This document shows, piece after piece, positions 1 to 64,000 of a stretch of 64,000 bases of DNA. The stretch comes from an uncultured Desulfospira sp. Its GTDB lineage: Bacteria > Desulfobacterota > Desulfobacteria > Desulfobacterales > Desulfobacteraceae. The stretch covers positions 4,640,001 to 4,704,000 of the forward strand of contig OY760175.1 in the NCBI GenBank assembly GCA_963663165.1, in the 5' to 3' direction. Made by a program: the position numbers and the translations under genes. The notes below the pieces were generated by a model, which saw nothing but the letters and a program-made list of their open reading frames with translations, had not been told where the DNA came from and searched no databases. Each line of letters begins with the position of its first letter. Position 1 is the first letter of the stretch.

Positions 1-839
1 CCCACGCCACGTTCCTGTTCATCACCAACTTCGGAAAGGTGTATCAGTCCAAGGTGTATGAGCTTCCCATGGCCAGCCGGTCCAGCCTTGGCAAGGCCAT
101 TGTCAACCTGCTCAACTTTGACGAAGGGGAGAAACTGGCCACGGTCCTGAGCGTGGACGAGTTTACGGAAAACCGTTTCGTTGTCATGGCCACCAACCAG
201 GGGCGGGTCAAGAAAACCGATCTCATGGCTTATTCCAGACCCCGGTCCGGCGGACTTATCGGGGTAAAACTCGCCGACGGGGATGAACTGATATCGGCCC
301 GGATTACCGACGGGAGCATGGACATTTTTCTGGGCAGTGAAGGCGGCAAGGTGATTCGGTTTAACGAGTCTGAAGTCCGGCCCATGGGAAGGGATTCCAT
401 GGGGGTCAGGGGCATGCGGATTGACAAGGGCCACCGGGTGGTGGGCATGGAAGTTTTAGAAGAGGAACAGACCCTCTTAACCGTAACAGAAAACGGTTAT
501 GGAAAGCGGTCCCTGGTTGAAGAGTACAGAAGCCAGGCCCGGGGCGGGAAAGGCGTGTTCTCCATTAAAACCTCTGAACGGAACGGAAAGATGGTTTCCC
601 TTGCCCTGGTGGATGACAATGATGAACTGATGATGGTGACGGATAAGGGAAAACTGATCCGGACAGCCATTGGAGGCATCAACGTGATTTCAAGAAACAC
701 CCAGGGGGTAAAACTCATTAACCTGAGTCAGGGCGAGACCCTGATCGGCATTGCCCGGCTTCCCGAGGAGAATGGGGAAGACGACGGCGATCCGGGTGAA
801 ACCGATGAACCCGAAACAGGAGAAGAATCCGCCTCATAA
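1..839 (+). CDS. gyrA: DNA gyrase subunit A, C-terminal beta-pinwheel (5' truncated by window)
   Basis: Frame open from position 3; repeated pinwheel blades (RPMGRDSMGVRGM, SQARGGKGV, SRNTQGVKLI); acidic C-terminal tail. Confidence 0.93.
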   Translation, partial: HATFLFITNFGKVYQSKVYELPMASRSSLGKAIVNLLNFDEGEKLATVLSVDEFTENRFVVMATNQGRVKKTDLMAYSRPRSGGLIGVKLADGDELISARITDGSMDIFLGSEGGKVIRFNESEVRPMGRDSMGVRGMRIDKGHRVVGMEVLEEEQTLLTVTENGYGKRSLVEEYRSQARGGKGVFSIKTSERNGKMVSLALVDDNDELMMVTDKGKLIRTAIGGINVISRNTQGVKLINLSQGETLIGIARLPEENGEDDGDPGETDEPETGEESAS

Positions 840-1539
840 AGGGCAAGGGCATCGCAAACGGCTCAGGGAGCGGTTTCTAAAAAACGGCCTGGCCGGTTTC
901 CACGATTATGAGGTCATTGAATTTTTACTGACCTTGAATACGCCCGTGAAAGACTGCAAGGGCATGGCCAAGGAGCTGCTTAAAACCTTTAAGAGCTTCC
1001 AGGGCGTTCTTGAGGCGGATCTGGACGATTTATGCCGGGTATCCGGCGTCGGTCCGGTCAATTCCATTGGCATCCGCCTGGTCAAAGCTGCAGCAGACCG
1101 GTATTTACAGGCCAGGGTGGTTTCCCGTGACGTGGTCAGCCGGCCTGACGATCTTTTAGATTATTTGAATCATACCATCGGGTTCAAGGGCAGGGAGGTT
1201 TTTGTGGGCCTGTTTCTGGATGCCCGGAACCGGGTCCTGGCCAGTGAAACCTTATTTGAAGGAACATTGACAACCAGTTCGGTCTATCCCAGAGAGGTGG
1301 TGATCCGGGCATTGCAGCACCAGGCAGCGGCCGTGATTTTCGCCCACAACCACCCGTCAGGGGATGTTCAGCCGTCAAAAAGTGATATACAGATCACCCG
1401 GACCCTGTGTTTTGCCCTCAATTATGTCGGCATAAGGGTCCATGAACATTTGATTATCGGCAGCCGGGGATATTACAGTTTTGCCGCAGAACAATTAATT
1501 GCCGGATTCAACAAGGAATTTTACAAGGACAATGAGTGA
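805..1539 (+). CDS. radC: RadC-like JAB/MPN domain protein
   Basis: GHRKRLRERF N-terminus, HhH motif (VSGVGP), VYPREV and HNHPSGD..S..D JAB motif; ATG at 805 overlaps the gyrA end. Confidence 0.9.
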   Translation: MNPKQEKNPPHKGQGHRKRLRERFLKNGLAGFHDYEVIEFLLTLNTPVKDCKGMAKELLKTFKSFQGVLEADLDDLCRVSGVGPVNSIGIRLVKAAADRYLQARVVSRDVVSRPDDLLDYLNHTIGFKGREVFVGLFLDARNRVLASETLFEGTLTTSSVYPREVVIRALQHQAAAVIFAHNHPSGDVQPSKSDIQITRTLCFALNYVGIRVHEHLIIGSRGYYSFAAEQLIAGFNKEFYKDNE

Positions 1540-1804
1540 GCAAAAGGATCTGCCGCCCTGTTTTGGAAATCTTGAAAAAGTGTTTCCCATGACCGAATCC
1601 GGTCTTCGCCAGACACCGGATGACTGTTTTTTCCACTGTCCGGTGAAAACCCGGTGCTTAAAGCAGGCCATGGCCGGAAAACAGGGCGCCAAAGTAGAAG
1701 AAGAAGTCATTGAGAGAAGCGATAAGGCAGGGCTTATCTCCTTTTTTGAACGGTGGTCCCGGAAAAAACAGGTCCACAAGAAAAGGATGAAGGATGAGGG
1801 ATGA
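1532..1804 (+). CDS. Small Cys-containing hypothetical protein
   Basis: ATG at 1532 after AAGGA, overlapping the radC stop; four Cys (PPCFG...DCFFHC...RCL), basic C-terminus. Confidence 0.65.
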   Translation: MSEQKDLPPCFGNLEKVFPMTESGLRQTPDDCFFHCPVKTRCLKQAMAGKQGAKVEEEVIERSDKAGLISFFERWSRKKQVHKKRMKDEG

Positions 1805-1815
1805 ATTGAAAGGGG

Positions 1816-1850
1816 ACAGCTAACAGCTAATGGCTAACAGCTAACAGCTA
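1816..1850 (+). repeat. Tandem heptamer array (ACAGCTA)x5
   Basis: acagcta acagcta atggcta acagcta acagcta, ending 21 nt before the pgk start. Confidence 0.9.
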
Positions 1851-1871
1851 AATAATAAAGGAGTTTATAAA

Positions 1872-3047
1872 ATGAAATCAGTCAGGGATGTTGATGTTAA
1901 CGGCAAGAGGGTGTTTGTCCGGGTGGATTACAACCTGCCCATGGATCAGGATTGCCATATTACCGATGATAACCGGATCAGGGCGACCCTGGATCTGGTT
2001 CAATATTTGATCGGACAGGGGGCCCGGATTATTCTGGCGTCCCATCTCGGGCGCCCCAAACAGGGGCCTGAAAAAAAATTCAGCTTGGCGCCCGCAGCGG
2101 TAAGGTTGTCTGAACTGATTGGCCAGGAGGTTGCTTTTGCAGACGATTGCGTGGGGGCGTCTGTTGAGAAAAAGGTTGAGGCACTGGGCAACGGCCAGGT
2201 GCTGATGCTGGAGAATTTACGGTTTTATAAAGAAGAAAAAAGCAATGATCCCGGATTTGCCCAGAAGTTGGCCGGCCTTTGCGATGTTTATGTCAATAAC
2301 GCCTTTGCCGTTTCCCACAGGGACCAGGCATCGGTGACCGGCATTGTCAAGTTCGCTCCGGTCAGCTGTGCCGGCTTTTTGCTGGAAAAGGAACTGGACG
2401 CCTACGCCAATTGTGTTGAAACGCCTAAAAGACCGCTGGTAGCGGTTATTGGCGGTGCGAAAGTGTCCGGTAAACTGGATGCCATCGAAAATATGCTCAA
2501 ACTGGTGGACAAACTGATCATTGGCGGGGCCATGGCCAACACCTTTCTCAAGTCCCAGGGGGTGGATACCAAGGGGTCCATGATTGAAGAGGACCTGGTG
2601 GAAACGGCGGCCTCCATTGTAAAACAGGCCAGGGAAAAGGGAATCGAGCTGTTGCTGCCAACGGATCTGGTGGCGGCGGATAAGTTTGATGCCAAGGCCG
2701 AGTCAAAAACCGTAACCCTGGATCAGGTCCCTGACAACTGGATGATTCTGGATATCGGCCCTGAAACTGCGGCCCTTTACGCCGATGCCCTTAAACAGGC
2801 CGGCACCATTGTCTGGAACGGCCCCATGGGCGTATTCGAAATGACGCCCTTTATGGCCGGGACAAAAGCTGTGGCCGACGCCATTGCCGCTTCGCCGGGA
2901 TTTTCCGTTGTGGGCGGCGGCGATACCGGGCTTGCGGCAAAGGTTTGCGGAGTAGCCGATAAAATCGGATATATTTCCACAGGAGGCGGGGCATTCCTTC
3001 ATCTCATGGAGGGCAAACAACTGCCAGGCGCCGCTGTCTTGGAATAA
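1872..3047 (+). CDS. pgk: Phosphoglycerate kinase
   Basis: RVDYNLP, SHLGRP, LENLRF, GGAKV, WNGPMGVFE, ISTGGGA motifs; AGGAG RBS. Confidence 0.98.
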   Translation: MKSVRDVDVNGKRVFVRVDYNLPMDQDCHITDDNRIRATLDLVQYLIGQGARIILASHLGRPKQGPEKKFSLAPAAVRLSELIGQEVAFADDCVGASVEKKVEALGNGQVLMLENLRFYKEEKSNDPGFAQKLAGLCDVYVNNAFAVSHRDQASVTGIVKFAPVSCAGFLLEKELDAYANCVETPKRPLVAVIGGAKVSGKLDAIENMLKLVDKLIIGGAMANTFLKSQGVDTKGSMIEEDLVETAASIVKQAREKGIELLLPTDLVAADKFDAKAESKTVTLDQVPDNWMILDIGPETAALYADALKQAGTIVWNGPMGVFEMTPFMAGTKAVADAIAASPGFSVVGGGDTGLAAKVCGVADKIGYISTGGGAFLHLMEGKQLPGAAVLE

Positions 3048-3063
3048 AATTCATGGAATTTAA

Positions 3064-3119
3064 AGCTTTTAGCTGTTCGTTTTCCTTGCCAACAGCTAAA
3101 AGCTAACGGCTAACAGCTT
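3064..3119. repeat. Inverted heptamer repeat hairpin plus ACAGCTA-type array
   Basis: agcttttagctgtt (3064-3077) is the exact reverse complement of aacagctaaaagct (3091-3104); heptamers continue to 3119. Confidence 0.85.
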
Positions 3120-3140
3120 TGTAAAGGGGGGCAAAATAAG

Positions 3141-4196
3141 GTGGATTATTTCATGCAAAGAGATTTTCTCAGCAGGGAAGCCAAATTGAGAAGATCCTAC
3201 TATGAAGTCCTCAGGGATGAGCTTGATCAGTTTGTCATCGGATATGCGCTGATTGGATCTTACAACAATTTTTTGCGCCTTAAGACCCCTTACCCCTTTG
3301 TGGAACTCAGAGAACTCAAACCCAGGGCCAGAATTCCTTCTGTGGAGTTTGATGCCCAGAATTCGTTTCTGATTATTTTCAGTGAAGACTATATCGGCGA
3401 GCAGCACAAAAAGTATATCCGGTATTTTGATGCCAACAAGACCACGAAAACCAATCTGCTCAGGCATAAATATTTCCCCAATGTGGAAAATTTCAACCGG
3501 AACATGACCTTTTTTGAGACCGCTGATTTTTTCTCTTTGCTCAGGTCTTTGCTGCCCGTGGACTACGCCCTTTTAATTCAGAGAAACCCGAGAGCCAAGG
3601 TCCAGTATGCCCTGACCCATTTCCACGTCCGGGTGGACTGGCCCATTGCTGATGCCTCGGAGCAGCTGGCCAAATCCCTGCGGTACATTTCCAAGGAATT
3701 GTATGAAAAAGGGGATAAATACGCCGAAGATCTTCAAAAAAAGCTTTTTGAGTATTACGGGGTTCCGGTAATGTCCGGGGGGCGGCGAACCGCTGCCATT
3801 GTGGCGGCCCAATATTTCAGACAGTTCAAGGGCATTACCACGATCTATGTGTCCTCAAGCGAATCCAGAAATCTGTTAAAAATTGATGAAAACGGGGTGA
3901 CTAAGGCTATTTTGGTCAAACTGTCCGTTGAGAAGATCAAGGAGTTGGCCAAGTTCGCAGATATTACCCAGAATTCGTTTACCAAAAATTATGTGGTGGC
4001 CCGGCATGGCCGCTCCTATGTCTGCATATTGAACGTTCGGTATGATCACACCAGCCATGGCCAGCCTTCAGAAGGCGGGCGCCTCAGAGAACTCAAGGCC
4101 GATGCCAACCTGCTGACCGTGGCCCAGGAGCATATCCTTCCCAAACCCTCGGTCAATCATCATGCCCCGATCCCCTATAAAATGATTTATGTATAG
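3141..4196 (+). CDS. Hypothetical protein (351 aa; start GTG 3141 or ATG 3153)
   Basis: Long ORF co-oriented with pgk, globular composition; no motif recognised. Confidence 0.8.
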   Translation: MDYFMQRDFLSREAKLRRSYYEVLRDELDQFVIGYALIGSYNNFLRLKTPYPFVELRELKPRARIPSVEFDAQNSFLIIFSEDYIGEQHKKYIRYFDANKTTKTNLLRHKYFPNVENFNRNMTFFETADFFSLLRSLLPVDYALLIQRNPRAKVQYALTHFHVRVDWPIADASEQLAKSLRYISKELYEKGDKYAEDLQKKLFEYYGVPVMSGGRRTAAIVAAQYFRQFKGITTIYVSSSESRNLLKIDENGVTKAILVKLSVEKIKELAKFADITQNSFTKNYVVARHGRSYVCILNVRYDHTSHGQPSEGGRLRELKADANLLTVAQEHILPKPSVNHHAPIPYKMIYV

Positions 4197-4197
4197 G

Positions 4198-4381
4198 GTA
4201 ACTGTCCATCAGTGCCCCATCTTCGCTCATTCAGGCCTTCTCACATAGCAAAAGTATGCTACGAAGACCTGACTAAACAAATATGAAGCACTGATGAACA
4301 GCTACGGCCCCTGGTTTCTGCTTGTTTTTCAGCATTAGCTGAACAGTTACGCTTATTTTTCAGTATTAGCTGAATAGCTAC
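4198..4381. repeat. Long imperfect inverted repeat plus 31-bp tandem duplication; possible MITE remnant
   Basis: gtaactgtccatcagtgc (4198-4215) pairs 16/18 with gcactgatgaacagctac (4288-4305); 4320-4350 and 4351-4381 match 27/31. Confidence 0.65.
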
Positions 4382-4443
4382 TGTTCAAACACGGGTTTTC
4401 GTTCAGACACTAGATAGCCTAAACCCCTTCAGTCTAAAAGCCT

Positions 4444-4920
4444 TCAGTCTTCAGCCGGCGTAAGCATTTTGAGCATGGCGGTTTCATCACAATTGGGAAA
4501 ATTGGGACAGGCAATGCAGTCGGACCAGATTTTGATGGGGAGTTCGCTTTTCTGTATAATGGAAAATCCAAACTGCTCAAAAAAAGTGGGGCGGTAGGTC
4601 AGGGTAAACAGTTTTTTAACTTTAAAATACAGGGCTTCCTGGATACACCGTTCGGTCAGGGTGGACCCTATCCCTTTGCTGGTGAATCCCGGGGCAACAG
4701 CCAGAGACCGGATTTCAGCCAGATCCTCCCAGCAGAACTGGAGGCCGCAGCAGCCCACGATTTTGTGGGTTTCCGGATCTTGGTATACCCAGAAATCCCT
4801 GAGGTGGTCGTAAAGGATGCTCAACGGGCGGGCCAGGAGTTCCTCTTTTCTGGCGTACAATTGCAGCAGGCCGTGTATGGCATTGACATCTTCCAGCAAG
4901 GCTTTTCGTATCATTTTCAA
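4444..4920 (-). CDS. GNAT acetyltransferase, short ArgA-like amino-acid N-acetyltransferase
   Basis: MIRKA..D start, LAEIRSLAV, GIGSTL, LFTLT, KIWSDCIACPNFPNCDETAM. Confidence 0.85.
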   Translation of the reverse strand: MKMIRKALLEDVNAIHGLLQLYARKEELLARPLSILYDHLRDFWVYQDPETHKIVGCCGLQFCWEDLAEIRSLAVAPGFTSKGIGSTLTERCIQEALYFKVKKLFTLTYRPTFFEQFGFSIIQKSELPIKIWSDCIACPNFPNCDETAMLKMLTPAED

Positions 4921-6938
4921 TCCTTCAACTTTACAAGTACCTTAACGCCTGATGAATCCTTTGGGGAAACCTCTTTTCCGTTACGGGGGTTGATATATAT
5001 CATTTTTGTCCGGTCCGGTATATCAAAATATTGAACCGGTTTGTTTTCAAGGGCCGCCGCCATGGTGTCAATCCAGATGGGCAGGGCCGCCCTGGCCCCG
5101 GTTTCATATTTGCCAAGAGGGGTGCCGTTGTCATTGCCCACCCATACCCCTAAGGCAAGGCCCGGGCTGAACCCCACAAACAAGGCGTCTTTATAATCGT
5201 CGGTGGTCCCGGTTTTCCCGGCGATCTCTTTTTTGATGCACTGGGCTTTTTTTCCGGTTCCCTCCTGGATCACGGCCTTTAGCATATCCGCCATAACCGC
5301 CGCATCCTGCCGGCTCATCACCTTGGTTTTCTGTTCCTGGTATGTAAACAGGGGCCTGCCGTCCAGGTCTTCAATTTTGGCAACACAAAAAGGGGCGGCG
5401 CTGATGCCGTTGTTGGCAAAGGGGAGATAGGCGGCGGTCAGTTCCATGAGCGTGACTTCAAAGCTCCCTAATGCCAGGGATGGATAGGGTTTTAAAGCAG
5501 CTGTGATTCCCGCCTGTTGAGCAAATGTGATCACGGCGCCTGGGCCGATTTTTTGAATCAGCCGGACCGCCGGCGTATTTTTGGAAAAGGCCAGGGCCGC
5601 CCTGAGGGTCATTTGTCCGGCATAGGATGGGGTAAAGTTGTTGACCTCCCAGAAGGTCCCGTTATCAAGCTCAATGGAAAGGGGGGCGTCCACCAGGGTG
5701 TCTGCCTGGGAAAAACCGGCATTCAAGGCCGCCGCATATACAAAGGGCTTAAATGCGGACCCGGGCTGTCTCAAGGCCTGTACGGCCCGGTTAAAACTGC
5801 TGCGGGCATAATCTCTACCCCCGGACATGCACCGGATTCCCCCGGTTTTGGTGTCAATTCCGATCAGGGCACATTCAAGACAAGAGGTATCCATGCCGTT
5901 TTTTTTGAGCCGGTCTTCCATTTCACCCATGTGAACCTGAATGGCTTTCTGGGCCGCCTTTTGAAGGTCAAGGTCAAGGGATGTCCTGACATTGGCGCCT
6001 TTGGCATGCAGGCTGCTGTAATCGGCCATGGTATTTAACCGGGCCTTTACGAATTCCCCAAAGTAAGGGGCCGGCTCAACGGCCGGTGTATCGGCGTCCC
6101 GGGTTAACGGTTCCTGGCAGGCGCCGGTATATTGCGTGAGGGAAATTTTTTTAAGATCCAGCATTTGTTTTAAGACGACGACCCTTCTTTTTTTTGCAAG
6201 CTCTGGGTGGCGGATGGGGGAGTAGGTGGTGGGGGCTTTGGGAAGCCCAGCAATCAGGGCGGCCTGGCCCAGAGTCAGGTGGCCAGCCGAGGTGTTAAAA
6301 TAGGTTTGGCAGGCGGCTTCCACCCCATAGGAGCCGGATCCTAAATAAATCTGGTTTAAATACAGTTCTAAGATTTCATCTTTGGTGTACCGCCGTTCAA
6401 TTTGAAGGGCAAGAATGGCTTCCCTGACCTTCCGCACGATGGATTTTTCAGGGGAAAGGAACAACGTTTTTGCCAGCTGCTGGGTCAGGGTGCTGGCCCC
6501 CTGCTTGAACTTTCCGGACTTCAGGTCCAGGATGAATGCCCTTAAAATGGCCTTTGGGTTGATGCCCGAGTGGGTATAAAAAGTTCTGTCTTCAGTGACC
6601 AGCAGGGCAGTGATTAATTTTTGATCCACCGCGTCAATGGATACGGGGAACCGTTTTTCAAGAAAGAACCTTGATATAACCCGGTTCTGCCCGTCAAGTA
6701 AAGTGGTGACCGAGGAGGGTTTAAACTGTTTGAGCTGATTGATCTGTGGAAGGTCATGGGACAGCCCGAAAAATATCCCGAGCAAAAGACCTGCGGCAAG
6801 CCCTGTGATGAGTGCTGCGACGACACCCCACTGTTTCACTGGTCTGTTTGAGGAAACCGGCCGCACTACCATTCCCATTCTTGCTGGACCTGGACAGGGG
6901 CGTTTGTCACCGGACCGGACAAGCCGTTCACGATTCAA
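4917..6938 (-). CDS. Class A penicillin-binding protein (PBP1A family); start uncertain
   Basis: N-terminal TM; EDRTFYTH, GASTLTQQLAK, RKVRE transglycosylase motifs; SAFK, SKN, KTG transpeptidase motifs. Confidence 0.93.
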   Translation of the reverse strand: MNRERLVRSGDKRPCPGPARMGMVVRPVSSNRPVKQWGVVAALITGLAAGLLLGIFFGLSHDLPQINQLKQFKPSSVTTLLDGQNRVISRFFLEKRFPVSIDAVDQKLITALLVTEDRTFYTHSGINPKAILRAFILDLKSGKFKQGASTLTQQLAKTLFLSPEKSIVRKVREAILALQIERRYTKDEILELYLNQIYLGSGSYGVEAACQTYFNTSAGHLTLGQAALIAGLPKAPTTYSPIRHPELAKKRRVVVLKQMLDLKKISLTQYTGACQEPLTRDADTPAVEPAPYFGEFVKARLNTMADYSSLHAKGANVRTSLDLDLQKAAQKAIQVHMGEMEDRLKKNGMDTSCLECALIGIDTKTGGIRCMSGGRDYARSSFNRAVQALRQPGSAFKPFVYAAALNAGFSQADTLVDAPLSIELDNGTFWEVNNFTPSYAGQMTLRAALAFSKNTPAVRLIQKIGPGAVITFAQQAGITAALKPYPSLALGSFEVTLMELTAAYLPFANNGISAAPFCVAKIEDLDGRPLFTYQEQKTKVMSRQDAAVMADMLKAVIQEGTGKKAQCIKKEIAGKTGTTDDYKDALFVGFSPGLALGVWVGNDNGTPLGKYETGARAALPIWIDTMAAALENKPVQYFDIPDRTKMIYINPRNGKEVSPKDSSGVKVLVKLKD

Positions 6939-8607
6939 GAAAGCCTGAAACCGCCTTTTTAAAATCGTCGTCTGAAAACGGTTTATACAAAATATGGTTT
7001 ATCCCGGCTTTTGTAAGGATGGAGTCGTTAACCTGCATCTTTTCGTCACCTTTCTGAACAAAATCGCTCTGGGTGGTGATCATGAGAATGGGCAGGTCCT
7101 GGCGGGAGAATTTTTTTCTGATTTCCCTGGTCAGTTCCAGGCCGCTGATATTGGGCATGTTCAAATCGGTAATCACCAGGCGGGGCGGATTTTTAAGGAT
7201 ATGGACAATGGCATCTTCAGGCTTGCTGAAACAGTCCGGGGAATGTCCCAAGGCCGACAGCTTGTTCTGGTAAAGCTTGAGCATCATTTTTGAATCGTCA
7301 ACAATGGCAATGGCTGTTTTGGTTTCAGCCGGTTCCATTTTTCCAGCCGACTGGGCTTCCTTTGCCAGAGACTGGACCAGCTCTTTTTGTCCCAATCCCG
7401 CCATCTGTTTAAGGAAACTTTTCTTTGCATTGGGAGAGGCCGTAGTCAGAAAATGCTGTTTGGCCAGCTTATTGAAAGACTCTTCCTGGATCAGGAAATT
7501 AAACACCCCCCCTGCCTCAGTGTCAATCAGGGCTGCCACGGCTTTGGCGGATTCGCCAGACTCTTCTCTGATAATATTCTTTAAGCCCGCGATTAACGGC
7601 TTGGACAAATTTTTATCAATGGCCCGTGCCGCACTCATTCTCACGGCTTCAACCTCGTCCTGTAGGCCCTGGGCCAGGCAGATAGCTGTCTTGGGAGAGG
7701 GGATCCGTTCCATGGCCTCAAAGGTGGCCTGCCGGATGTTGGGATCTTTGGGATGGGTATTGATGATATTGAGAAGGGCTGAGATGGCCGCCGGATCACC
7801 AATATAACCCAGGGTGGTGACCAGGTGGACCAGGTAATCGGCCTCGGCATTTTGAAAGGCATTGGTCAAAATCGGGGTAGATTTGCTGCCCAGCCGGATC
7901 AGCTGGTCAATGGCCGTATCCCGGACCTGGGTTTTTTGGGAGCTTAACAGGGAGGTCAGTTTTTCAAGGGCGTAAACATCCTGGATTTCTGCCAGGGACT
8001 CCACGGCCAGTTTATCGCCTTCTTCACTGTCTCCAAGAAACCCGATGAGCTGGTCCACGGCATCTTTGCCGCCGATTTCAGCAATGGCCAGGATGGCCGT
8101 TCGCTTTACTGCGGCATTGGGGTTTTTGGCCATCAGGGCAATGATGGCAATGGATTCCGGCTGCCGAAGTTCGCCAAGGGATTTAAGGGTAGCCGACAGA
8201 ATCTCCTTGTCATTGTCCTCGGCGATAATTTTTTCAAGCGCTTTTCGGGCCTGAGTCATCATGAGATCCCCCACGGCTTTTATAAACAAGAGCCGGGTGG
8301 GCTTTTCATTTTTCAGGATATATTGAATGACCAGCTCGGTGTTGCCATAGGCCATGTCCAGAATAAGCTCGTATAAGGATTCACGGACTTCCGGGCTTGA
8401 GATCTCAATCCGGGTCAGGTACTCAAGCAGGGGGAATACGATTTTTTCAGGGCCTTTGGCCAGTTCCAGAAGCGCTTTCTGCTGTATCTGAATATTGGCG
8501 TTTGAATCCGATGCAAACTGGAGCAGGGCCTTTGCCTTGACAATATCTTCTTCCTTGAGACAGAAGACCAGCTCATCAATAAACTCTTTTTCGCTTATAG
8601 AGCCCAT
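6928..8607 (-). CDS. HEAT-repeat protein with C-terminal receiver domain
   Basis: Helical repeats (VKRTAILAIAEIG, VRDTAIDQL, VRMSAARAI); REC motifs IVDD, ITDLNMP, KPF. Confidence 0.88.
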   Translation of the reverse strand: MGSISEKEFIDELVFCLKEEDIVKAKALLQFASDSNANIQIQQKALLELAKGPEKIVFPLLEYLTRIEISSPEVRESLYELILDMAYGNTELVIQYILKNEKPTRLLFIKAVGDLMMTQARKALEKIIAEDNDKEILSATLKSLGELRQPESIAIIALMAKNPNAAVKRTAILAIAEIGGKDAVDQLIGFLGDSEEGDKLAVESLAEIQDVYALEKLTSLLSSQKTQVRDTAIDQLIRLGSKSTPILTNAFQNAEADYLVHLVTTLGYIGDPAAISALLNIINTHPKDPNIRQATFEAMERIPSPKTAICLAQGLQDEVEAVRMSAARAIDKNLSKPLIAGLKNIIREESGESAKAVAALIDTEAGGVFNFLIQEESFNKLAKQHFLTTASPNAKKSFLKQMAGLGQKELVQSLAKEAQSAGKMEPAETKTAIAIVDDSKMMLKLYQNKLSALGHSPDCFSKPEDAIVHILKNPPRLVITDLNMPNISGLELTREIRKKFSRQDLPILMITTQSDFVQKGDEKMQVNDSILTKAGINHILYKPFSDDDFKKAVSGFLES

Positions 8608-8617
8608 GGTTCACCTA

Positions 8618-9463
8618 TTATTCTTTAAACCGGTAAAAAACGGAATTCAGATATTTCTGGGAAACAAATAAATCTGTATCATTGACAAGGGATTCCGTGG
8701 AGCCGATGAGCAGATATCCATCGGGCTCCAGGGTTTTTGCAATGTTCTGGTAAATGCGTTTTCTGTCCTCGGGGGTGAAATAAATCATCACGTTCCGGCA
8801 TAGGATAATATCAAATTTGCCCAGGCCCATAAAGGGTTTCATCAAATTCATTTTTTTGAACTGGGCCATACTGCGTAGCTCATCCTTGACTTTATACCGG
8901 TCTTCATGAGGGGTGAAGTACTTATCCCTTTTGGCCGGTTCAAGTCCCCTGGCCACTTCAAACTTGTTGTAAACCCCGTAACTTGCCTGGGCAATGGCGG
9001 CATCGGAAATATCGGTTCCAAACAGTTTAATGTCATATTTCTGGGGGGTCACCCCCATATCCAACAGGGTCATGGCAATGGAATAAATTTCCTGTCCCGT
9101 GGAGTTGGCCGCACTCCAGAGCCTTAATTGGACCTTTCTGCCGGGAAATTTGGTGGCCCGTCTATCGATAAGGTCCGGGAGAATTTTATGGGCAAGGAGC
9201 TGAAATGGAGATTTGTCCCTGAAAAAATAGGTCTCATTGGTTGAAATGGCGTCAATGATTTCCCCTTCCAGTCCCTTTTTTGAATCCATTCTGGATTTTT
9301 GAAGCAATTCATTAAACGACTTGCAGCCTGTCCGGTTGAGAATAGGCGTCAGACGGGTTTCCAAAAGATATTCTTTGCCGGCACTCAGGGCGATTCCGGA
9401 AATGTCCAGAATATATTTTGAAAATTTGGTAAATTCTTCAGGCGTAACTTTAATTTTGCTCAT
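8618..9463 (-). CDS. cheR: Chemotaxis methyltransferase CheR
   Basis: TNETYFFRD, WSAANSTGQEIYS, GTDIS, DIILCRNVMIYF. Confidence 0.95.
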   Translation of the reverse strand: MSKIKVTPEEFTKFSKYILDISGIALSAGKEYLLETRLTPILNRTGCKSFNELLQKSRMDSKKGLEGEIIDAISTNETYFFRDKSPFQLLAHKILPDLIDRRATKFPGRKVQLRLWSAANSTGQEIYSIAMTLLDMGVTPQKYDIKLFGTDISDAAIAQASYGVYNKFEVARGLEPAKRDKYFTPHEDRYKVKDELRSMAQFKKMNLMKPFMGLGKFDIILCRNVMIYFTPEDRKRIYQNIAKTLEPDGYLLIGSTESLVNDTDLFVSQKYLNSVFYRFKE

Positions 9464-9484
9464 GTTCAGCTGGCCGTTTGGGGG

Positions 9485-10594
9485 TCATTTAATTGATTTT
9501 ATAATTTCATCCGCGATTCTCTGCAGCGGGGCGATAACGTCGGCCAGTCCGGATTCGATGGGTTCTTTGGGCATACCGTAAACGGTGCATGAGGCCTGAT
9601 CCTGGGCAATGATAAAACTGCCGTTTTCTTTCATCCGGGCAAGCCCCTTGGTCCCGTCAGATCCCATTCCCGTCATGATCACGCCGGTTGCCCTCCCCAC
9701 ATAGTGCTGGGCAATGGATCTGAACAGGTAATCCACAGAAGGCTTGCAGCTGTTTTCCGGCGGATCATCGGTAATTTTGATTTTCCGGGAAATGCCGTCG
9801 GCTGCGGCCACAATCTTCATCTGCTTTCCGCCCGGGGCTATAAATACTGTTCCCGGTGCGATGGTGTCTCCGTCCTGGGCCTCTTTAATGGTCAAAGGGC
9901 TTTTTTTGTCCAGGCTGTTGGCAAGGGATGCCGTAAACATGGGCGGCATATGCTGGACGATCAATACCGGGGCTTTCAGGTTGCCAGGCAATAAAGGAAT
10001 CATCTGGGCCAGGGCATTGGGGCCGCCTGTGGAAATGCCGATTCCCACAATCTCAGATCTGGGGGGCAACGTCGGGCCGGTTTTGGGCACCGGCGTCTGC
10101 GGGGTGGCTGACAAGGGCTTCTGGGCAGGGGCTCTGAGGGGTGGAACAAGCTTCCTTTTTTCTAAAGTCGGCCCGAAACCGGACATTTTCCGGCGGATTA
10201 AGGTGGCCACAATGGGCTCTAATGTGGCCCGGATTTTTTCCGTATTTTCGGCCATCCGGCCTTCATCAGGCTTGGGAAGAAAATCAAAGGCCCCAAGTTC
10301 CAGTGCCCGGATGGTCATCTCGCTGCCTTCCTGGGTCAGGGTGGACACCATGATTACAGAAGGCGGATCATCATAGTCCTTCAGTTTTTCAAGAACCTGA
10401 ATCCCGTTCATTTCAGGCATTTCAATGTCAAGGGTGATCAGGTCAGGCTTAAGGGTTGAAATTTTTGAAAGGGCAATTTTACCGTTATTGGCTGTTCCAA
10501 CGACTTCGATACCCGATATTGATTTTAAAACATCCCCAACAATTTTTCTGTAGACAATGGTATCGTCCACCACCACTGCGGTAAGATTGGTCAT
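9485..10594 (-). CDS. cheB: Chemotaxis methylesterase CheB (REC + esterase)
   Basis: TLDIEMP REC; GISTGGP, VQHMP, PSVD, MTGMGSDG. Confidence 0.96.
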   Translation of the reverse strand: MTNLTAVVVDDTIVYRKIVGDVLKSISGIEVVGTANNGKIALSKISTLKPDLITLDIEMPEMNGIQVLEKLKDYDDPPSVIMVSTLTQEGSEMTIRALELGAFDFLPKPDEGRMAENTEKIRATLEPIVATLIRRKMSGFGPTLEKRKLVPPLRAPAQKPLSATPQTPVPKTGPTLPPRSEIVGIGISTGGPNALAQMIPLLPGNLKAPVLIVQHMPPMFTASLANSLDKKSPLTIKEAQDGDTIAPGTVFIAPGGKQMKIVAAADGISRKIKITDDPPENSCKPSVDYLFRSIAQHYVGRATGVIMTGMGSDGTKGLARMKENGSFIIAQDQASCTVYGMPKEPIESGLADVIAPLQRIADEIIKSIK

Positions 10595-11043
10595 TATTCT
10601 TTGAGAACCTCGTCTATGTCAAGTATACCGATCAGCTCTTTTTCCGTTTTCAGCACACCCTGGAAATATTTCCCCCTTGCGCCGCCGATATTGGACGGTG
10701 CCGGCTCAATATCATCTTCATCTGCTAAAACCACATCACTGATAGAGTCCACCAGAAGGCCGATGGGCTCGTCTTCCGAGTTGACGATAATATTCCGGTT
10801 GTCCTTGTCTTTATTGACAGGAACAAGCCCTAATTTTTTGCCTAAATCGACAATGGTCACAATCTTTCCCCTAAGGTTTAATATGCCTTCAATATATTCA
10901 GGTGACTGGGGAACTTTTGTAATTTCAAAATGCTTGTTTATCTCCTGGATATTCAGGATATTAATGCCGCACAATGCCCCTCCCACGTAAAACGTGGAGA
11001 ACTCCATATCTTTTGAAGATGTGTTATTTGCTGCTTTGCTCAT
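10594..11043 (-). CDS. cheW: Chemotaxis scaffold CheW
   Basis: ITKVP..PEYIEGILNLRGKIV, GLLVDSISDV; AAGGAG RBS before ATG 11043. Confidence 0.93.
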   Translation of the reverse strand: MSKAANNTSSKDMEFSTFYVGGALCGINILNIQEINKHFEITKVPQSPEYIEGILNLRGKIVTIVDLGKKLGLVPVNKDKDNRNIIVNSEDEPIGLLVDSISDVVLADEDDIEPAPSNIGGARGKYFQGVLKTEKELIGILDIDEVLKE

Positions 11044-11067
11044 GTTGTCTCCTTGAGTCCTCATAAA

Positions 11068-11086
11068 AAGCGTTTAGCGGTTAGCC
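11068..11086 (-). repeat. Degenerate ACAGCTA-type heptamer array upstream of cheW
   Basis: Minus strand ggctaac cgctaaa cgctt. Confidence 0.5.
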
Positions 11087-11173
11087 AAGCCGATACAATC
11101 CAAAGGTTGACTTTCGACAGTGAAAGGCCAATGGCGTTCATATGCCGGGCCTTAAAGCCCGGACCGGCCGGTT

Positions 11174-14100
11174 TTATTGAACATTCAGGTAAACCCGTAA
11201 TTTGGCCATCAGTTTTTCCCGGTCCAGCTTGATCTCGTATTCGTCAATTCCCACACTTCTGCCCTTTTCCATATGGGCCTCACTGGCCAGAGAGGTCAGG
11301 GCAATGACAGACAGATGCTGGTATTCCGGGGCGTTTTTAATCCGCTTGGTCAGTTCAAACCCATCCATGTTGGGCATTTCAAGGTCAGTGACCACAAGGT
11401 CAATTTCATCCACCCGGTCCTTGAGAAGTTCCCAGGCCACCAGTCCGTCTTCGGCCTCGATGACTTTATACCCGTCTTCTTCCATAAAGGTTCTGACCTG
11501 ATTTCTAAAAAAGGTGGAGTCTTCGGCAAACAGGATGATTTTTTCTCCGTCTTCGGACATGGCGGCTGCGGCTTGGGCTTCCTGCTTAAACCATTCCGGG
11601 TTTAAGAGTTTGATCATCTCAAAGATGTCCACCAGCAGCGTGGTATGTTCGTTGATGATCTGTGACCCGGTGATGGCCGGCTGCCTTAAGGTACTCTCAT
11701 CCGGGCTCAATGACACTTCCAAAGCATCCACCGGCGGGGTGACCATCAGGCCGATTTCCCTGTCTTTTACCTTGAAAACAACCACTTCCTGCTGTTCTCT
11801 TTGGGGCAGCTCACTGAAATTGGCCACCTGGGAGAGTTCATAAAGGGGAAGTGCCCCGCCCCTGTACTGAACCACTTTCCGCTCACCAATTTTTTCGATT
11901 TGTGAGGTTTGAATCCGTTCAATTCTTTCAACCAGGTTCAAGGGGGCTGCAAAATATTCGGTTTCGCCGTTTTTGAATGTCAACAGGGCCGCCTTGTCCT
12001 GGTTGGCCCTCGCGGCTTCCGCCTCTTGTGCGGTCTTGGCGATTTGGTTGGCTTCATCAATGGTGGCCAGTTCCGCCATCTGGGCCAGGTTGGAAATATC
12101 CAGAATAAGCGCGACTTTTCCATCCCCCATGATGGTGGCCCCGGCATAGGCCGAGCATCTTTTCAAATGCCGGCCCACCGGTTTGACAACAATTTCTTCT
12201 GAATCATGGAGGTTGTCCACAACCAGCCCGTATTTGTAGGGTCCGGCTGAAACTACAGCGATATTAATGGCACTGGCGGCATGGAAACGCCGGTCTTTTA
12301 CGACATCCCGTACGCCGTCTGCGGCCTCTTTTTCATTTTTATCGTCTTTCTGTTGCGGTTGGAGTCGCTTGGATCTCCGGTCTGCTATATTCATCCGTTG
12401 ATCCGGAATTTCCTCATTGGTTTCAGGGTCAACATAGGTTTTCTTGATGTTAAGAACTTTGGCCAGGTTGAGCAGGGGCAGCAGTTCTCCCCTTAACCGG
12501 ACCACATCAGCGTCCCCGACTTTTTCGATTTTTTCTTTGACCTGGGCTGCCGGAATCCTGAGCAGTTCGTTGAGGTTCACCTGGGGCAGGGCATAACGTT
12601 CATTGCCGACAGAGGTGATCTGGCTGGGGATAATGGCCAGGGTCAGCGGCAGCTTGATCTGAATGTCGGTTCCCTTTCCCGGGGTGGAATCAATCTCAAT
12701 AATTCCGCCAAGGCTTTCAATGTTGGTTGTGACAACATCCATGCCCACCCCCCGGCCGGACACATCGGTGATTTGTTCTGCCGTGGAAAAGCCGGGAAGG
12801 AAAATTAATTCCATTTTGGTTTTATCCGACATGTCGGCGACCTGCTGTTCTGTTTTCAACCCCTTGTTAACAGCGGATTGGGCTATTTTTTCAGGGTTCA
12901 GTCCCCGGCCGTCGTCGGAAATGACGATGTTGACCTGTCCGGCTTCATGAAAGGCTTTAAGAAAAATCTTTCCCGTGGATGGTTTCCCGATCTGCTCCCT
13001 TTCCATGGGCGTTTCGATGCCGTGGTCAATGGAGTTTCTAACCAGATGGGTCAAGGGGTCATTAATGGATTCAAGAATGGTTTTGTCCAGTTCAACTTCC
13101 TTGCCCTCGATGATCAGGTCAATGGATTTGCCAAGCTGCTGGGACAGGTCCCGGACCACCCGTGTAAATTTGTTAAAGATGTTGGCTATGGGCTGCATCC
13201 TCGTTCTCATGATGGCTTCCTGGAGTTCCGAGGTGATCATGTCGATGCGCTGACTGGACAGCTCTGTTGCCTTTCCATTGGATGAGTTGATGCCCTGAAG
13301 AAGCTGGTTCCGGCTTAGAACCAGTTCCCCGGCAAGGTTCATCAGCGTATCCAGAAGCCCGACATTCACCCTGAGAGAAGACTGGGTTTTCTGGGCAAGA
13401 TGGATATCTTTGTCTGCGGCCTTTGCCGGTTCCTGGGCGGCGGGCTTGGCAACCGGTGCGGCCTGCTGTGGGGCGGGCGCGGCTTCCTGAACGACAGGTT
13501 TGGCCGGGGCAACGGGTTCCGGTGCCGCCGCTGCTGTTTCAACTTTCTGAGCGGCCATGACTTTGGGGGCCTCTCCTGAAGCCGGCGCCGAAGAGGCCTG
13601 AGCCATTTCCGGGGTTATTTCATGAATGAAGTTGCTTTTAAGGTCGAAAAGGGTTTCAGTCATATCGGCTTCGATAATAGACCCAAAAAGAATTTGAAGC
13701 GGGATGTTTGCCGGCAACCCGGGAGCGTCAAGGGAGCCCGTGATGTCAAAATCCGTCCTGGAATCTATGATAACACCAGTTTTCTTGAGGTTTTCGAACA
13801 CATCCGCGGGCTGTTTCCCTTTTTGATGGATGTCTGCCATCAGATCGTATTCCACAAGGAAAATGTTCTTGCCTTCACCGCGCAGGGTCTCTATTTCCTG
13901 CTTGGGGGCTTTTTCAAAAATCCGTCCGTCTTTAAGGACGATATCCACTGTTTCAAGAGTGGCGGGGGCTGCTTCCGCCGCGGCAGGCGTTGCGGCAGGC
14001 GCATCTTCCTGTGGCGATGCATTGGTGATATTTTCAAGGGCCTTTACATGTTCGCTGATGTCCACTTCGTTGCTGGATTCAATGTTGTTCAAAAGGGTTT

Positions 14101-14398
14101 CAAGCTTGTCAAACCCTTTGAGCAGGATGCTGATTTTGCCGGAATCAGGAACAAGCTCTTTGTTTCTGATCAGCCCGAGTACGTTTTCCAGATTGTGGGC
14201 AAGATCTTTGATGGTGGTCAACCCCATGAAACCGGCCCCGCCTTTGACGGAGTGGGCGGCCCTAAAGACATTGTTGACCAGGTCAATATCGATATTGGCT
14301 CCGGCCTCTTCGATTGCAAGCAGGTCACTTTCAATATCCCCAAGGTGGTCGAGCGATTCCTCAATGTACATTTGTAGGGTTTCGTCATCTTCAAACAT
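11174..14398 (-). CDS. cheA: Hybrid CheA (HPt-dimerisation-HATPase-CheW-CheW-REC)
   Basis: FRAAHSVKG HPt; HLVRNSIDHG, DDGRG, SGRGVGMDVV; two CheW-like domains; C-terminal REC (VTDLEMP); AGGAG RBS. Confidence 0.95.
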   Translation of the reverse strand: MFEDDETLQMYIEESLDHLGDIESDLLAIEEAGANIDIDLVNNVFRAAHSVKGGAGFMGLTTIKDLAHNLENVLGLIRNKELVPDSGKISILLKGFDKLETLLNNIESSNEVDISEHVKALENITNASPQEDAPAATPAAAEAAPATLETVDIVLKDGRIFEKAPKQEIETLRGEGKNIFLVEYDLMADIHQKGKQPADVFENLKKTGVIIDSRTDFDITGSLDAPGLPANIPLQILFGSIIEADMTETLFDLKSNFIHEITPEMAQASSAPASGEAPKVMAAQKVETAAAAPEPVAPAKPVVQEAAPAPQQAAPVAKPAAQEPAKAADKDIHLAQKTQSSLRVNVGLLDTLMNLAGELVLSRNQLLQGINSSNGKATELSSQRIDMITSELQEAIMRTRMQPIANIFNKFTRVVRDLSQQLGKSIDLIIEGKEVELDKTILESINDPLTHLVRNSIDHGIETPMEREQIGKPSTGKIFLKAFHEAGQVNIVISDDGRGLNPEKIAQSAVNKGLKTEQQVADMSDKTKMELIFLPGFSTAEQITDVSGRGVGMDVVTTNIESLGGIIEIDSTPGKGTDIQIKLPLTLAIIPSQITSVGNERYALPQVNLNELLRIPAAQVKEKIEKVGDADVVRLRGELLPLLNLAKVLNIKKTYVDPETNEEIPDQRMNIADRRSKRLQPQQKDDKNEKEAADGVRDVVKDRRFHAASAINIAVVSAGPYKYGLVVDNLHDSEEIVVKPVGRHLKRCSAYAGATIMGDGKVALILDISNLAQMAELATIDEANQIAKTAQEAEAARANQDKAALLTFKNGETEYFAAPLNLVERIERIQTSQIEKIGERKVVQYRGGALPLYELSQVANFSELPQREQQEVVVFKVKDREIGLMVTPPVDALEVSLSPDESTLRQPAITGSQIINEHTTLLVDIFEMIKLLNPEWFKQEAQAAAAMSEDGEKIILFAEDSTFFRNQVRTFMEEDGYKVIEAEDGLVAWELLKDRVDEIDLVVTDLEMPNMDGFELTKRIKNAPEYQHLSVIALTSLASEAHMEKGRSVGIDEYEIKLDREKLMAKLRVYLNVQ

Positions 14399-14595
14399 AA
14401 TAATTCTCCTGTCCTGAAGGCTTTTTGTCTTTGAAAAAGGAAAAATACCCAATGATTGAACAGTTTACAAAAAAGAAAATGGAAAGTCAAACTAAGAAAT
14501 GGGGATAATCAAGGATATTTCCCTGCTACGGCTTATTGCAAATTCGTATTAAATGATAAAATATATTTTTGAAAATAACAATATTTTATAACCAG

Positions 14596-15831
14596 TCAGG
14601 ATTCAAGTTTTCTGAGAATATCGTTGATACGAAAAGTGCCGTCCATGCGAATCCGGGCTTTGGTGTTTGGCTGGCCGTAATCTATTGGATTCATGTCAAT
14701 ATCCGTTAATGAAAGGATAGCGGATGTCCTGGCTGATCCTGTTGCCGATAAGATTTCAACCCGGTCTGTGATTCCAATTTTGTTACGAATTTCCACCAAA
14801 CAGGAGCCGTTTTCGTAAACGTCGACAATTTTTCCAATGAAACTGTGAATTTTGCCCTGATGGGTGTTGTCATAATTGGGAGAAACCTCGTTGGGGTTTC
14901 CGAAATAAAACCCGGTGCAGTAGGGCCTGTGAAAGGTCAGGTCCAGTTCTTTTATCCATTCTTCTTTGACGCGATATGTCTGGGGATTGTCCACATAAGC
15001 ATTGATGGCGCTGCGATAAGTTTGGACGGCTGATGCCAGGTAGTTGATCCCTTTCATTCTTCCTTCAATCTTAAGGGAAGATATCCCGGCCAAGACCAGT
15101 TCCGGAATGTGATGGATCATGCACAGGTCCCGGGAATTAAAAAGATAGGATCCCCTGTCATCCTGGGCCAGGGGATGGAATTCATTGGGCCGAAGCTCTT
15201 CCACCACAGAATATTTCCATCTGCAGGGATGGCTACAAAGCCCCCGGTTGCTGTCCCGGTTGCTCAAAAAGCTGCTTAATAGGCATCGGCCGGAATAGGA
15301 CATGCACATGGCGCCATGGATAAAGGTTTCGGTCTGGATGTTCGCCTGACCGGTAATCTCTTTGATTTCCTTAAGAGAGAGTTCCCGGGCCAGGTTGACC
15401 CGGGCAATCCCCATTTTTTCCCAGAATTTTACCGTGTTGATATTGGTGGTGTTGGCCTGGGTGCTTAAATGGATGGGGATGTCGGGGATGATCTGCCGGG
15501 CCAGCAGAATGATGCCGGGATCTGAAAGAATAACAGCATCGGGCCGGAAATGGCCAACTTTTGTCAGAAAGGTTTTTATCTGCTCCTGTTCATGGTTTCT
15601 GGAATAGATATTACAGGCCAGGTAGACCTTCACCTTGTTTTGATGGGCCATCTTGACGGCCTGGCTTAATTCTTCATCTGTGAAGTTGCCGGAAAAATTT
15701 CTCAGGCTGAAATCTTTGCCGGCCAGGTATACGGCGTCGGCACCGTAATGAATGGCAATTTCAAGTTTTTCAAAATTTCCGGCAGGCGCCAGAAGTTCCG
15801 GTTTCTTTAAGTTCGTTTCCTGAAAACCCAA
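14596..15831 (-). CDS. U32 family protein (TrhP/YegQ-like tRNA hydroxylation)
   Basis: PELLAPAG, HLSTQAN, HGAMCMSYSGRCLLS, CSHPCRW, SLKIEGR; TTG start. Confidence 0.9.
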   Translation of the reverse strand: MGFQETNLKKPELLAPAGNFEKLEIAIHYGADAVYLAGKDFSLRNFSGNFTDEELSQAVKMAHQNKVKVYLACNIYSRNHEQEQIKTFLTKVGHFRPDAVILSDPGIILLARQIIPDIPIHLSTQANTTNINTVKFWEKMGIARVNLARELSLKEIKEITGQANIQTETFIHGAMCMSYSGRCLLSSFLSNRDSNRGLCSHPCRWKYSVVEELRPNEFHPLAQDDRGSYLFNSRDLCMIHHIPELVLAGISSLKIEGRMKGINYLASAVQTYRSAINAYVDNPQTYRVKEEWIKELDLTFHRPYCTGFYFGNPNEVSPNYDNTHQGKIHSFIGKIVDVYENGSCLVEIRNKIGITDRVEILSATGSARTSAILSLTDIDMNPIDYGQPNTKARIRMDGTFRINDILRKLES

Positions 15832-15878
15832 GGAATTAATCCAGCGTTTTGTATATTATTGAACCGATCAGGCAGTAT

Positions 15879-15910
15879 TCTTGTTTCTTGTATCACGTTT
15901 CCAGTCTCTT
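15879..15910. repeat. Heptamer array (TCTTGTT-type), left arm of inverted pair around tRNA-Arg
   Basis: tcttgtt tcttgta tcacgtt tccagtc tctt; 26/32 match to the reverse complement of 16132-16163. Confidence 0.7.
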
Positions 15911-15912
15911 GA

Positions 15913-15987
15913 TGGTGCCCCCGGCAGGAATCGAACCTGCGCTCAAGGATTAGGAATCCTATGCTCTATCCACTGAGCTACGGGGGC
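15913..15987 (-). tRNA. tRNA-Arg(CCT)
   Basis: Reverse complement GCCCCCGTAGCTCAGTGGATAGAGC...TTCCTAA...GGTTCGATTCC...GGGGGCACCA. Confidence 0.95.
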
Positions 15988-16064
15988 TTAAGTTCAAACA
16001 AGTCCGGGAAAAGTTACCAGGGATATGTGCTTTACATCCCGACACGGCTCAAGTTCGGCCTGAT

Positions 16065-16093
16065 TTTATACCCCAATGGCATTAATAAGGCAA
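16065..16093 (-). promoter_or_regulatory. Putative sigma70 promoter for tRNA-Arg
   Basis: Minus strand TTGCCT-17 nt-TATAAA. Confidence 0.6.
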
Positions 16094-16131
16094 GGACAAA
16101 ATATCCTGGGTTATCCGGTCTGATTTTTTAT

Positions 16132-16163
16132 AAGAAACTGGAGACAAGAAACAAGAGACAAGA
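16132..16163. repeat. Heptamer array (GAGACAA-type), right arm of inverted pair around tRNA-Arg
   Basis: aagaaactg gagacaa gaaacaa gagacaa ga. Confidence 0.75.
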
Positions 16164-16254
16164 GGGCGAAGCACCTGCGGTGCCCAATTTATAGTCTACC
16201 GTTGCTGGTATCTTCAGTTTCATTATTCGTTGTGGGCTTGTGCCCCATGGCAGA

Positions 16255-16346
16255 TATATGAAAGTCTCACTAACCTCTTAAGAAGACGTTCATTATTTGT
16301 TGTGGGCGGTTCTTGGTTGGATAACCAAGACGGCCCGTGGCCGTTA
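16255..16346 (-). repeat. Stop-codon-anchored structured repeat, copy 1
   Basis: Reverse complement matches 48612-48705 with 5 mismatches and a 2-nt indel; begins at the TAA of the transglycosylase gene. Confidence 0.9.
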
Positions 16347-18164
16347 TTCGATGATCAGTTTCTGGCCCGGATAGATTTTGCTCCTTTTATTCAGCCGGTT
16401 CAAAGAAAGGAGCCGGTCCAGGCTCATGTTGTGTTTTTTTGCAATCAAAAAAGGACTGTCACCAGACTGGACCCGGTATGTTTCCTGCCCGGTTGAGTCT
16501 GGTTTTTGATCCCCGGAAGGAACTTCCAGAGACTGGCCGACGGTCAGGTTAGTGTTTTTCAGGCCGTTGGCGGCCATGATCTGCCGTGTGCTGGTAGAAA
16601 ACCGGTTGGCAATAAGCCAGAGGTTGTCTCCCTGTTTGACTTTATACTTAACGGTTTCGTCCGGCCGCCGGGTGGCGGTTGGTGCAGAAGAAACGGTTTG
16701 TCCCGTCCGATTGGGAATTTTAAGCAATTTTCCGGCAATGATGGTGTGTTTCCTGCCGATCCGGTTGGCCCGGGAAATGGCCTTGACAGAGGTATGATAC
16801 CGGTCGGCAATGCCGGACAGGGTTTCGCCTCTTCTGACCCGGTGATACACAAAGGCCGCGGGGGGGGAATAGTTAATGGTGTTTACTTTCTCCAGGCTGG
16901 CCATAAATTGAGTAGAATCGCCCTGAGGGATTTTAAGCGAATAGGGCTCAGCCGGCAGCAACTCGTATCTAAGTTCCGGGTTGAGATCTTTGAGCTGGGG
17001 CAGTGGAATGCCGGTTGCCTTTGCAATGTCTTTGAGCCTGAGTTGCCTGTTGATTTCAACTGTTTTGTAAGAAAGGGGTTCTAAAGGATTTTCAGCGCAG
17101 ATATCATAGGTCTCCAGATTGTTAATTATATGGAGGGTGGCCAGAAATCTGGGGACATACCGGGCGGTTTCCCTGGGAAGGCTCTGGTAGAGGTCCCAGA
17201 AGTTATCCAGGTAGTTTATTTTTTGATTTCGAATGAGCTTCAATACCCTGCCCTCGCCGCAATTGTAGGCTGCTAATGCAGTGGCCCAGTCTCCAAAAAG
17301 TTCATGGAGTTCTTTGAGGTAGGCAATGGCAGCTCTGGTGGATTTTACCGGATCCATGCGCTCGTCAATATAATAGTTGCGGGAAAGCCCGAATTTATAT
17401 CCGGTAGACGGAATGAACTGCCAGAGCCCTAAGGCCCGGGCAGGGGAAAGTGCTCTGATTTGAAAGCCGCTTTCAATAAGCGGCAGCCATGAAATTTCTT
17501 CGGGCAGCCCTGATTTTTTTAATTCACTGACAATCATGGGTCTGTATCGGGCGGACCGCTCAAGGGCCCTGATAAAAAACCCTTTTTCGGGGCCGGTCAG
17601 GCGCTTAATTTCATTGTTGACATGGGTGTTTAAGGTAACGGGTATTTCATTGTGAGGCCCGGTGGCAACGATTTGACGGGAGGCATAGATTTCAAGAATC
17701 CGTTTTGAAATTAAAAATCGGATATCTTCTTTTTGCTGAGTGATTTCGGGAGCAATTTCGGAATCTAGTTCTAAAATGAGGTAATAGGCATTGTCCAGGT
17801 TTGAAAGGGCCTCTTCAAGGTTGCCCTGCTCCCACATTTTCTGGGCATGGTTGCAGAGTTCAAGGGCCTTATCAATTTTATCCTGGTCAGGTCCCTGGCT
17901 AGCTTCCGGGGGGCTTGTCCGGGTCACACCGCCGGTATCAGAAGCCGTGGAGATAGAAATCTCACTTGTATTTTTTTCTAAATTTTTATTTTTTCTCGAA
18001 TGAAATAAAATGTTGCAATTATCGTTTGATTTTGAAGGGTTATCTAAGCTCGAGCTATCGCCATTGGTTGAGTCAACTGGTCCGGCAATTCTAGTCTGGG
18101 ATTGCTGGCATCCTGATATAAGTAACAGGATAATTGTCAAGATAGCCAGTTTTTTGAGTGCCAT
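16344..18164 (-). CDS. mltD: MltD-like lytic murein transglycosylase lipoprotein with three LysM domains
   Basis: Lipobox (ISGC), IES catalytic motif, GLWQF, AAYNCG, ETARYVP; LysM repeats HRVRRGETL, YKVKQGDNL, YRVQSGDS. Confidence 0.9.
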   Translation of the reverse strand: MALKKLAILTIILLLISGCQQSQTRIAGPVDSTNGDSSSLDNPSKSNDNCNILFHSRKNKNLEKNTSEISISTASDTGGVTRTSPPEASQGPDQDKIDKALELCNHAQKMWEQGNLEEALSNLDNAYYLILELDSEIAPEITQQKEDIRFLISKRILEIYASRQIVATGPHNEIPVTLNTHVNNEIKRLTGPEKGFFIRALERSARYRPMIVSELKKSGLPEEISWLPLIESGFQIRALSPARALGLWQFIPSTGYKFGLSRNYYIDERMDPVKSTRAAIAYLKELHELFGDWATALAAYNCGEGRVLKLIRNQKINYLDNFWDLYQSLPRETARYVPRFLATLHIINNLETYDICAENPLEPLSYKTVEINRQLRLKDIAKATGIPLPQLKDLNPELRYELLPAEPYSLKIPQGDSTQFMASLEKVNTINYSPPAAFVYHRVRRGETLSGIADRYHTSVKAISRANRIGRKHTIIAGKLLKIPNRTGQTVSSAPTATRRPDETVKYKVKQGDNLWLIANRFSTSTRQIMAANGLKNTNLTVGQSLEVPSGDQKPDSTGQETYRVQSGDSPFLIAKKHNMSLDRLLSLNRLNKRSKIYPGQKLIIE

Positions 18165-18562
18165 CGAATTCTTTCTCCTTCAAGATAAAAAAGATAAATG
18201 ATCGGATTTTAAGTAATAATTAGTAGATTTGAACAAAGTTGTCAACAATATAGCTGATTTTTTTTTATTTGTTTGTATCAGGCGGTGAAAATTTGAATCT
18301 GGCAACAGAAAGGGCTTTTGGCTTTTTGGTGGATTCAATGGTGATGTCAACTAGATAAAAAAGAAATTTAATTGCTTGTAACCCGGGCGCAAATGGTGTA
18401 TACCCGCCCAAGTTGTTTTGGAGATTGGCCGGTTTCCGGGTAAGAACGGGGAATTCGGGGAAAATCTCGATAAAGTGAGATTTTTGGAGGGAATTTGGCA
18501 AATTCAGCTATTAAGATGGTAAAAATCTAATCTCTATATTGATTTTTGCCTGAAAATTATGC

Positions 18563-18591
18563 TTGATTAATGTAATTCACTCTGATATTAT
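18563..18591 (+). promoter_or_regulatory. Putative sigma70 promoter of the tRNA-tuf operon
   Basis: TTGATT-17 nt-TATTAT with extended -10 TGn. Confidence 0.65.
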
Positions 18592-18635
18592 CTTTCGGTC
18601 TTTTTGTCGAGGTGTTTGTCCTCGATAGAAGATGA

Positions 18636-18711
18636 GCCGATATAGCTCAGTAGGTAGAGCATCTCACTTGTAATGAGAATGTCCTCCGTTCGATTCGGGG
18701 TATCGGCTCCA
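18636..18711 (+). tRNA. tRNA-Thr(TGT)
   Basis: GCCGATATAGCTCAG...CTTGTAA...GTTCGATTC...TATCGGCTCCA. Confidence 0.95.
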
Positions 18712-18722
18712 AAAAAAGTTGA

Positions 18723-18807
18723 GGTGGGGTTCCCGAGTGGTCAAAGGGATCAGACTGTAAATCTGACGGCTCAGCCTTCGGAGGTTCAAATCCTCCCCCC
18801 ACCACCA
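18723..18807 (+). tRNA. tRNA-Tyr(GTA)
   Basis: GGTGGGGTTCCCGAG...CTGTAAA, long variable arm, GGTTCAAATCC, CCA end. Confidence 0.96.
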
Positions 18808-18873
18808 AAATGTAGGAGATTAACACTGGTCGTACTACAGATTGGCTGAAAAGTCGATGAATTAAGTGTAAGT

Positions 18874-18949
18874 GCGGGAGTAGCTCAGTTGGTAGAGCTT
18901 CAGCCTTCCAAGCTGAATGTCGCGAGTTCGAACCTCGTCTCCCGCTCCA
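18874..18949 (+). tRNA. tRNA-Gly(TCC)
   Basis: GCGGGAGTAGCTCAG...CTTCCAA...GTTCGAAC...CTCCCGCTCCA. Confidence 0.96.
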
Positions 18950-19010
18950 GCCAGAGAATCTTCACATTGAAAATAAGACTTTATTATATTAATTTGGATT
19001 GCCTTTCAGT

Positions 19011-19087
19011 GCCCATGTAGCTCAGTCGGTAGAGCGCTTCCTTGGTAAGGAAGAGGTTCACCAGTTCGATTCTGGTCATGGGCTCCA
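19011..19087 (+). tRNA. tRNA-Thr(GGT)
   Basis: GCCCATGTAGCTCAG...TTGGTAA...GTTCGATTC...CATGGGCTCCA. Confidence 0.95.
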
Positions 19088-19110
19088 CTTAACGGCAGGA
19101 GGATTAAAAA

Positions 19111-20304
19111 ATGGCCAAGGAGAAATTTGAGCGGACTAAACCGCATGTCAACATAGGAACGATTGGTCATATCGACCATGGGAAGACGACGCTTACCGCA
19201 GCAATCACAAAGCTTGCCGGGATGAAGGGTCACGCCGATTATGTTCCTTTTGACGAGATCGACAAGGCGCCTGAAGAAAGAGAACGTGGTATAACCATTG
19301 CAACGGCTCATGTTGAATACGAGACCGATGCGCGTCACTATGCCCATGTGGATTGCCCGGGCCATGCCGACTACATTAAGAATATGATCACCGGTGCCGC
19401 TCAGATGGACGGTGCGATCCTGGTGGTCAGTGCTGATGACGGCCCCATGCCCCAGACCCGCGAACACATTCTTCTTGCCCGTCAGGTTGGTGTGCCCAAG
19501 ATCGTTGTTTTCTTGAACAAGTGCGATATGGTGGATGACGAGGAACTCATCGAACTGGTGGAAATGGAACTTCAGGAACTGCTGGACAGCTATGAATTCC
19601 CCGGAGATGAAACCCCGATAATCAGAGGATCCGCCCTTAAAGCCCTGGAAACAGAAGACGTAGACAGTGATGAAGCCAAGCCTATTTTCGAGCTTTTGGA
19701 CACACTGGACAGCTACGTTCCGGAGCCTGAAAGAGATACCGCCAAACCCTTCCTGATGCCCATCGAAGACGTGTTCTCCATTTCCGGCCGTGGTACGGTT
19801 GTTACCGGCAGGATTGAGAGAGGGATCATCAAGACCGGTGAGGAAATCGAAATTGTTGGTATCCGTGACACCGCCAAAACCGTCTGCACCGGCGTTGAGA
19901 TGTTCAGAAAACTGCTGGATGAAGGCCAGGCCGGAGACAATGTGGGATTGCTGCTTCGCGGCACCAAGCGGGACCAGGTGGAAAGAGGCCAGGTAGTATC
20001 CAAACCGGGGACCATTACCCCCCATACCAAGTTCAAAGCCGAGATGTATGCCTTGAGCAAGGAAGAAGGCGGGCGTCATACCCCGTTCTTTACCGGCTAC
20101 CGTCCCCAGTTCTTTTTTAGAACTACGGATATTACAGGGGTTCTGACCCTTGAAGAGGGCGTTGAAATGATCATGCCCGGTGATAATGCAACCATCAATG
20201 TTGAGCTGATCAACCCCATTGCCATGGAAAAAGAACTTCGCTTTGCCATAAGGGAAGGTGGACGGACTGTTGGCGCCGGTGTTATCGGTGAAATTGTTGA
20301 ATAA
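19111..20304 (+). CDS. tuf: Elongation factor Tu, copy 1
   Basis: [17 protein letters not shown]; follows the Thr-Tyr-Gly-Thr tRNA cluster. Confidence 0.99.
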
Positions 20305-20321
20305 ATTTTAGGGGACATACA

Positions 20322-20480
20322 GTGGATAGAGTTCTTGTTGCCCTTGCCTGTACTGAATGCAAGCGAAAAAATTATACCACCACAAAGAACAAGCGTAAAA
20401 CTCCGGATAAGATTGAGTTTAAGAAATACTGCAAGTTCTGTAACAGGCATGTGATTCATAAGGAAACAAAAATTAAATAG
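20322..20480 (+). CDS. rpmG: 50S ribosomal protein L33 (Zn-ribbon type)
   Basis: Read by hand from [55 protein letters not shown]. Confidence 0.95.
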
Positions 20481-20493
20481 CTTAAGCCCATGC

Positions 20494-20570
20494 AGGTCAG
20501 TAGCTCTAATTGGCAGAGCTCCGGACTCCAAATCCGGATGTTGGGGGTTCGAATCCCTCCTGACCTGCCA
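20494..20570 (+). tRNA. tRNA-Trp(CCA)
   Basis: AGGTCAGTAGCTC...CTCCAAA...GGTTCGAATCC...CTGACCTGCCA. Confidence 0.96.
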
Positions 20571-20628
20571 TATTTTAAACCGCCGGTCCCAGGTATTGGC
20601 CTGAACCGGCGGTAACTCTGGGAGTATT

Positions 20629-20991
20629 ATGTCACGCATACAGAAAAAGAAGGATTTCAGGGAAAAGAAAAAGAAGAAAACAGACCTTGAATCCGAAACG
20701 GACGGGACTGTCCGGTCAAGTGGGGCAAAATCATCGGTGTCCCCTGCAGTTGCAGCGGTTAAGAAAGAAAAAGCCGTTATAGAGCAGAAACCAGGCGAAC
20801 CCAACATCTTCCAGAGAGGAATGGAGTTCTTAAGAGAAGCTAAAATTGAACTGAAAAAGGTGACCTGGCCCACACGAAAGCAGACTACCGGAACGACCAT
20901 TGTCGTTATTATTTTTGTGTTTGTTGTTGCAGCCTTTCTTGGACTTTTTGATTACAGCCTTTCAAAGCTGGTTCAGGTTGTCCTTACATAA
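20629..20991 (+). CDS. secE: Preprotein translocase subunit SecE
   Basis: FLREAKIELKKVTWP motif, one TM, position before nusG. Confidence 0.93.
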   Translation: MSRIQKKKDFREKKKKKTDLESETDGTVRSSGAKSSVSPAVAAVKKEKAVIEQKPGEPNIFQRGMEFLREAKIELKKVTWPTRKQTTGTTIVVIIFVFVVAAFLGLFDYSLSKLVQVVLT

Positions 20992-21009
20992 ATAAAATAA
21001 GGTAGTAAC

Positions 21010-21540
21010 ATGTCTCTAAAATGGTATGTGGTTCACGTATATTCAGGCCACGAGCAAAAGGTGAAAACCGCGCTTGAAGAAAAGATTGATGCCTCAAAAC
21101 ATCCGGAAAAGTTCGGTGAGATCCTGATTCCCACTGAAAACGTCGTGGAGTTGGTTGGTGGGAAAAAACGTGAATCTTCAAGAAAGTTTTATCCGGGTTA
21201 TATTCTGGTCAGAATGTACCTGGACAACGAGACATGGCACATTGTCAGTTCGACCCCTAAGGTGACTGGATTTCTCGGGGGAAAAAATAAGCCGGCGCCC
21301 ATCAGTGATAAAGAGGCCCAGGCCATTGTTGATAAAATGCAGACGGGGAAAAACAAACCCCAGCCCAAATACTTCTTTGAGCCCGGTGACGATATCAGGG
21401 TCATAGACGGGCCGTTCTCCAATTTTAACGGAACAGTGGAGGAAGTCTCTCCGGACAAGGAGAAAATAAAGGTGTTGGTCAGTATTTTCGGCAGGGCAAC
21501 TCCGGTGGAATTGAACTTCATACAGGTGACCAAAATTTAA
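21010..21540 (+). CDS. nusG: Transcription factor NusG
   Basis: WYVVHVYSGHE, FYPGY, KOW domain, IFGRATPVEL. Confidence 0.98.
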   Translation: MSLKWYVVHVYSGHEQKVKTALEEKIDASKHPEKFGEILIPTENVVELVGGKKRESSRKFYPGYILVRMYLDNETWHIVSSTPKVTGFLGGKNKPAPISDKEAQAIVDKMQTGKNKPQPKYFFEPGDDIRVIDGPFSNFNGTVEEVSPDKEKIKVLVSIFGRATPVELNFIQVTKI

Positions 21541-21561
21541 AGAGTTTCAGGAGTATTTAAA

Positions 21562-21984
21562 ATGGCAAAAAAAGTAATGACGCAAATAAAGCTTCAGGTA
21601 GAAGCCGGAAAGGCCAATCCTTCACCTCCCATCGGACCGGCCCTGGGTCAGCATGGCGTCAACATAATGGATTTTTGCAAGGCGTTTAATGCGAAAACGG
21701 CCAATGATGCAGGATCAATTATTCCGGTTGTAATCACGGTTTATCAGGATAGATCCTTTAGCTTCATAACCAAGACGCCGCCTGCATCCAGACTGCTGCT
21801 GGCCGCAGCCAAAATATCAAAGGGTTCCGGAGTGCCCAATCGGGACAAAGTCGGCAAGGTAACCCATGCCCAACTGGTTGAAATCGCTGAAACCAAAAAA
21901 GAGGATCTGAATGCCTCGGATATAGATGCGGCTGTAAAAATTATTGCAGGCACAGCAAGAAGTATGGGGATCGAAGTCGTTTAA
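21562..21984 (+). CDS. rplK: 50S ribosomal protein L11
   Basis: [18 protein letters not shown]. Confidence 0.98.
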
Positions 21985-22010
21985 CCTTTAAGTCGAAGAG
22001 TGATGGAAAA

Positions 22011-22703
22011 ATGCCTAAGCGAGGTAAAAAACACATAGACGCATTGAAGAAAGTGGACAGAACTGTGCAATATGATCCTAAAGAGGCCATGGATCTGACC
22101 GTTTCTTCAAGTCACGCAAAATTTGATGAGACCGTTGATATTGCTGTCAGGCTTGGTGTGGATCCAAGACATGCAGATCAGATGGTCCGCGGCACAGTAG
22201 TTCTGCCCAATGGTTTGGGCAAGGAAGTAAAAATCCTTGTTTTTGCCAAGGGGGAAAAAGAAAAAGAAGCCCTTGATGCAGGAGCTGATTTCATTGCCAC
22301 TGATGATGTCGTTGAAAAGATAAAAGACGGCTGGTTCGGGTTCGACAAGGCCATTGCAACGCCTGACATGATGGGAACCGTTGGTAAACTTGGCCGGATT
22401 TTAGGCCCCCGGGGGCTGATGCCCAACGCAAAAACCGGCACGGTGACCTTTGAAATTGAAAAGGCGATCAATGAGCTTAAAGCCGGAAAGATCGATTTCA
22501 GAGTTGAGAAAGCCGGTATTGTTCATGTTCCTGTTGGTAAAGTATCATTCGGTCCTGAAAAACTGCTTGAAAACGCCAAAGCGTTTCTGGATAAGCTGAT
22601 TGCCTTAAAACCGGCTGCCAGCAAGGGAACCTACTTGAAATCCATCAGCGTCTCATCAACCATGGGGCCTGGCATTAAAGTTGATCCCCTTTTAATTAAA
22701 TAA
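22011..22703 (+). CDS. rplA: 50S ribosomal protein L1
   Basis: [21 protein letters not shown]. Confidence 0.98.
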
Positions 22704-22716
22704 AGTTAAGAAAAAC

Positions 22717-22780
22717 CTGTCCTAGACAGTAGGTGCGCCGGGAACGGCGCATAATCGGAATGGCCGGCCTGCCGAGACAG
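22717..22780 (+). promoter_or_regulatory. L10 leader (r-protein autoregulatory RNA)
   Basis: CTGTC-ctAGACAGTAGG...TAA...CCTGCCGA-GACAG stem upstream of rplJ. Confidence 0.8.
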
Positions 22781-22851
22781 AAAAACCATTTTGTTTTGGT
22801 CTAGTTGGCACCTTCCTGTAAGATTCAATTAAGAAAGGAGGTGTAATTAAA

Positions 22852-23376
22852 TTGCTTAATATTTCCCAGAAAAAAGAACTGGTAGAAAGACTCGCCCAGC
22901 AGCTTGCTGAAACCGAGATTTCAATCCTGGTTGATTACAAAGGCCTGGATGTTCTGGAAGTGACCGAGCTTCGCGCCAAGCTTCGCGAAGCCGGCGCCGG
23001 TATGGAAGTGGTTAAAAACACGCTTCTGAACCTGGCTTCCAAAGATACTGACTCTGCCGTGTTGGCTGATTTTTTCACCGGTCCCAATGCCATCATCACG
23101 GCAGCCACTGATCCGGTATCTCCGGCCAAGATTCTGACCGATTTTGCCAAAGCTCACGAGAAGCTGGAGATCAAGGCAGCCGCTTTAAGCGGTAAGCTTT
23201 TAACTCCGGAAGAAATCCAGCAGTTGGCCAAAATGCCGTCCAAGGAAGAACTGCTCGCCAAACTGGTCTACACACTCAATGCTGTGCCCACATCCCTGGT
23301 CAATGTTCTTTCAGGTGTTCCCAGATCTTTTGTCAATGTGCTTAGCGCTGTAAAAGATCAGAAAGAAGCGGCTTAA
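22852..23376 (+). CDS. rplJ: 50S ribosomal protein L10
   Basis: [26 protein letters not shown] start after GGAGGT. Confidence 0.96.
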
Positions 23377-23446
23377 ATCGCCAATTTACATTTATTTAAA
23401 CTATTGTAATCAATACCCTTTTTATATTTATTTGAGGAGACTAAAA

Positions 23447-23839
23447 ATGGCCGATATCACAAAAGATGATGTTATTGAATTTATATCTAATATGAGCGTT
23501 CTTGAACTCTCAGAACTGGTTAAAGAATTTGAAGACAAATTCGGCGTCAGTGCCGCAGCCCCTGTTGCAATGGCTGCCGGCCCCATGGTTGCCGGCGGTG
23601 CCGATGCCGGTGCCGCTGCTGAAGAACAGACCGAGTTTGATGTTATTCTTGAGACCATTGGTGATAAGAAAATCAATGTTATCAAGGAAGTCCGGGCCAT
23701 TACCGGACTTGGCTTGAAAGAAGCCAAAGCCCTGGTTGAAGAAGCGCCTAAGGCTGTGAAGGAAGGTGTGTCCAAAGAAGAGGCAGACAAAATCAAAGAA
23801 CAGCTTGAAGGAGCCGGAGCACAGGTTTCTGTAAAGTAA
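23447..23839 (+). CDS. rplL: 50S ribosomal protein L7/L12
   Basis: [32 protein letters not shown]. Confidence 0.98.
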
Positions 23840-23885
23840 TGAAATATCAGTAAAAATTAATGTTCATCGTTAAGATGGACAATGT

Positions 23886-23920
23886 GCGGAGGCAAGGCAA
23901 TGGGCCGTGTCTCCGCTTTT
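23886..23920 (+). terminator. Putative rplL-rpoB attenuator/terminator
   Basis: GCGGAGGCA...TGTCTCCGC stem followed by TTTT. Confidence 0.65.
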
Positions 23921-23951
23921 ACGGTTGGAAAAACTCACATTGGGAGATATT

Positions 23952-26900
23952 ATGACCGGAAGTCTGTTGACAATTATCCGACATCGAAAAGAGTTTGGCA
24001 GCAAACGGAAAATCATTGATATTCCGGACCTTATCGGTATGCAGCGAAACTCCTTTGAAAGTTTTCTTCAAATGGATGTTGAGCCCCAGGACCGGGAGGA
24101 CAAGGGGTTGCATTCCGTGTTTAAATCGGTTTTCCCCATCAAGGATTTTACCGATACCTCCTCTTTGGAATATGTGTCATATTCTTTTGGAGAGACCAAA
24201 CATTCTGTTAAAGAGTGTATCAGCCGGGGGATGACCTATGATATCCCGGTGAACATCCGGGTACGGCTCGTGGTTTACGATCAGGATAAAGAGACGGAAA
24301 CCTCCACCATTCGTGATATCAAAGAACAAGAAATTTATTTTGGCACTATCCCTTTGATGACCCGCCGGGGGACCTTTATCATCAATGGAACGGAAAGGGC
24401 TGTGGTCAGCCAGCTTCACAGGTCTTCGGGTGTTTTCTTTGATCATGACAAAGGCAAGAATTACTCCACAGGAAAGATCATCTACAACGCCAGGATCATT
24501 CCGGTTCGCGGGTCCTGGATTGATATGGAAATTGATGCAAAGGATATTGTCAATATCCGGATTGACAGGCGGCGCAAATTTCCAGTCTCTATTTTGTTTA
24601 AGGCGTTCGGGTATACCAGCGAGGATATCCTTGATTTCTTTTATACCAAAGAAAGGATAACAAATAAGCAAGGCTCGTTTTTTAAAGAGTTTATTCCCGA
24701 GAATCTGGTTCGCCAGAGGGCAGGATTTGATGTGGCATCTCCTGAAACAGGAGAGATCCTGGTCAAACAGGGAAGAATTTTTACAAAACGGGCCTTAAAG
24801 CAGCTCAAGGATGAGGGCCTCGACTATATCCCTATCACTGAATCCGAACTGATAGGCAAAGCCTTTGCCCACGATTATGTTGATGAGGAAACCGGTGACC
24901 TCCTGTTTAAAGCCGGTGACCTGATTGCCGAAGACAGTTTTGAGAAACTGGAAGCCCATCACCTGGATGACTTTCATATCCTGTACGTGGATGCCAGAAG
25001 TTCCGATTCCATGCGCAAGACATTGGTATCCGACAAAACAGAAACCAAAGAAGAGGCGCTGATGGACATTTACCGGCGCCTGCGGCCCGGTAACCCGGCG
25101 ACAGTGGAAGTTGCCCAGGAATTTATTGACCACCTGTTTTTCAGACAGGCCTACTACGACTTGTCCAAGGTTGGCCGGTTGAAAATGAATCATCGCCTTG
25201 GGGTGAACACCAAAATTGACGTGAAGACCTTACGCAGAGAAGATGTCCTGCTGACGGCCAATACCCTGATAGAGCTTAAAGACACCCAAGGACAGGTGGA
25301 TGATATCGACCATCTCGGGAACCGGCGAGTTCGTGCGGTTGGGGAACTTCTGGAAAATCATTACCGAATCGGGCTGGTGAGAATGGAACGGGCCATCAAG
25401 GAAAAGATGAGCATGCAGGAAGTCGATGCCATGATGCCCCATGACCTGATCAACCCTAAGCCGGTTTCTGCGGTGGTCAGAGAATTTTTCGGGACCTCCC
25501 AGCTTTCCCAGTTCATGGATCAGACCAACCCCCTGTCTGAAACTACCCATAAAAGAAGGCTGTCTGCCTTGGGACCCGGAGGGTTGACCCGGGAACGGGC
25601 CGGATTTGAGGTCAGGGACGTCCATCCGTCCCACTATGGCAGAATTTGCCCCATCGAAACCCCTGAAGGGCCCAACATTGGACTGATCGTGTCCTTGTGT
25701 ACCTATGCCAGGGTCAATGATTTCGGGTTTATCGAGACCCCCTTCAGGATTGCCCAGGACGGAAACGCCAGCAAAGAGATTACCCATTTAAGCGCTTTTG
25801 AAGAAAAAAGCCATCCCATTGCCCAGGCCAATGCCCCTCTTGATTCCGATGGAAATTTCGTTAATCCCCTGGTTTCTGCCCGGGTGGCCGGCGAATTTGA
25901 AATGGTTGAAAATGAGAACATTAAATTTATGGACGTTTCTCCCAATCAGCTGGTTTCAGTTTCCGCCTCTTTGATTCCTTTTCTGGAGAATGACGACGCC
26001 AACCGGGCTCTCATGGGATCAAACATGCAGCGCCAGGCTGTTCCGCTGATCCGCAGCGAAGCCCCCCTGGTGGGCACTGGTATGGAAAGTGTTGTGGCAA
26101 GGGATTCCGGGGTTACCATTGTGGCCGATTATGACGGTATCGTGGTGGATGTGGACTCCAAACGGATTGTGGTCAGAAATGATGACAAGGCCGAGGGATC
26201 ATTTGCAAAAGCCGTGTCTATCTACAATTGTACCAAATTTGTCAGGTCCAACCAGAACACCTGTTTTAACCACAGGCCCATTGTTCAGGTCGGAGACCAG
26301 GTTAAACAAGGACAGGTCATTGCAGACGGCCCTTCAACGGAAATGGGCGAGCTTGCCCTTGGCAAGAATGTCACCGTGGCGTTCATGCCCTGGGATGGAT
26401 ACAACTATGAGGATTCCATTCTGGTCAGTGAACGGCTGGTTAAGGATGGGGTATACACGTCCGTCCATGTGGAAGAATTTGAGGTCCTGGCCCGGGATAC
26501 CAAGCTGGGCAAGGAAGAGATCACCCGAGACATCCCCAATGTCGGCGAAGAAGCACTCAAAAATCTGGATGAAAGCGGTATTATCCGGCTGGGCGCAGAG
26601 GTAAAGCCTGGGGATATTCTGGTGGGGAAAATCACTCCCAAAGGTGAAACCCAGCTGTCCCCTGAAGAAAAACTGCTGCGGGCCATTTTCGGTGAAAAGG
26701 CCGGCGACGTGAAAGACACCTCTCTGTGCGTTCCGCCGGGGGTCAACGGCAAGGTGATTGATGCCAAGGTTTTCTCCAGGCGGGGCCTCGCCAAGGATGA
26801 CCGGACCCGTCAGATCGAAGATGAGGAAATTGAACGGTTTGAAAAAGACCGGGATGATGAAATTAAGATTATTTCCCAGGTTGCCCGGGAAAAGGTGGAA

Positions 26901-28079
26901 TCCATTGCCGCCGGCCAGGCCGTTCTTTCCGAGTTGGAGAAAAACGGGAAAGTGGTTCTGAAAAAGGGCCATATTATCCAGGCATCAAGCCTTGAAAAAA
27001 TTCCGGTATCTGTTCTGGTAAATATAGCCCTGGAAGATCCGGTCATAACCGAGCGGGCCCAGGTAACCCTTGAACAGGCCCAGGAGCAAATTAAAAAGGC
27101 AAGAGAGCATTTTAACCGCCAGGTATCCCGGTTTGAAAAGGGAGATGACCTGCCGCCGGGCGTCCTCAAGCTCATCAAGATCAGTGTGGCCATGGAAAGG
27201 GTGCTTTCCGTGGGAGATAAAATGGCCGGCCGTCACGGAAATAAAGGGGTTGTGTCCAGAATATTGAGAACCGAAGACCTGCCTTACTTTGCCGACGGCC
27301 GCCCCGTTGACATGGTGCTCAATCCCTTAGGGGTTCCTTCCCGGATGAATGTCGGTCAGATTCTGGAGATTCATCTTGGGGCGGCAGCCCATAATCTGGG
27401 CCAGCAGATTGATGACCTGCTTGACGAAATGAAACTGGACCAGCTCAGGGAAAAGGTAAAAAGCATATTTACCCTTACCAAAAAACAGCGTGTTGACGGG
27501 ATTGAAGACGCCCTGGGAGACCGGATCGACCAGATGTCGGAACAGGAACTCATTGAATTTTCAGCATTATACCGAAACGGTGTCCATACCGCCACCCCGG
27601 TGTTTGACGGTGCCACGGAAGAAGAAATAAAAGATTTGCTCGAAGAGTCGGGAACTGATCGTTCCGGGCAGTCCATTTTGTATGACGGAAGAACCGGCGA
27701 GCCTTTTGATAAACCCGTTACCGTCGGGACCATGTACATGCTCAAACTTCACCATCTGGTGGATGACAAACTCCATGCCAGATCCATCGGCCCCTACTCT
27801 CTGGTTACTCAGCAGCCCCTTGGCGGCAAGGCTCAGTTCGGCGGCCAGAGGCTGGGAGAAATGGAAGTCTGGGCCATGGAAGCATACGGGGCCGCCCACG
27901 CACTCCAGGAATTTTTAACGGTAAAATCCGATGACATGACCGGAAGAACCCGGATGTATGAAAAAATTGTTAAAGGCCAGAATGTTCTGGAGCCTGGGAT
28001 GCCTGAGTCCTTCAGGGTATTGATGAAGGAACTCAACAGTCTGGGATTGGATATGAAACTGATTGAAGGCGATAAATAA
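23952..28079 (+). CDS. rpoB: RNA polymerase beta subunit
   Basis: [37 protein letters not shown] 23952 after GGGAG. Confidence 0.99.
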
Positions 28080-28090
28080 GGAGAAGAATA

Positions 28091-31000
28091 TTGGATAATA
28101 TATATGATTTCTTCGCTAAACCAAAAGATCCCAAGGTTTATCAGGGCGTTCAAATCAGCCTTGCATCTTCCGACCAGATCCGGGAATGGTCCCACGGTGA
28201 AATAAAAAAACCCGAAACCATCAATTACAGAACATTCAAGCCGGAAAGAGACGGCCTGTTTTGCGCCAAAGTCTTCGGTCCCACCAAAGACTATGAGTGC
28301 AACTGCGGTAAATACAAACGGATGAAGCACCGGGGCGTTGTGTGCGAAAAGTGCGGGGTTGAGGTCATTCAGTCCAAGGTGCGGCGGGAGCGGATGGCCC
28401 ACATTGAGCTTGCCTCTCCAGTGTCCCACATCTGGTTTCTTAAAAGCCTGCCAAGCAAAATTGGAAACGTGCTTGACCTGACCCTTAAAAACCTTGAAAA
28501 GGTTCTGTACTTTGATTCCTATATTGTGATTGACCCCAAAGACTCGGGGCTCAAAAAAATGCAGCTCCTGTCTGACGATCAGTATTATGAAGCTATAGAG
28601 GCATTTGGAGAAGAAGGATTTGATGCCGGCATCGGTGCTGAGGCTATCTTAAGGCTGTTGGAGGAAATCAACCTTCAGGAAGTTCATGATGAACTCAGAG
28701 AAGAGATTTCCATAACCAAGTCCGTTGCCAAACAGCAGAAAATGGCCAAACGGCTCAAGGTCATTGATGCATTCCTGAATTCAGGGATTGAACCTTCCCG
28801 GATGATTTTAACCGCCTGCCCCATTCTTCCCCCGGACTTAAGGCCTCTGGTTCCACTTGAAGGGGGCCGGTTTGCCACGTCAGATCTCAACGATCTGTAC
28901 CGCCGGGTGTTAAACCGGAACAACCGGTTAAAACGGTTGGTGGACCTGGATGCCCCGGACATTATTGTCAGGAATGAAAAACGAATGCTTCAAGAATCCG
29001 TGGACGTGCTGTTTGATAACGGGCGCCATGGACGGGTCGTTACGGGCACCAACAAACGGCCTCTGAAATCTTTGAGTGATACCCTGAAAGGCAAACAGGG
29101 CCGTTTCCGTCAGAACCTGTTGGGAAAACGTGTGGATTATTCCGGACGTACGGTTATTACGGTAGGCTCTGAGTTAAGGCTTCATCAGTGCGGGATTCCA
29201 AAGAAAATGGCCCTTGAGCTGTTTAAGCCGTTTATTTACAATTATCTGGAACAAAAAGGGCTGGTGTCCACCGTTAAAAGTGCTAAAAAAATGGTGGAAA
29301 GAGAGGAAACCGAGGTATGGGATGCTTTGGAATCCGTTGTAAAAGAATACCCGGTCATGCTCAACCGGGCGCCGACCCTTCACCGTCTGGGTTTCCAGGC
29401 ATTTGAGCCGGTCCTGATTGAGGGAAAGGCCATTCAGCTTCATCCCCTGGTATGCCCGGCATTCAACGCCGATTTTGACGGGGACCAGATGGCGGTTCAT
29501 GTGCCCCTTTCGCTGGAATCCCAGCTCGAAGCACGGATCATGATGCTGTCTACCAACAACATCCTCTCTCCCGCCAATGGGCAGCCCATCATTGTTCCCA
29601 CCCAGGATATTGTTCTGGGGATTTATTATATGACCCGGGCCATGGCCGGCCGGAAAGGGGAGGGAATCAGCTTTTCAAGCATTGAAGAGGTCCGGTATGC
29701 CTTTGACGCCGGGGCTCTGGATCTTCATGCAAAAATAAAGGTCCGGATCGATGATGAGACCTATGACACCACCACGGGCCGTATTCTGCTGTGGGAAACC
29801 ATCCCCGGGGATACCCTGCTCTCCTTGAGCAGAATTCGGACAGAAACTTTTGAAGAGTGCGAGCAGGCTTTAGAAGCACTTAAAGCCGGTGAAGATTTTG
29901 AAGATGTATTGAAAAAATATTCGGATGATGAAATCAAAAAGACCCGGGGAGAAACCGGTGTTCTCAGCCGAAAAGAGTTTAAGAATATTTTTCAGCTGTC
30001 TGACGTTGTGGTTGAACAGCTTTTCAGTCTTAAGAAGGGCCAGTTCACCGATGTCCGTGTGGTGGGGGATAAATATACCATTTTCAAAGTGGATGAAAGA
30101 AAGACCACCCTTCCCTTTACCCTGGTCAATAAACTCATGGACAAGTCTTCAACGGTTAAACTCATTGACTATGCCTACCGGAACATCGGGCTTAAAGAAA
30201 CCGTTATTCTGTCCGACCGGCTCAAAGATATCGGTTACCAGTATTCTACCCTGGGCGGGCTTTCCATTTGTGTGGACGACATGATTATCCCGGATGAAAA
30301 ATGGGATATTATTGCCAGGGCAGAACAAAATATTAACGACATCAAAAACCAGTATTCTGAAGGTTTGATTACCCAGGGAGAAAAGTACAACAAGGTGGTG
30401 GACATCTGGGCCCAGGCAACGGACGATATTGCCAATGCCATGATGGAAGTTATGAAAAATCCCGTGGGGGCAGCCGATGCTGAAACCGCTGAAATGATGA
30501 ACGCAGTTTACGTCATGGCGGATTCCGGGGCCAGGGGCTCCAAAGATCAGATGCGTCAGCTGGCTGGGATGCGCGGGCTTATGGCCAAGCCTTCCGGTGA
30601 GATCATTGAAAACCCCATTACGGCCTGCTTCCGTGAAGGATTGTCTGTGCTTCAGTACTTTATTTCCACCCATGGTGCCCGGAAAGGCCTGGCGGATACG
30701 GCGTTGAAAACGGCCAACTCCGGGTATCTGACCCGGCGTCTGGCTGATGTCGGCCAGGACTGCACCATTGTTGAACATGATTGCGGGACTATTAACGGCA
30801 TAGAGGTGGAAGCCCTGTATGAGGGGGGAGAAATCATTCAGACCCTGGGTGAAAGAATCCTGGGCAGGGTGACCCAGGAAGATATCCGGGACCCTTATTC
30901 AGATGAACATATTGTGGCAGCGGATACGGAACTGACCGAAGCCCACGTGGCACGGATTGAGGAGGCCGGTGTTCAAAAGGTAAAAATTCGTTCGGTGTTA

Positions 31001-32473
31001 ACCTGCAACTCCAAACACGGGGTTTGCTCCAGGTGCTACGGCCGGGACCTGGCCCACGGGATCACCGTGGAAATCGGCCAGGCCATTGGCATCGTGGCGG
31101 CCCAGTCCATTGGCGAGCCCGGGACCCAGCTGACCATGAGAACCTTCCACATCGGCGGCACCGCATCCAGAAAGGTTGAAGTTGCTGAAATAAAGGCCCG
31201 GGTGGGCGGCATTCTCAAGTATAATGAGGACATCCAGACCGTTACCTCTGCGGAAAACGAGGTGATTGTCATGAACCGGAAAGGTGGCGGTATCACCATC
31301 GTGGGGGCAGAAGGACGGGAGCGGGCCAAGGAAACTATCATCTACGGTGCCACCCTTCATCTCAAAAACGGCCAGGCCATTGAGCCCGGGGATATCATTG
31401 CCACCTGGGATCCGTTTACCACACCTATTATCACCGAGGTTTCAGGCCGGGTGAAGCTGGTAGACATTGAAGTCGGCAGTACGGTTCAAGAACAGATAGA
31501 CCCGGTGACCGGGAAGGTCAGTCGTACAATCATCGAAGGAAAAGAATCTGAGGTCCGGCCAAGAATTACCATTAAAGACAAAGACGGCAAAGCGGTAAAG
31601 CTTCCGGGCTCTAAGACCAATGCCCAGTACTACCTGCCGGTGAACGCCATCCTGACCGTTGAAGAGGATGACGCCATCATGGCCGGCGATGTTATTGCCA
31701 AACTGCCCCGGGCCACCACCAAGACAAAGGATATTACCGGTGGTCTTCCCCGTGTGGCAGAGCTTTTTGAGGTCAGAAAACCCAAAGAACCCGGCATGCT
31801 CACGGAAATCGACGGGTATGTTTCCTTGTCCAAGGGAACCAAAGGACGCCAGAAGGTTACCGTTACGCCGACCGATGTGGGGGATAAAAAAGAGTATTCG
31901 GTGCCCAAGGGCGCCCATGTGACGGTTTATGAAGGCGACTATGTCAAGGCGGGCGACGCTCTGATCGCCGGCGCCGCCAACCCCCAGGATATTATGAATA
32001 TCAAGGGCGAGGTGGCCCTTGCGAAGTATCTGGTGGACGAAGTTCAGGAGGTCTACCGGTTGCAGGGGGTTCGGATCAATGACAAACACATAGAAGTTGT
32101 CATCCGGCAGATGATGCGCCGGGTTAAGGTCACCAGCCCCGGAGACACGGAATTTATTCCGGATGAGCAGGTTGACCGGGTTATTTTTGAAGAAAGAAAC
32201 CGTGAGGTTGCCATGAAGGGCGGTGAGCCGGCCAAGGGGGAACCATTAATCCTTGGGATTACAAAGGCTTCTCTTTCAACAGACAGTTTTCTGTCGGCTG
32301 CATCATTTCAGGAAACCACAAAGGTGTTGACTCTGGCGGCCATTGAAGGAAAATACGACAGCCTCAAGGGATTAAAGGAAAACGTGGTGATGGGCCGGTT
32401 GATTCCAGCCGGTACCGGATTCCCCGGTTACCACAACGTCGAGGTGGAAGCCGGGGAAGTACAGGAAGTATAA
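28091..32473 (+). CDS. rpoC: RNA polymerase beta' subunit with an internal parvulin-like insertion
   Basis: Zn ribbon, [46 protein letters not shown] start. Confidence 0.99.
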
Positions 32474-32487
32474 AAAATTTAAAATGC

Positions 32488-32516
32488 TTGACTTATAAAA
32501 AAACAGAATGTAAAAT
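32488..32516 (+). promoter_or_regulatory. Putative sigma70 promoter of the str operon
   Basis: TTGACT-17 nt-TAAAAT with an A/T-rich upstream region. Confidence 0.75.
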
Positions 32517-32573
32517 TAAACATTTTGTCGTGTATGACAATGCATTATCTTGATAAGGAGCGTTGGGAAGACT

Positions 32574-32945
32574 ATGCCGACCATAAATCAGTTGGTTAGA
32601 AAAAGCAGGAAGAAAGCGGAAAAAAAGATTAGTACACCGGCCTTGAAAGGCGGTCCCCAGAAGAGAGGGGTATGTACCAGGGTATATACATCAACGCCGA
32701 AAAAACCAAACTCTGCATTGAGAAAAGTCGCCAGGGTTCGGTTGACGACCGGTATGGAAGTGGCTGCATATATCCCCGGCATGGGGCATAATCTTCAGGA
32801 GCACTCGGTTGTATTGGTCAGGGGCGGCAGGGTAAAGGACCTTCCCGGTGTCCGCTATCATATCGTCAGGGGGGCATTGGATACCCTCGGTGTAGATGAT
32901 AGAAGACAGGGACGTTCTAAATACGGGGCCAAGAGACCCAAATAA
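32574..32945 (+). CDS. rpsL: 30S ribosomal protein S12
   Basis: [28 protein letters not shown]. Confidence 0.99.
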
Positions 32946-32993
32946 ACGGGACTCAAAAGGTTTACAATTTACACTATTTGGTGGACATGACAG

Positions 32994-33461
32994 ATGGCAG
33001 ATAAAGAAATCGTTATTGAGAATATTTCACGGGATGCCACCCAGGAACAGAAACTGGCGGCAAAATTTGTAAACTGTGTGATGAGGGACGGCAAGAAAAA
33101 TGCTGCCCGTAAGGTGGTGAGCAACGCCTTGTCCATTGCCGAAGATAGGATTGGTGAACCGGCTCTGGCGGTGTTTTCAAAGGCGGTTGATAATATCAAG
33201 CCGGCAGTGGAGGTAAAGTCCAGAAGAATCGGAGGGTCCACATATCAGGTCCCGACAGATGTTAAGCCGAGCCGGCAGACCGCCCTGGCTTTCAGGTGGC
33301 TGATTAACTTCAGCCGGAGCCGTTCGGAAAAAGGGTTTGCCAACAAACTCGCAGGTGAGTTGATGGATGCTTACAACAACAGGGGCGGCGCCATCAAAAA
33401 AAGAGAAGATACGCACAAAATGGCAGAGGCAAACAAGGCTTTTGCCCATTTCAGGTGGTAA
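32994..33461 (+). CDS. rpsG: 30S ribosomal protein S7 with divergent N-terminus
   Basis: KFVNCVMRDGKK, VKSRRIGGSTYQVP, HKMAEANKAFAHFRW. Confidence 0.97.
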   Translation: MADKEIVIENISRDATQEQKLAAKFVNCVMRDGKKNAARKVVSNALSIAEDRIGEPALAVFSKAVDNIKPAVEVKSRRIGGSTYQVPTDVKPSRQTALAFRWLINFSRSRSEKGFANKLAGELMDAYNNRGGAIKKREDTHKMAEANKAFAHFRW

Positions 33462-33508
33462 AATTTTTCAATATTGAGATTTAGATTCCACGGGAGGAAC
33501 ATTAGAAA

Positions 33509-34702
33509 ATGGCTAAGGAGAAATTTGAGCGGACCAAGCCGCATGTTAACATAGGAACGATTGGTCATATCGACCATGGGAAGACGACGCTTACCGCAGC
33601 AATCACAAAGCTTGCCGGGATGAAGGGTCACGCCGATTATGTTCCTTTTGACGAGATCGACAAGGCGCCTGAAGAAAGAGAACGTGGTATAACCATTGCA
33701 ACGGCTCATGTTGAATACGAGACCGATGCGCGTCACTATGCCCATGTGGATTGCCCGGGCCATGCCGACTACATTAAGAATATGATCACCGGTGCCGCTC
33801 AGATGGACGGTGCGATCCTGGTGGTCAGTGCTGATGACGGCCCCATGCCCCAGACCCGCGAACACATTCTTCTTGCCCGTCAGGTTGGTGTGCCCAAGAT
33901 CGTTGTTTTCTTGAACAAGTGCGATATGGTGGATGACGAGGAACTCATCGAACTGGTGGAAATGGAACTTCAGGAACTGCTGGACAGCTATGAATTCCCC
34001 GGAGATGAAACCCCGATAATCAGAGGATCCGCCCTTAAAGCCCTGGAAACAGAAGACGTAGACAGTGATGAAGCCAAGCCTATTTTCGAGCTTTTGGACA
34101 CACTGGACAGCTACGTTCCGGAGCCTGAAAGAGATACCGCCAAACCCTTCCTGATGCCCATCGAAGACGTGTTCTCCATTTCCGGCCGTGGTACGGTTGT
34201 TACCGGCAGGATTGAGAGAGGGATCATCAAGACCGGTGAGGAAATCGAAATTGTTGGTATCCGTGACACCGCCAAAACCGTCTGCACCGGCGTTGAGATG
34301 TTCAGAAAACTGCTGGATGAAGGCCAGGCCGGAGACAATGTGGGGTTGCTGCTTCGCGGCACCAAGCGGGACCAGGTGGAAAGAGGCCAGGTAGTATCCA
34401 AACCGGGGACCATTACCCCCCATACCAAGTTCAAAGCCGAGATGTATGCCTTGAGCAAGGAAGAAGGCGGGCGTCATACCCCGTTCTTTACCGGCTACCG
34501 TCCCCAGTTCTTTTTTAGAACCACGGATATTACAGGGGTTCTGACCCTTGAAGAGGGCGTTGAAATGATCATGCCCGGTGATAATGCAACCATCAATGTT
34601 GAGCTGATCAACCCCATTGCCATGGAAAAAGAACTTCGCTTTGCCATAAGGGAAGGCGGACGGACTGTTGGCGCCGGTGTTATCGGTGAAATTGTTGAAT
34701 AA
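33509..34702 (+). CDS. tuf: Elongation factor Tu, copy 2
   Basis: Protein identical to 19111-20304. Confidence 0.99.
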
Positions 34703-34726
34703 GGGGTCATAGGAAAGAACAATATC

Positions 34727-35035
34727 ATGTTGAAAACAAAAATCAGAATCAGGCTTAAGGCGTACGACCACAAACTGCTTGATCAGTCTTCAGTGGATAT
34801 TGTTGATACGGCAAGGAAAACCGGCGCAAGAGTTGTTGGGCCGGTTCCCCTTCCCACCCGTATTAATAAATTTACGGTTTTGCGCTCTCCCCATGTGAAT
34901 AAAAAGTCCAGGGAACAGTTTGAAATCAGAACTCACAAGAGAATGATGGATATCCTGGAGCCGAGCCAGCAGACCGTTGATGCACTGATGAAACTGGATC
35001 TTTCGCCGGGTGTTGATGTTGAAATTAAATTATAG
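34727..35035 (+). CDS. rpsJ: 30S ribosomal protein S10
   Basis: [29 protein letters not shown]. Confidence 0.98.
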
Positions 35036-35053
35036 GGGCGTCAGGGACAGATT

Positions 35054-35680
35054 ATGAGTGGAATATTAGGTAAAAAAATTGGGATGACCAACGTGTTTGC
35101 CTCAGACGGGGAGCTTGTTCCTGTTACCGTTGTTCAGGTGGGACCTTGTGTGGTAACCCAGATCAAAACCTTGGAAAAGGACGGGTATACGGCACTCCAG
35201 CTCGGATTTGATGAGCAGTCTGTTGACAAATTGAACAAACCGGCCGCCGGCCATCTGGCCAAGGCGGGAGACAAAGGATTCCGGGTACTCAGGGAATTTA
35301 GAACCGACTCGGTTGACGATGTTGAACTGGGTTCGGAAGTTAATGTCGGTATGTTCAACGTGGGTGAAAAGATATCCGTTTCAGGCATTACTAAAGGGCG
35401 CGGTTTTCAGGGAACCATTAAACGGCACGGATTCAGCCGGGGCCCTGAGAGCCACGGTAACCGTAACCATAGAAAGCCTGGCTCTATTGGTAACTCGGCC
35501 TGGCCGGCAAAGGTTATCAAAGGCAAAAGGCTGCCCGGACAGATGGGAACCAATAAAAAGACTACCAAGAATTTAACGATTGTCGATATTAAAGCCGAAG
35601 ACAATCTGTTACTGATAAAAGGAGCCGTTCCCGGTCCCAAAACAGGCATTATTGAAGTCTATAAAACCGAAAAAAAATAA
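35054..35680 (+). CDS. rplC: 50S ribosomal protein L3
   Basis: GKKIGMT, KGRGFQG, KGAVPG. Confidence 0.98.
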   Translation: MSGILGKKIGMTNVFASDGELVPVTVVQVGPCVVTQIKTLEKDGYTALQLGFDEQSVDKLNKPAAGHLAKAGDKGFRVLREFRTDSVDDVELGSEVNVGMFNVGEKISVSGITKGRGFQGTIKRHGFSRGPESHGNRNHRKPGSIGNSAWPAKVIKGKRLPGQMGTNKKTTKNLTIVDIKAEDNLLLIKGAVPGPKTGIIEVYKTEKK

Positions 35681-35800
35681 AATTTTAACAGATTAATCTG
35701 TTCGGTTTAAAACTTAGCAAGTAGATTGTTAAACGCGGCTATGGGTATTGCATTTGAACTCGCAGTGATGCATAGCTGATCAAAATTTAAGAGGAAGAAT

Positions 35801-36421
35801 ATGGCTGCTGTAGATGTATTAAACAGTGCAGGCGAAAAAGTATCTGAAATTCAACTGCCTGATGAAATATTCAGCATACCGGTTAAGAAATCCGTTCTTC
35901 ATGAAGTTGTTCGGTCCCAGCTCGTATCAAAACGGGCAGGGACTGCTGCGTCTAAGACCAGGGGAATGGTTTCCGGTAGTACGAAAAAGCTTTTCAGACA
36001 AAAAGGGACCGGTAATGCCCGGGCCGGCAGCATTAAATCCCCGTTGCGCAAAGGCGGAGGGGTAATTTTTGGGCCGTCTCCAAGATCCTATGCATTTACC
36101 GTCCCTAAAAAGGTTCGAAAACTTGCTTTGAAAATGGCCTTGAGCAGCAAGCTCGAAGACAAAACACTGTTTGTCATTGACGAACTCAACCTCGAAGAAA
36201 TCAAGACCAAAGTTCTCGCAGATATCTTAAAGACGATGGATCTGAACGATCTTCTGATTGTCTCTGATACGGATGATATAAGCCTTGCATTATCCTCAAG
36301 GAATATTCCGGATGTTAAAGTTATCAAGACAGCAGGTCTGAATGTATACGATATTTTAAAATTCAAGAACCTTCTTCTGGTTCAGTCCAGCATCGAGAAT
36401 ATCCAAGGGAGGTTAAACTGA
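35801..36421 (+). CDS. rplD: 50S ribosomal protein L4
   Basis: [20 protein letters not shown]. Confidence 0.98.
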
Positions 36422-36423
36422 TC

Positions 36424-36711
36424 ATGAACGAATATGACATTATCAGAGGACCTGTTGTTACAGAAAAAACAACCCTTCAAAAAGAACTGAACAACCAGGT
36501 GACTTTAGTTGTAGATAAGAGAGCCAACCGGGTCGAAATTAAGAATGCCGTAGAAAAGGCGTTTGACACCAAAGTCAAGCAGGTTCGCACGGTGCAGGTA
36601 AAAGGAAAGGTTAAGCGACGCGGAAGGATTCTTGGCAAACGAAATGACTGGAAAAAGGCCATTGTAACGCTGATACCGGGACAACGAATTGATTTTTTTG
36701 AAGGTGTTTAA
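36424..36711 (+). CDS. rplW: 50S ribosomal protein L23
   Basis: [21 protein letters not shown]. Confidence 0.97.
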
Positions 36712-36723
36712 AGAGGTAACCAT

Positions 36724-37557
36724 ATGTCAACAATTATAAAGGCTAAACCGACATCTCCGGGAAGACGTGCACAGGAATACCTTTCTTTTGAAGAAATTAC
36801 CAAGACCAAACCGGAACGGCGGCTTACCAAAAATCTGAATAAGAAAAGCGGCCGGAATTCCTTTGGCCGAATTACCGCCAAGCACAGGGGCGGGGGAGCC
36901 AAGAAGAAATACCGTATTATAGATTTCAAACGAGATAAGGACGGTATTCCGGCAAAAGTTTCGGCTATTGAATATGACCCCAATAGAAGTGCCCGGATTG
37001 CCCTGCTGGTATATGCCGACGGCGAAAAAAGATACATCCTGGCACCCCTTGACGTAAAGGTGGGCGATATCCTGGAAACCGGACCAGATGCTGATATTAA
37101 ACCGGGAAATTGCATGCCCCTTGAGAATATTCCTACCGGTACCCGGATTCACAACATTGAGCTGAAACAGAACAAGGGCGGACAGATTGTCAGAAGTGCC
37201 GGTACTTATGCCCGGCTGATGGCCAAAGAAGGCAGCTACGCACAGGTGCTTTTACCTTCCGGCGAGGTCCGCATGGTTCATCTCAAGTGCAAGGCCACCG
37301 TGGGTAGAATTGGTAATGAAAAACACGGGGATGTCAGTATTGGAAAGGCCGGCCGGACCAGATGGATGGGAAAAAGACCTTCTGTCCGGGGGGTTGCCAT
37401 GAACCCGGTTGATCACCCCATGGGTGGTGGTGAAGGCAGGTCCTCAGGCGGACGTCAGCCTTGTACGCCTTGGGGTGTGCCCACAAAAGGCAAGCGGACC
37501 CGGAGCAATGCCAGAACAGATCAGTTTATTATCAAAAGAAGAGCTAAGAGAAGATAG
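36724..37557 (+). CDS. rplB: 50S ribosomal protein L2
   Basis: [26 protein letters not shown]. Confidence 0.99.
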
Positions 37558-37567
37558 GTGACCCATT

Positions 37568-37843
37568 ATGCCAAGATCATTAAAAAAAGGACCATATATC
37601 GCTCCTGAGCTTTTAAAGAAAGTTCTGGCGGCAAGTCAATCCAACAGCAATAAGGTTATCAAAACCTGGTCAAGGAGATCCACTATTCTTCCTGAAATGG
37701 TAGGGACTACTTTTGCCGTTCACAACGGCAAAAAGTTTATTCCTGTATTTGTCACGGAAAATATGGTGGGGCACAAACTTGGCGAGTTTTCACCGACCCG
37801 GACCTTCTGGGGGCACGCTGGGGATAAAAAGGCCAAACGGTAA
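37568..37843 (+). CDS. rpsS: 30S ribosomal protein S19
   Basis: [25 protein letters not shown]. Confidence 0.98.
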
Positions 37844-37869
37844 TTTCATAGGCAAAAGGAAATATAGAT

Positions 37870-38205
37870 ATGGAAGTCAAAGCAAAGACAAGGTACGCAA
37901 GAATTTCTCCTTTAAAGCTACGGTTGCCGATCAGTGAAGTCAAAGGAAAGAATGCTGAACAGGCCCTGATGCTGCTAAAATTCATGCCCCTTAAGGCGGC
38001 TGGGATTATTCACAAGACCCTTCAGTCGGCTGTTGCCAATGCAGAACACAATAACGAACTGGACGTGGATAAGCTGATCGTTAAAAATATTATTGTAGAC
38101 CAAGGCCCGTCCATGAAGCGGATTAGACCCCGAGCCCGGGGCAGAGCCGCCAGGATTTTGAAACGAACCAGTCATTTAACCGTAATCGTTGAACAGGTCG
38201 ATTAA
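37870..38205 (+). CDS. rplV: 50S ribosomal protein L22
   Basis: [23 protein letters not shown]. Confidence 0.98.
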
Positions 38206-38222
38206 AGAGGAGGAACAAAAGC

Positions 38223-38876
38223 TTGGGCCAGAAAGTACATCCTACTGGATTAAGATTAGGCATCATCAGGACATGGGACTCCAGATGGTACGCAGACAAA
38301 GAGTATGCCGAGTTTGTTGAAGAAGATTTCAAAGTTAGGAAATTTTTGAAAAAAAAGCTTTACCACGCCGGAATTTCAAAAATTGAAATCGAACGATTCT
38401 CCAAACAGATCCGTCTGAGGGTCTATGCGGCAAGGCCGGGTATCATCATCGGCAAAAAAGGGGCGGAGATCGCCCTGTTAAAACAAGAGCTGGAAAAATT
38501 GCTTGTTCCCGAAGTTCTGATTGACATCAAAGAGGTTAGAAGACCTGAAATAGATGCCCAGCTAGTTGCTGAAAATATTGCCCAGCAGCTTGAAAGAAGA
38601 ATTGCCTTTAGACGGGCCATGAAAAGAAGTGTTACGTCTGCCATGCGGTTTGGGGCAAAAGGGATTAAAATTATCTGTTCCGGCCGCCTGGGCGGAGCGG
38701 AAATGGCCAGAACCGAATGGTATAAAGAAGGGCGTATCCCTTTGCACACTCTCAGGGCTGATGTTGATTATGGCTTTATTGAGGCTAAAACAACTTACGG
38801 GACAATAGGCATAAAGACCTTTATTTTTAAAGGTGAGATTTTGAGTTCTGGTGAACAGGCCCTGGCTGGAAATTAA
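38223..38876 (+). CDS. rpsC: 30S ribosomal protein S3
   Basis: [28 protein letters not shown] start. Confidence 0.98.
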
Positions 38877-38922
38877 GACGTTAGACTTCAATTATACAGC
38901 AGGCTAGATAGGAGAAACGCAA

Positions 38923-39330
38923 ATGCTTAGTCCAAAAAATGTAAAATTCCGCAAACAGTTCCGGGGTCGGACCAAAGGATCCCCAACAAAAGGAAACACC
39001 TTGAGCTTTGGTGATTTCGGGCTCCAGGCGACGGAGTGCGGTTATATAAATGCACGGCAAATTGAGGCGGCCAGGGTCGCGATGACCAGATACGCTAAAA
39101 GAACGGGTAAAAGCTGGATTCGATTTTTCCCGGATCATCCCATAACCAAAAAACCTGCTGAAGTCAGGATGGGTAAAGGGAAAGGCGCTACTGAAGCCTG
39201 GGTAGCCAGGGTAAAACCCGGAAAAATTCTCTATGAAATGGAGGGGGTTTCCCGGGAAGTTGCCAAAGAAGCCTTAAGGCTTGCTGCAAGAAAACTTTGC
39301 CTGAAAACTCGTTTTGTGGAAAGGAGTTAA
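38923..39330 (+). CDS. rplP: 50S ribosomal protein L16
   Basis: [16 protein letters not shown]. Confidence 0.98.
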
Positions 39331-39333
39331 GTT

Positions 39334-39534
39334 ATGTTAAAGGCAAGTGAAATCAGGGAAATGGATGAAGGCCAGGTAAAGGAAAAACTGGTCGAGCTCA
39401 AAAAGGAACTGTTCAACCTTCGTTTCCAGAATGATGTCGGGCAGCTTGAAAATACGGCAACGCTTTCCATGGTCAGAAAAGACATCGCAAGACTCTATAC
39501 CATCTCCCGGCAAAAAGATTTTAACATTAGCTAA
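39334..39534 (+). CDS. rpmC: 50S ribosomal protein L29
   Basis: [15 protein letters not shown]. Confidence 0.95.
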
Positions 39535-39546
39535 AGAGTTATCGAT

Positions 39547-39804
39547 ATGGAAAATAAAAAAAATAAAAGAGAGATGATTGGGCTAATTGTATCCGACAAA
39601 ATGGATAAGTCAGTAGTTGTCCGGGTTGAACGGTTTGTACAGCACAAAGTGTATAAAAAATATATCAAACGGTACAAAAAATACCATGCCCATGATGCCA
39701 AGAACGAATGTCGGATTGGTGATGAAGTCAAGATCATTGAAACCCGTCCTTTGAGCAAATTGAAACGGTTCAGGGTTTCTGAGATCACCAAAAAAGCCGT
39801 TTAA
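39547..39804 (+). CDS. rpsQ: 30S ribosomal protein S17
   Basis: [18 protein letters not shown]. Confidence 0.97.
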
Positions 39805-39824
39805 GTAAAGGAGTTACAAAGAAA

Positions 39825-40193
39825 ATGATTCAGAGCGAAACCAGATTGACGGTCGCAGACAACTCCGGAGCAAAGGAACTTTATTGTATAAAGGTTCTGG
39901 GCGGATCCAAAAGAAAATACGCCGGTATCGGTGACATTATTATCACCAGTGTCAAAGAGGCCATCCCGAATTCCAAGGTGAGCAAGGGTGATATTGTACC
40001 GGCGGTGATCGTCAGAACCAAAAAGGAAATTCGCCGGCCGGACGGCTCTTCCATACGGTTTGATGACAATTCGGCAGTGGTATTGACCAAGAACAATGAT
40101 CCTGTCGGAACCCGTATATTCGGCCCGGTGGCAAGGGAGTTAAGGGCAAAAAGATTTATGAAAATCATCTCTTTGGCCCCTGACGTCCTTTAA
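39825..40193 (+). CDS. rplN: 50S ribosomal protein L14
   Basis: [21 protein letters not shown]. Confidence 0.98.
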
Positions 40194-40216
40194 GCTTAAG
40201 GATTGGAGAAAATAAC

Positions 40217-40546
40217 ATGCAGGCTGGAAAAATAAGAATAAAAAAAGATGACAAGGTAAAAGTGCTTACCGGCAAAGATAAAGGCAAAATCGGTAAAGTA
40301 CTCAAGGTGGTGAAAAAGACCAACCGGGCCGTTGTCGAAAACATCAATGTCGTCAAGGTTCATCAGCGGCCCACCCAGGCCAATCCCCAGGGTGGGATTA
40401 TAGACAAAGCCATGCCCATTGAACTGTCCAATTTGATGATCATGTGCAATTCCTGTGTAAAACCGACCCGGATCGGAATAAAACAGCTTGAAGACGGTAA
40501 GCGGGTTAGAATCTGCAAGAAATGCAATGAGCAGATCGACGCCTAG
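40217..40546 (+). CDS. rplX: 50S ribosomal protein L24
   Basis: IKKDDKV..GKDKGK KOW motif. Confidence 0.96.
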
Positions 40547-40570
40547 GACCCTCACCCCCGGAGAAGAAAA

Positions 40571-41110
40571 ATGACCACGCTAAAAGAAAGATATTTAAAT
40601 GAAGTTGTTCCGGTACTAAAGGAGAGCTTCAACTATACCAACGAATTTCAGGTGCCCAAGTTTGAAAAGATTGTCCTGAATATGGGGCTTGGAGAAGCGG
40701 TCAGGAACCCGAAAATAATCGAATCAGCTGTTCAGGAGCTGACGCTTATCGCTGGACAAAAAGCCGTTGTTACCAGGGCAAAAAAACCCATTGCCAATTT
40801 CAAGCTCAGGGCCGACCTTCCCATTGGGTGCAAGGTGACCCTGCGCCGTGAAAAAATGTATGATTTTTTTGAACGGCTTATCAATATTGCACTTCCCCGT
40901 GTAAGAGACTTCAAGGGCGTATCAGGAAAAGGCTTTGACGGTCGCGGAAATTTTTCCATGGGGATCACAGAGCATATTATTTTCCCTGAAATTGATTATG
41001 ACAAGACCGACAGCATCAAAGGGTTTAATGTTACGGTTGTGACCACAGCCAAAACCGATGAAGAAGGCAAAAAATTCCTGAAAGAAATGGGAATGCCCTT
41101 TAAAAACTAA
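40571..41110 (+). CDS. rplE: 50S ribosomal protein L5
   Basis: [25 protein letters not shown]. Confidence 0.98.
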
Positions 41111-41129
41111 GGATCTTAAGGAGGAAAGC

Positions 41130-41315
41130 TTGGCTAGGACAGCTTTAATCGCAAAGGCCAATAGAAAACCTAAGTTTTCTGTACGTGCGTACAACAGGTG
41201 CCCGTTATGCGGTAGACCAAGAGGATTTATCAGAAAAGCTGGTATTTGCAGAATTTGTTTCAGGACCCTTGCTTCCGAAGGCAAGCTCCCGGGCGTTACC
41301 AAATCAAGCTGGTAG
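41130..41315 (+). CDS. rpsN: 30S ribosomal protein S14 type Z (Zn-binding)
   Basis: RCPLCGR...[17 protein letters not shown] start. Confidence 0.96.
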
Positions 41316-41369
41316 ACCAGACAAATCCAACAATATTGAATTATCAGCTGAAAGTTAAGGAGACTTCAA

Positions 41370-41768
41370 ATGGCAGTTAGTGATCCAATTGCAGACATGC
41401 TGACCATCATTAGAAATGGCGGGAAGGCGGGGTTTGCCAACGTGGATATCCCCGGATCAAAGATTAAATTGGAAATGGTGCGGGTGCTAAAGGAACAAGG
41501 GTATATCAAGGATTTTAAGTTTCTTGAAAATGAGATTCAGGGAGTGATCCGGGTCTATCTTAAGTATGTGAAAGATGGGCAGCCCACCATATTCGGGATT
41601 AAACGGGTCAGCAAACCATCCTGCAGGGTATACAGCAAATCCAAACAGATTAAGCCGGTATTAAACGGCCTGGGTATTTCCATTGTATCCACCTCAAAAG
41701 GGGTTATGACGGATAAACAGGCTAAAGAAGCGAAGGTCGGCGGTGAAATTCTTTGTAACGTATGGTAA
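41370..41768 (+). CDS. rpsH: 30S ribosomal protein S8
   Basis: DPIADML, STSKGVMT, GGEILC.VW. Confidence 0.98.
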   Translation: MAVSDPIADMLTIIRNGGKAGFANVDIPGSKIKLEMVRVLKEQGYIKDFKFLENEIQGVIRVYLKYVKDGQPTIFGIKRVSKPSCRVYSKSKQIKPVLNGLGISIVSTSKGVMTDKQAKEAKVGGEILCNVW

Positions 41769-41782
41769 GACAGGAGTAGAAT

Positions 41783-42325
41783 ATGTCGAGAATAGGAAAA
41801 AAGCCGGTTCAGCTTCCAGATAAGGTCCAGGTTACTTTGGATGCGGATGTCATCAAAGTCAAAGGACCCAAAGGCAATCTCGAACGTAAAGTTCATCCGG
41901 CGGTTAAGATTCAAATAGATGATGGTGAACTAAAGGTGAGTGCAGATTCTTCCAACCAGAAGGATGTTGCGCTACAGGGACTGTTCAGGTCTCTGATCGA
42001 CAATATGGTAACCGGTGTAACCAACGGGTATGAAAAGCAGCTGGTCCTTTCAGGGATTGGCTACCGGGCTGAAACCAAAGGGAAGAATCTCGTACTCAAC
42101 GTGGGGTACTCCAATCCGGTCGACTTTGAACTGCCTGAAGGCATCAGCGCTCAGGTTGAAAACAACACCAAGATTACGCTCAGCGGAATAGACAAAGAGA
42201 TTCTTGGCCAGGCAGCGGCGAATATCAGACGGGTCAGGCCCCCAGAGCCCTACAAGGGAAAGGGCATAATGTATGCCGATGAAAGAATCATCAGAAAAGC
42301 GGGCAAAACAGCCGGTAAAGATTAG
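41783..42325 (+). CDS. rplF: 50S ribosomal protein L6
   Basis: MSRIGK, RPPEPYKGKG. Confidence 0.98.
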   Translation: MSRIGKKPVQLPDKVQVTLDADVIKVKGPKGNLERKVHPAVKIQIDDGELKVSADSSNQKDVALQGLFRSLIDNMVTGVTNGYEKQLVLSGIGYRAETKGKNLVLNVGYSNPVDFELPEGISAQVENNTKITLSGIDKEILGQAAANIRRVRPPEPYKGKGIMYADERIIRKAGKTAGKD

Positions 42326-42343
42326 AGCGGGAGTATAAATATC

Positions 42344-42712
42344 ATGGGAAAGACATCACCAAGGCTTGTATCCAGGCTTAAAAGAAAAAAGAGAATCAGA
42401 AAAAGTATCACCGGCAGTCAGGAACGTCCGAGACTGAGTGTGTTCAGAAGCTCCAAACATATTTATGCCCAGATCGTAGATGATACCCAAGGCCGGACCC
42501 TGGTTTCCGCATCCAGCCTGGACGGGGAATACAAAGACAGCCCCGCAGAGGGAAAAAAACGGGATGTAGCCAAGGCAATTGGGCTGCTTGTCGGGAAGAG
42601 GGCCATTGACAAAGGAATTACAAAAGTGGTTCTGGACAGAAATGGGTTTTTATATCATGGCCGCGTTAAAGCGCTCTCAGACGGTGCCCGTGAAGCCGGT
42701 CTGGATTTCTAA
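42344..42712 (+). CDS. rplR: 50S ribosomal protein L18
   Basis: [17 protein letters not shown]. Confidence 0.97.
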
Positions 42713-42728
42713 ATAAGGAGGAACACCC

Positions 42729-43235
42729 TTGGCAAGACAACAGGCAAGACAACAGATGGAAGACAGTGGGTTAATCGATAAAGTTGTCCGGATCAACCGC
42801 GTGGCAAAAGTAGTTAAAGGCGGCAGGAATTTCAGTTTTTCAGCCCTTGTGGTGGTTGGAGACGGTGAAGGCACCGTGGGGTACGGCCTTGGAAAAGCCA
42901 CTGAGGTTCCCGAAGCCATTCGAAAAGGCATGGAAAAGGCCAAGCGGAACATGGTCAAGGTCGCTATTTTGAACGGCACGGTTCCCTTTGAGGTTGTGGG
43001 GCGCGCCGGGGCCGGACAGGTTCTCCTCAAACCCGCATCCCCCGGTACCGGGCTGATTGCCGGTGGTGGTATCCGTGCAGTCCTTGAAGCAGCGGGCGTT
43101 ACGGATATCCTGACCAAATGCATTGGGACCCACAACACCCAGAACATTGTCAGAGCGACAATGGCAGGTCTTCAATCGCTGTGTACCAAAGAAGAGGTCG
43201 CCAAGCGCAGGGGCTTGCGGCCTGAAGATATTTAA
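42729..43235 (+). CDS. rpsE: 30S ribosomal protein S5
   Basis: [22 protein letters not shown] start after AAGGAGG. Confidence 0.97.
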
Positions 43236-43246
43236 TGAGGTTAACA

Positions 43247-43429
43247 ATGGCAGATACATTGAGAATAACACAGATTAGAAGCACCATTGGACGGCCGGCA
43301 AAACAGGGGCGGATTGTCCGGTCCTTAGGGATCAAGCGGATGCACCATACCGTGGAGCATAAAAAAGATCCGGTTATCCTGGGACAGATTAAAAAGATTT
43401 CACACCTGTTGAAAGTAGAGGAGGTCTAA
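43247..43429 (+). CDS. rpmD: 50S ribosomal protein L30
   Basis: ITQIRSTIG, LGIKR, HLLKVEE. Confidence 0.94.
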   Translation: MADTLRITQIRSTIGRPAKQGRIVRSLGIKRMHHTVEHKKDPVILGQIKKISHLLKVEEV

Positions 43430-43929
43430 TGGTACAGCTTCATGATCTGGCACCTGCTCCTGGCAGCAGAAAGAATAGAAAAAGAGTGGGCAGAGGCCCC
43501 GGGTCCGGGATGGGGAAAACCGCCACCAGGGGAAGCAAAGGCTTAAAGGCTCGGTCAGGCGGCAGCGTCAGGCCTGGATTTGAAGGCGGCCAGATGCCGA
43601 TTTACCGGCGTTTGCCCAAAAGGGGATTCCTCAATATTTTTAAAACCCATAATGTGGTTTTAAATGTTAAAGATCTTGACCGGTTTGAGAATGAGGCATT
43701 AATTGATGTCCAGTCTCTCAGGGATTCCGGGCTGGTAAAGGGAAAATTTGACGGGGTTAAGATTCTGGGAGACGGCGAGACCAGCAAAAAGTTTACATTA
43801 AAGGGATTGCTGGTTTCTAAGGCAGCCAGGACAAAGATTGAAGCCGCCGGCGGAACAATAGTAGAAGACGCCGCAGCGGCTCCGGAAGTCACAGAGGCTT
43901 TGGAAACCCCTGAGAGCCCGGAAGCTTAA
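43429..43929 (+). CDS. rplO: 50S ribosomal protein L15 with acidic C-terminal extension
   Basis: RVGRGPGSG, GFEGGQMP..RRLPKRGF. Confidence 0.97.
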   Translation: MVQLHDLAPAPGSRKNRKRVGRGPGSGMGKTATRGSKGLKARSGGSVRPGFEGGQMPIYRRLPKRGFLNIFKTHNVVLNVKDLDRFENEALIDVQSLRDSGLVKGKFDGVKILGDGETSKKFTLKGLLVSKAARTKIEAAGGTIVEDAAAAPEVTEALETPESPEA

Positions 43930-44002
43930 AACCAAAACGGGGCAGGTCTCAAATCAGACGATCAAAAATTGAAATTACAGGGGATGTAAGGAAATAACCA
44001 AA

Positions 44003-45319
44003 ATGATAGAGAACAGTTACCAGAATTTGTTCAAACTTCCGGAGTTGAAACGGAAGTTGCTCATCACGCTTGCGCTTCTCTTTGTATACCGGATCGGTAT
44101 TCATGTTCCGACGCCGGGGATTAACGGGGCAGCCCTTGCTTCATTTTTCCAGTCTGCGTCAGGGACCTTGTTTTCCATGTTCAACATGTTCTCCGGAGGG
44201 GCATTGGAGCGGCTTTCTATTTTTGCACTGGGGATTATGCCTTACATTTCCGCTTCCATTATTTTGGAGCTCATGACCGTGGTTGTCCCCTACCTTGACC
44301 AGCTGAAAAAGGAAGGGGATGCGGGCCGAAAGAAGAAAACTCAGTATACCCGGTACGGAACGGTAATTTTAAGTATTATTCAGGGTTTTGGCATTGCTGT
44401 TGGGCTTGAGTCCATGTCTTCCCCGGCAGGTGTTCCCATTGTGCCGTATCCCGGGTGGGGTTTCAGACTGATCACCATTATCACCCTGACGGCTGGAACG
44501 GCCTTTATCATGTGGCTGGGTGAGCAGATTACGGAAAGGGGTATCGGGAACGGGATTTCATTGATAATTTTTGCCGGTATCGTGGCCAATATGCCTTCAG
44601 CTGTGGGGAATACCGTCCGGTTGATGAGTACCGGTGAAATGGGGCTTTTTTCCATTCTGATCCTTTTGGTGCTGATGATCGGCGTGGTGGCCTGCATTAT
44701 CTATATGGAAATGGCTCAGCGAAGAATTCCGGTGCATTATGCCAAACGGGTAGTGGGCAGGAAAATGTACGGTGGACAGACATCCCATCTGCCCTTGAAG
44801 ATTAACACGGCCGGTGTTATTCCGCCGATTTTTGCATCTTCCATTATCATGTTCCCCACAACCCTGGCCCAGTTTACCAATCTGCCGGCCATGCAGACCA
44901 TTGCGGCTATGTTCAGCCCGGGGACCGTATGGTACTATCTGCTTTATATTGGGTTTATTATTTTCTTTTGCTTTTTTTATACAGCCGTTCAGTTCAATCC
45001 CGATGATGTCGCGGAAAACATGAAGAAGAACGGCGGGTACATCCCGGGCATCCGGCCGGGAAAACGGACTTCAGAATATATTGACAAAGTATTAACCAGA
45101 ATTACCCTTGGCGGTGCGATTTATGTGTCTGCTGTCTGTGTGCTGCCGACCATGCTCATGGACAAATTTAATGTTCCGTTTTATTTTGGCGGAACCGCCC
45201 TTCTCATTGTTGTGGGGGTGTCCATTGATACTATATCCCAGATAGAATCCCACTTGATCACAGGTAACTATGACGGGTTTCTGGGCCGGGGCGGCTCGAA
45301 AAGGATTAAGGGCAGGTGA
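44003..45319 (+). CDS. secY: Preprotein translocase subunit SecY
   Basis: SIFALGIMPYISASII, GIGNGISLIIF, IPGIRPG. Confidence 0.99.
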   Translation: MIENSYQNLFKLPELKRKLLITLALLFVYRIGIHVPTPGINGAALASFFQSASGTLFSMFNMFSGGALERLSIFALGIMPYISASIILELMTVVVPYLDQLKKEGDAGRKKKTQYTRYGTVILSIIQGFGIAVGLESMSSPAGVPIVPYPGWGFRLITIITLTAGTAFIMWLGEQITERGIGNGISLIIFAGIVANMPSAVGNTVRLMSTGEMGLFSILILLVLMIGVVACIIYMEMAQRRIPVHYAKRVVGRKMYGGQTSHLPLKINTAGVIPPIFASSIIMFPTTLAQFTNLPAMQTIAAMFSPGTVWYYLLYIGFIIFFCFFYTAVQFNPDDVAENMKKNGGYIPGIRPGKRTSEYIDKVLTRITLGGAIYVSAVCVLPTMLMDKFNVPFYFGGTALLIVVGVSIDTISQIESHLITGNYDGFLGRGGSKRIKGR

Positions 45320-45359
45320 TTGGTTGGATACCGGATCGATAAGGAGATAAAGTAAAATT

Positions 45360-45578
45360 ATGGCAAAAGAAGAACCCATCAAAGTGGACGGGAAGGTGCT
45401 GGAAACGTTGCCCAATGCCATGTTCAAAGTTGAACTTGAAAACGGACATGTTCTTTTGGCCCATATTTCCGGAAAAATGAGAATGCATTTTATTAAAATA
45501 TTGCCCGGGGACAAAGTGACTGTTGAAATATCACCCTATGATTTGAGCCGTGGCAGAATTACATATCGTTATAAATAG
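45360..45578 (+). CDS. infA: Translation initiation factor IF-1
   Basis: [22 protein letters not shown]. Confidence 0.98.
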
Positions 45579-45606
45579 AAAAATCTCAAGTTTAGGAGTA
45601 AGATAG

Positions 45607-45720
45607 ATGAAAGTTAGAGCATCTGTTAAAAAAATCTGTAGAGATTGTAAAGTAATAAAGAGACGGGGTGTCATCAGAGTTATTTGCATTAACAAACGCC
45701 ATAAACAGAGGCAGGGATAG
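45607..45720 (+). CDS. rpmJ: 50S ribosomal protein L36
   Basis: Read by hand: [37 protein letters not shown]. Confidence 0.97.
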
Positions 45721-45731
45721 GGAGAAAGAAT

Positions 45732-46100
45732 TTGGCACGTATTGCAGGAGTAGATTTACCAAGAGATAAGCATGCATGGATTGCTTTGACCTATATTTAT
45801 GGTATAGGCCGCAGCAGGTCAAAAATGATTCTTGAAAAAACCGGTATTGAGCCTACCACCAAAGCAAACGACTTGACCGAAGAACAGGTGAACGAAATCA
45901 GAAAAGTCATTGATGCCGAGTTTAAGGTTGAAGGTGAGCTCAGGTCTGAAGTATCCATGAATATTAAACGGCTCATGGATCTGGGGTGCTACAGGGGACT
46001 TCGCCACAGGAAAGGGCTCCCATGTCACGGCCAGAGAACCAGTACCAATGCCAGAACCCGGAAAGGCCCCAAACGGGCTGCTGTTAAAAAGAAAAAGTAG
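45732..46100 (+). CDS. rpsM: 30S ribosomal protein S13
   Basis: [24 protein letters not shown] start. Confidence 0.98.
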
Positions 46101-46123
46101 GTTAAATTAAAAGGTGTCAATTT

Positions 46124-46519
46124 ATGGCAAAAAAGTCTAAAAAAACTGTAGCAAAGAAACGGGTTAAAAAGAATATCTCTACGGGCATCGTTCATATTCA
46201 ATCCACGTTTAACAATACCATTGTCACCATAGCTGATGAAAATGGAAACACTATTTCATGGTCCAGTGCCGGGATGCAGGGGTTTAAAGGCTCCAGAAAA
46301 AGCACTCCCTTTGCAGCCAAATTGGTTGCCGAAGATGCCGGTGCAAAGGCCATGGAACACGGGATGAAAAATGTCGGTGTTTATGTTAAAGGCCCGGGAC
46401 CCGGTCGGGAATCCGCTTTACGGGCGTTGCACGCCCTTGGATTCAATATCTCCATGATCAAGGATGTAACCCCGGTTCCTCACAATGGATGCCGCCCGCC
46501 CAAAAGAAGAAGAGTTTAA
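46124..46519 (+). CDS. rpsK: 30S ribosomal protein S11
   Basis: [28 protein letters not shown]. Confidence 0.98.
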
Positions 46520-46548
46520 GCTTATCGGATTGATAAAGGAGGAAAACG

Positions 46549-47175
46549 TTGTCACGTTACAGAGGATCAGTCTGCCGTCAGTGCAGACGGGAAAATATGA
46601 AGCTTTTTCTGAAAGGCGATCGGTGCTTTTCGGATAAATGCAGTTTTGACAGAAGGGGATATCCCCCCGGAGAACACGGCCAGAAAAGAGGCAAGCAGTC
46701 TGATTATGGGATGCAGCTCCGGGAAAAACAGAAAGTACGCCGGATTTACGGTATTTCCGAAAAACAGTTCCGGATTTTTTTCAGAGAGGCGGATCGCCGC
46801 AAAGGGATTACAGGTACCAATCTGTTAAGCCTTCTTGAAACCCGGCTGGATAATACGGTCTTCCGGATGGGGTTCGTGAACTCCAGAAACCAGGGAAGAC
46901 ATTTCGTCCGGCACAACCATTTCGTTGTTAATGGCAAAAAAGTTAACATCCCTTCTTATCAGGTCAAAAAAGGTGATGTAATTGAACTTCGCGAAAAAAG
47001 CAGAAATATTCAAGCCATTTCCGACTCGTTAGATGCCATTGTCAGAAGAGGCATTCCCCAGTGGCTTGAAATTGAAAAAGATAAATTCAAAGGCCAGGTT
47101 GTCGGTATTCCAGTAAGAGAAGATATTACCCTGCCCATTCAGGAACAATTGATCGTAGAGCTGTATTCAAAATAG
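46549..47175 (+). CDS. rpsD: 30S ribosomal protein S4 (Zn-binding type)
   Basis: CRQCRRE...C...C, LETRLDN, LIVELYSK; TTG start. Confidence 0.98.
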   Translation: MSRYRGSVCRQCRRENMKLFLKGDRCFSDKCSFDRRGYPPGEHGQKRGKQSDYGMQLREKQKVRRIYGISEKQFRIFFREADRRKGITGTNLLSLLETRLDNTVFRMGFVNSRNQGRHFVRHNHFVVNGKKVNIPSYQVKKGDVIELREKSRNIQAISDSLDAIVRRGIPQWLEIEKDKFKGQVVGIPVREDITLPIQEQLIVELYSK

Positions 47176-47227
47176 GGAAAGCCGGTCAATCCTGTGGTTT
47201 TTCCACATATTCATTCAGGAGATTTAA

Positions 47228-48253
47228 ATGTCATCTGAAAAATTAGCATATTTAAACTGGCGAGAAATGATCAAGCCGGAGAAGCTCGATGTTACCACGA
47301 CATCCACTTACGGAGAATTCGTGTGTGAACCTCTGGAAAGGGGATATGGCATCACCATTGGGAACTCTCTGAGGCGGATCATTCTTTCATCCATATACGG
47401 CGCTGCCATTGTATCAGTAAAATTTGAAAACGCTCTTCATGAATACAGTGTCATCCCTGATGTACGGGAAGACGTTTCCGAGATCATTCTTAACCTGAAA
47501 GAGCTTAAACTCAAGGTTGACAATGCCGATGATAAAATCCTTACCCTGAACATAAAAGGGGAAACCAAGGTTACCGGGGCCGATATTGTCAGTGCTGACG
47601 GAAAGGTTGAGATCCTTAACCCTGAACAGCACATTGCCACCTTGTCCAAAAACGGTGAACTCAATATGGTCATGGTTGTCAAAACCGGCAAAGGGTATGC
47701 CCTTGCATCAGCCAATAAAGACGATGATGCCCCTATCGGGACGATTCCTATTGATTCAGTTTTTTCCCCCATTAAACGGGTAAAATATGTCGTTGGAACT
47801 TCTCGAATCGGCCAGAAAACCGATTATGACAAGCTCACCCTGGAAATTTGGACGGATGGCAGTGTCAGGCCTGAGGATGCCGTGGCCTACGGCGCTAAAA
47901 TTCTAAAAGAACAAATGAATCCCTTTATCAATTTTGATGAAGAGATGGAGCCCGATCATCTTGAAGAGGGCGGCGAGGAATCCGAAAAAGGATTTAATGA
48001 AAATATCTATCGCTCAGTTGATGAGCTTGAACTTTCCGTCAGGAGTTCAAATTGCCTGAAAAACGCCAGAATTCATACCATCTACCAGCTGGTTCAAAAG
48101 ACAGACAGTGAAATGCTGAAAACAAAGAATTTCGGCAGAAAATCCTTGAACGAGATCAAGGAAGTATTATCTTCCATGGATCTGTCACTGGGCATGGATC
48201 TTGAGGGGTTTGAACCACCGGAAGAAGAGACGACCATTCAGGAAGGAGAATAA
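47228..48253 (+). CDS. rpoA: RNA polymerase alpha subunit
   Basis: [34 protein letters not shown]. Confidence 0.98.
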
Positions 48254-48257
48254 TCCC

Positions 48258-48614
48258 ATGAAACATAGAAAATCCGTATTAAAATTAAATAGGACATCCA
48301 GTCATCGAAAGGCTATGTTTAGGAACATGGTCACCTCCCTGTTCAAACACAGCCGCATCCGAACCACTGAAGCCAAGGCCAAAGGCTTAAGGCAAATCGC
48401 TGATAAAATGGTTACCCTGGCCAAGCGGGGGGATCTTCATGCCAGACGTCAGGCATTAGCGGTTATCCGTGAAAAAGATGTGGTCCATACCCTTTTTAAC
48501 GAGGTATCTGAAAAATTCAGCTCCAGACAGGGCGGGTACACCAGAATTACCAAGCTGGGCCCAAGAAAAGGGGATGTCGCGCCCATGGTGCAGATCGAAC
48601 TGATTCTCGACTAA
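48258..48614 (+). CDS. rplQ: 50S ribosomal protein L17
   Basis: [18 protein letters not shown]. Confidence 0.97.
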
Positions 48615-48705
48615 CGGCCACGGGGGCCGTCTTGGTTATCCAACCAAGAACCGGCCACAACAAATAATGAAGGTCTTCCCAAGATGTTAGTGAGACTTTC
48701 ATATA
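48612..48705 (+). repeat. Stop-codon-anchored structured repeat, copy 2
   Basis: TAACGGCCACGGGGGCCGTCTTGGTTATCCAACCAAGAACCGGCCACAACAAATAATGAA...; matches 16255-16346 reverse complement. Confidence 0.9.
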
Positions 48706-48736
48706 AAGACATTATCTGGATTAGAAACAAAAATTT

Positions 48737-48773
48737 TCCCCGGCAGGAACTCGGTCCTGCCGGGGATTTTTTT
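48737..48773 (+). terminator. Intrinsic terminator ending the r-protein supercluster
   Basis: 12-bp stem TCCCCGGCAGGA/TCCTGCCGGGGA followed by T7. Confidence 0.88.
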
Positions 48774-48781
48774 GTACAGAC

Positions 48782-51520
48782 TCAGCGGTTATCCAAAACA
48801 TTCCTGATTTCCGCCAGGAGCTCCATATTGTTGATGGGCTTGTTCAGGAATTTCTTTACCCCTAATGTTTGTTTCTCATGATCTGAAATTTTACTGCTGT
48901 ACCCCGTGCAAAGGATGATGGGAATGCTATTTTTGATTTCGATCAGCCTCTGGCACAGCTCGTCCCCACTCATTTTGGGCATGGTCAGATCTGTAATCAC
49001 CAGGTCAAACATGTCCGGATTGTTCTTGAATTCGGCCAGGCATTCCGCCCCGTTGGCGTAGGTAAATACCCGGTACCCGAAATCTTCAAGCAGTTCTTCG
49101 GTCATCTGGCGGATCGCCGATTCATCGTCCACGACGACAATGGTTTCATCCCCTTTTCTGGGGGCAATGGGGTCTCGGGGCGCCTGGGGGCTGCCCTGTT
49201 CTTGGGCCTTAGGCAGGTAAACGGTTATGGTGGTGCCAATTCCTACCTCACTTTCAGCATGGACAATTCCCTGGTGTTCTTCCACAATGGCCTGGACAAG
49301 GGCCAGCCCGAACCCGGTACCTTTACCGATTTCCTTAGTTGTAAAATAGGGATCAAACGCCTTTTCAAGGGTGGATTGGTCCATGCCGTGCCCGGTATCC
49401 TTTATCGACAGGACCAGGTATTCTCCAGGTAAAAGCATTTTGAGGCCGATGGCTTTCAAATCGGTATAGGTTACCTCATCCAATATTGCCGTAAGGGTCC
49501 CACCCCTTTCCTCCATGGCCTGGTAAGAGTTGGTACAAAGGTTCATGATCACCTGATGCATTTTGGTGGCATCAGCCATAACCATGGCCTTGCTGTTGAT
49601 AATGGTTTCCATTTCAATGGTGGTGGGAATAGAGGATCTGAGCAGCTTTAAGGCCTCGTTTAGGATGAGATGAATATTTAAGGGTTGCTTTTTGAACTCG
49701 GTCTTCCGGCTGAAGGTCAGAATTTGCTGGACTAGAGAGGCGGCCCGCTGGGCTCCTTTGAGAATTTGGCCCAGGTGCTTTTTGGTAGCTTCAGGCGTAT
49801 CCAGGCTCATTTCAGCCAGCTGGGTATACCCGAAAATACTGGATAAAATATTGTTGAAATCGTGGGCTATACCGCCGGCCAAAGTGCCTATGGCTTCGAT
49901 TTTATGCACCTTTTCAAGCTGGACAGCCATCTGCCGTTTTTCCTGCTCGATTTGTTTTAAAATAGTGATATCCCGCCCTTCCAGGATCATAAATTCAATT
50001 TTACCTGAATTATTCAGAACAGGCTTAATGGAAATATCGCAATGGCTTTGTTTCCCTTTGGCCAGGGGAACAATAATTTGGAAGCGAGACAGCCGGCCCC
50101 CCATGGCTGATTCAACCCCTTGTTTTATCTGAAGCCGGGAATCAGAATGATTGGCCCACCACAAGGTTTCCCATACCGGTTTAAACAGCAGGTCTTCTTC
50201 TCTCAAACCAGAAAATTTAACGGCGCTCTGATTGATTTCCTCAAGGGTTCCCAAAGGCGATAAGATGCCGATAAATTGAAAGGCCTGATTAAACAGCCCC
50301 CTGAGTTTTAAATCATTTTCCACCAGTGCAGCCTGAGCTTTCTGGGTTTTGGCCATCTCGGAATTCAATTGTTTGTGCATGGATTCCAAACGATCCATGA
50401 ACTGGTCAAAATGGGTGGATAAGGTGCCGAGTTCATCCGGCGCATGATAGTTCATCCGAACGGAAAAATCCCCTTTGGCATCGGTTTCAAGTTTCTTAAT
50501 CAGGGATGCCAGAGGGGAGGTCAGGGTGCTGCTCACAAAATATGTTAGAAAATAGCTGATGACCAGGATAATCACGACAGCTGAAAAAAACATCAGTTTA
50601 AAGGAAGCTAACGGCGCATAAATTTCATCCAGAAAGCCTGAAGTACAGATAATCCAGTCATATCGGGGTAGGTGCTTGAAAAAAACCACCTTTTTTCGGG
50701 GGGCCTTATCTGACGGGCCTTTCCAGAGGTGTTCAAGCTCTCCGCTGTCCTTTTCAAGGATTTGGCTGATAAAAGTTGGCGGCAAATCTTTTCTCAGGGA
50801 AAAATTGGTCCCCTCAATTTGGGGATCAGGGTGGATCAGGGCGACGCCCTGCTTGTTCAGAAAATAGGCGTACCCGGACTGGCCCGCCTTGATGGTGGGA
50901 ACAATATCCCTGAAATCATCTAAGTTGACCAGATGTTTGAATTCTTCCTGGTAAGTTGAAACAGAAATGATCCAGTCCAATGGGTGGTAATAGCGCATGT
51001 AAATGGCTTTGGTTTTTTTTTCTTGGTCACCGGGATTTTGCCATTCATATTCTAAATATCCTTCTTTTGATTGCATCTGATGTTTTACAAATTCATATTC
51101 TGAAATATTGGTCCCTTTAACTTCATTTTTGGGGTGAATAATGAGGTCCCCGTCAGAGTTAACACAGTAAATATACCCGTTAATGCCGATGTCCTGGCTT
51201 AAAAAGATCTCTTCAATGGTTTGGATGGCTTGTTCTTTGCTCAAGGCCCCGGACAAAACTTTCTGGTAATAGTGGTCTGCAATGGCGTAATTTTTTTGGG
51301 CAATGGCCGACAAATGGGTTTTAATAGCCACCTGTGCTGTGGTTTCAATAATCCTGTGCAAAGCGGAAAGGTTCTGGTTGAGTTCGTTTTCGATTCTGGT
51401 TTCAAGAAATTGTTTGATTTTATAGTAGGCAATGGCACCGCCAATCGCAAACATAGGGATGAAAACGATCAAGAAGGAGACAATCAGTTTATTTTTAAAA
51501 TTAAGGTTTTTAAATATCAT
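48782..51520 (-). CDS. Hybrid sensor histidine kinase (Cache x2-HAMP-PAS-HisKA-HATPase-REC)
   Basis: Two TMs, GYIYC..IIHP Cache repeats, DELG HAMP, AGGIAHDFNNIL, DTGHG, GTGFGL, VITDLTMP. Confidence 0.93.
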   Translation of the reverse strand: MIFKNLNFKNKLIVSFLIVFIPMFAIGGAIAYYKIKQFLETRIENELNQNLSALHRIIETTAQVAIKTHLSAIAQKNYAIADHYYQKVLSGALSKEQAIQTIEEIFLSQDIGINGYIYCVNSDGDLIIHPKNEVKGTNISEYEFVKHQMQSKEGYLEYEWQNPGDQEKKTKAIYMRYYHPLDWIISVSTYQEEFKHLVNLDDFRDIVPTIKAGQSGYAYFLNKQGVALIHPDPQIEGTNFSLRKDLPPTFISQILEKDSGELEHLWKGPSDKAPRKKVVFFKHLPRYDWIICTSGFLDEIYAPLASFKLMFFSAVVIILVISYFLTYFVSSTLTSPLASLIKKLETDAKGDFSVRMNYHAPDELGTLSTHFDQFMDRLESMHKQLNSEMAKTQKAQAALVENDLKLRGLFNQAFQFIGILSPLGTLEEINQSAVKFSGLREEDLLFKPVWETLWWANHSDSRLQIKQGVESAMGGRLSRFQIIVPLAKGKQSHCDISIKPVLNNSGKIEFMILEGRDITILKQIEQEKRQMAVQLEKVHKIEAIGTLAGGIAHDFNNILSSIFGYTQLAEMSLDTPEATKKHLGQILKGAQRAASLVQQILTFSRKTEFKKQPLNIHLILNEALKLLRSSIPTTIEMETIINSKAMVMADATKMHQVIMNLCTNSYQAMEERGGTLTAILDEVTYTDLKAIGLKMLLPGEYLVLSIKDTGHGMDQSTLEKAFDPYFTTKEIGKGTGFGLALVQAIVEEHQGIVHAESEVGIGTTITVYLPKAQEQGSPQAPRDPIAPRKGDETIVVVDDESAIRQMTEELLEDFGYRVFTYANGAECLAEFKNNPDMFDLVITDLTMPKMSGDELCQRLIEIKNSIPIILCTGYSSKISDHEKQTLGVKKFLNKPINNMELLAEIRNVLDNR

Positions 51521-51615
51521 ATTACCTAAGCAGGCGCTAAGGCGCGGTGGTTGCGTGTCTTGGGCTTTAGCTGATGTTTGCCCCAAGCGTACACCATTAC
51601 AAGGCAAGATCAAAG

Positions 51616-52683
51616 CTATTTCCCAGCTGATTTGAGAGCGTTTTTCTTCTTTTTTGCCTCGTATAATTCTTTATCAGCTTGTTTGAGCAGATCATTTGGA
51701 GAATCCGGAATATTTTCCTTTCCGGCCGATGGGCAGATGGAGGAAATGCCATGGCTGAGCCGGACGTGAATGGCCGGCCCCCCGGGGAAATTTGATTTTA
51801 CCGGCAACGGGGTCCGGGAGAGTTTGGTCTTAACCCGGTCCATATACAATTGCGCCTTTGACCGGGGCGTCGAGGGCAGAATGGCCACATATTCATCTCC
51901 GGCAAACCGGGCAATGACATCAGACTCCCGTTTCAGTTCGGTCAGGCAGTTGGCCACATGGCACAGGGCAAGGTCCCCGATGTCATGGCCATGGGTGTCA
52001 TTGATGGATTTGAAATCGTCAAGGTCCATAAAAATGACACTCAGGTCCTGGCCGTACCGGGCAGACCGGTGAAACTCCCGGTCCAGCACACGTTCCATAA
52101 CCCCCCGGTTCAGCAGCCGGGTCAATGGATCGTGAAAGGCCAGAAATTGCAACTGCTCATGGGCGGCCACATTGGAAAGGCAAAGGGAAACCTTTAAGGC
52201 CAGCTGCTCAAGAAGGGATGCGTCCATTCCAGGCTCAAACCGCTGCCTGTCGTAATCGGCCTGGTTAATGGAACCGACGATTTCTCCATCCAAGGTGATG
52301 GGAGCGATGGAGATGGAACCGATTTCCATTAAAAGGCGTTGCGGCACCAGGGAAACATACCGGTCAAGGCTGGTGTTGGCCAGAATTGGGGCCACCCGGT
52401 TGCCGGTGATGGCCAGAAAATCCTGCCTTGTGACGAATGTGGTGGACGCTTTAAGAAGGTCAGAATGGTTGCTTTCCTTTAACTGGCGGGCCAGGCGGCT
52501 TTCTTCTATGATGGAGATCCAGGTGTAGGGAATATTGAATTTTTCACTGATTTCTCTTAGCAGCCTTTCCAGAAAATCCTGGAAATTTAAAATGGTTAAA
52601 ATGCCCGCTTCGATCGCATTAAATTTTTTTGCAATTTCTTCATTCTTTTTGAGGCGATCAAGAATGTAGTGGGGAATGTCCAT
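51616..52683 (-). CDS. GAF-like + GGDEF domain protein
   Basis: HDPLTRLLNR, DLDDFKSIND..GH..GD, RESD I-site, RFAGDEY. Confidence 0.88.
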   Translation of the reverse strand: MDIPHYILDRLKKNEEIAKKFNAIEAGILTILNFQDFLERLLREISEKFNIPYTWISIIEESRLARQLKESNHSDLLKASTTFVTRQDFLAITGNRVAPILANTSLDRYVSLVPQRLLMEIGSISIAPITLDGEIVGSINQADYDRQRFEPGMDASLLEQLALKVSLCLSNVAAHEQLQFLAFHDPLTRLLNRGVMERVLDREFHRSARYGQDLSVIFMDLDDFKSINDTHGHDIGDLALCHVANCLTELKRESDVIARFAGDEYVAILPSTPRSKAQLYMDRVKTKLSRTPLPVKSNFPGGPAIHVRLSHGISSICPSAGKENIPDSPNDLLKQADKELYEAKKKKNALKSAGK

Positions 52684-52706
52684 GGCTGTTCACTCGTTTT
52701 GTATAA

Positions 52707-52770
52707 AAGCTGTTAGCTGTCAGCTCTTAGCTGTTAGGCGCCTGAAACGCCGCACACGCTAAAGGCTAAA
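52707..52770. repeat. Inverted ACAGCTA-type heptamer arrays
   Basis: aagctgt tagctgt cagctct tagctgt (52707-52734), then opposite-sense cgctaaa ggctaaa. Confidence 0.75.
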
Positions 52771-52780
52771 CGATGACAAA

Positions 52781-52845
52781 ACACTTTAATATTGGTTACA
52801 TGCCGGACCTGATTGGATTACCATCCGGTAGGCATGTGGCCGTTA
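52781..52845 (-). repeat. Stop-codon-anchored structured repeat, diverged copy 3
   Basis: Minus strand TAACGGCCAC-ATGCC...TGGTAATCCAATCAGG...GGCATGT-AACCAATATTAAAG. Confidence 0.65.
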
Positions 52846-53907
52846 ATGCGGCTTGACTTCGGGCAGCACATCTTTAAAGACCACGCCGTAAATTTCCCAG
52901 ATGGTGACGAACAGGGCCGCAACAATGGGGCCGATGATAATGCCGATAATACCGAACATGGTAATCCCGCCCAGGGTGGAAAACAGAATCAGCAGGTCAT
53001 GCATTTCCGTATCTTTGCCCACCAGCCTGGGCCTGAGAAGATTGTCAACACTTCCCACCACCAGGCCGCAGAAAGCCACCAGGCAAACCGCTTTGATCCA
53101 TTGCCCCTGAACCCCGAGCCAGAATGCTGCCGGCAGCCAGATCAACGCCGTTCCAATGCCCGGAATAATGGACAATACTGTCATCACGGCACCCCAGAAA
53201 ACAGAAGAGTGGATGCCGGCCACGGCAAAGGCAATTCCTGATGCCCCTCCCTGAATGATGCCGATGATAACGGTTCCCTTGATGGTGGCCCGGGTAACCG
53301 AGGTGAATTTTGCAAGCAGTCTTCGTTCATCGTCATCATCAAGGGGCATGTAAAATAAAATTTTATCCAGCAGCTTATCACCGTCCATGAGAAAAAAGAA
53401 CATGGCATACAGTAGAATGGACACCGTAAATATGAAGTTCATCGTGCCCATGGTCGCTGCCTGAAGGCCGTTGACAAAAAACTGGGTGACTGCCCCCACC
53501 AGTTCCCCGGCTTTTTTATAAATGGTTTCCCGGTAAGGTTCAACCTGTTCATAAAAGGGGAGCCCCTCCAGCCATTGGGAAATGGCGACCGGCGAGGATA
53601 ACTGCTTTTGCACCCAGGGGGTGGCGGTCTGCCCGACCTTGATGGCCTGGGAGGTCACAATGCCCAAAAGGCCGCTTAAGGGCAGCAGGACAATCAGGAT
53701 AATGATCAGAATCGTTATCCCGGATGCCGCCGCTTTTTTGCCTTTCAGCCAGAGGGTTAATTTCCGGTACATCGGGTAAGCCAGGGCCGAAAAAATACCG
53801 GCCAGCAAAATAGCCATGAGAAAGGATTTGATCATGACCAGAAAAATGGCTGAGATAAACGATACGAGCAGCAGCAGAAAGGTCGGGTGGATAAGGTCTC
53901 GCTTCAT
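52843..53907 (-). CDS. AI-2E (PerM) family transporter
   Basis: Multi-TM; IIPGIGTALIW, DNLLRPRLVG, GIIIGP. Confidence 0.9.
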   Translation of the reverse strand: MKRDLIHPTFLLLLVSFISAIFLVMIKSFLMAILLAGIFSALAYPMYRKLTLWLKGKKAAASGITILIIILIVLLPLSGLLGIVTSQAIKVGQTATPWVQKQLSSPVAISQWLEGLPFYEQVEPYRETIYKKAGELVGAVTQFFVNGLQAATMGTMNFIFTVSILLYAMFFFLMDGDKLLDKILFYMPLDDDDERRLLAKFTSVTRATIKGTVIIGIIQGGASGIAFAVAGIHSSVFWGAVMTVLSIIPGIGTALIWLPAAFWLGVQGQWIKAVCLVAFCGLVVGSVDNLLRPRLVGKDTEMHDLLILFSTLGGITMFGIIGIIIGPIVAALFVTIWEIYGVVFKDVLPEVKPH

Positions 53908-53952
53908 GGTCAAGGGTCTCCAGTAGGGCAAATTGATTGTAGTTTACATCAT

Positions 53953-54894
53953 TTAATTTAGGACTTCAAGGACCCCGGCCGCAATCAGGGGGATGAGAAT
54001 CTCATGGTGCCCGATAATGGCGTATCCTTTCCCTTTCCCCTGGGTGGGGCGGTTGACGACATTGGTCATGGGCCGGTAATGGCGGATAAAATCCAGATTA
54101 ACCGTGGTAAAATCGTTTACCGGGTGGCCCAGGTTCCGAACCAGGGTCAAGGCCTTGAGAAAGACCTCGGGCAGGATCACGGCTGACCCTGCATTGATAA
54201 ATACCCCGTGTTCGAGTTTGGAAATCACGGCGCAGAAAATTTTAAAATCATCATGGCTGGCTTTGCCGCAGGCCCCGGCATCAAAGCCCGGGTGCATGTG
54301 GATGATGTCGGTGCCCATGGCCACATGGACGGTAACAGGGATATCTAAGCGGGCGCCGGCGGCATTGATGCTCAGGTGGCGATAATCAAGGTTTTCTTCA
54401 AGAATCAGTTCCCCCACGGCCCGGCCCAGCCCCATGGATTTTTCTTTGGCCCGTTCAATGGCCTGGTTTAAAAACTCAGAGGTTTCCTTGGCCATGCCGA
54501 AACTGCCGTCGGTGAGGGACATGGCCACATCCTCCGAGGTGCTTCCGTTCATGGCCACTTCAAGGTCATGGATGATCCCGGCCCCGTTCATGGAAATCAT
54601 GGACAATACCCCTTTGTCCATCAGATCCGTGATCACGGGGTTCATCCCGGTTTTGATCACATGGCCGCCCATGGCCACGCAGACCGGTTTTTGATTTTGG
54701 ACGGCCAACGCCACGGCGCTGATCACTTCCCTTAAATCCCGGCCGGCCAGGATCCCGGGAAGGGAATCCAGGAAATCGGACAGAGAGCCGCCTTTTTTCC
54801 AGGGGCGGGTAAAATCGTCCTTGGACACCAGGCTTTTTCGGTTTTTAACCGAATAGGTGGTGACCCGGGAAAAATCAAGATCAGGAAGGGTCAC
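53953..54894 (-). CDS. Conserved protein, probable deoxyhypusine-synthase-like fold
   Basis: MGGHVIK, MNGAGIIHD.E, TVHVAMGTDIIHMH, GSAVILPEVFLKA, GHHEI; overlaps the gmhA stop. Confidence 0.7.
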   Translation of the reverse strand: MTLPDLDFSRVTTYSVKNRKSLVSKDDFTRPWKKGGSLSDFLDSLPGILAGRDLREVISAVALAVQNQKPVCVAMGGHVIKTGMNPVITDLMDKGVLSMISMNGAGIIHDLEVAMNGSTSEDVAMSLTDGSFGMAKETSEFLNQAIERAKEKSMGLGRAVGELILEENLDYRHLSINAAGARLDIPVTVHVAMGTDIIHMHPGFDAGACGKASHDDFKIFCAVISKLEHGVFINAGSAVILPEVFLKALTLVRNLGHPVNDFTTVNLDFIRHYRPMTNVVNRPTQGKGKGYAIIGHHEILIPLIAAGVLEVLN

Positions 54895-55456
54895 TGAACA
54901 AGCTCCTTTCCACCAGGTCGCAGAGAATATGGGCCAGAAGGATGTGAACTTCCTGTATCCTGGCAGTGACCGGAGAATCTACGCAAAAAGCAATGTCGCT
55001 GATCGCTTTGAGCCGGCCCTTATTTCCGGAAAAACCGATAACGAAAAGTCCCATTTTTTTTGCCTGTTCCGCCGCCTTGATCACATTGGGGGAGTTCCCG
55101 GATGTGGAGATCCCCAGGGCAATGTCATCTTTCTGCCCTAAGGCCTGCACCTGCTTGATGAAAATATCCTCATAAGCATAATCGTTGCCGATGCTGGTGA
55201 TGATGGATGTATCACAGGTCAGGGCAATGGCGGGAAGGGGGCGACGTTCCATCTGGAACCGGTTAACCAGTTCGGCCGCGATATGCTGGCAGTCGGCCGC
55301 ACTCCCCCCATTGCCGAAAAGCAGCAGTTTTTTGCCCTGGGACAGCCGCTGGGCCAGAACCTGGGCACATTGTTCAATTTTGGGGCCATGGGAATCGAAA
55401 AAAGACTGCTTGGCCTCAATGCTTTCCCTGACGCTGGTTTCTATAATTGGGTTCAT
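54881..55456 (-). CDS. gmhA: D-sedoheptulose 7-phosphate isomerase
   Basis: FGNGGSAADCQH, GNDY, ISTSGNS, TARIQEVH. Confidence 0.95.
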   Translation of the reverse strand: MNPIIETSVRESIEAKQSFFDSHGPKIEQCAQVLAQRLSQGKKLLLFGNGGSAADCQHIAAELVNRFQMERRPLPAIALTCDTSIITSIGNDYAYEDIFIKQVQALGQKDDIALGISTSGNSPNVIKAAEQAKKMGLFVIGFSGNKGRLKAISDIAFCVDSPVTARIQEVHILLAHILCDLVERSLFSDPS

Positions 55457-55471
55457 AATTTTTTTTATATA

Positions 55472-56725
55472 TCAGGCGGATTTAATGTTGGGCGCCTTGT
55501 TCTGCTCAGCCTGCTCACAGGCTGACGATACCGCTGCCGCGCGTTGTTTAAAGACCTCATTGTCCGGGTCAAGCCCTAAGGCTTTTTGGGCAAAAGTCAG
55601 TGCGATTTTAAGGTTTTTCCCCTGTTCAAGCATGGCCTGGGCATATCCGGACAGGGCCGCCCCATCGGAAGGGATCAGCTTAACCGCCTTGTTGAATTCA
55701 ACACCGGCCCGGTCCGGGTCTTTTAATTCAAGAAAAATTTCGGCCATTGTTCTGACGGCAATGCCGGATTCCGGATTCAATTGGCAGGCCGCTTCAATGT
55801 AGGGCAGGGCCTGGCCGGGTTTGCCCGTTTTTAACAGCAGCTGCCCCAGGGTCAGCTCCACCTCAAACAGGTCAGGGTTAACGGCATGGGCTTTTTTAAA
55901 GTAGACCAGGGCTTTATCGTCGGCCTCCCGGATCTGGTGAATCAGACCGATATTGTAAATGACCATGATTTCCGCAGAAGACAAGGCCAGGGCCTTTTTA
56001 AAGGTGTCCATGGCCAGGTTCAGTTCCCCTGAGACCCCGAAGCAGACCCCTAAACTGTTGAGCAGGTTGATATTGCCTGGATTAAGTTCGAGCCCGGTCT
56101 GGTATTCCTGGATGGCCGCTTCATAAAGACCATGCTGGTAGAGCCGGTCCCCGCTGATGTTTAAGGAAACCGCATCAAAATAGACGGTATGCCCGGGGCC
56201 GAAAAAAGCCGCATGGTCGATGGCTTTCAGGGCATTGGCCGGGACCTGGGTCCGCCTGAATTCAGCAAAGGGAAACCAGGCCGCCCCCATCAAAACGTCG
56301 GTTTTAAGATCTTTGGATATTTTTTCTTTCAAGGCGTTGAGAAGATCTGAGGCCGTATCCGTCTGATTGTAGTCCCAAAAGGCAAGAATAAAGGCTGTTT
56401 CATCCAAATTTTCCCATATGCCCCGGATATGGGCGGTGGCGCCCCCGGATACGGGCTTGTCCAGAAGGGATTGAAAACAGGCCTCAAAGATCTGGCTGGA
56501 TTTTTCCAGCTCTTCTTCAGCCAGATCAAAGGGGACCTTAAGGACGGCGCAAAGAAATTTGTCGTCGGGAATGTCTGCCTCTCCCAGCCGCTGCATAAAA
56601 TTTTCAAGGGGAACACTGGGCGAAACCGCCAGGTCCGAAAAATAAAATTCAGGCGGGCCGGCCAGATCCTGGTCTGATTCGGTTCTCAAAAAATGGATTT
56701 CTTTTGAAGAAAATTTAAGACTCAT
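55472..56725 (-). CDS. TPR protein with N-terminal alpha/beta domain (possibly degenerate GGDEF)
   Basis: Several TPRs (ELNP..LLNSLGV, YNIGLI, QLNP); start 56725 or 56731. Confidence 0.8.
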   Translation of the reverse strand: MSLKFSSKEIHFLRTESDQDLAGPPEFYFSDLAVSPSVPLENFMQRLGEADIPDDKFLCAVLKVPFDLAEEELEKSSQIFEACFQSLLDKPVSGGATAHIRGIWENLDETAFILAFWDYNQTDTASDLLNALKEKISKDLKTDVLMGAAWFPFAEFRRTQVPANALKAIDHAAFFGPGHTVYFDAVSLNISGDRLYQHGLYEAAIQEYQTGLELNPGNINLLNSLGVCFGVSGELNLAMDTFKKALALSSAEIMVIYNIGLIHQIREADDKALVYFKKAHAVNPDLFEVELTLGQLLLKTGKPGQALPYIEAACQLNPESGIAVRTMAEIFLELKDPDRAGVEFNKAVKLIPSDGAALSGYAQAMLEQGKNLKIALTFAQKALGLDPDNEVFKQRAAAVSSACEQAEQNKAPNIKSA

Positions 56726-58133
56726 TTTCATTTAATATCCTGGATAGGGTGTTGGCAATAAGGTCTTCCTGTCCCGGCTGAAGGGTCCTGGGGTCAAGAA
56801 TGAACCGGTCATCTTCTATCCGTCCCATAACGGGTGGCGATGCGGCGCGCATCTGTCTTTCCAGGCCGGCCGCCGAGATGGACAGGGGCTTTATTGTCAC
56901 GCACCGGGTGGGCAGCATCAGTTCTGGAAATGATCCCCCCCCGGGCCGGGACTGTAAGTCAGCGGTTTCAACCACGACCAAAGCCCCGGTTTTGTCCTGG
57001 ATGGCCGCAAGCAGAACCTGTGCTTTTTGGCAGGTTTCTTCAAAGGGCATGGTCATCATTCTTAAGGTGGGGATTTCTTTTACGGCATTGGCTTTATCCC
57101 TGTAAAGCCGCAAGGTGGCTTCCAGGGCCGCCAGAGTGAGTTTGTCGATCCGCAGGGCCCGGGTCATGGGATTGGCTTTGATTTTGTCGATAAACTCTTT
57201 TTTCCCGGCAATGATACCGGCCTGGGGGCCGCCGAGAAGTTTGTCCCCGCTAAAGGTGACAATGTCCGCTCCGGAACTGATCTGGTCTGAAACCATGGGT
57301 TCTTTGGGCATTTGATATTCGGAAAAATCAATCAGGGTGCCTGAGCCCAGGTCTTCCATGACCGGAATGCCCTTTTCCCGCCCCAGTTCCACCAGAACGC
57401 CAAGGGGGACGCTGGCCGTGAATCCCTGAATTTTATAGTTGGAGGTATGAACTTTCAGAAAAAGCCCGGTGGCCTCTGACACGGCATCGGCATAGTCCCT
57501 TAAATGGGTCCGGTTGGTGGTCCCGACTTCTTTTAGGATACACCCGCTTTTGGCCATGACATCCGGTACCCTGAAAGAGCCCCCGATTTCCACAAGTTCT
57601 CCTCTGGATACCACCACTTCGGTGCCCTGGGCCATGGTATTCAGGGCCAGGAACACGGCCCCGGCATTGTTGTTGACGGCCATGGCGCCCTCGGCCCCGG
57701 TCAGTTCGCATAACAGGTCTTCCACGGCGGCATACCGGATCCCCCGCTTGCCTGTGGCCAGGTTAAGTTCAAGGTTTGAATACCCTCGGGCAATGGCCGT
57801 TATATTGTCCAGTGCCTGCTGGCAGAGCAGGGCACGGCCCAGGTTGGTATGAAGCACCACCCCGGTGGCGTTGATCAGGGGAACCAGATTGGGTTTTGTC
57901 TTTTCCCGGGCCAGGGCAGCCACCTGGCTTAGGATCAGTTCATCTTTGAGGTCAAATGATTTGCCGTTCAATATGTCCTGCCGGAACATGTCAAGGGTTG
58001 AGCGGATGGATTCCAGGATAACAGAGCGGGGCATGCCGGAAAACCGGTCATCCTGCCCGGCCTTTTCCAGCACGATATCTACCCCCGGGAGGGCTTTGAG
58101 CATCTCAATGGGTTGTTTCATTTTTTGTTTCAT
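56715..58133 (-). CDS. selA: L-seryl-tRNA(Sec) selenium transferase
   Basis: INATGVVLHTNLGRA, VNNNAGA, SRGELVEIGGSFR, FSGDKLLGGPQAG. Confidence 0.97.
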   Translation of the reverse strand: MKQKMKQPIEMLKALPGVDIVLEKAGQDDRFSGMPRSVILESIRSTLDMFRQDILNGKSFDLKDELILSQVAALAREKTKPNLVPLINATGVVLHTNLGRALLCQQALDNITAIARGYSNLELNLATGKRGIRYAAVEDLLCELTGAEGAMAVNNNAGAVFLALNTMAQGTEVVVSRGELVEIGGSFRVPDVMAKSGCILKEVGTTNRTHLRDYADAVSEATGLFLKVHTSNYKIQGFTASVPLGVLVELGREKGIPVMEDLGSGTLIDFSEYQMPKEPMVSDQISSGADIVTFSGDKLLGGPQAGIIAGKKEFIDKIKANPMTRALRIDKLTLAALEATLRLYRDKANAVKEIPTLRMMTMPFEETCQKAQVLLAAIQDKTGALVVVETADLQSRPGGGSFPELMLPTRCVTIKPLSISAAGLERQMRAASPPVMGRIEDDRFILDPRTLQPGQEDLIANTLSRILNENES

Positions 58134-58149
58134 AAACCTGCGTAAATGG

Positions 58150-59490
58150 CTATGGGTTGAGGGTGATATCTCCTAAGGGAACGTCATCAATGATGACCGG
58201 GATATCGGACAAGGAGAGCCCTAAGCGGTCCAGGACTGGCTCTAAGCTTTCGGTCTGCATCTTCTGAATGCCGATTCCCTTCTGGAACCGTTCCATCAGC
58301 AGGTCTGCCAGATAGACAATGGAAACCAGATCCTGGTGTTCAGATGCCTGTTCGGGGTAATGGTGAAAGGCAATGGTCTCGTAAAGGGCCTTGGAAAGCT
58401 TCCATTTTTTGGCCAGAAACGCCCCGGTTTCGCAATGGGTAATGCCTAAGATCTTTTTTTCCGATTCCAGAAAACTTACTTTTTTTTCCGTTAAGTTCCG
58501 GAACAGCAGGGGCATGGAATCCGCCACATGCTGGTCTAGGACCACCTTGCCGATGTCATGGAGCAGGCCCGCCGTATAGGCATTGGTTCCGGCCACCTTT
58601 CCGCATTTCTGGGCCAGTTTTTCCGAAGTGGCGGCCACCCCCACGGCATGAAAAAACAGCCCGCCTTTGCGCAGGGAATACCCTGAGCCGGCCACCTGTC
58701 CGTAATAGGAGTCAATGGCCGCCACGATAACAGACTGCATCAACAGGTCTTCTCCCAACAGGATGACGGCGTCCTTGAGGGTTTCTATGGGAATGTTTCC
58801 GGCAAACAGGGCTGAATTGCATATTTTCAGGGTTTGGCCGCTAAGGACCTGGTCCTGGGCGAGTTCTTTGGTGACCTCTTCGATGTCAACCCGGTTTCCC
58901 TGGAACATTCTTAAAATTTTAAGGGCGGTCTGGGGGATGGGCTTTAAGTTCTCCACCGTATCCTGAATATCCTGGATGCTGGGTTTGGAAAAGGCGGTTT
59001 CAGGCCTGAATTCTTCTTCCTGGGGGCCTTTGATCCGGGCATTGCCCGTGGCCATGTCCAGCTCTAAAGTGGAACTGGACAGTCCGCCGGTTTCAGACTT
59101 GACAATGGTAATGCCGGCATTTTTAAGGAGCCTGACCGCAATTTCAGCTGACCGGCCGCCGATGTCAAGGTTGATGTCCTGCCGGTTAACCGGCCCGATC
59201 AGCCCTCCCCCGGCCATAACAGCTTTCAGGTTTTGGGGCTTGCATCCGAGCTTTTCAAGTTCTTTAATCATCATGTAAATGCCGGTGGATGCGTACTTTT
59301 CCGGATACGCATCCCACCCGGATCCGGGGGGTTCGGGCAGCAGAATATGGATCAGCCCGCCCGTACCGGTGGTGTGATCATACAGGGCCACGCCAAGGCA
59401 GGTGCCCAGAAAAGCCTGATAGACAGTGTTCGAACTCCGGGCCACTTTAAAACTGCCCGCAGGAATATGTTCAAAAGTGTGGTAAACCAT
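58150..59490 (-). CDS. CheD-like deamidase fused to HDOD domain
   Basis: LGTCLG, GLIHILLP, KYA, IGGR CheD motifs; DQVLSGQTLKICNSA, AGLLHDIGK, FHHYP HDOD motifs. Confidence 0.88.
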   Translation of the reverse strand: MVYHTFEHIPAGSFKVARSSNTVYQAFLGTCLGVALYDHTTGTGGLIHILLPEPPGSGWDAYPEKYASTGIYMMIKELEKLGCKPQNLKAVMAGGGLIGPVNRQDINLDIGGRSAEIAVRLLKNAGITIVKSETGGLSSSTLELDMATGNARIKGPQEEEFRPETAFSKPSIQDIQDTVENLKPIPQTALKILRMFQGNRVDIEEVTKELAQDQVLSGQTLKICNSALFAGNIPIETLKDAVILLGEDLLMQSVIVAAIDSYYGQVAGSGYSLRKGGLFFHAVGVAATSEKLAQKCGKVAGTNAYTAGLLHDIGKVVLDQHVADSMPLLFRNLTEKKVSFLESEKKILGITHCETGAFLAKKWKLSKALYETIAFHHYPEQASEHQDLVSIVYLADLLMERFQKGIGIQKMQTESLEPVLDRLGLSLSDIPVIIDDVPLGDITLNP

Positions 59491-59586
59491 GATCAATGTT
59501 TAGAGGGAATTTCCTTATTTGGCTTTGAATTACTTTAAATACCATTAAATTTCCTGGACTTTCAATATTTTCTTTTGCCTTTCCCG

Positions 59587-59614
59587 TCAAGTTTTTTAAA
59601 AAAAATGCCGATCT
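59587..59614 (+). promoter_or_regulatory. Putative sigma28 (FliA) promoter
   Basis: TCAAG-15 nt-GCCGATCT, 26 nt before the ATG. Confidence 0.5.
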
Positions 59615-59640
59615 GATTCCATATTACAAAGAGGTGGCCT

Positions 59641-61053
59641 ATGAGAATTGCATCATCCGATATAATGATGTCGTCCAGTCATACCCTGGAGCAGACGGAT
59701 ATCACTTCAAGTCAGATATCCAGCCTTAAACAGGTATCCAGATCCGGGGATTCAAACCAGACAGCGGATACCGGTGCCCCCCTTGCCCTGGTGGACCGGG
59801 TCAGTATTTCCTTTTGGGAAGAAAGTCAGGCCTTGTCCGGTTATGCGTCAACCTTACGGGCCGCATCCACGGTCAGTACCGGCGACACAGAAGACAGCAC
59901 CACAGCGGATTACCGCGAAACAGTGGAAAAGCTGGTGGGGGCGGTAATTGACAAAAAGGTGGTGGCCGGTGCGGTTGCGCAGACCGGGGCCAGCCTGTCC
60001 AAAGACCTGGCCGCCGGCGATTTAAGTTCCCTGACCGAAAACACGGAAGAATCAGCCCTAGGGGTCACCCAGCAGTGGCTGATCAGCCAGGCCCAGGTTG
60101 AATATGAAAAGGAGCAGGCCAATTTTTCAGCCGCCGGAACCGTGACCACCCAGGACGGGAGGAACATTGATTTTTCCCTTGAGTTTTCCATGGAAAGAAC
60201 CCTTTTATCTGAAACCGAACAGGAAACCCTGATTCAGGTAAGCCGGGAAATCCTGGTGGATCCGCTGGTTATCAGCCTGGACAAAGGGGTCCCCGCGCTA
60301 TCGGATGTGACCTTTGATTTTGACCTGGACAGTGACGGCGAAATGGACACGGTTCATTTCGCCTCATCCGGGTCCGGATTTCTCAGCCTGGACAAAAATA
60401 ATGACGGCATCATCAACAACGGGTCCGAGTTGTTTGGGACAAAAACCGGGGACGGGTTCGGGGAACTTTCAGCCTATGATGACGACGGCAATGGCTGGAT
60501 TGATGAAAGCGACGCCGTGTTTGAACAACTTCAGGTCTGGACCCGGGACGACACCGGCACTGACCACCTGATTTCCCTGAAAGATGCCGGGATCGGTGCC
60601 ATTTTTCTGGGCAGTACGGCCACAGAACTGAGCCTCACCGGGGAGGATAACCACCTGGCCGGCCAGGTAAGGGCTTCTGGCCTGTTTTTGTATGAAACCG
60701 GGGAGGTGGGCTCAATCCAGCAGATTGACCTTGCCAAACAGCAGGAAACGGTTCAGGATAACACCCTGTCCGCCAGTGGAACCGCGTTTATAACTGAGGG
60801 CTTTTTTCAGAATTCAACGGTGCTTGAAACCGGCACCCTGATCCAGGGCTTTGAATGGATTGCCGACAATCCGGCCGGCCTGCCGGAACAGCCGGAAAAT
60901 CCCCTTGAACAGCTTAAGGAGAGAGTCAAAGAACTCAAGCAGCAGTTGAAAAGTTTGCTCAGGCCCACGGGAAGCCTCTCATCATCTTTGTATGGAAAAA
61001 ACCGGGTATCCGCCTTCCGGCTCTACCAGATGACCCGGCCGGATCTCCTTTGA
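59641..61053 (+). CDS. Acidic hypothetical protein with Ca-binding DxDxDG-like motifs
   Basis: VTTQDGRNIDF, DPLVISLD, FDLDSDG, LDKNNDG...GSELFG, YDDDGNGWID; GAGGTG RBS. Confidence 0.8.
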   Translation: MRIASSDIMMSSSHTLEQTDITSSQISSLKQVSRSGDSNQTADTGAPLALVDRVSISFWEESQALSGYASTLRAASTVSTGDTEDSTTADYRETVEKLVGAVIDKKVVAGAVAQTGASLSKDLAAGDLSSLTENTEESALGVTQQWLISQAQVEYEKEQANFSAAGTVTTQDGRNIDFSLEFSMERTLLSETEQETLIQVSREILVDPLVISLDKGVPALSDVTFDFDLDSDGEMDTVHFASSGSGFLSLDKNNDGIINNGSELFGTKTGDGFGELSAYDDDGNGWIDESDAVFEQLQVWTRDDTGTDHLISLKDAGIGAIFLGSTATELSLTGEDNHLAGQVRASGLFLYETGEVGSIQQIDLAKQQETVQDNTLSASGTAFITEGFFQNSTVLETGTLIQGFEWIADNPAGLPEQPENPLEQLKERVKELKQQLKSLLRPTGSLSSSLYGKNRVSAFRLYQMTRPDLL

Positions 61054-61085
61054 GCGGTTGGCAATGAGCGGTTAGCCGTTAGCTG
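61051..61085 (-). repeat. ACAGCTA-type heptamer array x5
   Basis: tgagcgg ttggcaa tgagcgg ttagccg ttagctg. Confidence 0.65.
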
Positions 61086-61105
61086 TATAGTTACAATTCA
61101 GGACT

Positions 61106-61224
61106 CAATGTCATTAACTTAAGCAGTGACGGGCAGGGTCAGGTATTGGGAGCTGTGCTCTTCATGATGTTAACAAGAGCCGTCCTAACTTTTAGTGATG
61201 AAAACTCTTAAGTTAATGACATTG
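61106..61224. mobile_element. 119-bp MITE, IS4-family-like ends
   Basis: Perfect 18-bp TIR CAATGTCATTAACTTAAG; 10-bp direct repeat ATTCAGGACT at 61096-61105 and 61225-61234. Confidence 0.9.
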
Positions 61225-61226
61225 AT

Positions 61227-61712
61227 TCAGGACTCTTTGTAAAGGGCCAGGATGCCGGACCGGGCCAGTTTTTTAATGCCAAAGGGTTCAAGCTGTTCCA
61301 GCATAAGGTCCACACAGTCTTCATCCCCGGTGACCTCAAAAATAAAATACTCTCCACCCTCATCCAGCATTCGGCCCTGAAACGGTGCAATAATTTCTCT
61401 TATTTTTTCCTGATTTTCCGGCCGGGCCCGAACGCAGATCAGGGCCATTTCCCGCTTGATGGCCTTTTCCCCGGTCATATCCCTTAATTTGATGACATTG
61501 ACCAGCCGTTTGATCTGCTTCATGCACTGTTCAAGCAAATGGGGACTGGTCAGGGTGGTGATGGTGATCCTGGACATTCTCGGGTTGGCCGTGGGCGCCC
61601 CGCAGATGGTTTCTATGTTATATCCCCTGCCGGCAAAAAGGCCGGTGATTCTGGCGGTCACACCGGGCTCGTTTTCCACCAGCATGGTCAGGGTGTATTT
61701 TTGTTCCCCCAT
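61227..61712 (-). CDS. ilvN: Acetolactate synthase small (regulatory, ACT) subunit
   Basis: LVENEPGVTARITGLFAGRGYNIE, SRITI, REMALI, LARSG. Confidence 0.85.
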   Translation of the reverse strand: MGEQKYTLTMLVENEPGVTARITGLFAGRGYNIETICGAPTANPRMSRITITTLTSPHLLEQCMKQIKRLVNVIKLRDMTGEKAIKREMALICVRARPENQEKIREIIAPFQGRMLDEGGEYFIFEVTGDEDCVDLMLEQLEPFGIKKLARSGILALYKES

Positions 61713-61790
61713 GGGTGATCTGGTTCCTTAAGCTTCAGTTCAGGGTAAGCGGTTATGGTTGTTTACAGGATAATGACGCCCGGTGAGATT

Positions 61791-62831
61791 TTAATCAAGC
61801 TTTTCTTCGGTGATGGTCTGGTTCCTGCCATGTTCCTTTGCAAAATAAAGCCCTTTATCGGCCCTCTCAACAAGGGTCTCTACCGTCTCTCCAAGCCGGT
61901 ACTGGGCAATTCCTATGGAAATGGTGATGGAGCCCAGGTTTTTTTTGGTGTCCCGGGCGATCCATTTCATTTTCTCCAGTTTTTTTCGAATCTGTTCACA
62001 CAACACCCATGCCCCTTTAAGCTGCGTATCGGGAAGAACAATGAGAAATTCTTCGCCACCGTACCGTGCCGCCGTATCCTTTCCTTTGATGTGGTCTTTT
62101 AAAACCGTGGCCAGCATTTTCAGCACATTGTCTCCGATCAGGTGTCCGTGGGTGTCGTTGACCTTTTTAAAATGGTCGATATCAATAATGGCCACGCACA
62201 TGGATGAGTTATTGCTCTGGACATGCTCAAAGACCCTGGCCATTATTTCTTCAAGCCCCCGCCGGTTCAACAGCCCGGTCAGCACATCTGTGACAGCTGA
62301 TTGTTTGATCCCCTGCATTTCGGAGCGAAGGGTCTGGACTTCCTTTTTTGTGGCTTCAAGCTGGGTTTTAAGATGCCGGGTGGATTCAATGACTTCCCGG
62401 GTCTCTTCCAGGATTTTGGCGGCAATCTCCGTAATGCTTTCCATGGTTGTGGCCTGGCCTAACCTCTGGGCATAGACCTGAAAAGAGCTGTCATGGGCAT
62501 CAAGCTCTCCGCCGGAGTCTCCGAGCTGTTTGGCAATTTCAGACAGGATTTCATGGAATTTTCTCAGGGTGGTCTCTGTGCTTAGAAGCTGCTCCTCGGC
62601 GATGTATTTCCGGAAAAGGTCAATCACCTGGTCGTTATCGAGACCCTTTTCCATGCGCTTTTGCATCTCAAGGGAGAGTTTTTTGTTCCTGCCGGCCGCG
62701 TATTCATACCACACCGCATAGGCAATGGGATTGAAGGGCAGTTTTTGATTTGAGATATGCTGGAGGACCAACCGGAGAATATTGCCAGACTGTTCCACCG
62801 ATTCATTGTAAAAATCTTTTAACATAATCAA
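61791..62831 (-). CDS. Diguanylate cyclase with coiled-coil N-terminus
   Basis: NPIAYAVWYEY, DVLTGLLNRR, DIDHFKKVND, RYGGEEF. Confidence 0.92.
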   Translation of the reverse strand: MIMLKDFYNESVEQSGNILRLVLQHISNQKLPFNPIAYAVWYEYAAGRNKKLSLEMQKRMEKGLDNDQVIDLFRKYIAEEQLLSTETTLRKFHEILSEIAKQLGDSGGELDAHDSSFQVYAQRLGQATTMESITEIAAKILEETREVIESTRHLKTQLEATKKEVQTLRSEMQGIKQSAVTDVLTGLLNRRGLEEIMARVFEHVQSNNSSMCVAIIDIDHFKKVNDTHGHLIGDNVLKMLATVLKDHIKGKDTAARYGGEEFLIVLPDTQLKGAWVLCEQIRKKLEKMKWIARDTKKNLGSITISIGIAQYRLGETVETLVERADKGLYFAKEHGRNQTITEEKLD

Positions 62832-63098
62832 ACTCTGTACAAAAAAATCTTTTGTTGAAAGTATAAAAACGGCCAGGTTTTTTATTATTTCCCCATAGAT
62901 AAACGGGTTATCCGGTGCTCATCGGCCTGAAATTCGATCCTTATACCCTGCCATGAATGGCCTTGGAATGTCAATATGAATTCCAAGTCTTCCAAAGGGC
63001 AATCGCATGTAAAAAAGCAAGCCATTCCGGAATGAAAGATAAGGATAACGCCAATATTCCTTATTTTCAGAATCCCCTGTTTAAACAGGCGTACCGCT

Positions 63099-63128
63099 CG
63101 ATTTCGATAACGATTTCGATTTCGACTG
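63099..63128. repeat. Hexamer tandem array (CGATTT)x5
   Basis: cgattt cgataa cgattt cgattt cgactg. Confidence 0.7.
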
Positions 63129-63181
63129 TCCAGGGCGGAATATACATTGGTTATCACAAAGAATTTTAATTCTAATTACAT

Positions 63182-63215
63182 CGGGCCTGCCCGGATCAGC
63201 GTCCGGGCAGGCCCG
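63182..63215 (-). terminator. Strong hairpin downstream of the phosphatase-like gene
   Basis: Perfect 14-bp stem CGGGCCTGCCCGGA/TCCGGGCAGGCCCG; weak U-tract. Confidence 0.6.
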
Positions 63216-63241
63216 TGGTTGTCTATAAAACGACTTGCTGT

Positions 63242-64000
63242 TTAATTGGTGAAAAGGAGGATCACTTTCCGGGCATCCCGTACCGTGATGGTGCCGTCGC
63301 CGTCCAGGTCACAGGCCGGGCATGCGGAGGCATCCTGTCTTAAGTGGCTTCTGGCCACAGCAACGTCGGCCCGGTCCACATCACCGTCCCCGTCCAGATC
63401 GCCTTGAAGGGGCACGTCGATTTCAAATACGGCCACGGTGCCGCCCACTTCGCAGGCCATGAGCACCAGAGGTTTTCCTGTGGGGCTGTCTGCCGCCGGG
63501 ATGAAATCCAGACCCTCGGGGGCGGAGTCCAGAAAGGAGCCGTCAAAGGGCCGGGTGTTGATGTAGTTGACAAAAAAGGCGTTTGCAGGGTCTGTGATGT
63601 CGTAGGTCATCATGCCGCCGATACGTTCCAGGCCCACAAAGGCAAAGATTCTGCCGTTGATTTCACCCACTTCAATGCCTTCGGGTTCCGGGCCTTTTTT
63701 GGGGCTGCGCTTGTCCATTTTCTTGGTTTTGTAATGGTCGTTGTCAATATTAAAATAATCGGGCAGACGCTGGGCCGTAATCACCTCAAAGTCGTTGCCG
63801 CTGTCATAGACCTGGACCATGGTGTCTGCATCCCAGATGGAAAAGGAGCGTGCCCCGAAAAGATACACTTCGTCGGTATTGCCCATATCCCTGGCGCAAT
63901 TGAAAAAATAGACCTCATCCTGGGTTCCGCTGGGCACCTGGACATCGGTGGTGTAGAAAAAACCGGCTGCCTCGTCGCCTGTGAGGTACGGGACTATGGA
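63242..64000 (-). CDS. Choice-of-anchor I / alkaline-phosphatase-like beta-propeller with dockerin-like C-terminus (5' truncated)
   Basis: FGARSFSIWD, DKRSPKKGPEPEG, FVGLERIGG, APEGL; GDLDGDGDV...DLDGDGTI; frame open to the window edge. Confidence 0.82.
   Translation of the reverse strand, partial: SIVPYLTGDEAAGFFYTTDVQVPSGTQDEVYFFNCARDMGNTDEVYLFGARSFSIWDADTMVQVYDSGNDFEVITAQRLPDYFNIDNDHYKTKKMDKRSPKKGPEPEGIEVGEINGRIFAFVGLERIGGMMTYDITDPANAFFVNYINTRPFDGSFLDSAPEGLDFIPAADSPTGKPLVLMACEVGGTVAVFEIDVPLQGDLDGDGDVDRADVAVARSHLRQDASACPACDLDGDGTITVRDARKVILLFTN

Follow-up and report, generated by a model that had tools for sequence, protein, structure and literature searches.

Why does the β' subunit of RNA polymerase in an uncultured Desulfospira sp. 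carry some 100 residues that the Escherichia coli subunit lacks, and what might they do there? We addressed this question in a window of 64,000 nucleotides of contig OY760175.1 (the whole stretch of DNA that was analyzed), starting from a first-pass annotation that had been made from the sequence.

A parvulin-fold domain within β'

The rpoC gene occupies positions 28091..32473 of the plus strand (with the TTG start of the ORF list) in the context rplKAJL-rpoB-rpoC-rpsL-rpsG. It encodes a β' subunit of 1460 aa, in which all five Rpb1 domains were identified by Pfam (domains 1–5, E values from 8e-80 to 1e-18). The first-pass annotation had claimed approximately 99 extra residues in frame inside this subunit, and positions 29813-30109 (+) were indeed translated, without a stop and within the 1460-aa ORF, into the 99 residues it had given. 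In BLASTP against E. coli K-12 rpoC, P572 was paired with P584 and L674 with L587, so that 101 residues of the window protein (573–673; 29807..30109, +) replace only K585-G586 of E. coli. A global alignment of the two β' sequences agreed with this boundary, and 573–673 was the sole window-specific stretch of at least 8 residues. The N-terminal flank (residues 560–572; 29768..29806, +), with which the bacteria-specific, β-rich part of the pore domain ends, aligned to E. coli up to P584 and was also conserved in outgroup RpoC, and the C-terminal flank LPFTLVN (residues 674–680; 30110..30130, +) aligned to E. coli L587-PYSIVN. The two flanks adjoin each other directly in E. coli, as had been annotated, and likewise in 11 outgroup RpoC sequences and in all solved RNA polymerases that were matched. 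None of the solved RNA polymerases contained the insert, each PDB β' chain being matched as the two stretches that flank it. The extra residues thus have the properties of a lineage-specific RNA polymerase insert, as they lie in frame between blocks conserved in bacterial β' and are missing from the outgroups and other orders sampled.

The stretch had been described as parvulin/PpiC-like, and this identity was upheld by the checks that had been suggested for it, a Pfam scan and structure prediction followed by Foldseek, as well as by profile comparison. With the whole β' as the query, both Pfam cut-offs were passed (Rotamase_2, 29.6 bits with a cut-off of 27; Rotamase, 24.6 bits with a cut-off of 21.7), and the isolated insert gave E values of 9e-8 and 7e-7, respectively. 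Rotamase_2, the best-scoring Pfam family for the window, is presumably the family that covers PpiD. Among 67 orthologous inserts, 20 from the window's family (Desulfobacteraceae) and 47 from other families, 53 matched Rotamase at E ≤0.001, and the profile of all 67 matched Bacillus subtilis PrsA best (E 7.5e-13), followed by SurA, Par14, Par10, PpiD, and Pin1.

The insert was modeled by AlphaFold2 with a pLDDT of 81 and a pTM of 0.67, and the same insert elements were obtained at pLDDT 79-92 when residues 500–800 were folded together. The best Foldseek matches were all parvulins, namely PrsA 4wo7 (E 7e-6), BB0108, PpiD, Par14, Pin1, and SurA, with TM scores of 0.6-0.7. There were 34 PDB matches at E ≤0.001, and those among the matches listed were parvulins except for the leptospiral hypothetical protein 3nrk; no HABAS or BEAN structure was found among the Foldseek matches. 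The core (residues 575–672; 29813..30106, +) is predicted to comprise β1, three helices, β2, two helices, and β3-β4, which corresponds to the four-stranded antiparallel sheet with flanking helices of a parvulin (β-α3-β-α-β2) and one additional helix after β2. The model therefore has an α/β parvulin fold and not an SBHM/HABAS or BBM/BEAN fold. These results show that the extra β' stretch is a parvulin-fold domain of the PpiC/PrsA rotamase type.

Distribution, origin, and selection

The insert, in the same frame and at an identical site, was found in 178 of the 201 assemblies that were sampled from the order (best E ≤3e-14; flank-only matches in this sample were never better than 9e-11), and in none of the 195 genomes sampled from other orders of the phylum. 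In named public records, a search with a 10-row alignment of histidine-type inserts gave 130 confirmed insert matches, with a record of Desulfatitalea alkaliphila M08but as an example of the histidine type. The insert is common to most Desulfobacterales and is not private to the source genome. When 1.84 billion cluster representatives were compared with the insert profile, no full-length RpoC was present among the matches; seven of the top eleven rows were short fragments spanning the whole profile, and many multi-parvulin proteins were matched. Because representatives without the insert cannot score against an insert-only profile, this search is uninformative on RpoC inserts in other phyla.

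In an RpoC tree computed after removal of the insert, the 30 rows bearing it all fell within one 36-row Desulfobacterales clade (SH-aLRT 100), the other six rows of which had no intact insert, and two insert-free families branched on the outgroup side. This pattern indicates vertical inheritance within one lineage and fits a single gain followed by later losses; a PrsA/SurA-like parvulin was most likely captured a single time, by the ancestor of a large Desulfobacterales clade. Its confinement to one clade and its absence from the other orders sampled agree with the annotated lineage-specific capture. A clean deletion was observed in genome G213, where the stubs DNI and KRPEIPF are left and the resulting junction is viable, and families f21, f45, and f70, which are nested lineages, were also without an intact insert, having lost it or let it degenerate; the domain thus appears to be dispensable in some backgrounds. 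For this large clade of sulfate reducers, the insert provides a clean molecular marker.

Two other ways of accounting for the domain were considered and rejected. Genome G000 has two further parvulin genes, one a PpiD-like ORF (651 aa) and the other coding for a SurA-like protein (314 aa) that carries a signal peptide, and both matched the insert profile only at ~1e-7, which argues against a recent duplication of a resident parvulin gene. The insert could also have been a substitute for a missing free cytoplasmic parvulin, but this is not general, since small free parvulin ORFs accompany it in G108 (98 aa) and G082 (82 aa), and the outgroups vary.

Analysis of dN/dS, proposed in the first-pass annotation alongside the mapping of presence across the phylum, showed that the insert is under purifying selection. 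In four unsaturated pairs within Desulfobacteraceae, dN/dS was 0.04-0.19 for the insert versus 0.014-0.04 for the flanks, and in a fifth, more distant pair, the values were 0.38 and 0.10. The dN of the insert was 2.5 to 5 times that of the flanks. Its length was exactly 99 aa in 51 of the 67 orthologues, and no stops were found across ~180 assemblies, save in one error-ridden assembly.

Active-site residues and possible function

Profile alignment to PrsA placed R581 (29831..29833, +) at the first parvulin histidine (Pin1 H59; "sHIL" in PrsA) and T663 (30077..30079, +) at the second (Pin1 H157; "GYHII"). The histidine pair is therefore missing from the window insert, which bears out the annotated replacement of HIL by R581-I-R and of YHI by Y662-T663-I. 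The R581 column contained R in 18 of the 20 Desulfobacteraceae inserts and H in 36 of the 47 from other families, and the T663 column contained T, N, or Y in Desulfobacteraceae (H in 0/20) and H in 37/47 elsewhere. Neither histidine was kept in any of the 20 Desulfobacteraceae inserts, whereas both were kept in 32 of the 47 others, and one or both were lost in the remaining 15. Histidine loss alone is no proof of lost activity; Pin1 histidine mutants retain some activity.

Further positions of the site were compared in the same columns. The loop residue before the G-x-L-G motif is a Cys or Asp, which we take to be C113 in Pin1, D74 in Par14, and an Asp in PrsA. At the D615 column, Asp was present in 33/47 inserts from other families versus 1/20 in Desulfobacteraceae. 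D612 and D613 are present in the window insert, and relative to G623 the second of them has the PrsA-like spacing of -10, although the equivalence of D613 to the catalytic-loop Asp is uncertain because loop lengths differ between parvulins. The most conserved block by column counts was T622-G623...F630...F634-Q635 (29954..29995, +), with G623 in 64, F630 in 56, and F634 in 60 of the 67 inserts. The proline-pocket positions are presumably those of Pin1 L122, M130, and F134, and we take F634 to be the equivalent of Par10 F61. At position 622, the Leu of the proline pocket, T was found in 19/20 Desulfobacteraceae inserts. The pocket aromatics F630 and F634 were retained in all groups of inserts, and F630, F634, K628, E629, and N632 were each present in 20/20 Desulfobacteraceae, where the near-invariant surface residues are R627, K628, E629, N632, Q635, Q651, R670, and K671. 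By their spacing from G623, and not by coordinates, F630 and F634 were assigned to the substrate-pocket residues M57 and F61 of Par10, of which M57 is given as a substrate-binding residue in the available text of PMC7353009. The changes in Desulfobacteraceae came together: both histidines were replaced along with the loop Asp and the proline-pocket Leu. The two pocket aromatics and the basic helix (RKEF-N-F) became nearly invariant.

The end of the insert lies 12 residues upstream of K685-K702 (30143..30196, +), which residue mapping identified as the equivalent of the E. coli β' K598-K615 helix. According to the available text of PMC7676912, this helix runs in E. coli from the secondary channel, where the DksA tip makes contact, to ppGpp site 1 and ω. 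Residues of ppGpp site 1 and the rim are kept in the window (R363, K418, K702, I706, D709, E764, N767, K768, and D771). Judged from the sequence distance and the E. coli description, the domain would be placed near ω, the rim helices, and the channel.

On balance, we favor the explanation that the domain is a rigid and, in this genome, noncatalytic module on RNA polymerase, used for peptide or protein docking or for regulation. A whole 99-residue parvulin domain sits in frame in a β' surface loop, where the β-rich subdomain meets the pore domain's second half (E. coli K585/G586). After what was most likely a single acquisition, purifying selection has preserved it at a nearly constant length. 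Because the first and last parvulin strands are adjacent in the sheet and the linkers comprise ~2 residues, it is probably attached rigidly to the polymerase surface. In the source genome, the active-site replacements suggest that prolines would no longer be isomerized by the domain, which may instead present a fixed docking or regulatory surface on the secondary-channel/ω side of the enzyme. A noncatalytic surface module fits the source genome and its family, in which the histidines are gone from all inserts. This reading cannot be extended to the clade, since the histidine pair and the loop Asp are kept in most inserts from other families; these counts suggest that the ancestral insert resembled a typical parvulin and may have been active. 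A link between parvulins and transcription has a precedent in E. coli, where NusG, Rho, SuhB, and RpoA co-purify with the free parvulin PpiC (PMC7353009, available text).

The strongest rival, although we judge it unlikely, is that the domain is a tolerated passenger with no function of its own, kept solely because β' folding would be disturbed without it. The several losses and degenerations inside the clade are consistent with a passenger, and the faster dN relative to the flanks, which weighs against docking, also fits a loosely constrained passenger domain. The low dN/dS in the four unsaturated family pairs (higher in the fifth, more distant one), the nearly constant length, the lack of stops, and the eight nearly invariant surface residues within Desulfobacteraceae argue against it.

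Less likely still, the insert may be a tethered working prolyl isomerase, with NusG, σ, Rho, Gre/DksA, β' during assembly, or nascent peptides during coupled translation as clients, and with a remodeled site in Desulfobacteraceae. The histidines and loop Asp kept in other families, F630 and F634 in all groups, and the spacing of D613 are in favor of such an activity; in G000, moreover, every parvulin domain except the insert has a signal peptide or membrane anchor, and transcription factors are among the E. coli PpiC clients in the available text of PMC7353009. Against it stand the four simultaneous active-site changes of Desulfobacteraceae (H to R, H to T/N, L to T, and loss of D615), the loss of one or both histidines in some inserts from other families, and the small free parvulin ORFs of G108 and G082. 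In addition, D, E, or G occupied column 660 even in histidine-bearing inserts, where Par10 has F81, and F81A abolishes the PPIase activity of Par10 (PMC7353009, available text). In a combined form that we regard as improbable, the insert of most Desulfobacterales families would be a catalytically competent prolyl isomerase fixed beside the secondary channel and acting on polymerase-bound factors or nascent chains, and in Desulfobacteraceae it would have been converted to a pure docking site coupled to ppGpp site 1 via the K598-K615-equivalent helix. If true, an intrinsic PPIase would be known for the first time in a cellular RNA polymerase, as a bacterial parallel to Pin1/Ess1 on Pol II.

Contact of the basic helix with nucleic acid, such as upstream or downstream DNA or backtracked RNA that emerges from the secondary channel, appears highly unlikely. 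Basic residues are conserved at R627 and K628 in Desulfobacteraceae or at R/K626-627 in the others, together with R670 and K671, and human Par14 binds DNA. The binding of Par14 is mainly via an N-terminal extension, however, and an extension of this type is absent from the insert; furthermore, the K628 column contained D or E in 37/47 inserts from other families, so that across the clade the charge is not maintained. An artifact (a misassembled or frameshifted region, an intein, or a mobile element) is of negligible probability; nothing was found in its favor, and it was ruled out, given the parvulin (non-intein) fold, the single 6.74-Mb contig of the source genome, and the recurrence of the same in-frame insert in independent assemblies of the order sample and in the named public records.

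Comparison with known parvulins and polymerase inserts

Several known systems come close to the insert. The PPIase domains of PrsA, SurA, and PpiC (Par10) (PF00639, PF13145, and PF13616) share their fold, their order of secondary structure, and the pocket aromatics with the insert, and with most orthologues outside Desulfobacteraceae also the two histidines. Their domains are free or part of a periplasmic chaperone, whereas the insert sits inside another protein and additionally contains a five-residue segment and a further helix after β2; in the source genome, both histidines, the pocket Leu, and the usual loop Asp are replaced. The parvulin domains of PpiD and SurA-P1 are not known to be active and serve as noncatalytic chaperone or binding modules. 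The insert resembles them in having a parvulin fold without the canonical catalytic set, and the PpiD domain 2kgj was among the top structural matches, but they are periplasmic and act on unfolded envelope proteins, whereas the insert is cytoplasmic and fixed to RNA polymerase.

The insert also resembles the lineage-specific RNA polymerase inserts (β'In6/SI3, β'In2, βIn4, and βIn9; BEAN and HABAS) in that it is an in-frame surface-loop domain flanked by conserved blocks, is confined to one lineage, and lies near a functional channel. For those inserts, the folds described are of the HABAS/SBHM, BEAN/BBM, or small left-claw kind (Alvarez-Carreno et al. 2024, PMC11515920, available text). In that paper, the words parvulin, rotamase, and PPIase do not occur, and none of the seven insertion sites described is at the parvulin junction. 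The earlier statement that known inserts are mostly of SBHM/BBM type with no parvulin described holds for the full-text literature searched and for the accessible portion of the 2024 survey, in which no published parvulin insert in any RNA polymerase was found, although an unnamed insert may have been listed at this site before. Lineage-specific inserts tune the response of bacterial RNA polymerase to secondary-channel factors, and with a parvulin fold among them the repertoire would extend beyond the few β-rich folds described. With histidine-bearing and histidine-less versions and natural deletions, the clade is a comparative series for testing the role of the domain.

Pin1/Ess1 on the Pol II CTD is likewise a case of a multisubunit RNA polymerase whose largest subunit is in physical association with a parvulin-family domain, and Pin1 was among both the sequence and the structure matches of the insert. 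Pin1/Ess1 is a separate protein recruited by its WW domain to phospho-Ser-Pro repeats, whereas the insert is covalently part of a β' that lacks a CTD, and no counterpart of the basic phosphate-binding loop of Pin1 was identified in the insert. In Desulfobacterales, one polypeptide would join the transcription machine with a protein-folding or peptide-binding domain, which recalls Pin1/Ess1 on Pol II and the transcription-factor clients of PpiC.

Insertion site and fold of the RpoC domain

The rpoC gene (28091-32473, + strand) lies in a tuf-secE-nusG-rplKAJL-rpoB-rpoC-rpsL-rpsG block with the usual gene order within the window; its 1460-aa product includes each of the five Rpb1 domains. The first-pass annotation had placed a parvulin-like domain inside β′ between flanks that are contiguous in E. 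coli, and the flagged stretch (29813-30109, + strand) translates into the 99 residues that it quoted. BLASTP against E. coli K-12 rpoC (NC_000913.3) paired P572 with E. coli P584 and L674 with L587, and BLASTP and global alignment agreed that 101 window residues stand in place of K585-G586. In the global alignment, residues 573-673 were the sole window-specific stretch of at least 8 residues. No counterpart to the insert was found in the matched Protein Data Bank β′ chains, each of which aligned as two stretches flanking it. The window also holds two tuf copies (19111-20304 and 33509-34702, both + strand, 397 aa each, identical Pfam scores). fusA is absent between rpsG (32994-33461, + strand), which ends upstream of the second tuf, and that copy; the classical str operon differs by having fusA at that place.

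The parvulin identity was upheld by the whole-protein Pfam scan, in which Rotamase_2 (29.6 bits, cut-off 27) and Rotamase (24.6 bits, cut-off 21.7) exceeded their curated cut-offs, and the isolated stretch matched three Pfam parvulin families (E 9e-8, 7e-7, and 7e-6). The window insert was then aligned with the orthologous stretch of 66 other genomes (A1, 67 sequences, omitting loci L002, L006, and L043, which are near-identical to retained rows). Scanned singly at E ≤0.001, 53/67 rows matched Rotamase, 47/67 Rotamase_2, and 42/67 Rotamase_3. The best match of the A1 profile was the PPIase domain of B. subtilis PrsA (E 7.5e-13), followed by SurA, Par14, Par10, PpiD, and Pin1. AlphaFold2 on A1 (pLDDT 81, pTM 0.67) modelled a strand, three helices, a strand, two helices, and two strands, and the same elements were retained (pLDDT 79-92) when the domain was folded within residues 500-800 (45 rows). 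Foldseek returned 34 PDB matches at E ≤0.001; among those listed (TM-scores of 0.6-0.7), all were parvulin structures save a leptospiral hypothetical protein (3nrk).

Active-site residues and other parvulins

In the A1 profile alignment, the parvulin histidine positions are columns 581 and 663. The annotated loss of both histidines held throughout the window's family, Desulfobacteraceae, in which 0/20 rows keep either one: column 581 is R in 18/20, and column 663 is T, N, or Y. In the 47 rows of other families, H was found in 36 at column 581 and in 37 at column 663, and 32 kept both. The loop Asp at D615 was present in 1/20 rows of the window's family and 33/47 of the others, and the pocket Leu position, 622, was T in 19/20 against L, I, or V in 34/47. 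F630 and F634 were retained in both groups and have the spacing of Par10 M57 and F61; F634 presumably corresponds to F61. R627-K628-E629, N632, and Q635 are nearly invariant in the window's family. M57 is described as a substrate-binding residue of Par10 (PMC7353009).

A rival reading is that the insert is an active, tethered PPIase, and the histidines kept in other families speak for it. A public-record scan for the histidine-type insert (221 pattern matches, 130 confirmed, 80 kept) returned records labelled Desulfobacterales, Desulfobacteraceae, Desulfosarcinaceae, Candidatus Desulfatibia, Desulfatitalea alkaliphila M08but, and Eth-SRB1/2. However, the histidine-type inserts too have D, E, or G (column 660) at the position of Par10 F81, and F81A is reported to abolish Par10 activity (PMC7353009), so they too are no more than candidate catalysts. 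The boldest reading, that the RNA polymerases of most Desulfobacterales have a working PPIase built in, is improbable in our estimation.

The window's genome encodes two further parvulins, a 651-aa PpiD-like ORF whose N-terminus has a hydrophobic segment and a 314-aa SurA-like protein with a signal peptide, so the RpoC insert would be its only parvulin domain expected in the cytoplasm. The pattern does not extend to all genomes: G108 and G082 have small free parvulin ORFs in addition to the insert, and outgroups vary. The nearest free-standing relatives seen were lipoprotein-like proteins, each about 315 aa long, encoded in genomes of other orders within the phylum (L075, G444:C82; L077, G414:C2); their parvulins show 42% identity over 97 residues and lack both histidines. 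A 'DD..KTRG.NTG' loop is common to them and the window-type insert. They may be related to the donor or have converged on the insert.

Probable position on RNA polymerase

According to PMC7676912, the DksA coiled-coil tip is 6-10 Å away from E. coli β′ K598 and K599 within the secondary channel, and the helix that begins with these two residues ends at K615 in ppGpp site 1, beside ω. Counting back 12 residues from K598 gives the insertion point; in the domain table of PMC11515920, β′-bD4 ends there and the second half of β′-uD3 begins. In the global alignment, the window retains the equivalents of R362, K615, I619, and D622 (363, 702, 706, and 709), with K418 replacing R417, and the rim residues E677, N680, K681, and D684 (764, 767, 768, and 771). 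The β′ residues of E. coli ppGpp sites 1 and 2 are conserved in the window, except that Y626 is D713. Mapping onto E. coli would thus place the insert near the secondary channel and ω. Because the linkers are short and the first and last strands of parvulins are adjacent, the sequence would suggest rigid attachment to β′.

The first-pass annotation had proposed a non-catalytic surface module. We lean, by a modest margin, toward a domain that in the window's genome would have lost isomerase chemistry and would serve as a fixed surface for docking or regulation by the secondary channel and ω. Another rival is contact with nucleic acid.

Occurrence, gain, and loss of the insert

Close homologues, by source names, came from Desulfobacter, Desulfotignum, Desulfobacula, and Desulfobacteraceae MAGs. 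Whole genomes were searched with a 179-aa query (the insert plus 40 residues each side). Among 201 genomes of the order, 178 gave an insert-type match (best E 3e-14 or better, mostly a single piece over 1-179), 10 matched by flanks only (3e-10 or weaker), and 13 (completeness 64-96%) gave no match; G095 and G137 of this sample had split matches. The class sample (n=151), in which every genome is labelled with the same order, gave 143, 4, and 4, respectively. In the phylum sample (n=201, 45 without a match), the 6 insert-type genomes were its six from the window's order; with this query the insert was found in 0/195 genomes of other orders, whose matches, where there were any, came solely from neighbouring pieces of the flanks or from parvulin ORFs outside rpoC (best E 1.8e-11). 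A MAG labelled Nitrospinaceae (L146, CAXMTB010000006.1), returned by the public-record scan for the histidine-type insert, carries a Desulfobacterales-type insert at 54% identity and is probably mislabelled or mis-binned. At L083 (G025:C12:26500-27700), rpoC is interrupted within the insert by a shift of frame and a TGA, with open frames of just 198-236 aa; an assembly rich in errors, rather than a split β′, is the probable cause. RpoC-matching open frames of 2433 aa (G185:C159) and 2297 aa (G409:C6) could be rpoB-rpoC fusions or read-through, known from a few other bacteria.

A maximum-likelihood tree was built from about 1,100 RpoC residues, excluding the insert. Of its 50 rows, 30 have the insert, 9 belong to the order but lack it, and 11 are outgroups. 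A single clade of 36 rows (SH-aLRT 100) contained every insert-bearing row, which, with the 195 genomes of other orders, bears out the annotated lineage specificity; the branch of the window's family is long (0.41). Families f8 (G031) and f82 (G105, G202) lack the insert, branch toward the outgroups (support 100), and have an outgroup-like junction, P-x-E-(I/L)-P-(F/Y); their absence is primary. The insert clade also includes six nested rows with no intact insert. In G213 (L079, G213:C14:22500-25900), the parvulin core is cleanly deleted, leaving stubs 'DNI|KRPEIPF', and other members of its genus retain the full domain; L079 is a naturally occurring Δinsert allele. What remains in family f45 is a 25-residue stretch that is not parvulin, and in f21 and f70 there are a few additional residues. 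Both histidines are retained in f54 (L081, L082; G077, G229), which has about 30 more residues after the first helix, an insert within the insert. One gain and several losses is the simplest reading, not proven, because the tree was midpoint-rooted and made by a quick method.

For dN/dS, 5 of 12 pairs had unsaturated dS for insert and flanks, the seven others being saturated. In four pairs of the window's family, the insert gave 0.04, 0.065, 0.13, and 0.19, compared with 0.014-0.041 over the 1,080 codons of the flanks; a fifth pair, from two other families, gave 0.38 against 0.10. In favour of the last rival, a passenger domain, the insert dN is 2.5 to 5 times that of the flanks; against it stand the dN/dS values and a length of exactly 99 aa in 51/67 inserts. 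The insert is a real parvulin fold, specific to one clade, maintained by selection, at a new β′ site.

Comparison with known inserts and parvulins

Consistent with the novelty suggested by the annotation, full-text literature searches found no paper that describes a β′ with a PPIase or parvulin domain. A survey of RNA polymerase inserts from 2024 (PMC11515920) uses none of the words parvulin, rotamase, PPIase, and isomerase in its text. In precomputed Pfam lists, many RpoC proteins of this type already bear the PF13145 tag, so the domain is visible to automatic annotation, though no discussion was found in the literature. The inserts in sections 2.1 and 2.4 of PMC11515920 are only HABAS, BEAN, and small left-claw; the parvulin fold is not known to have been reported among RNA polymerase inserts. 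The insert differs from PrsA by some five additional residues and by a further helix past the second strand.
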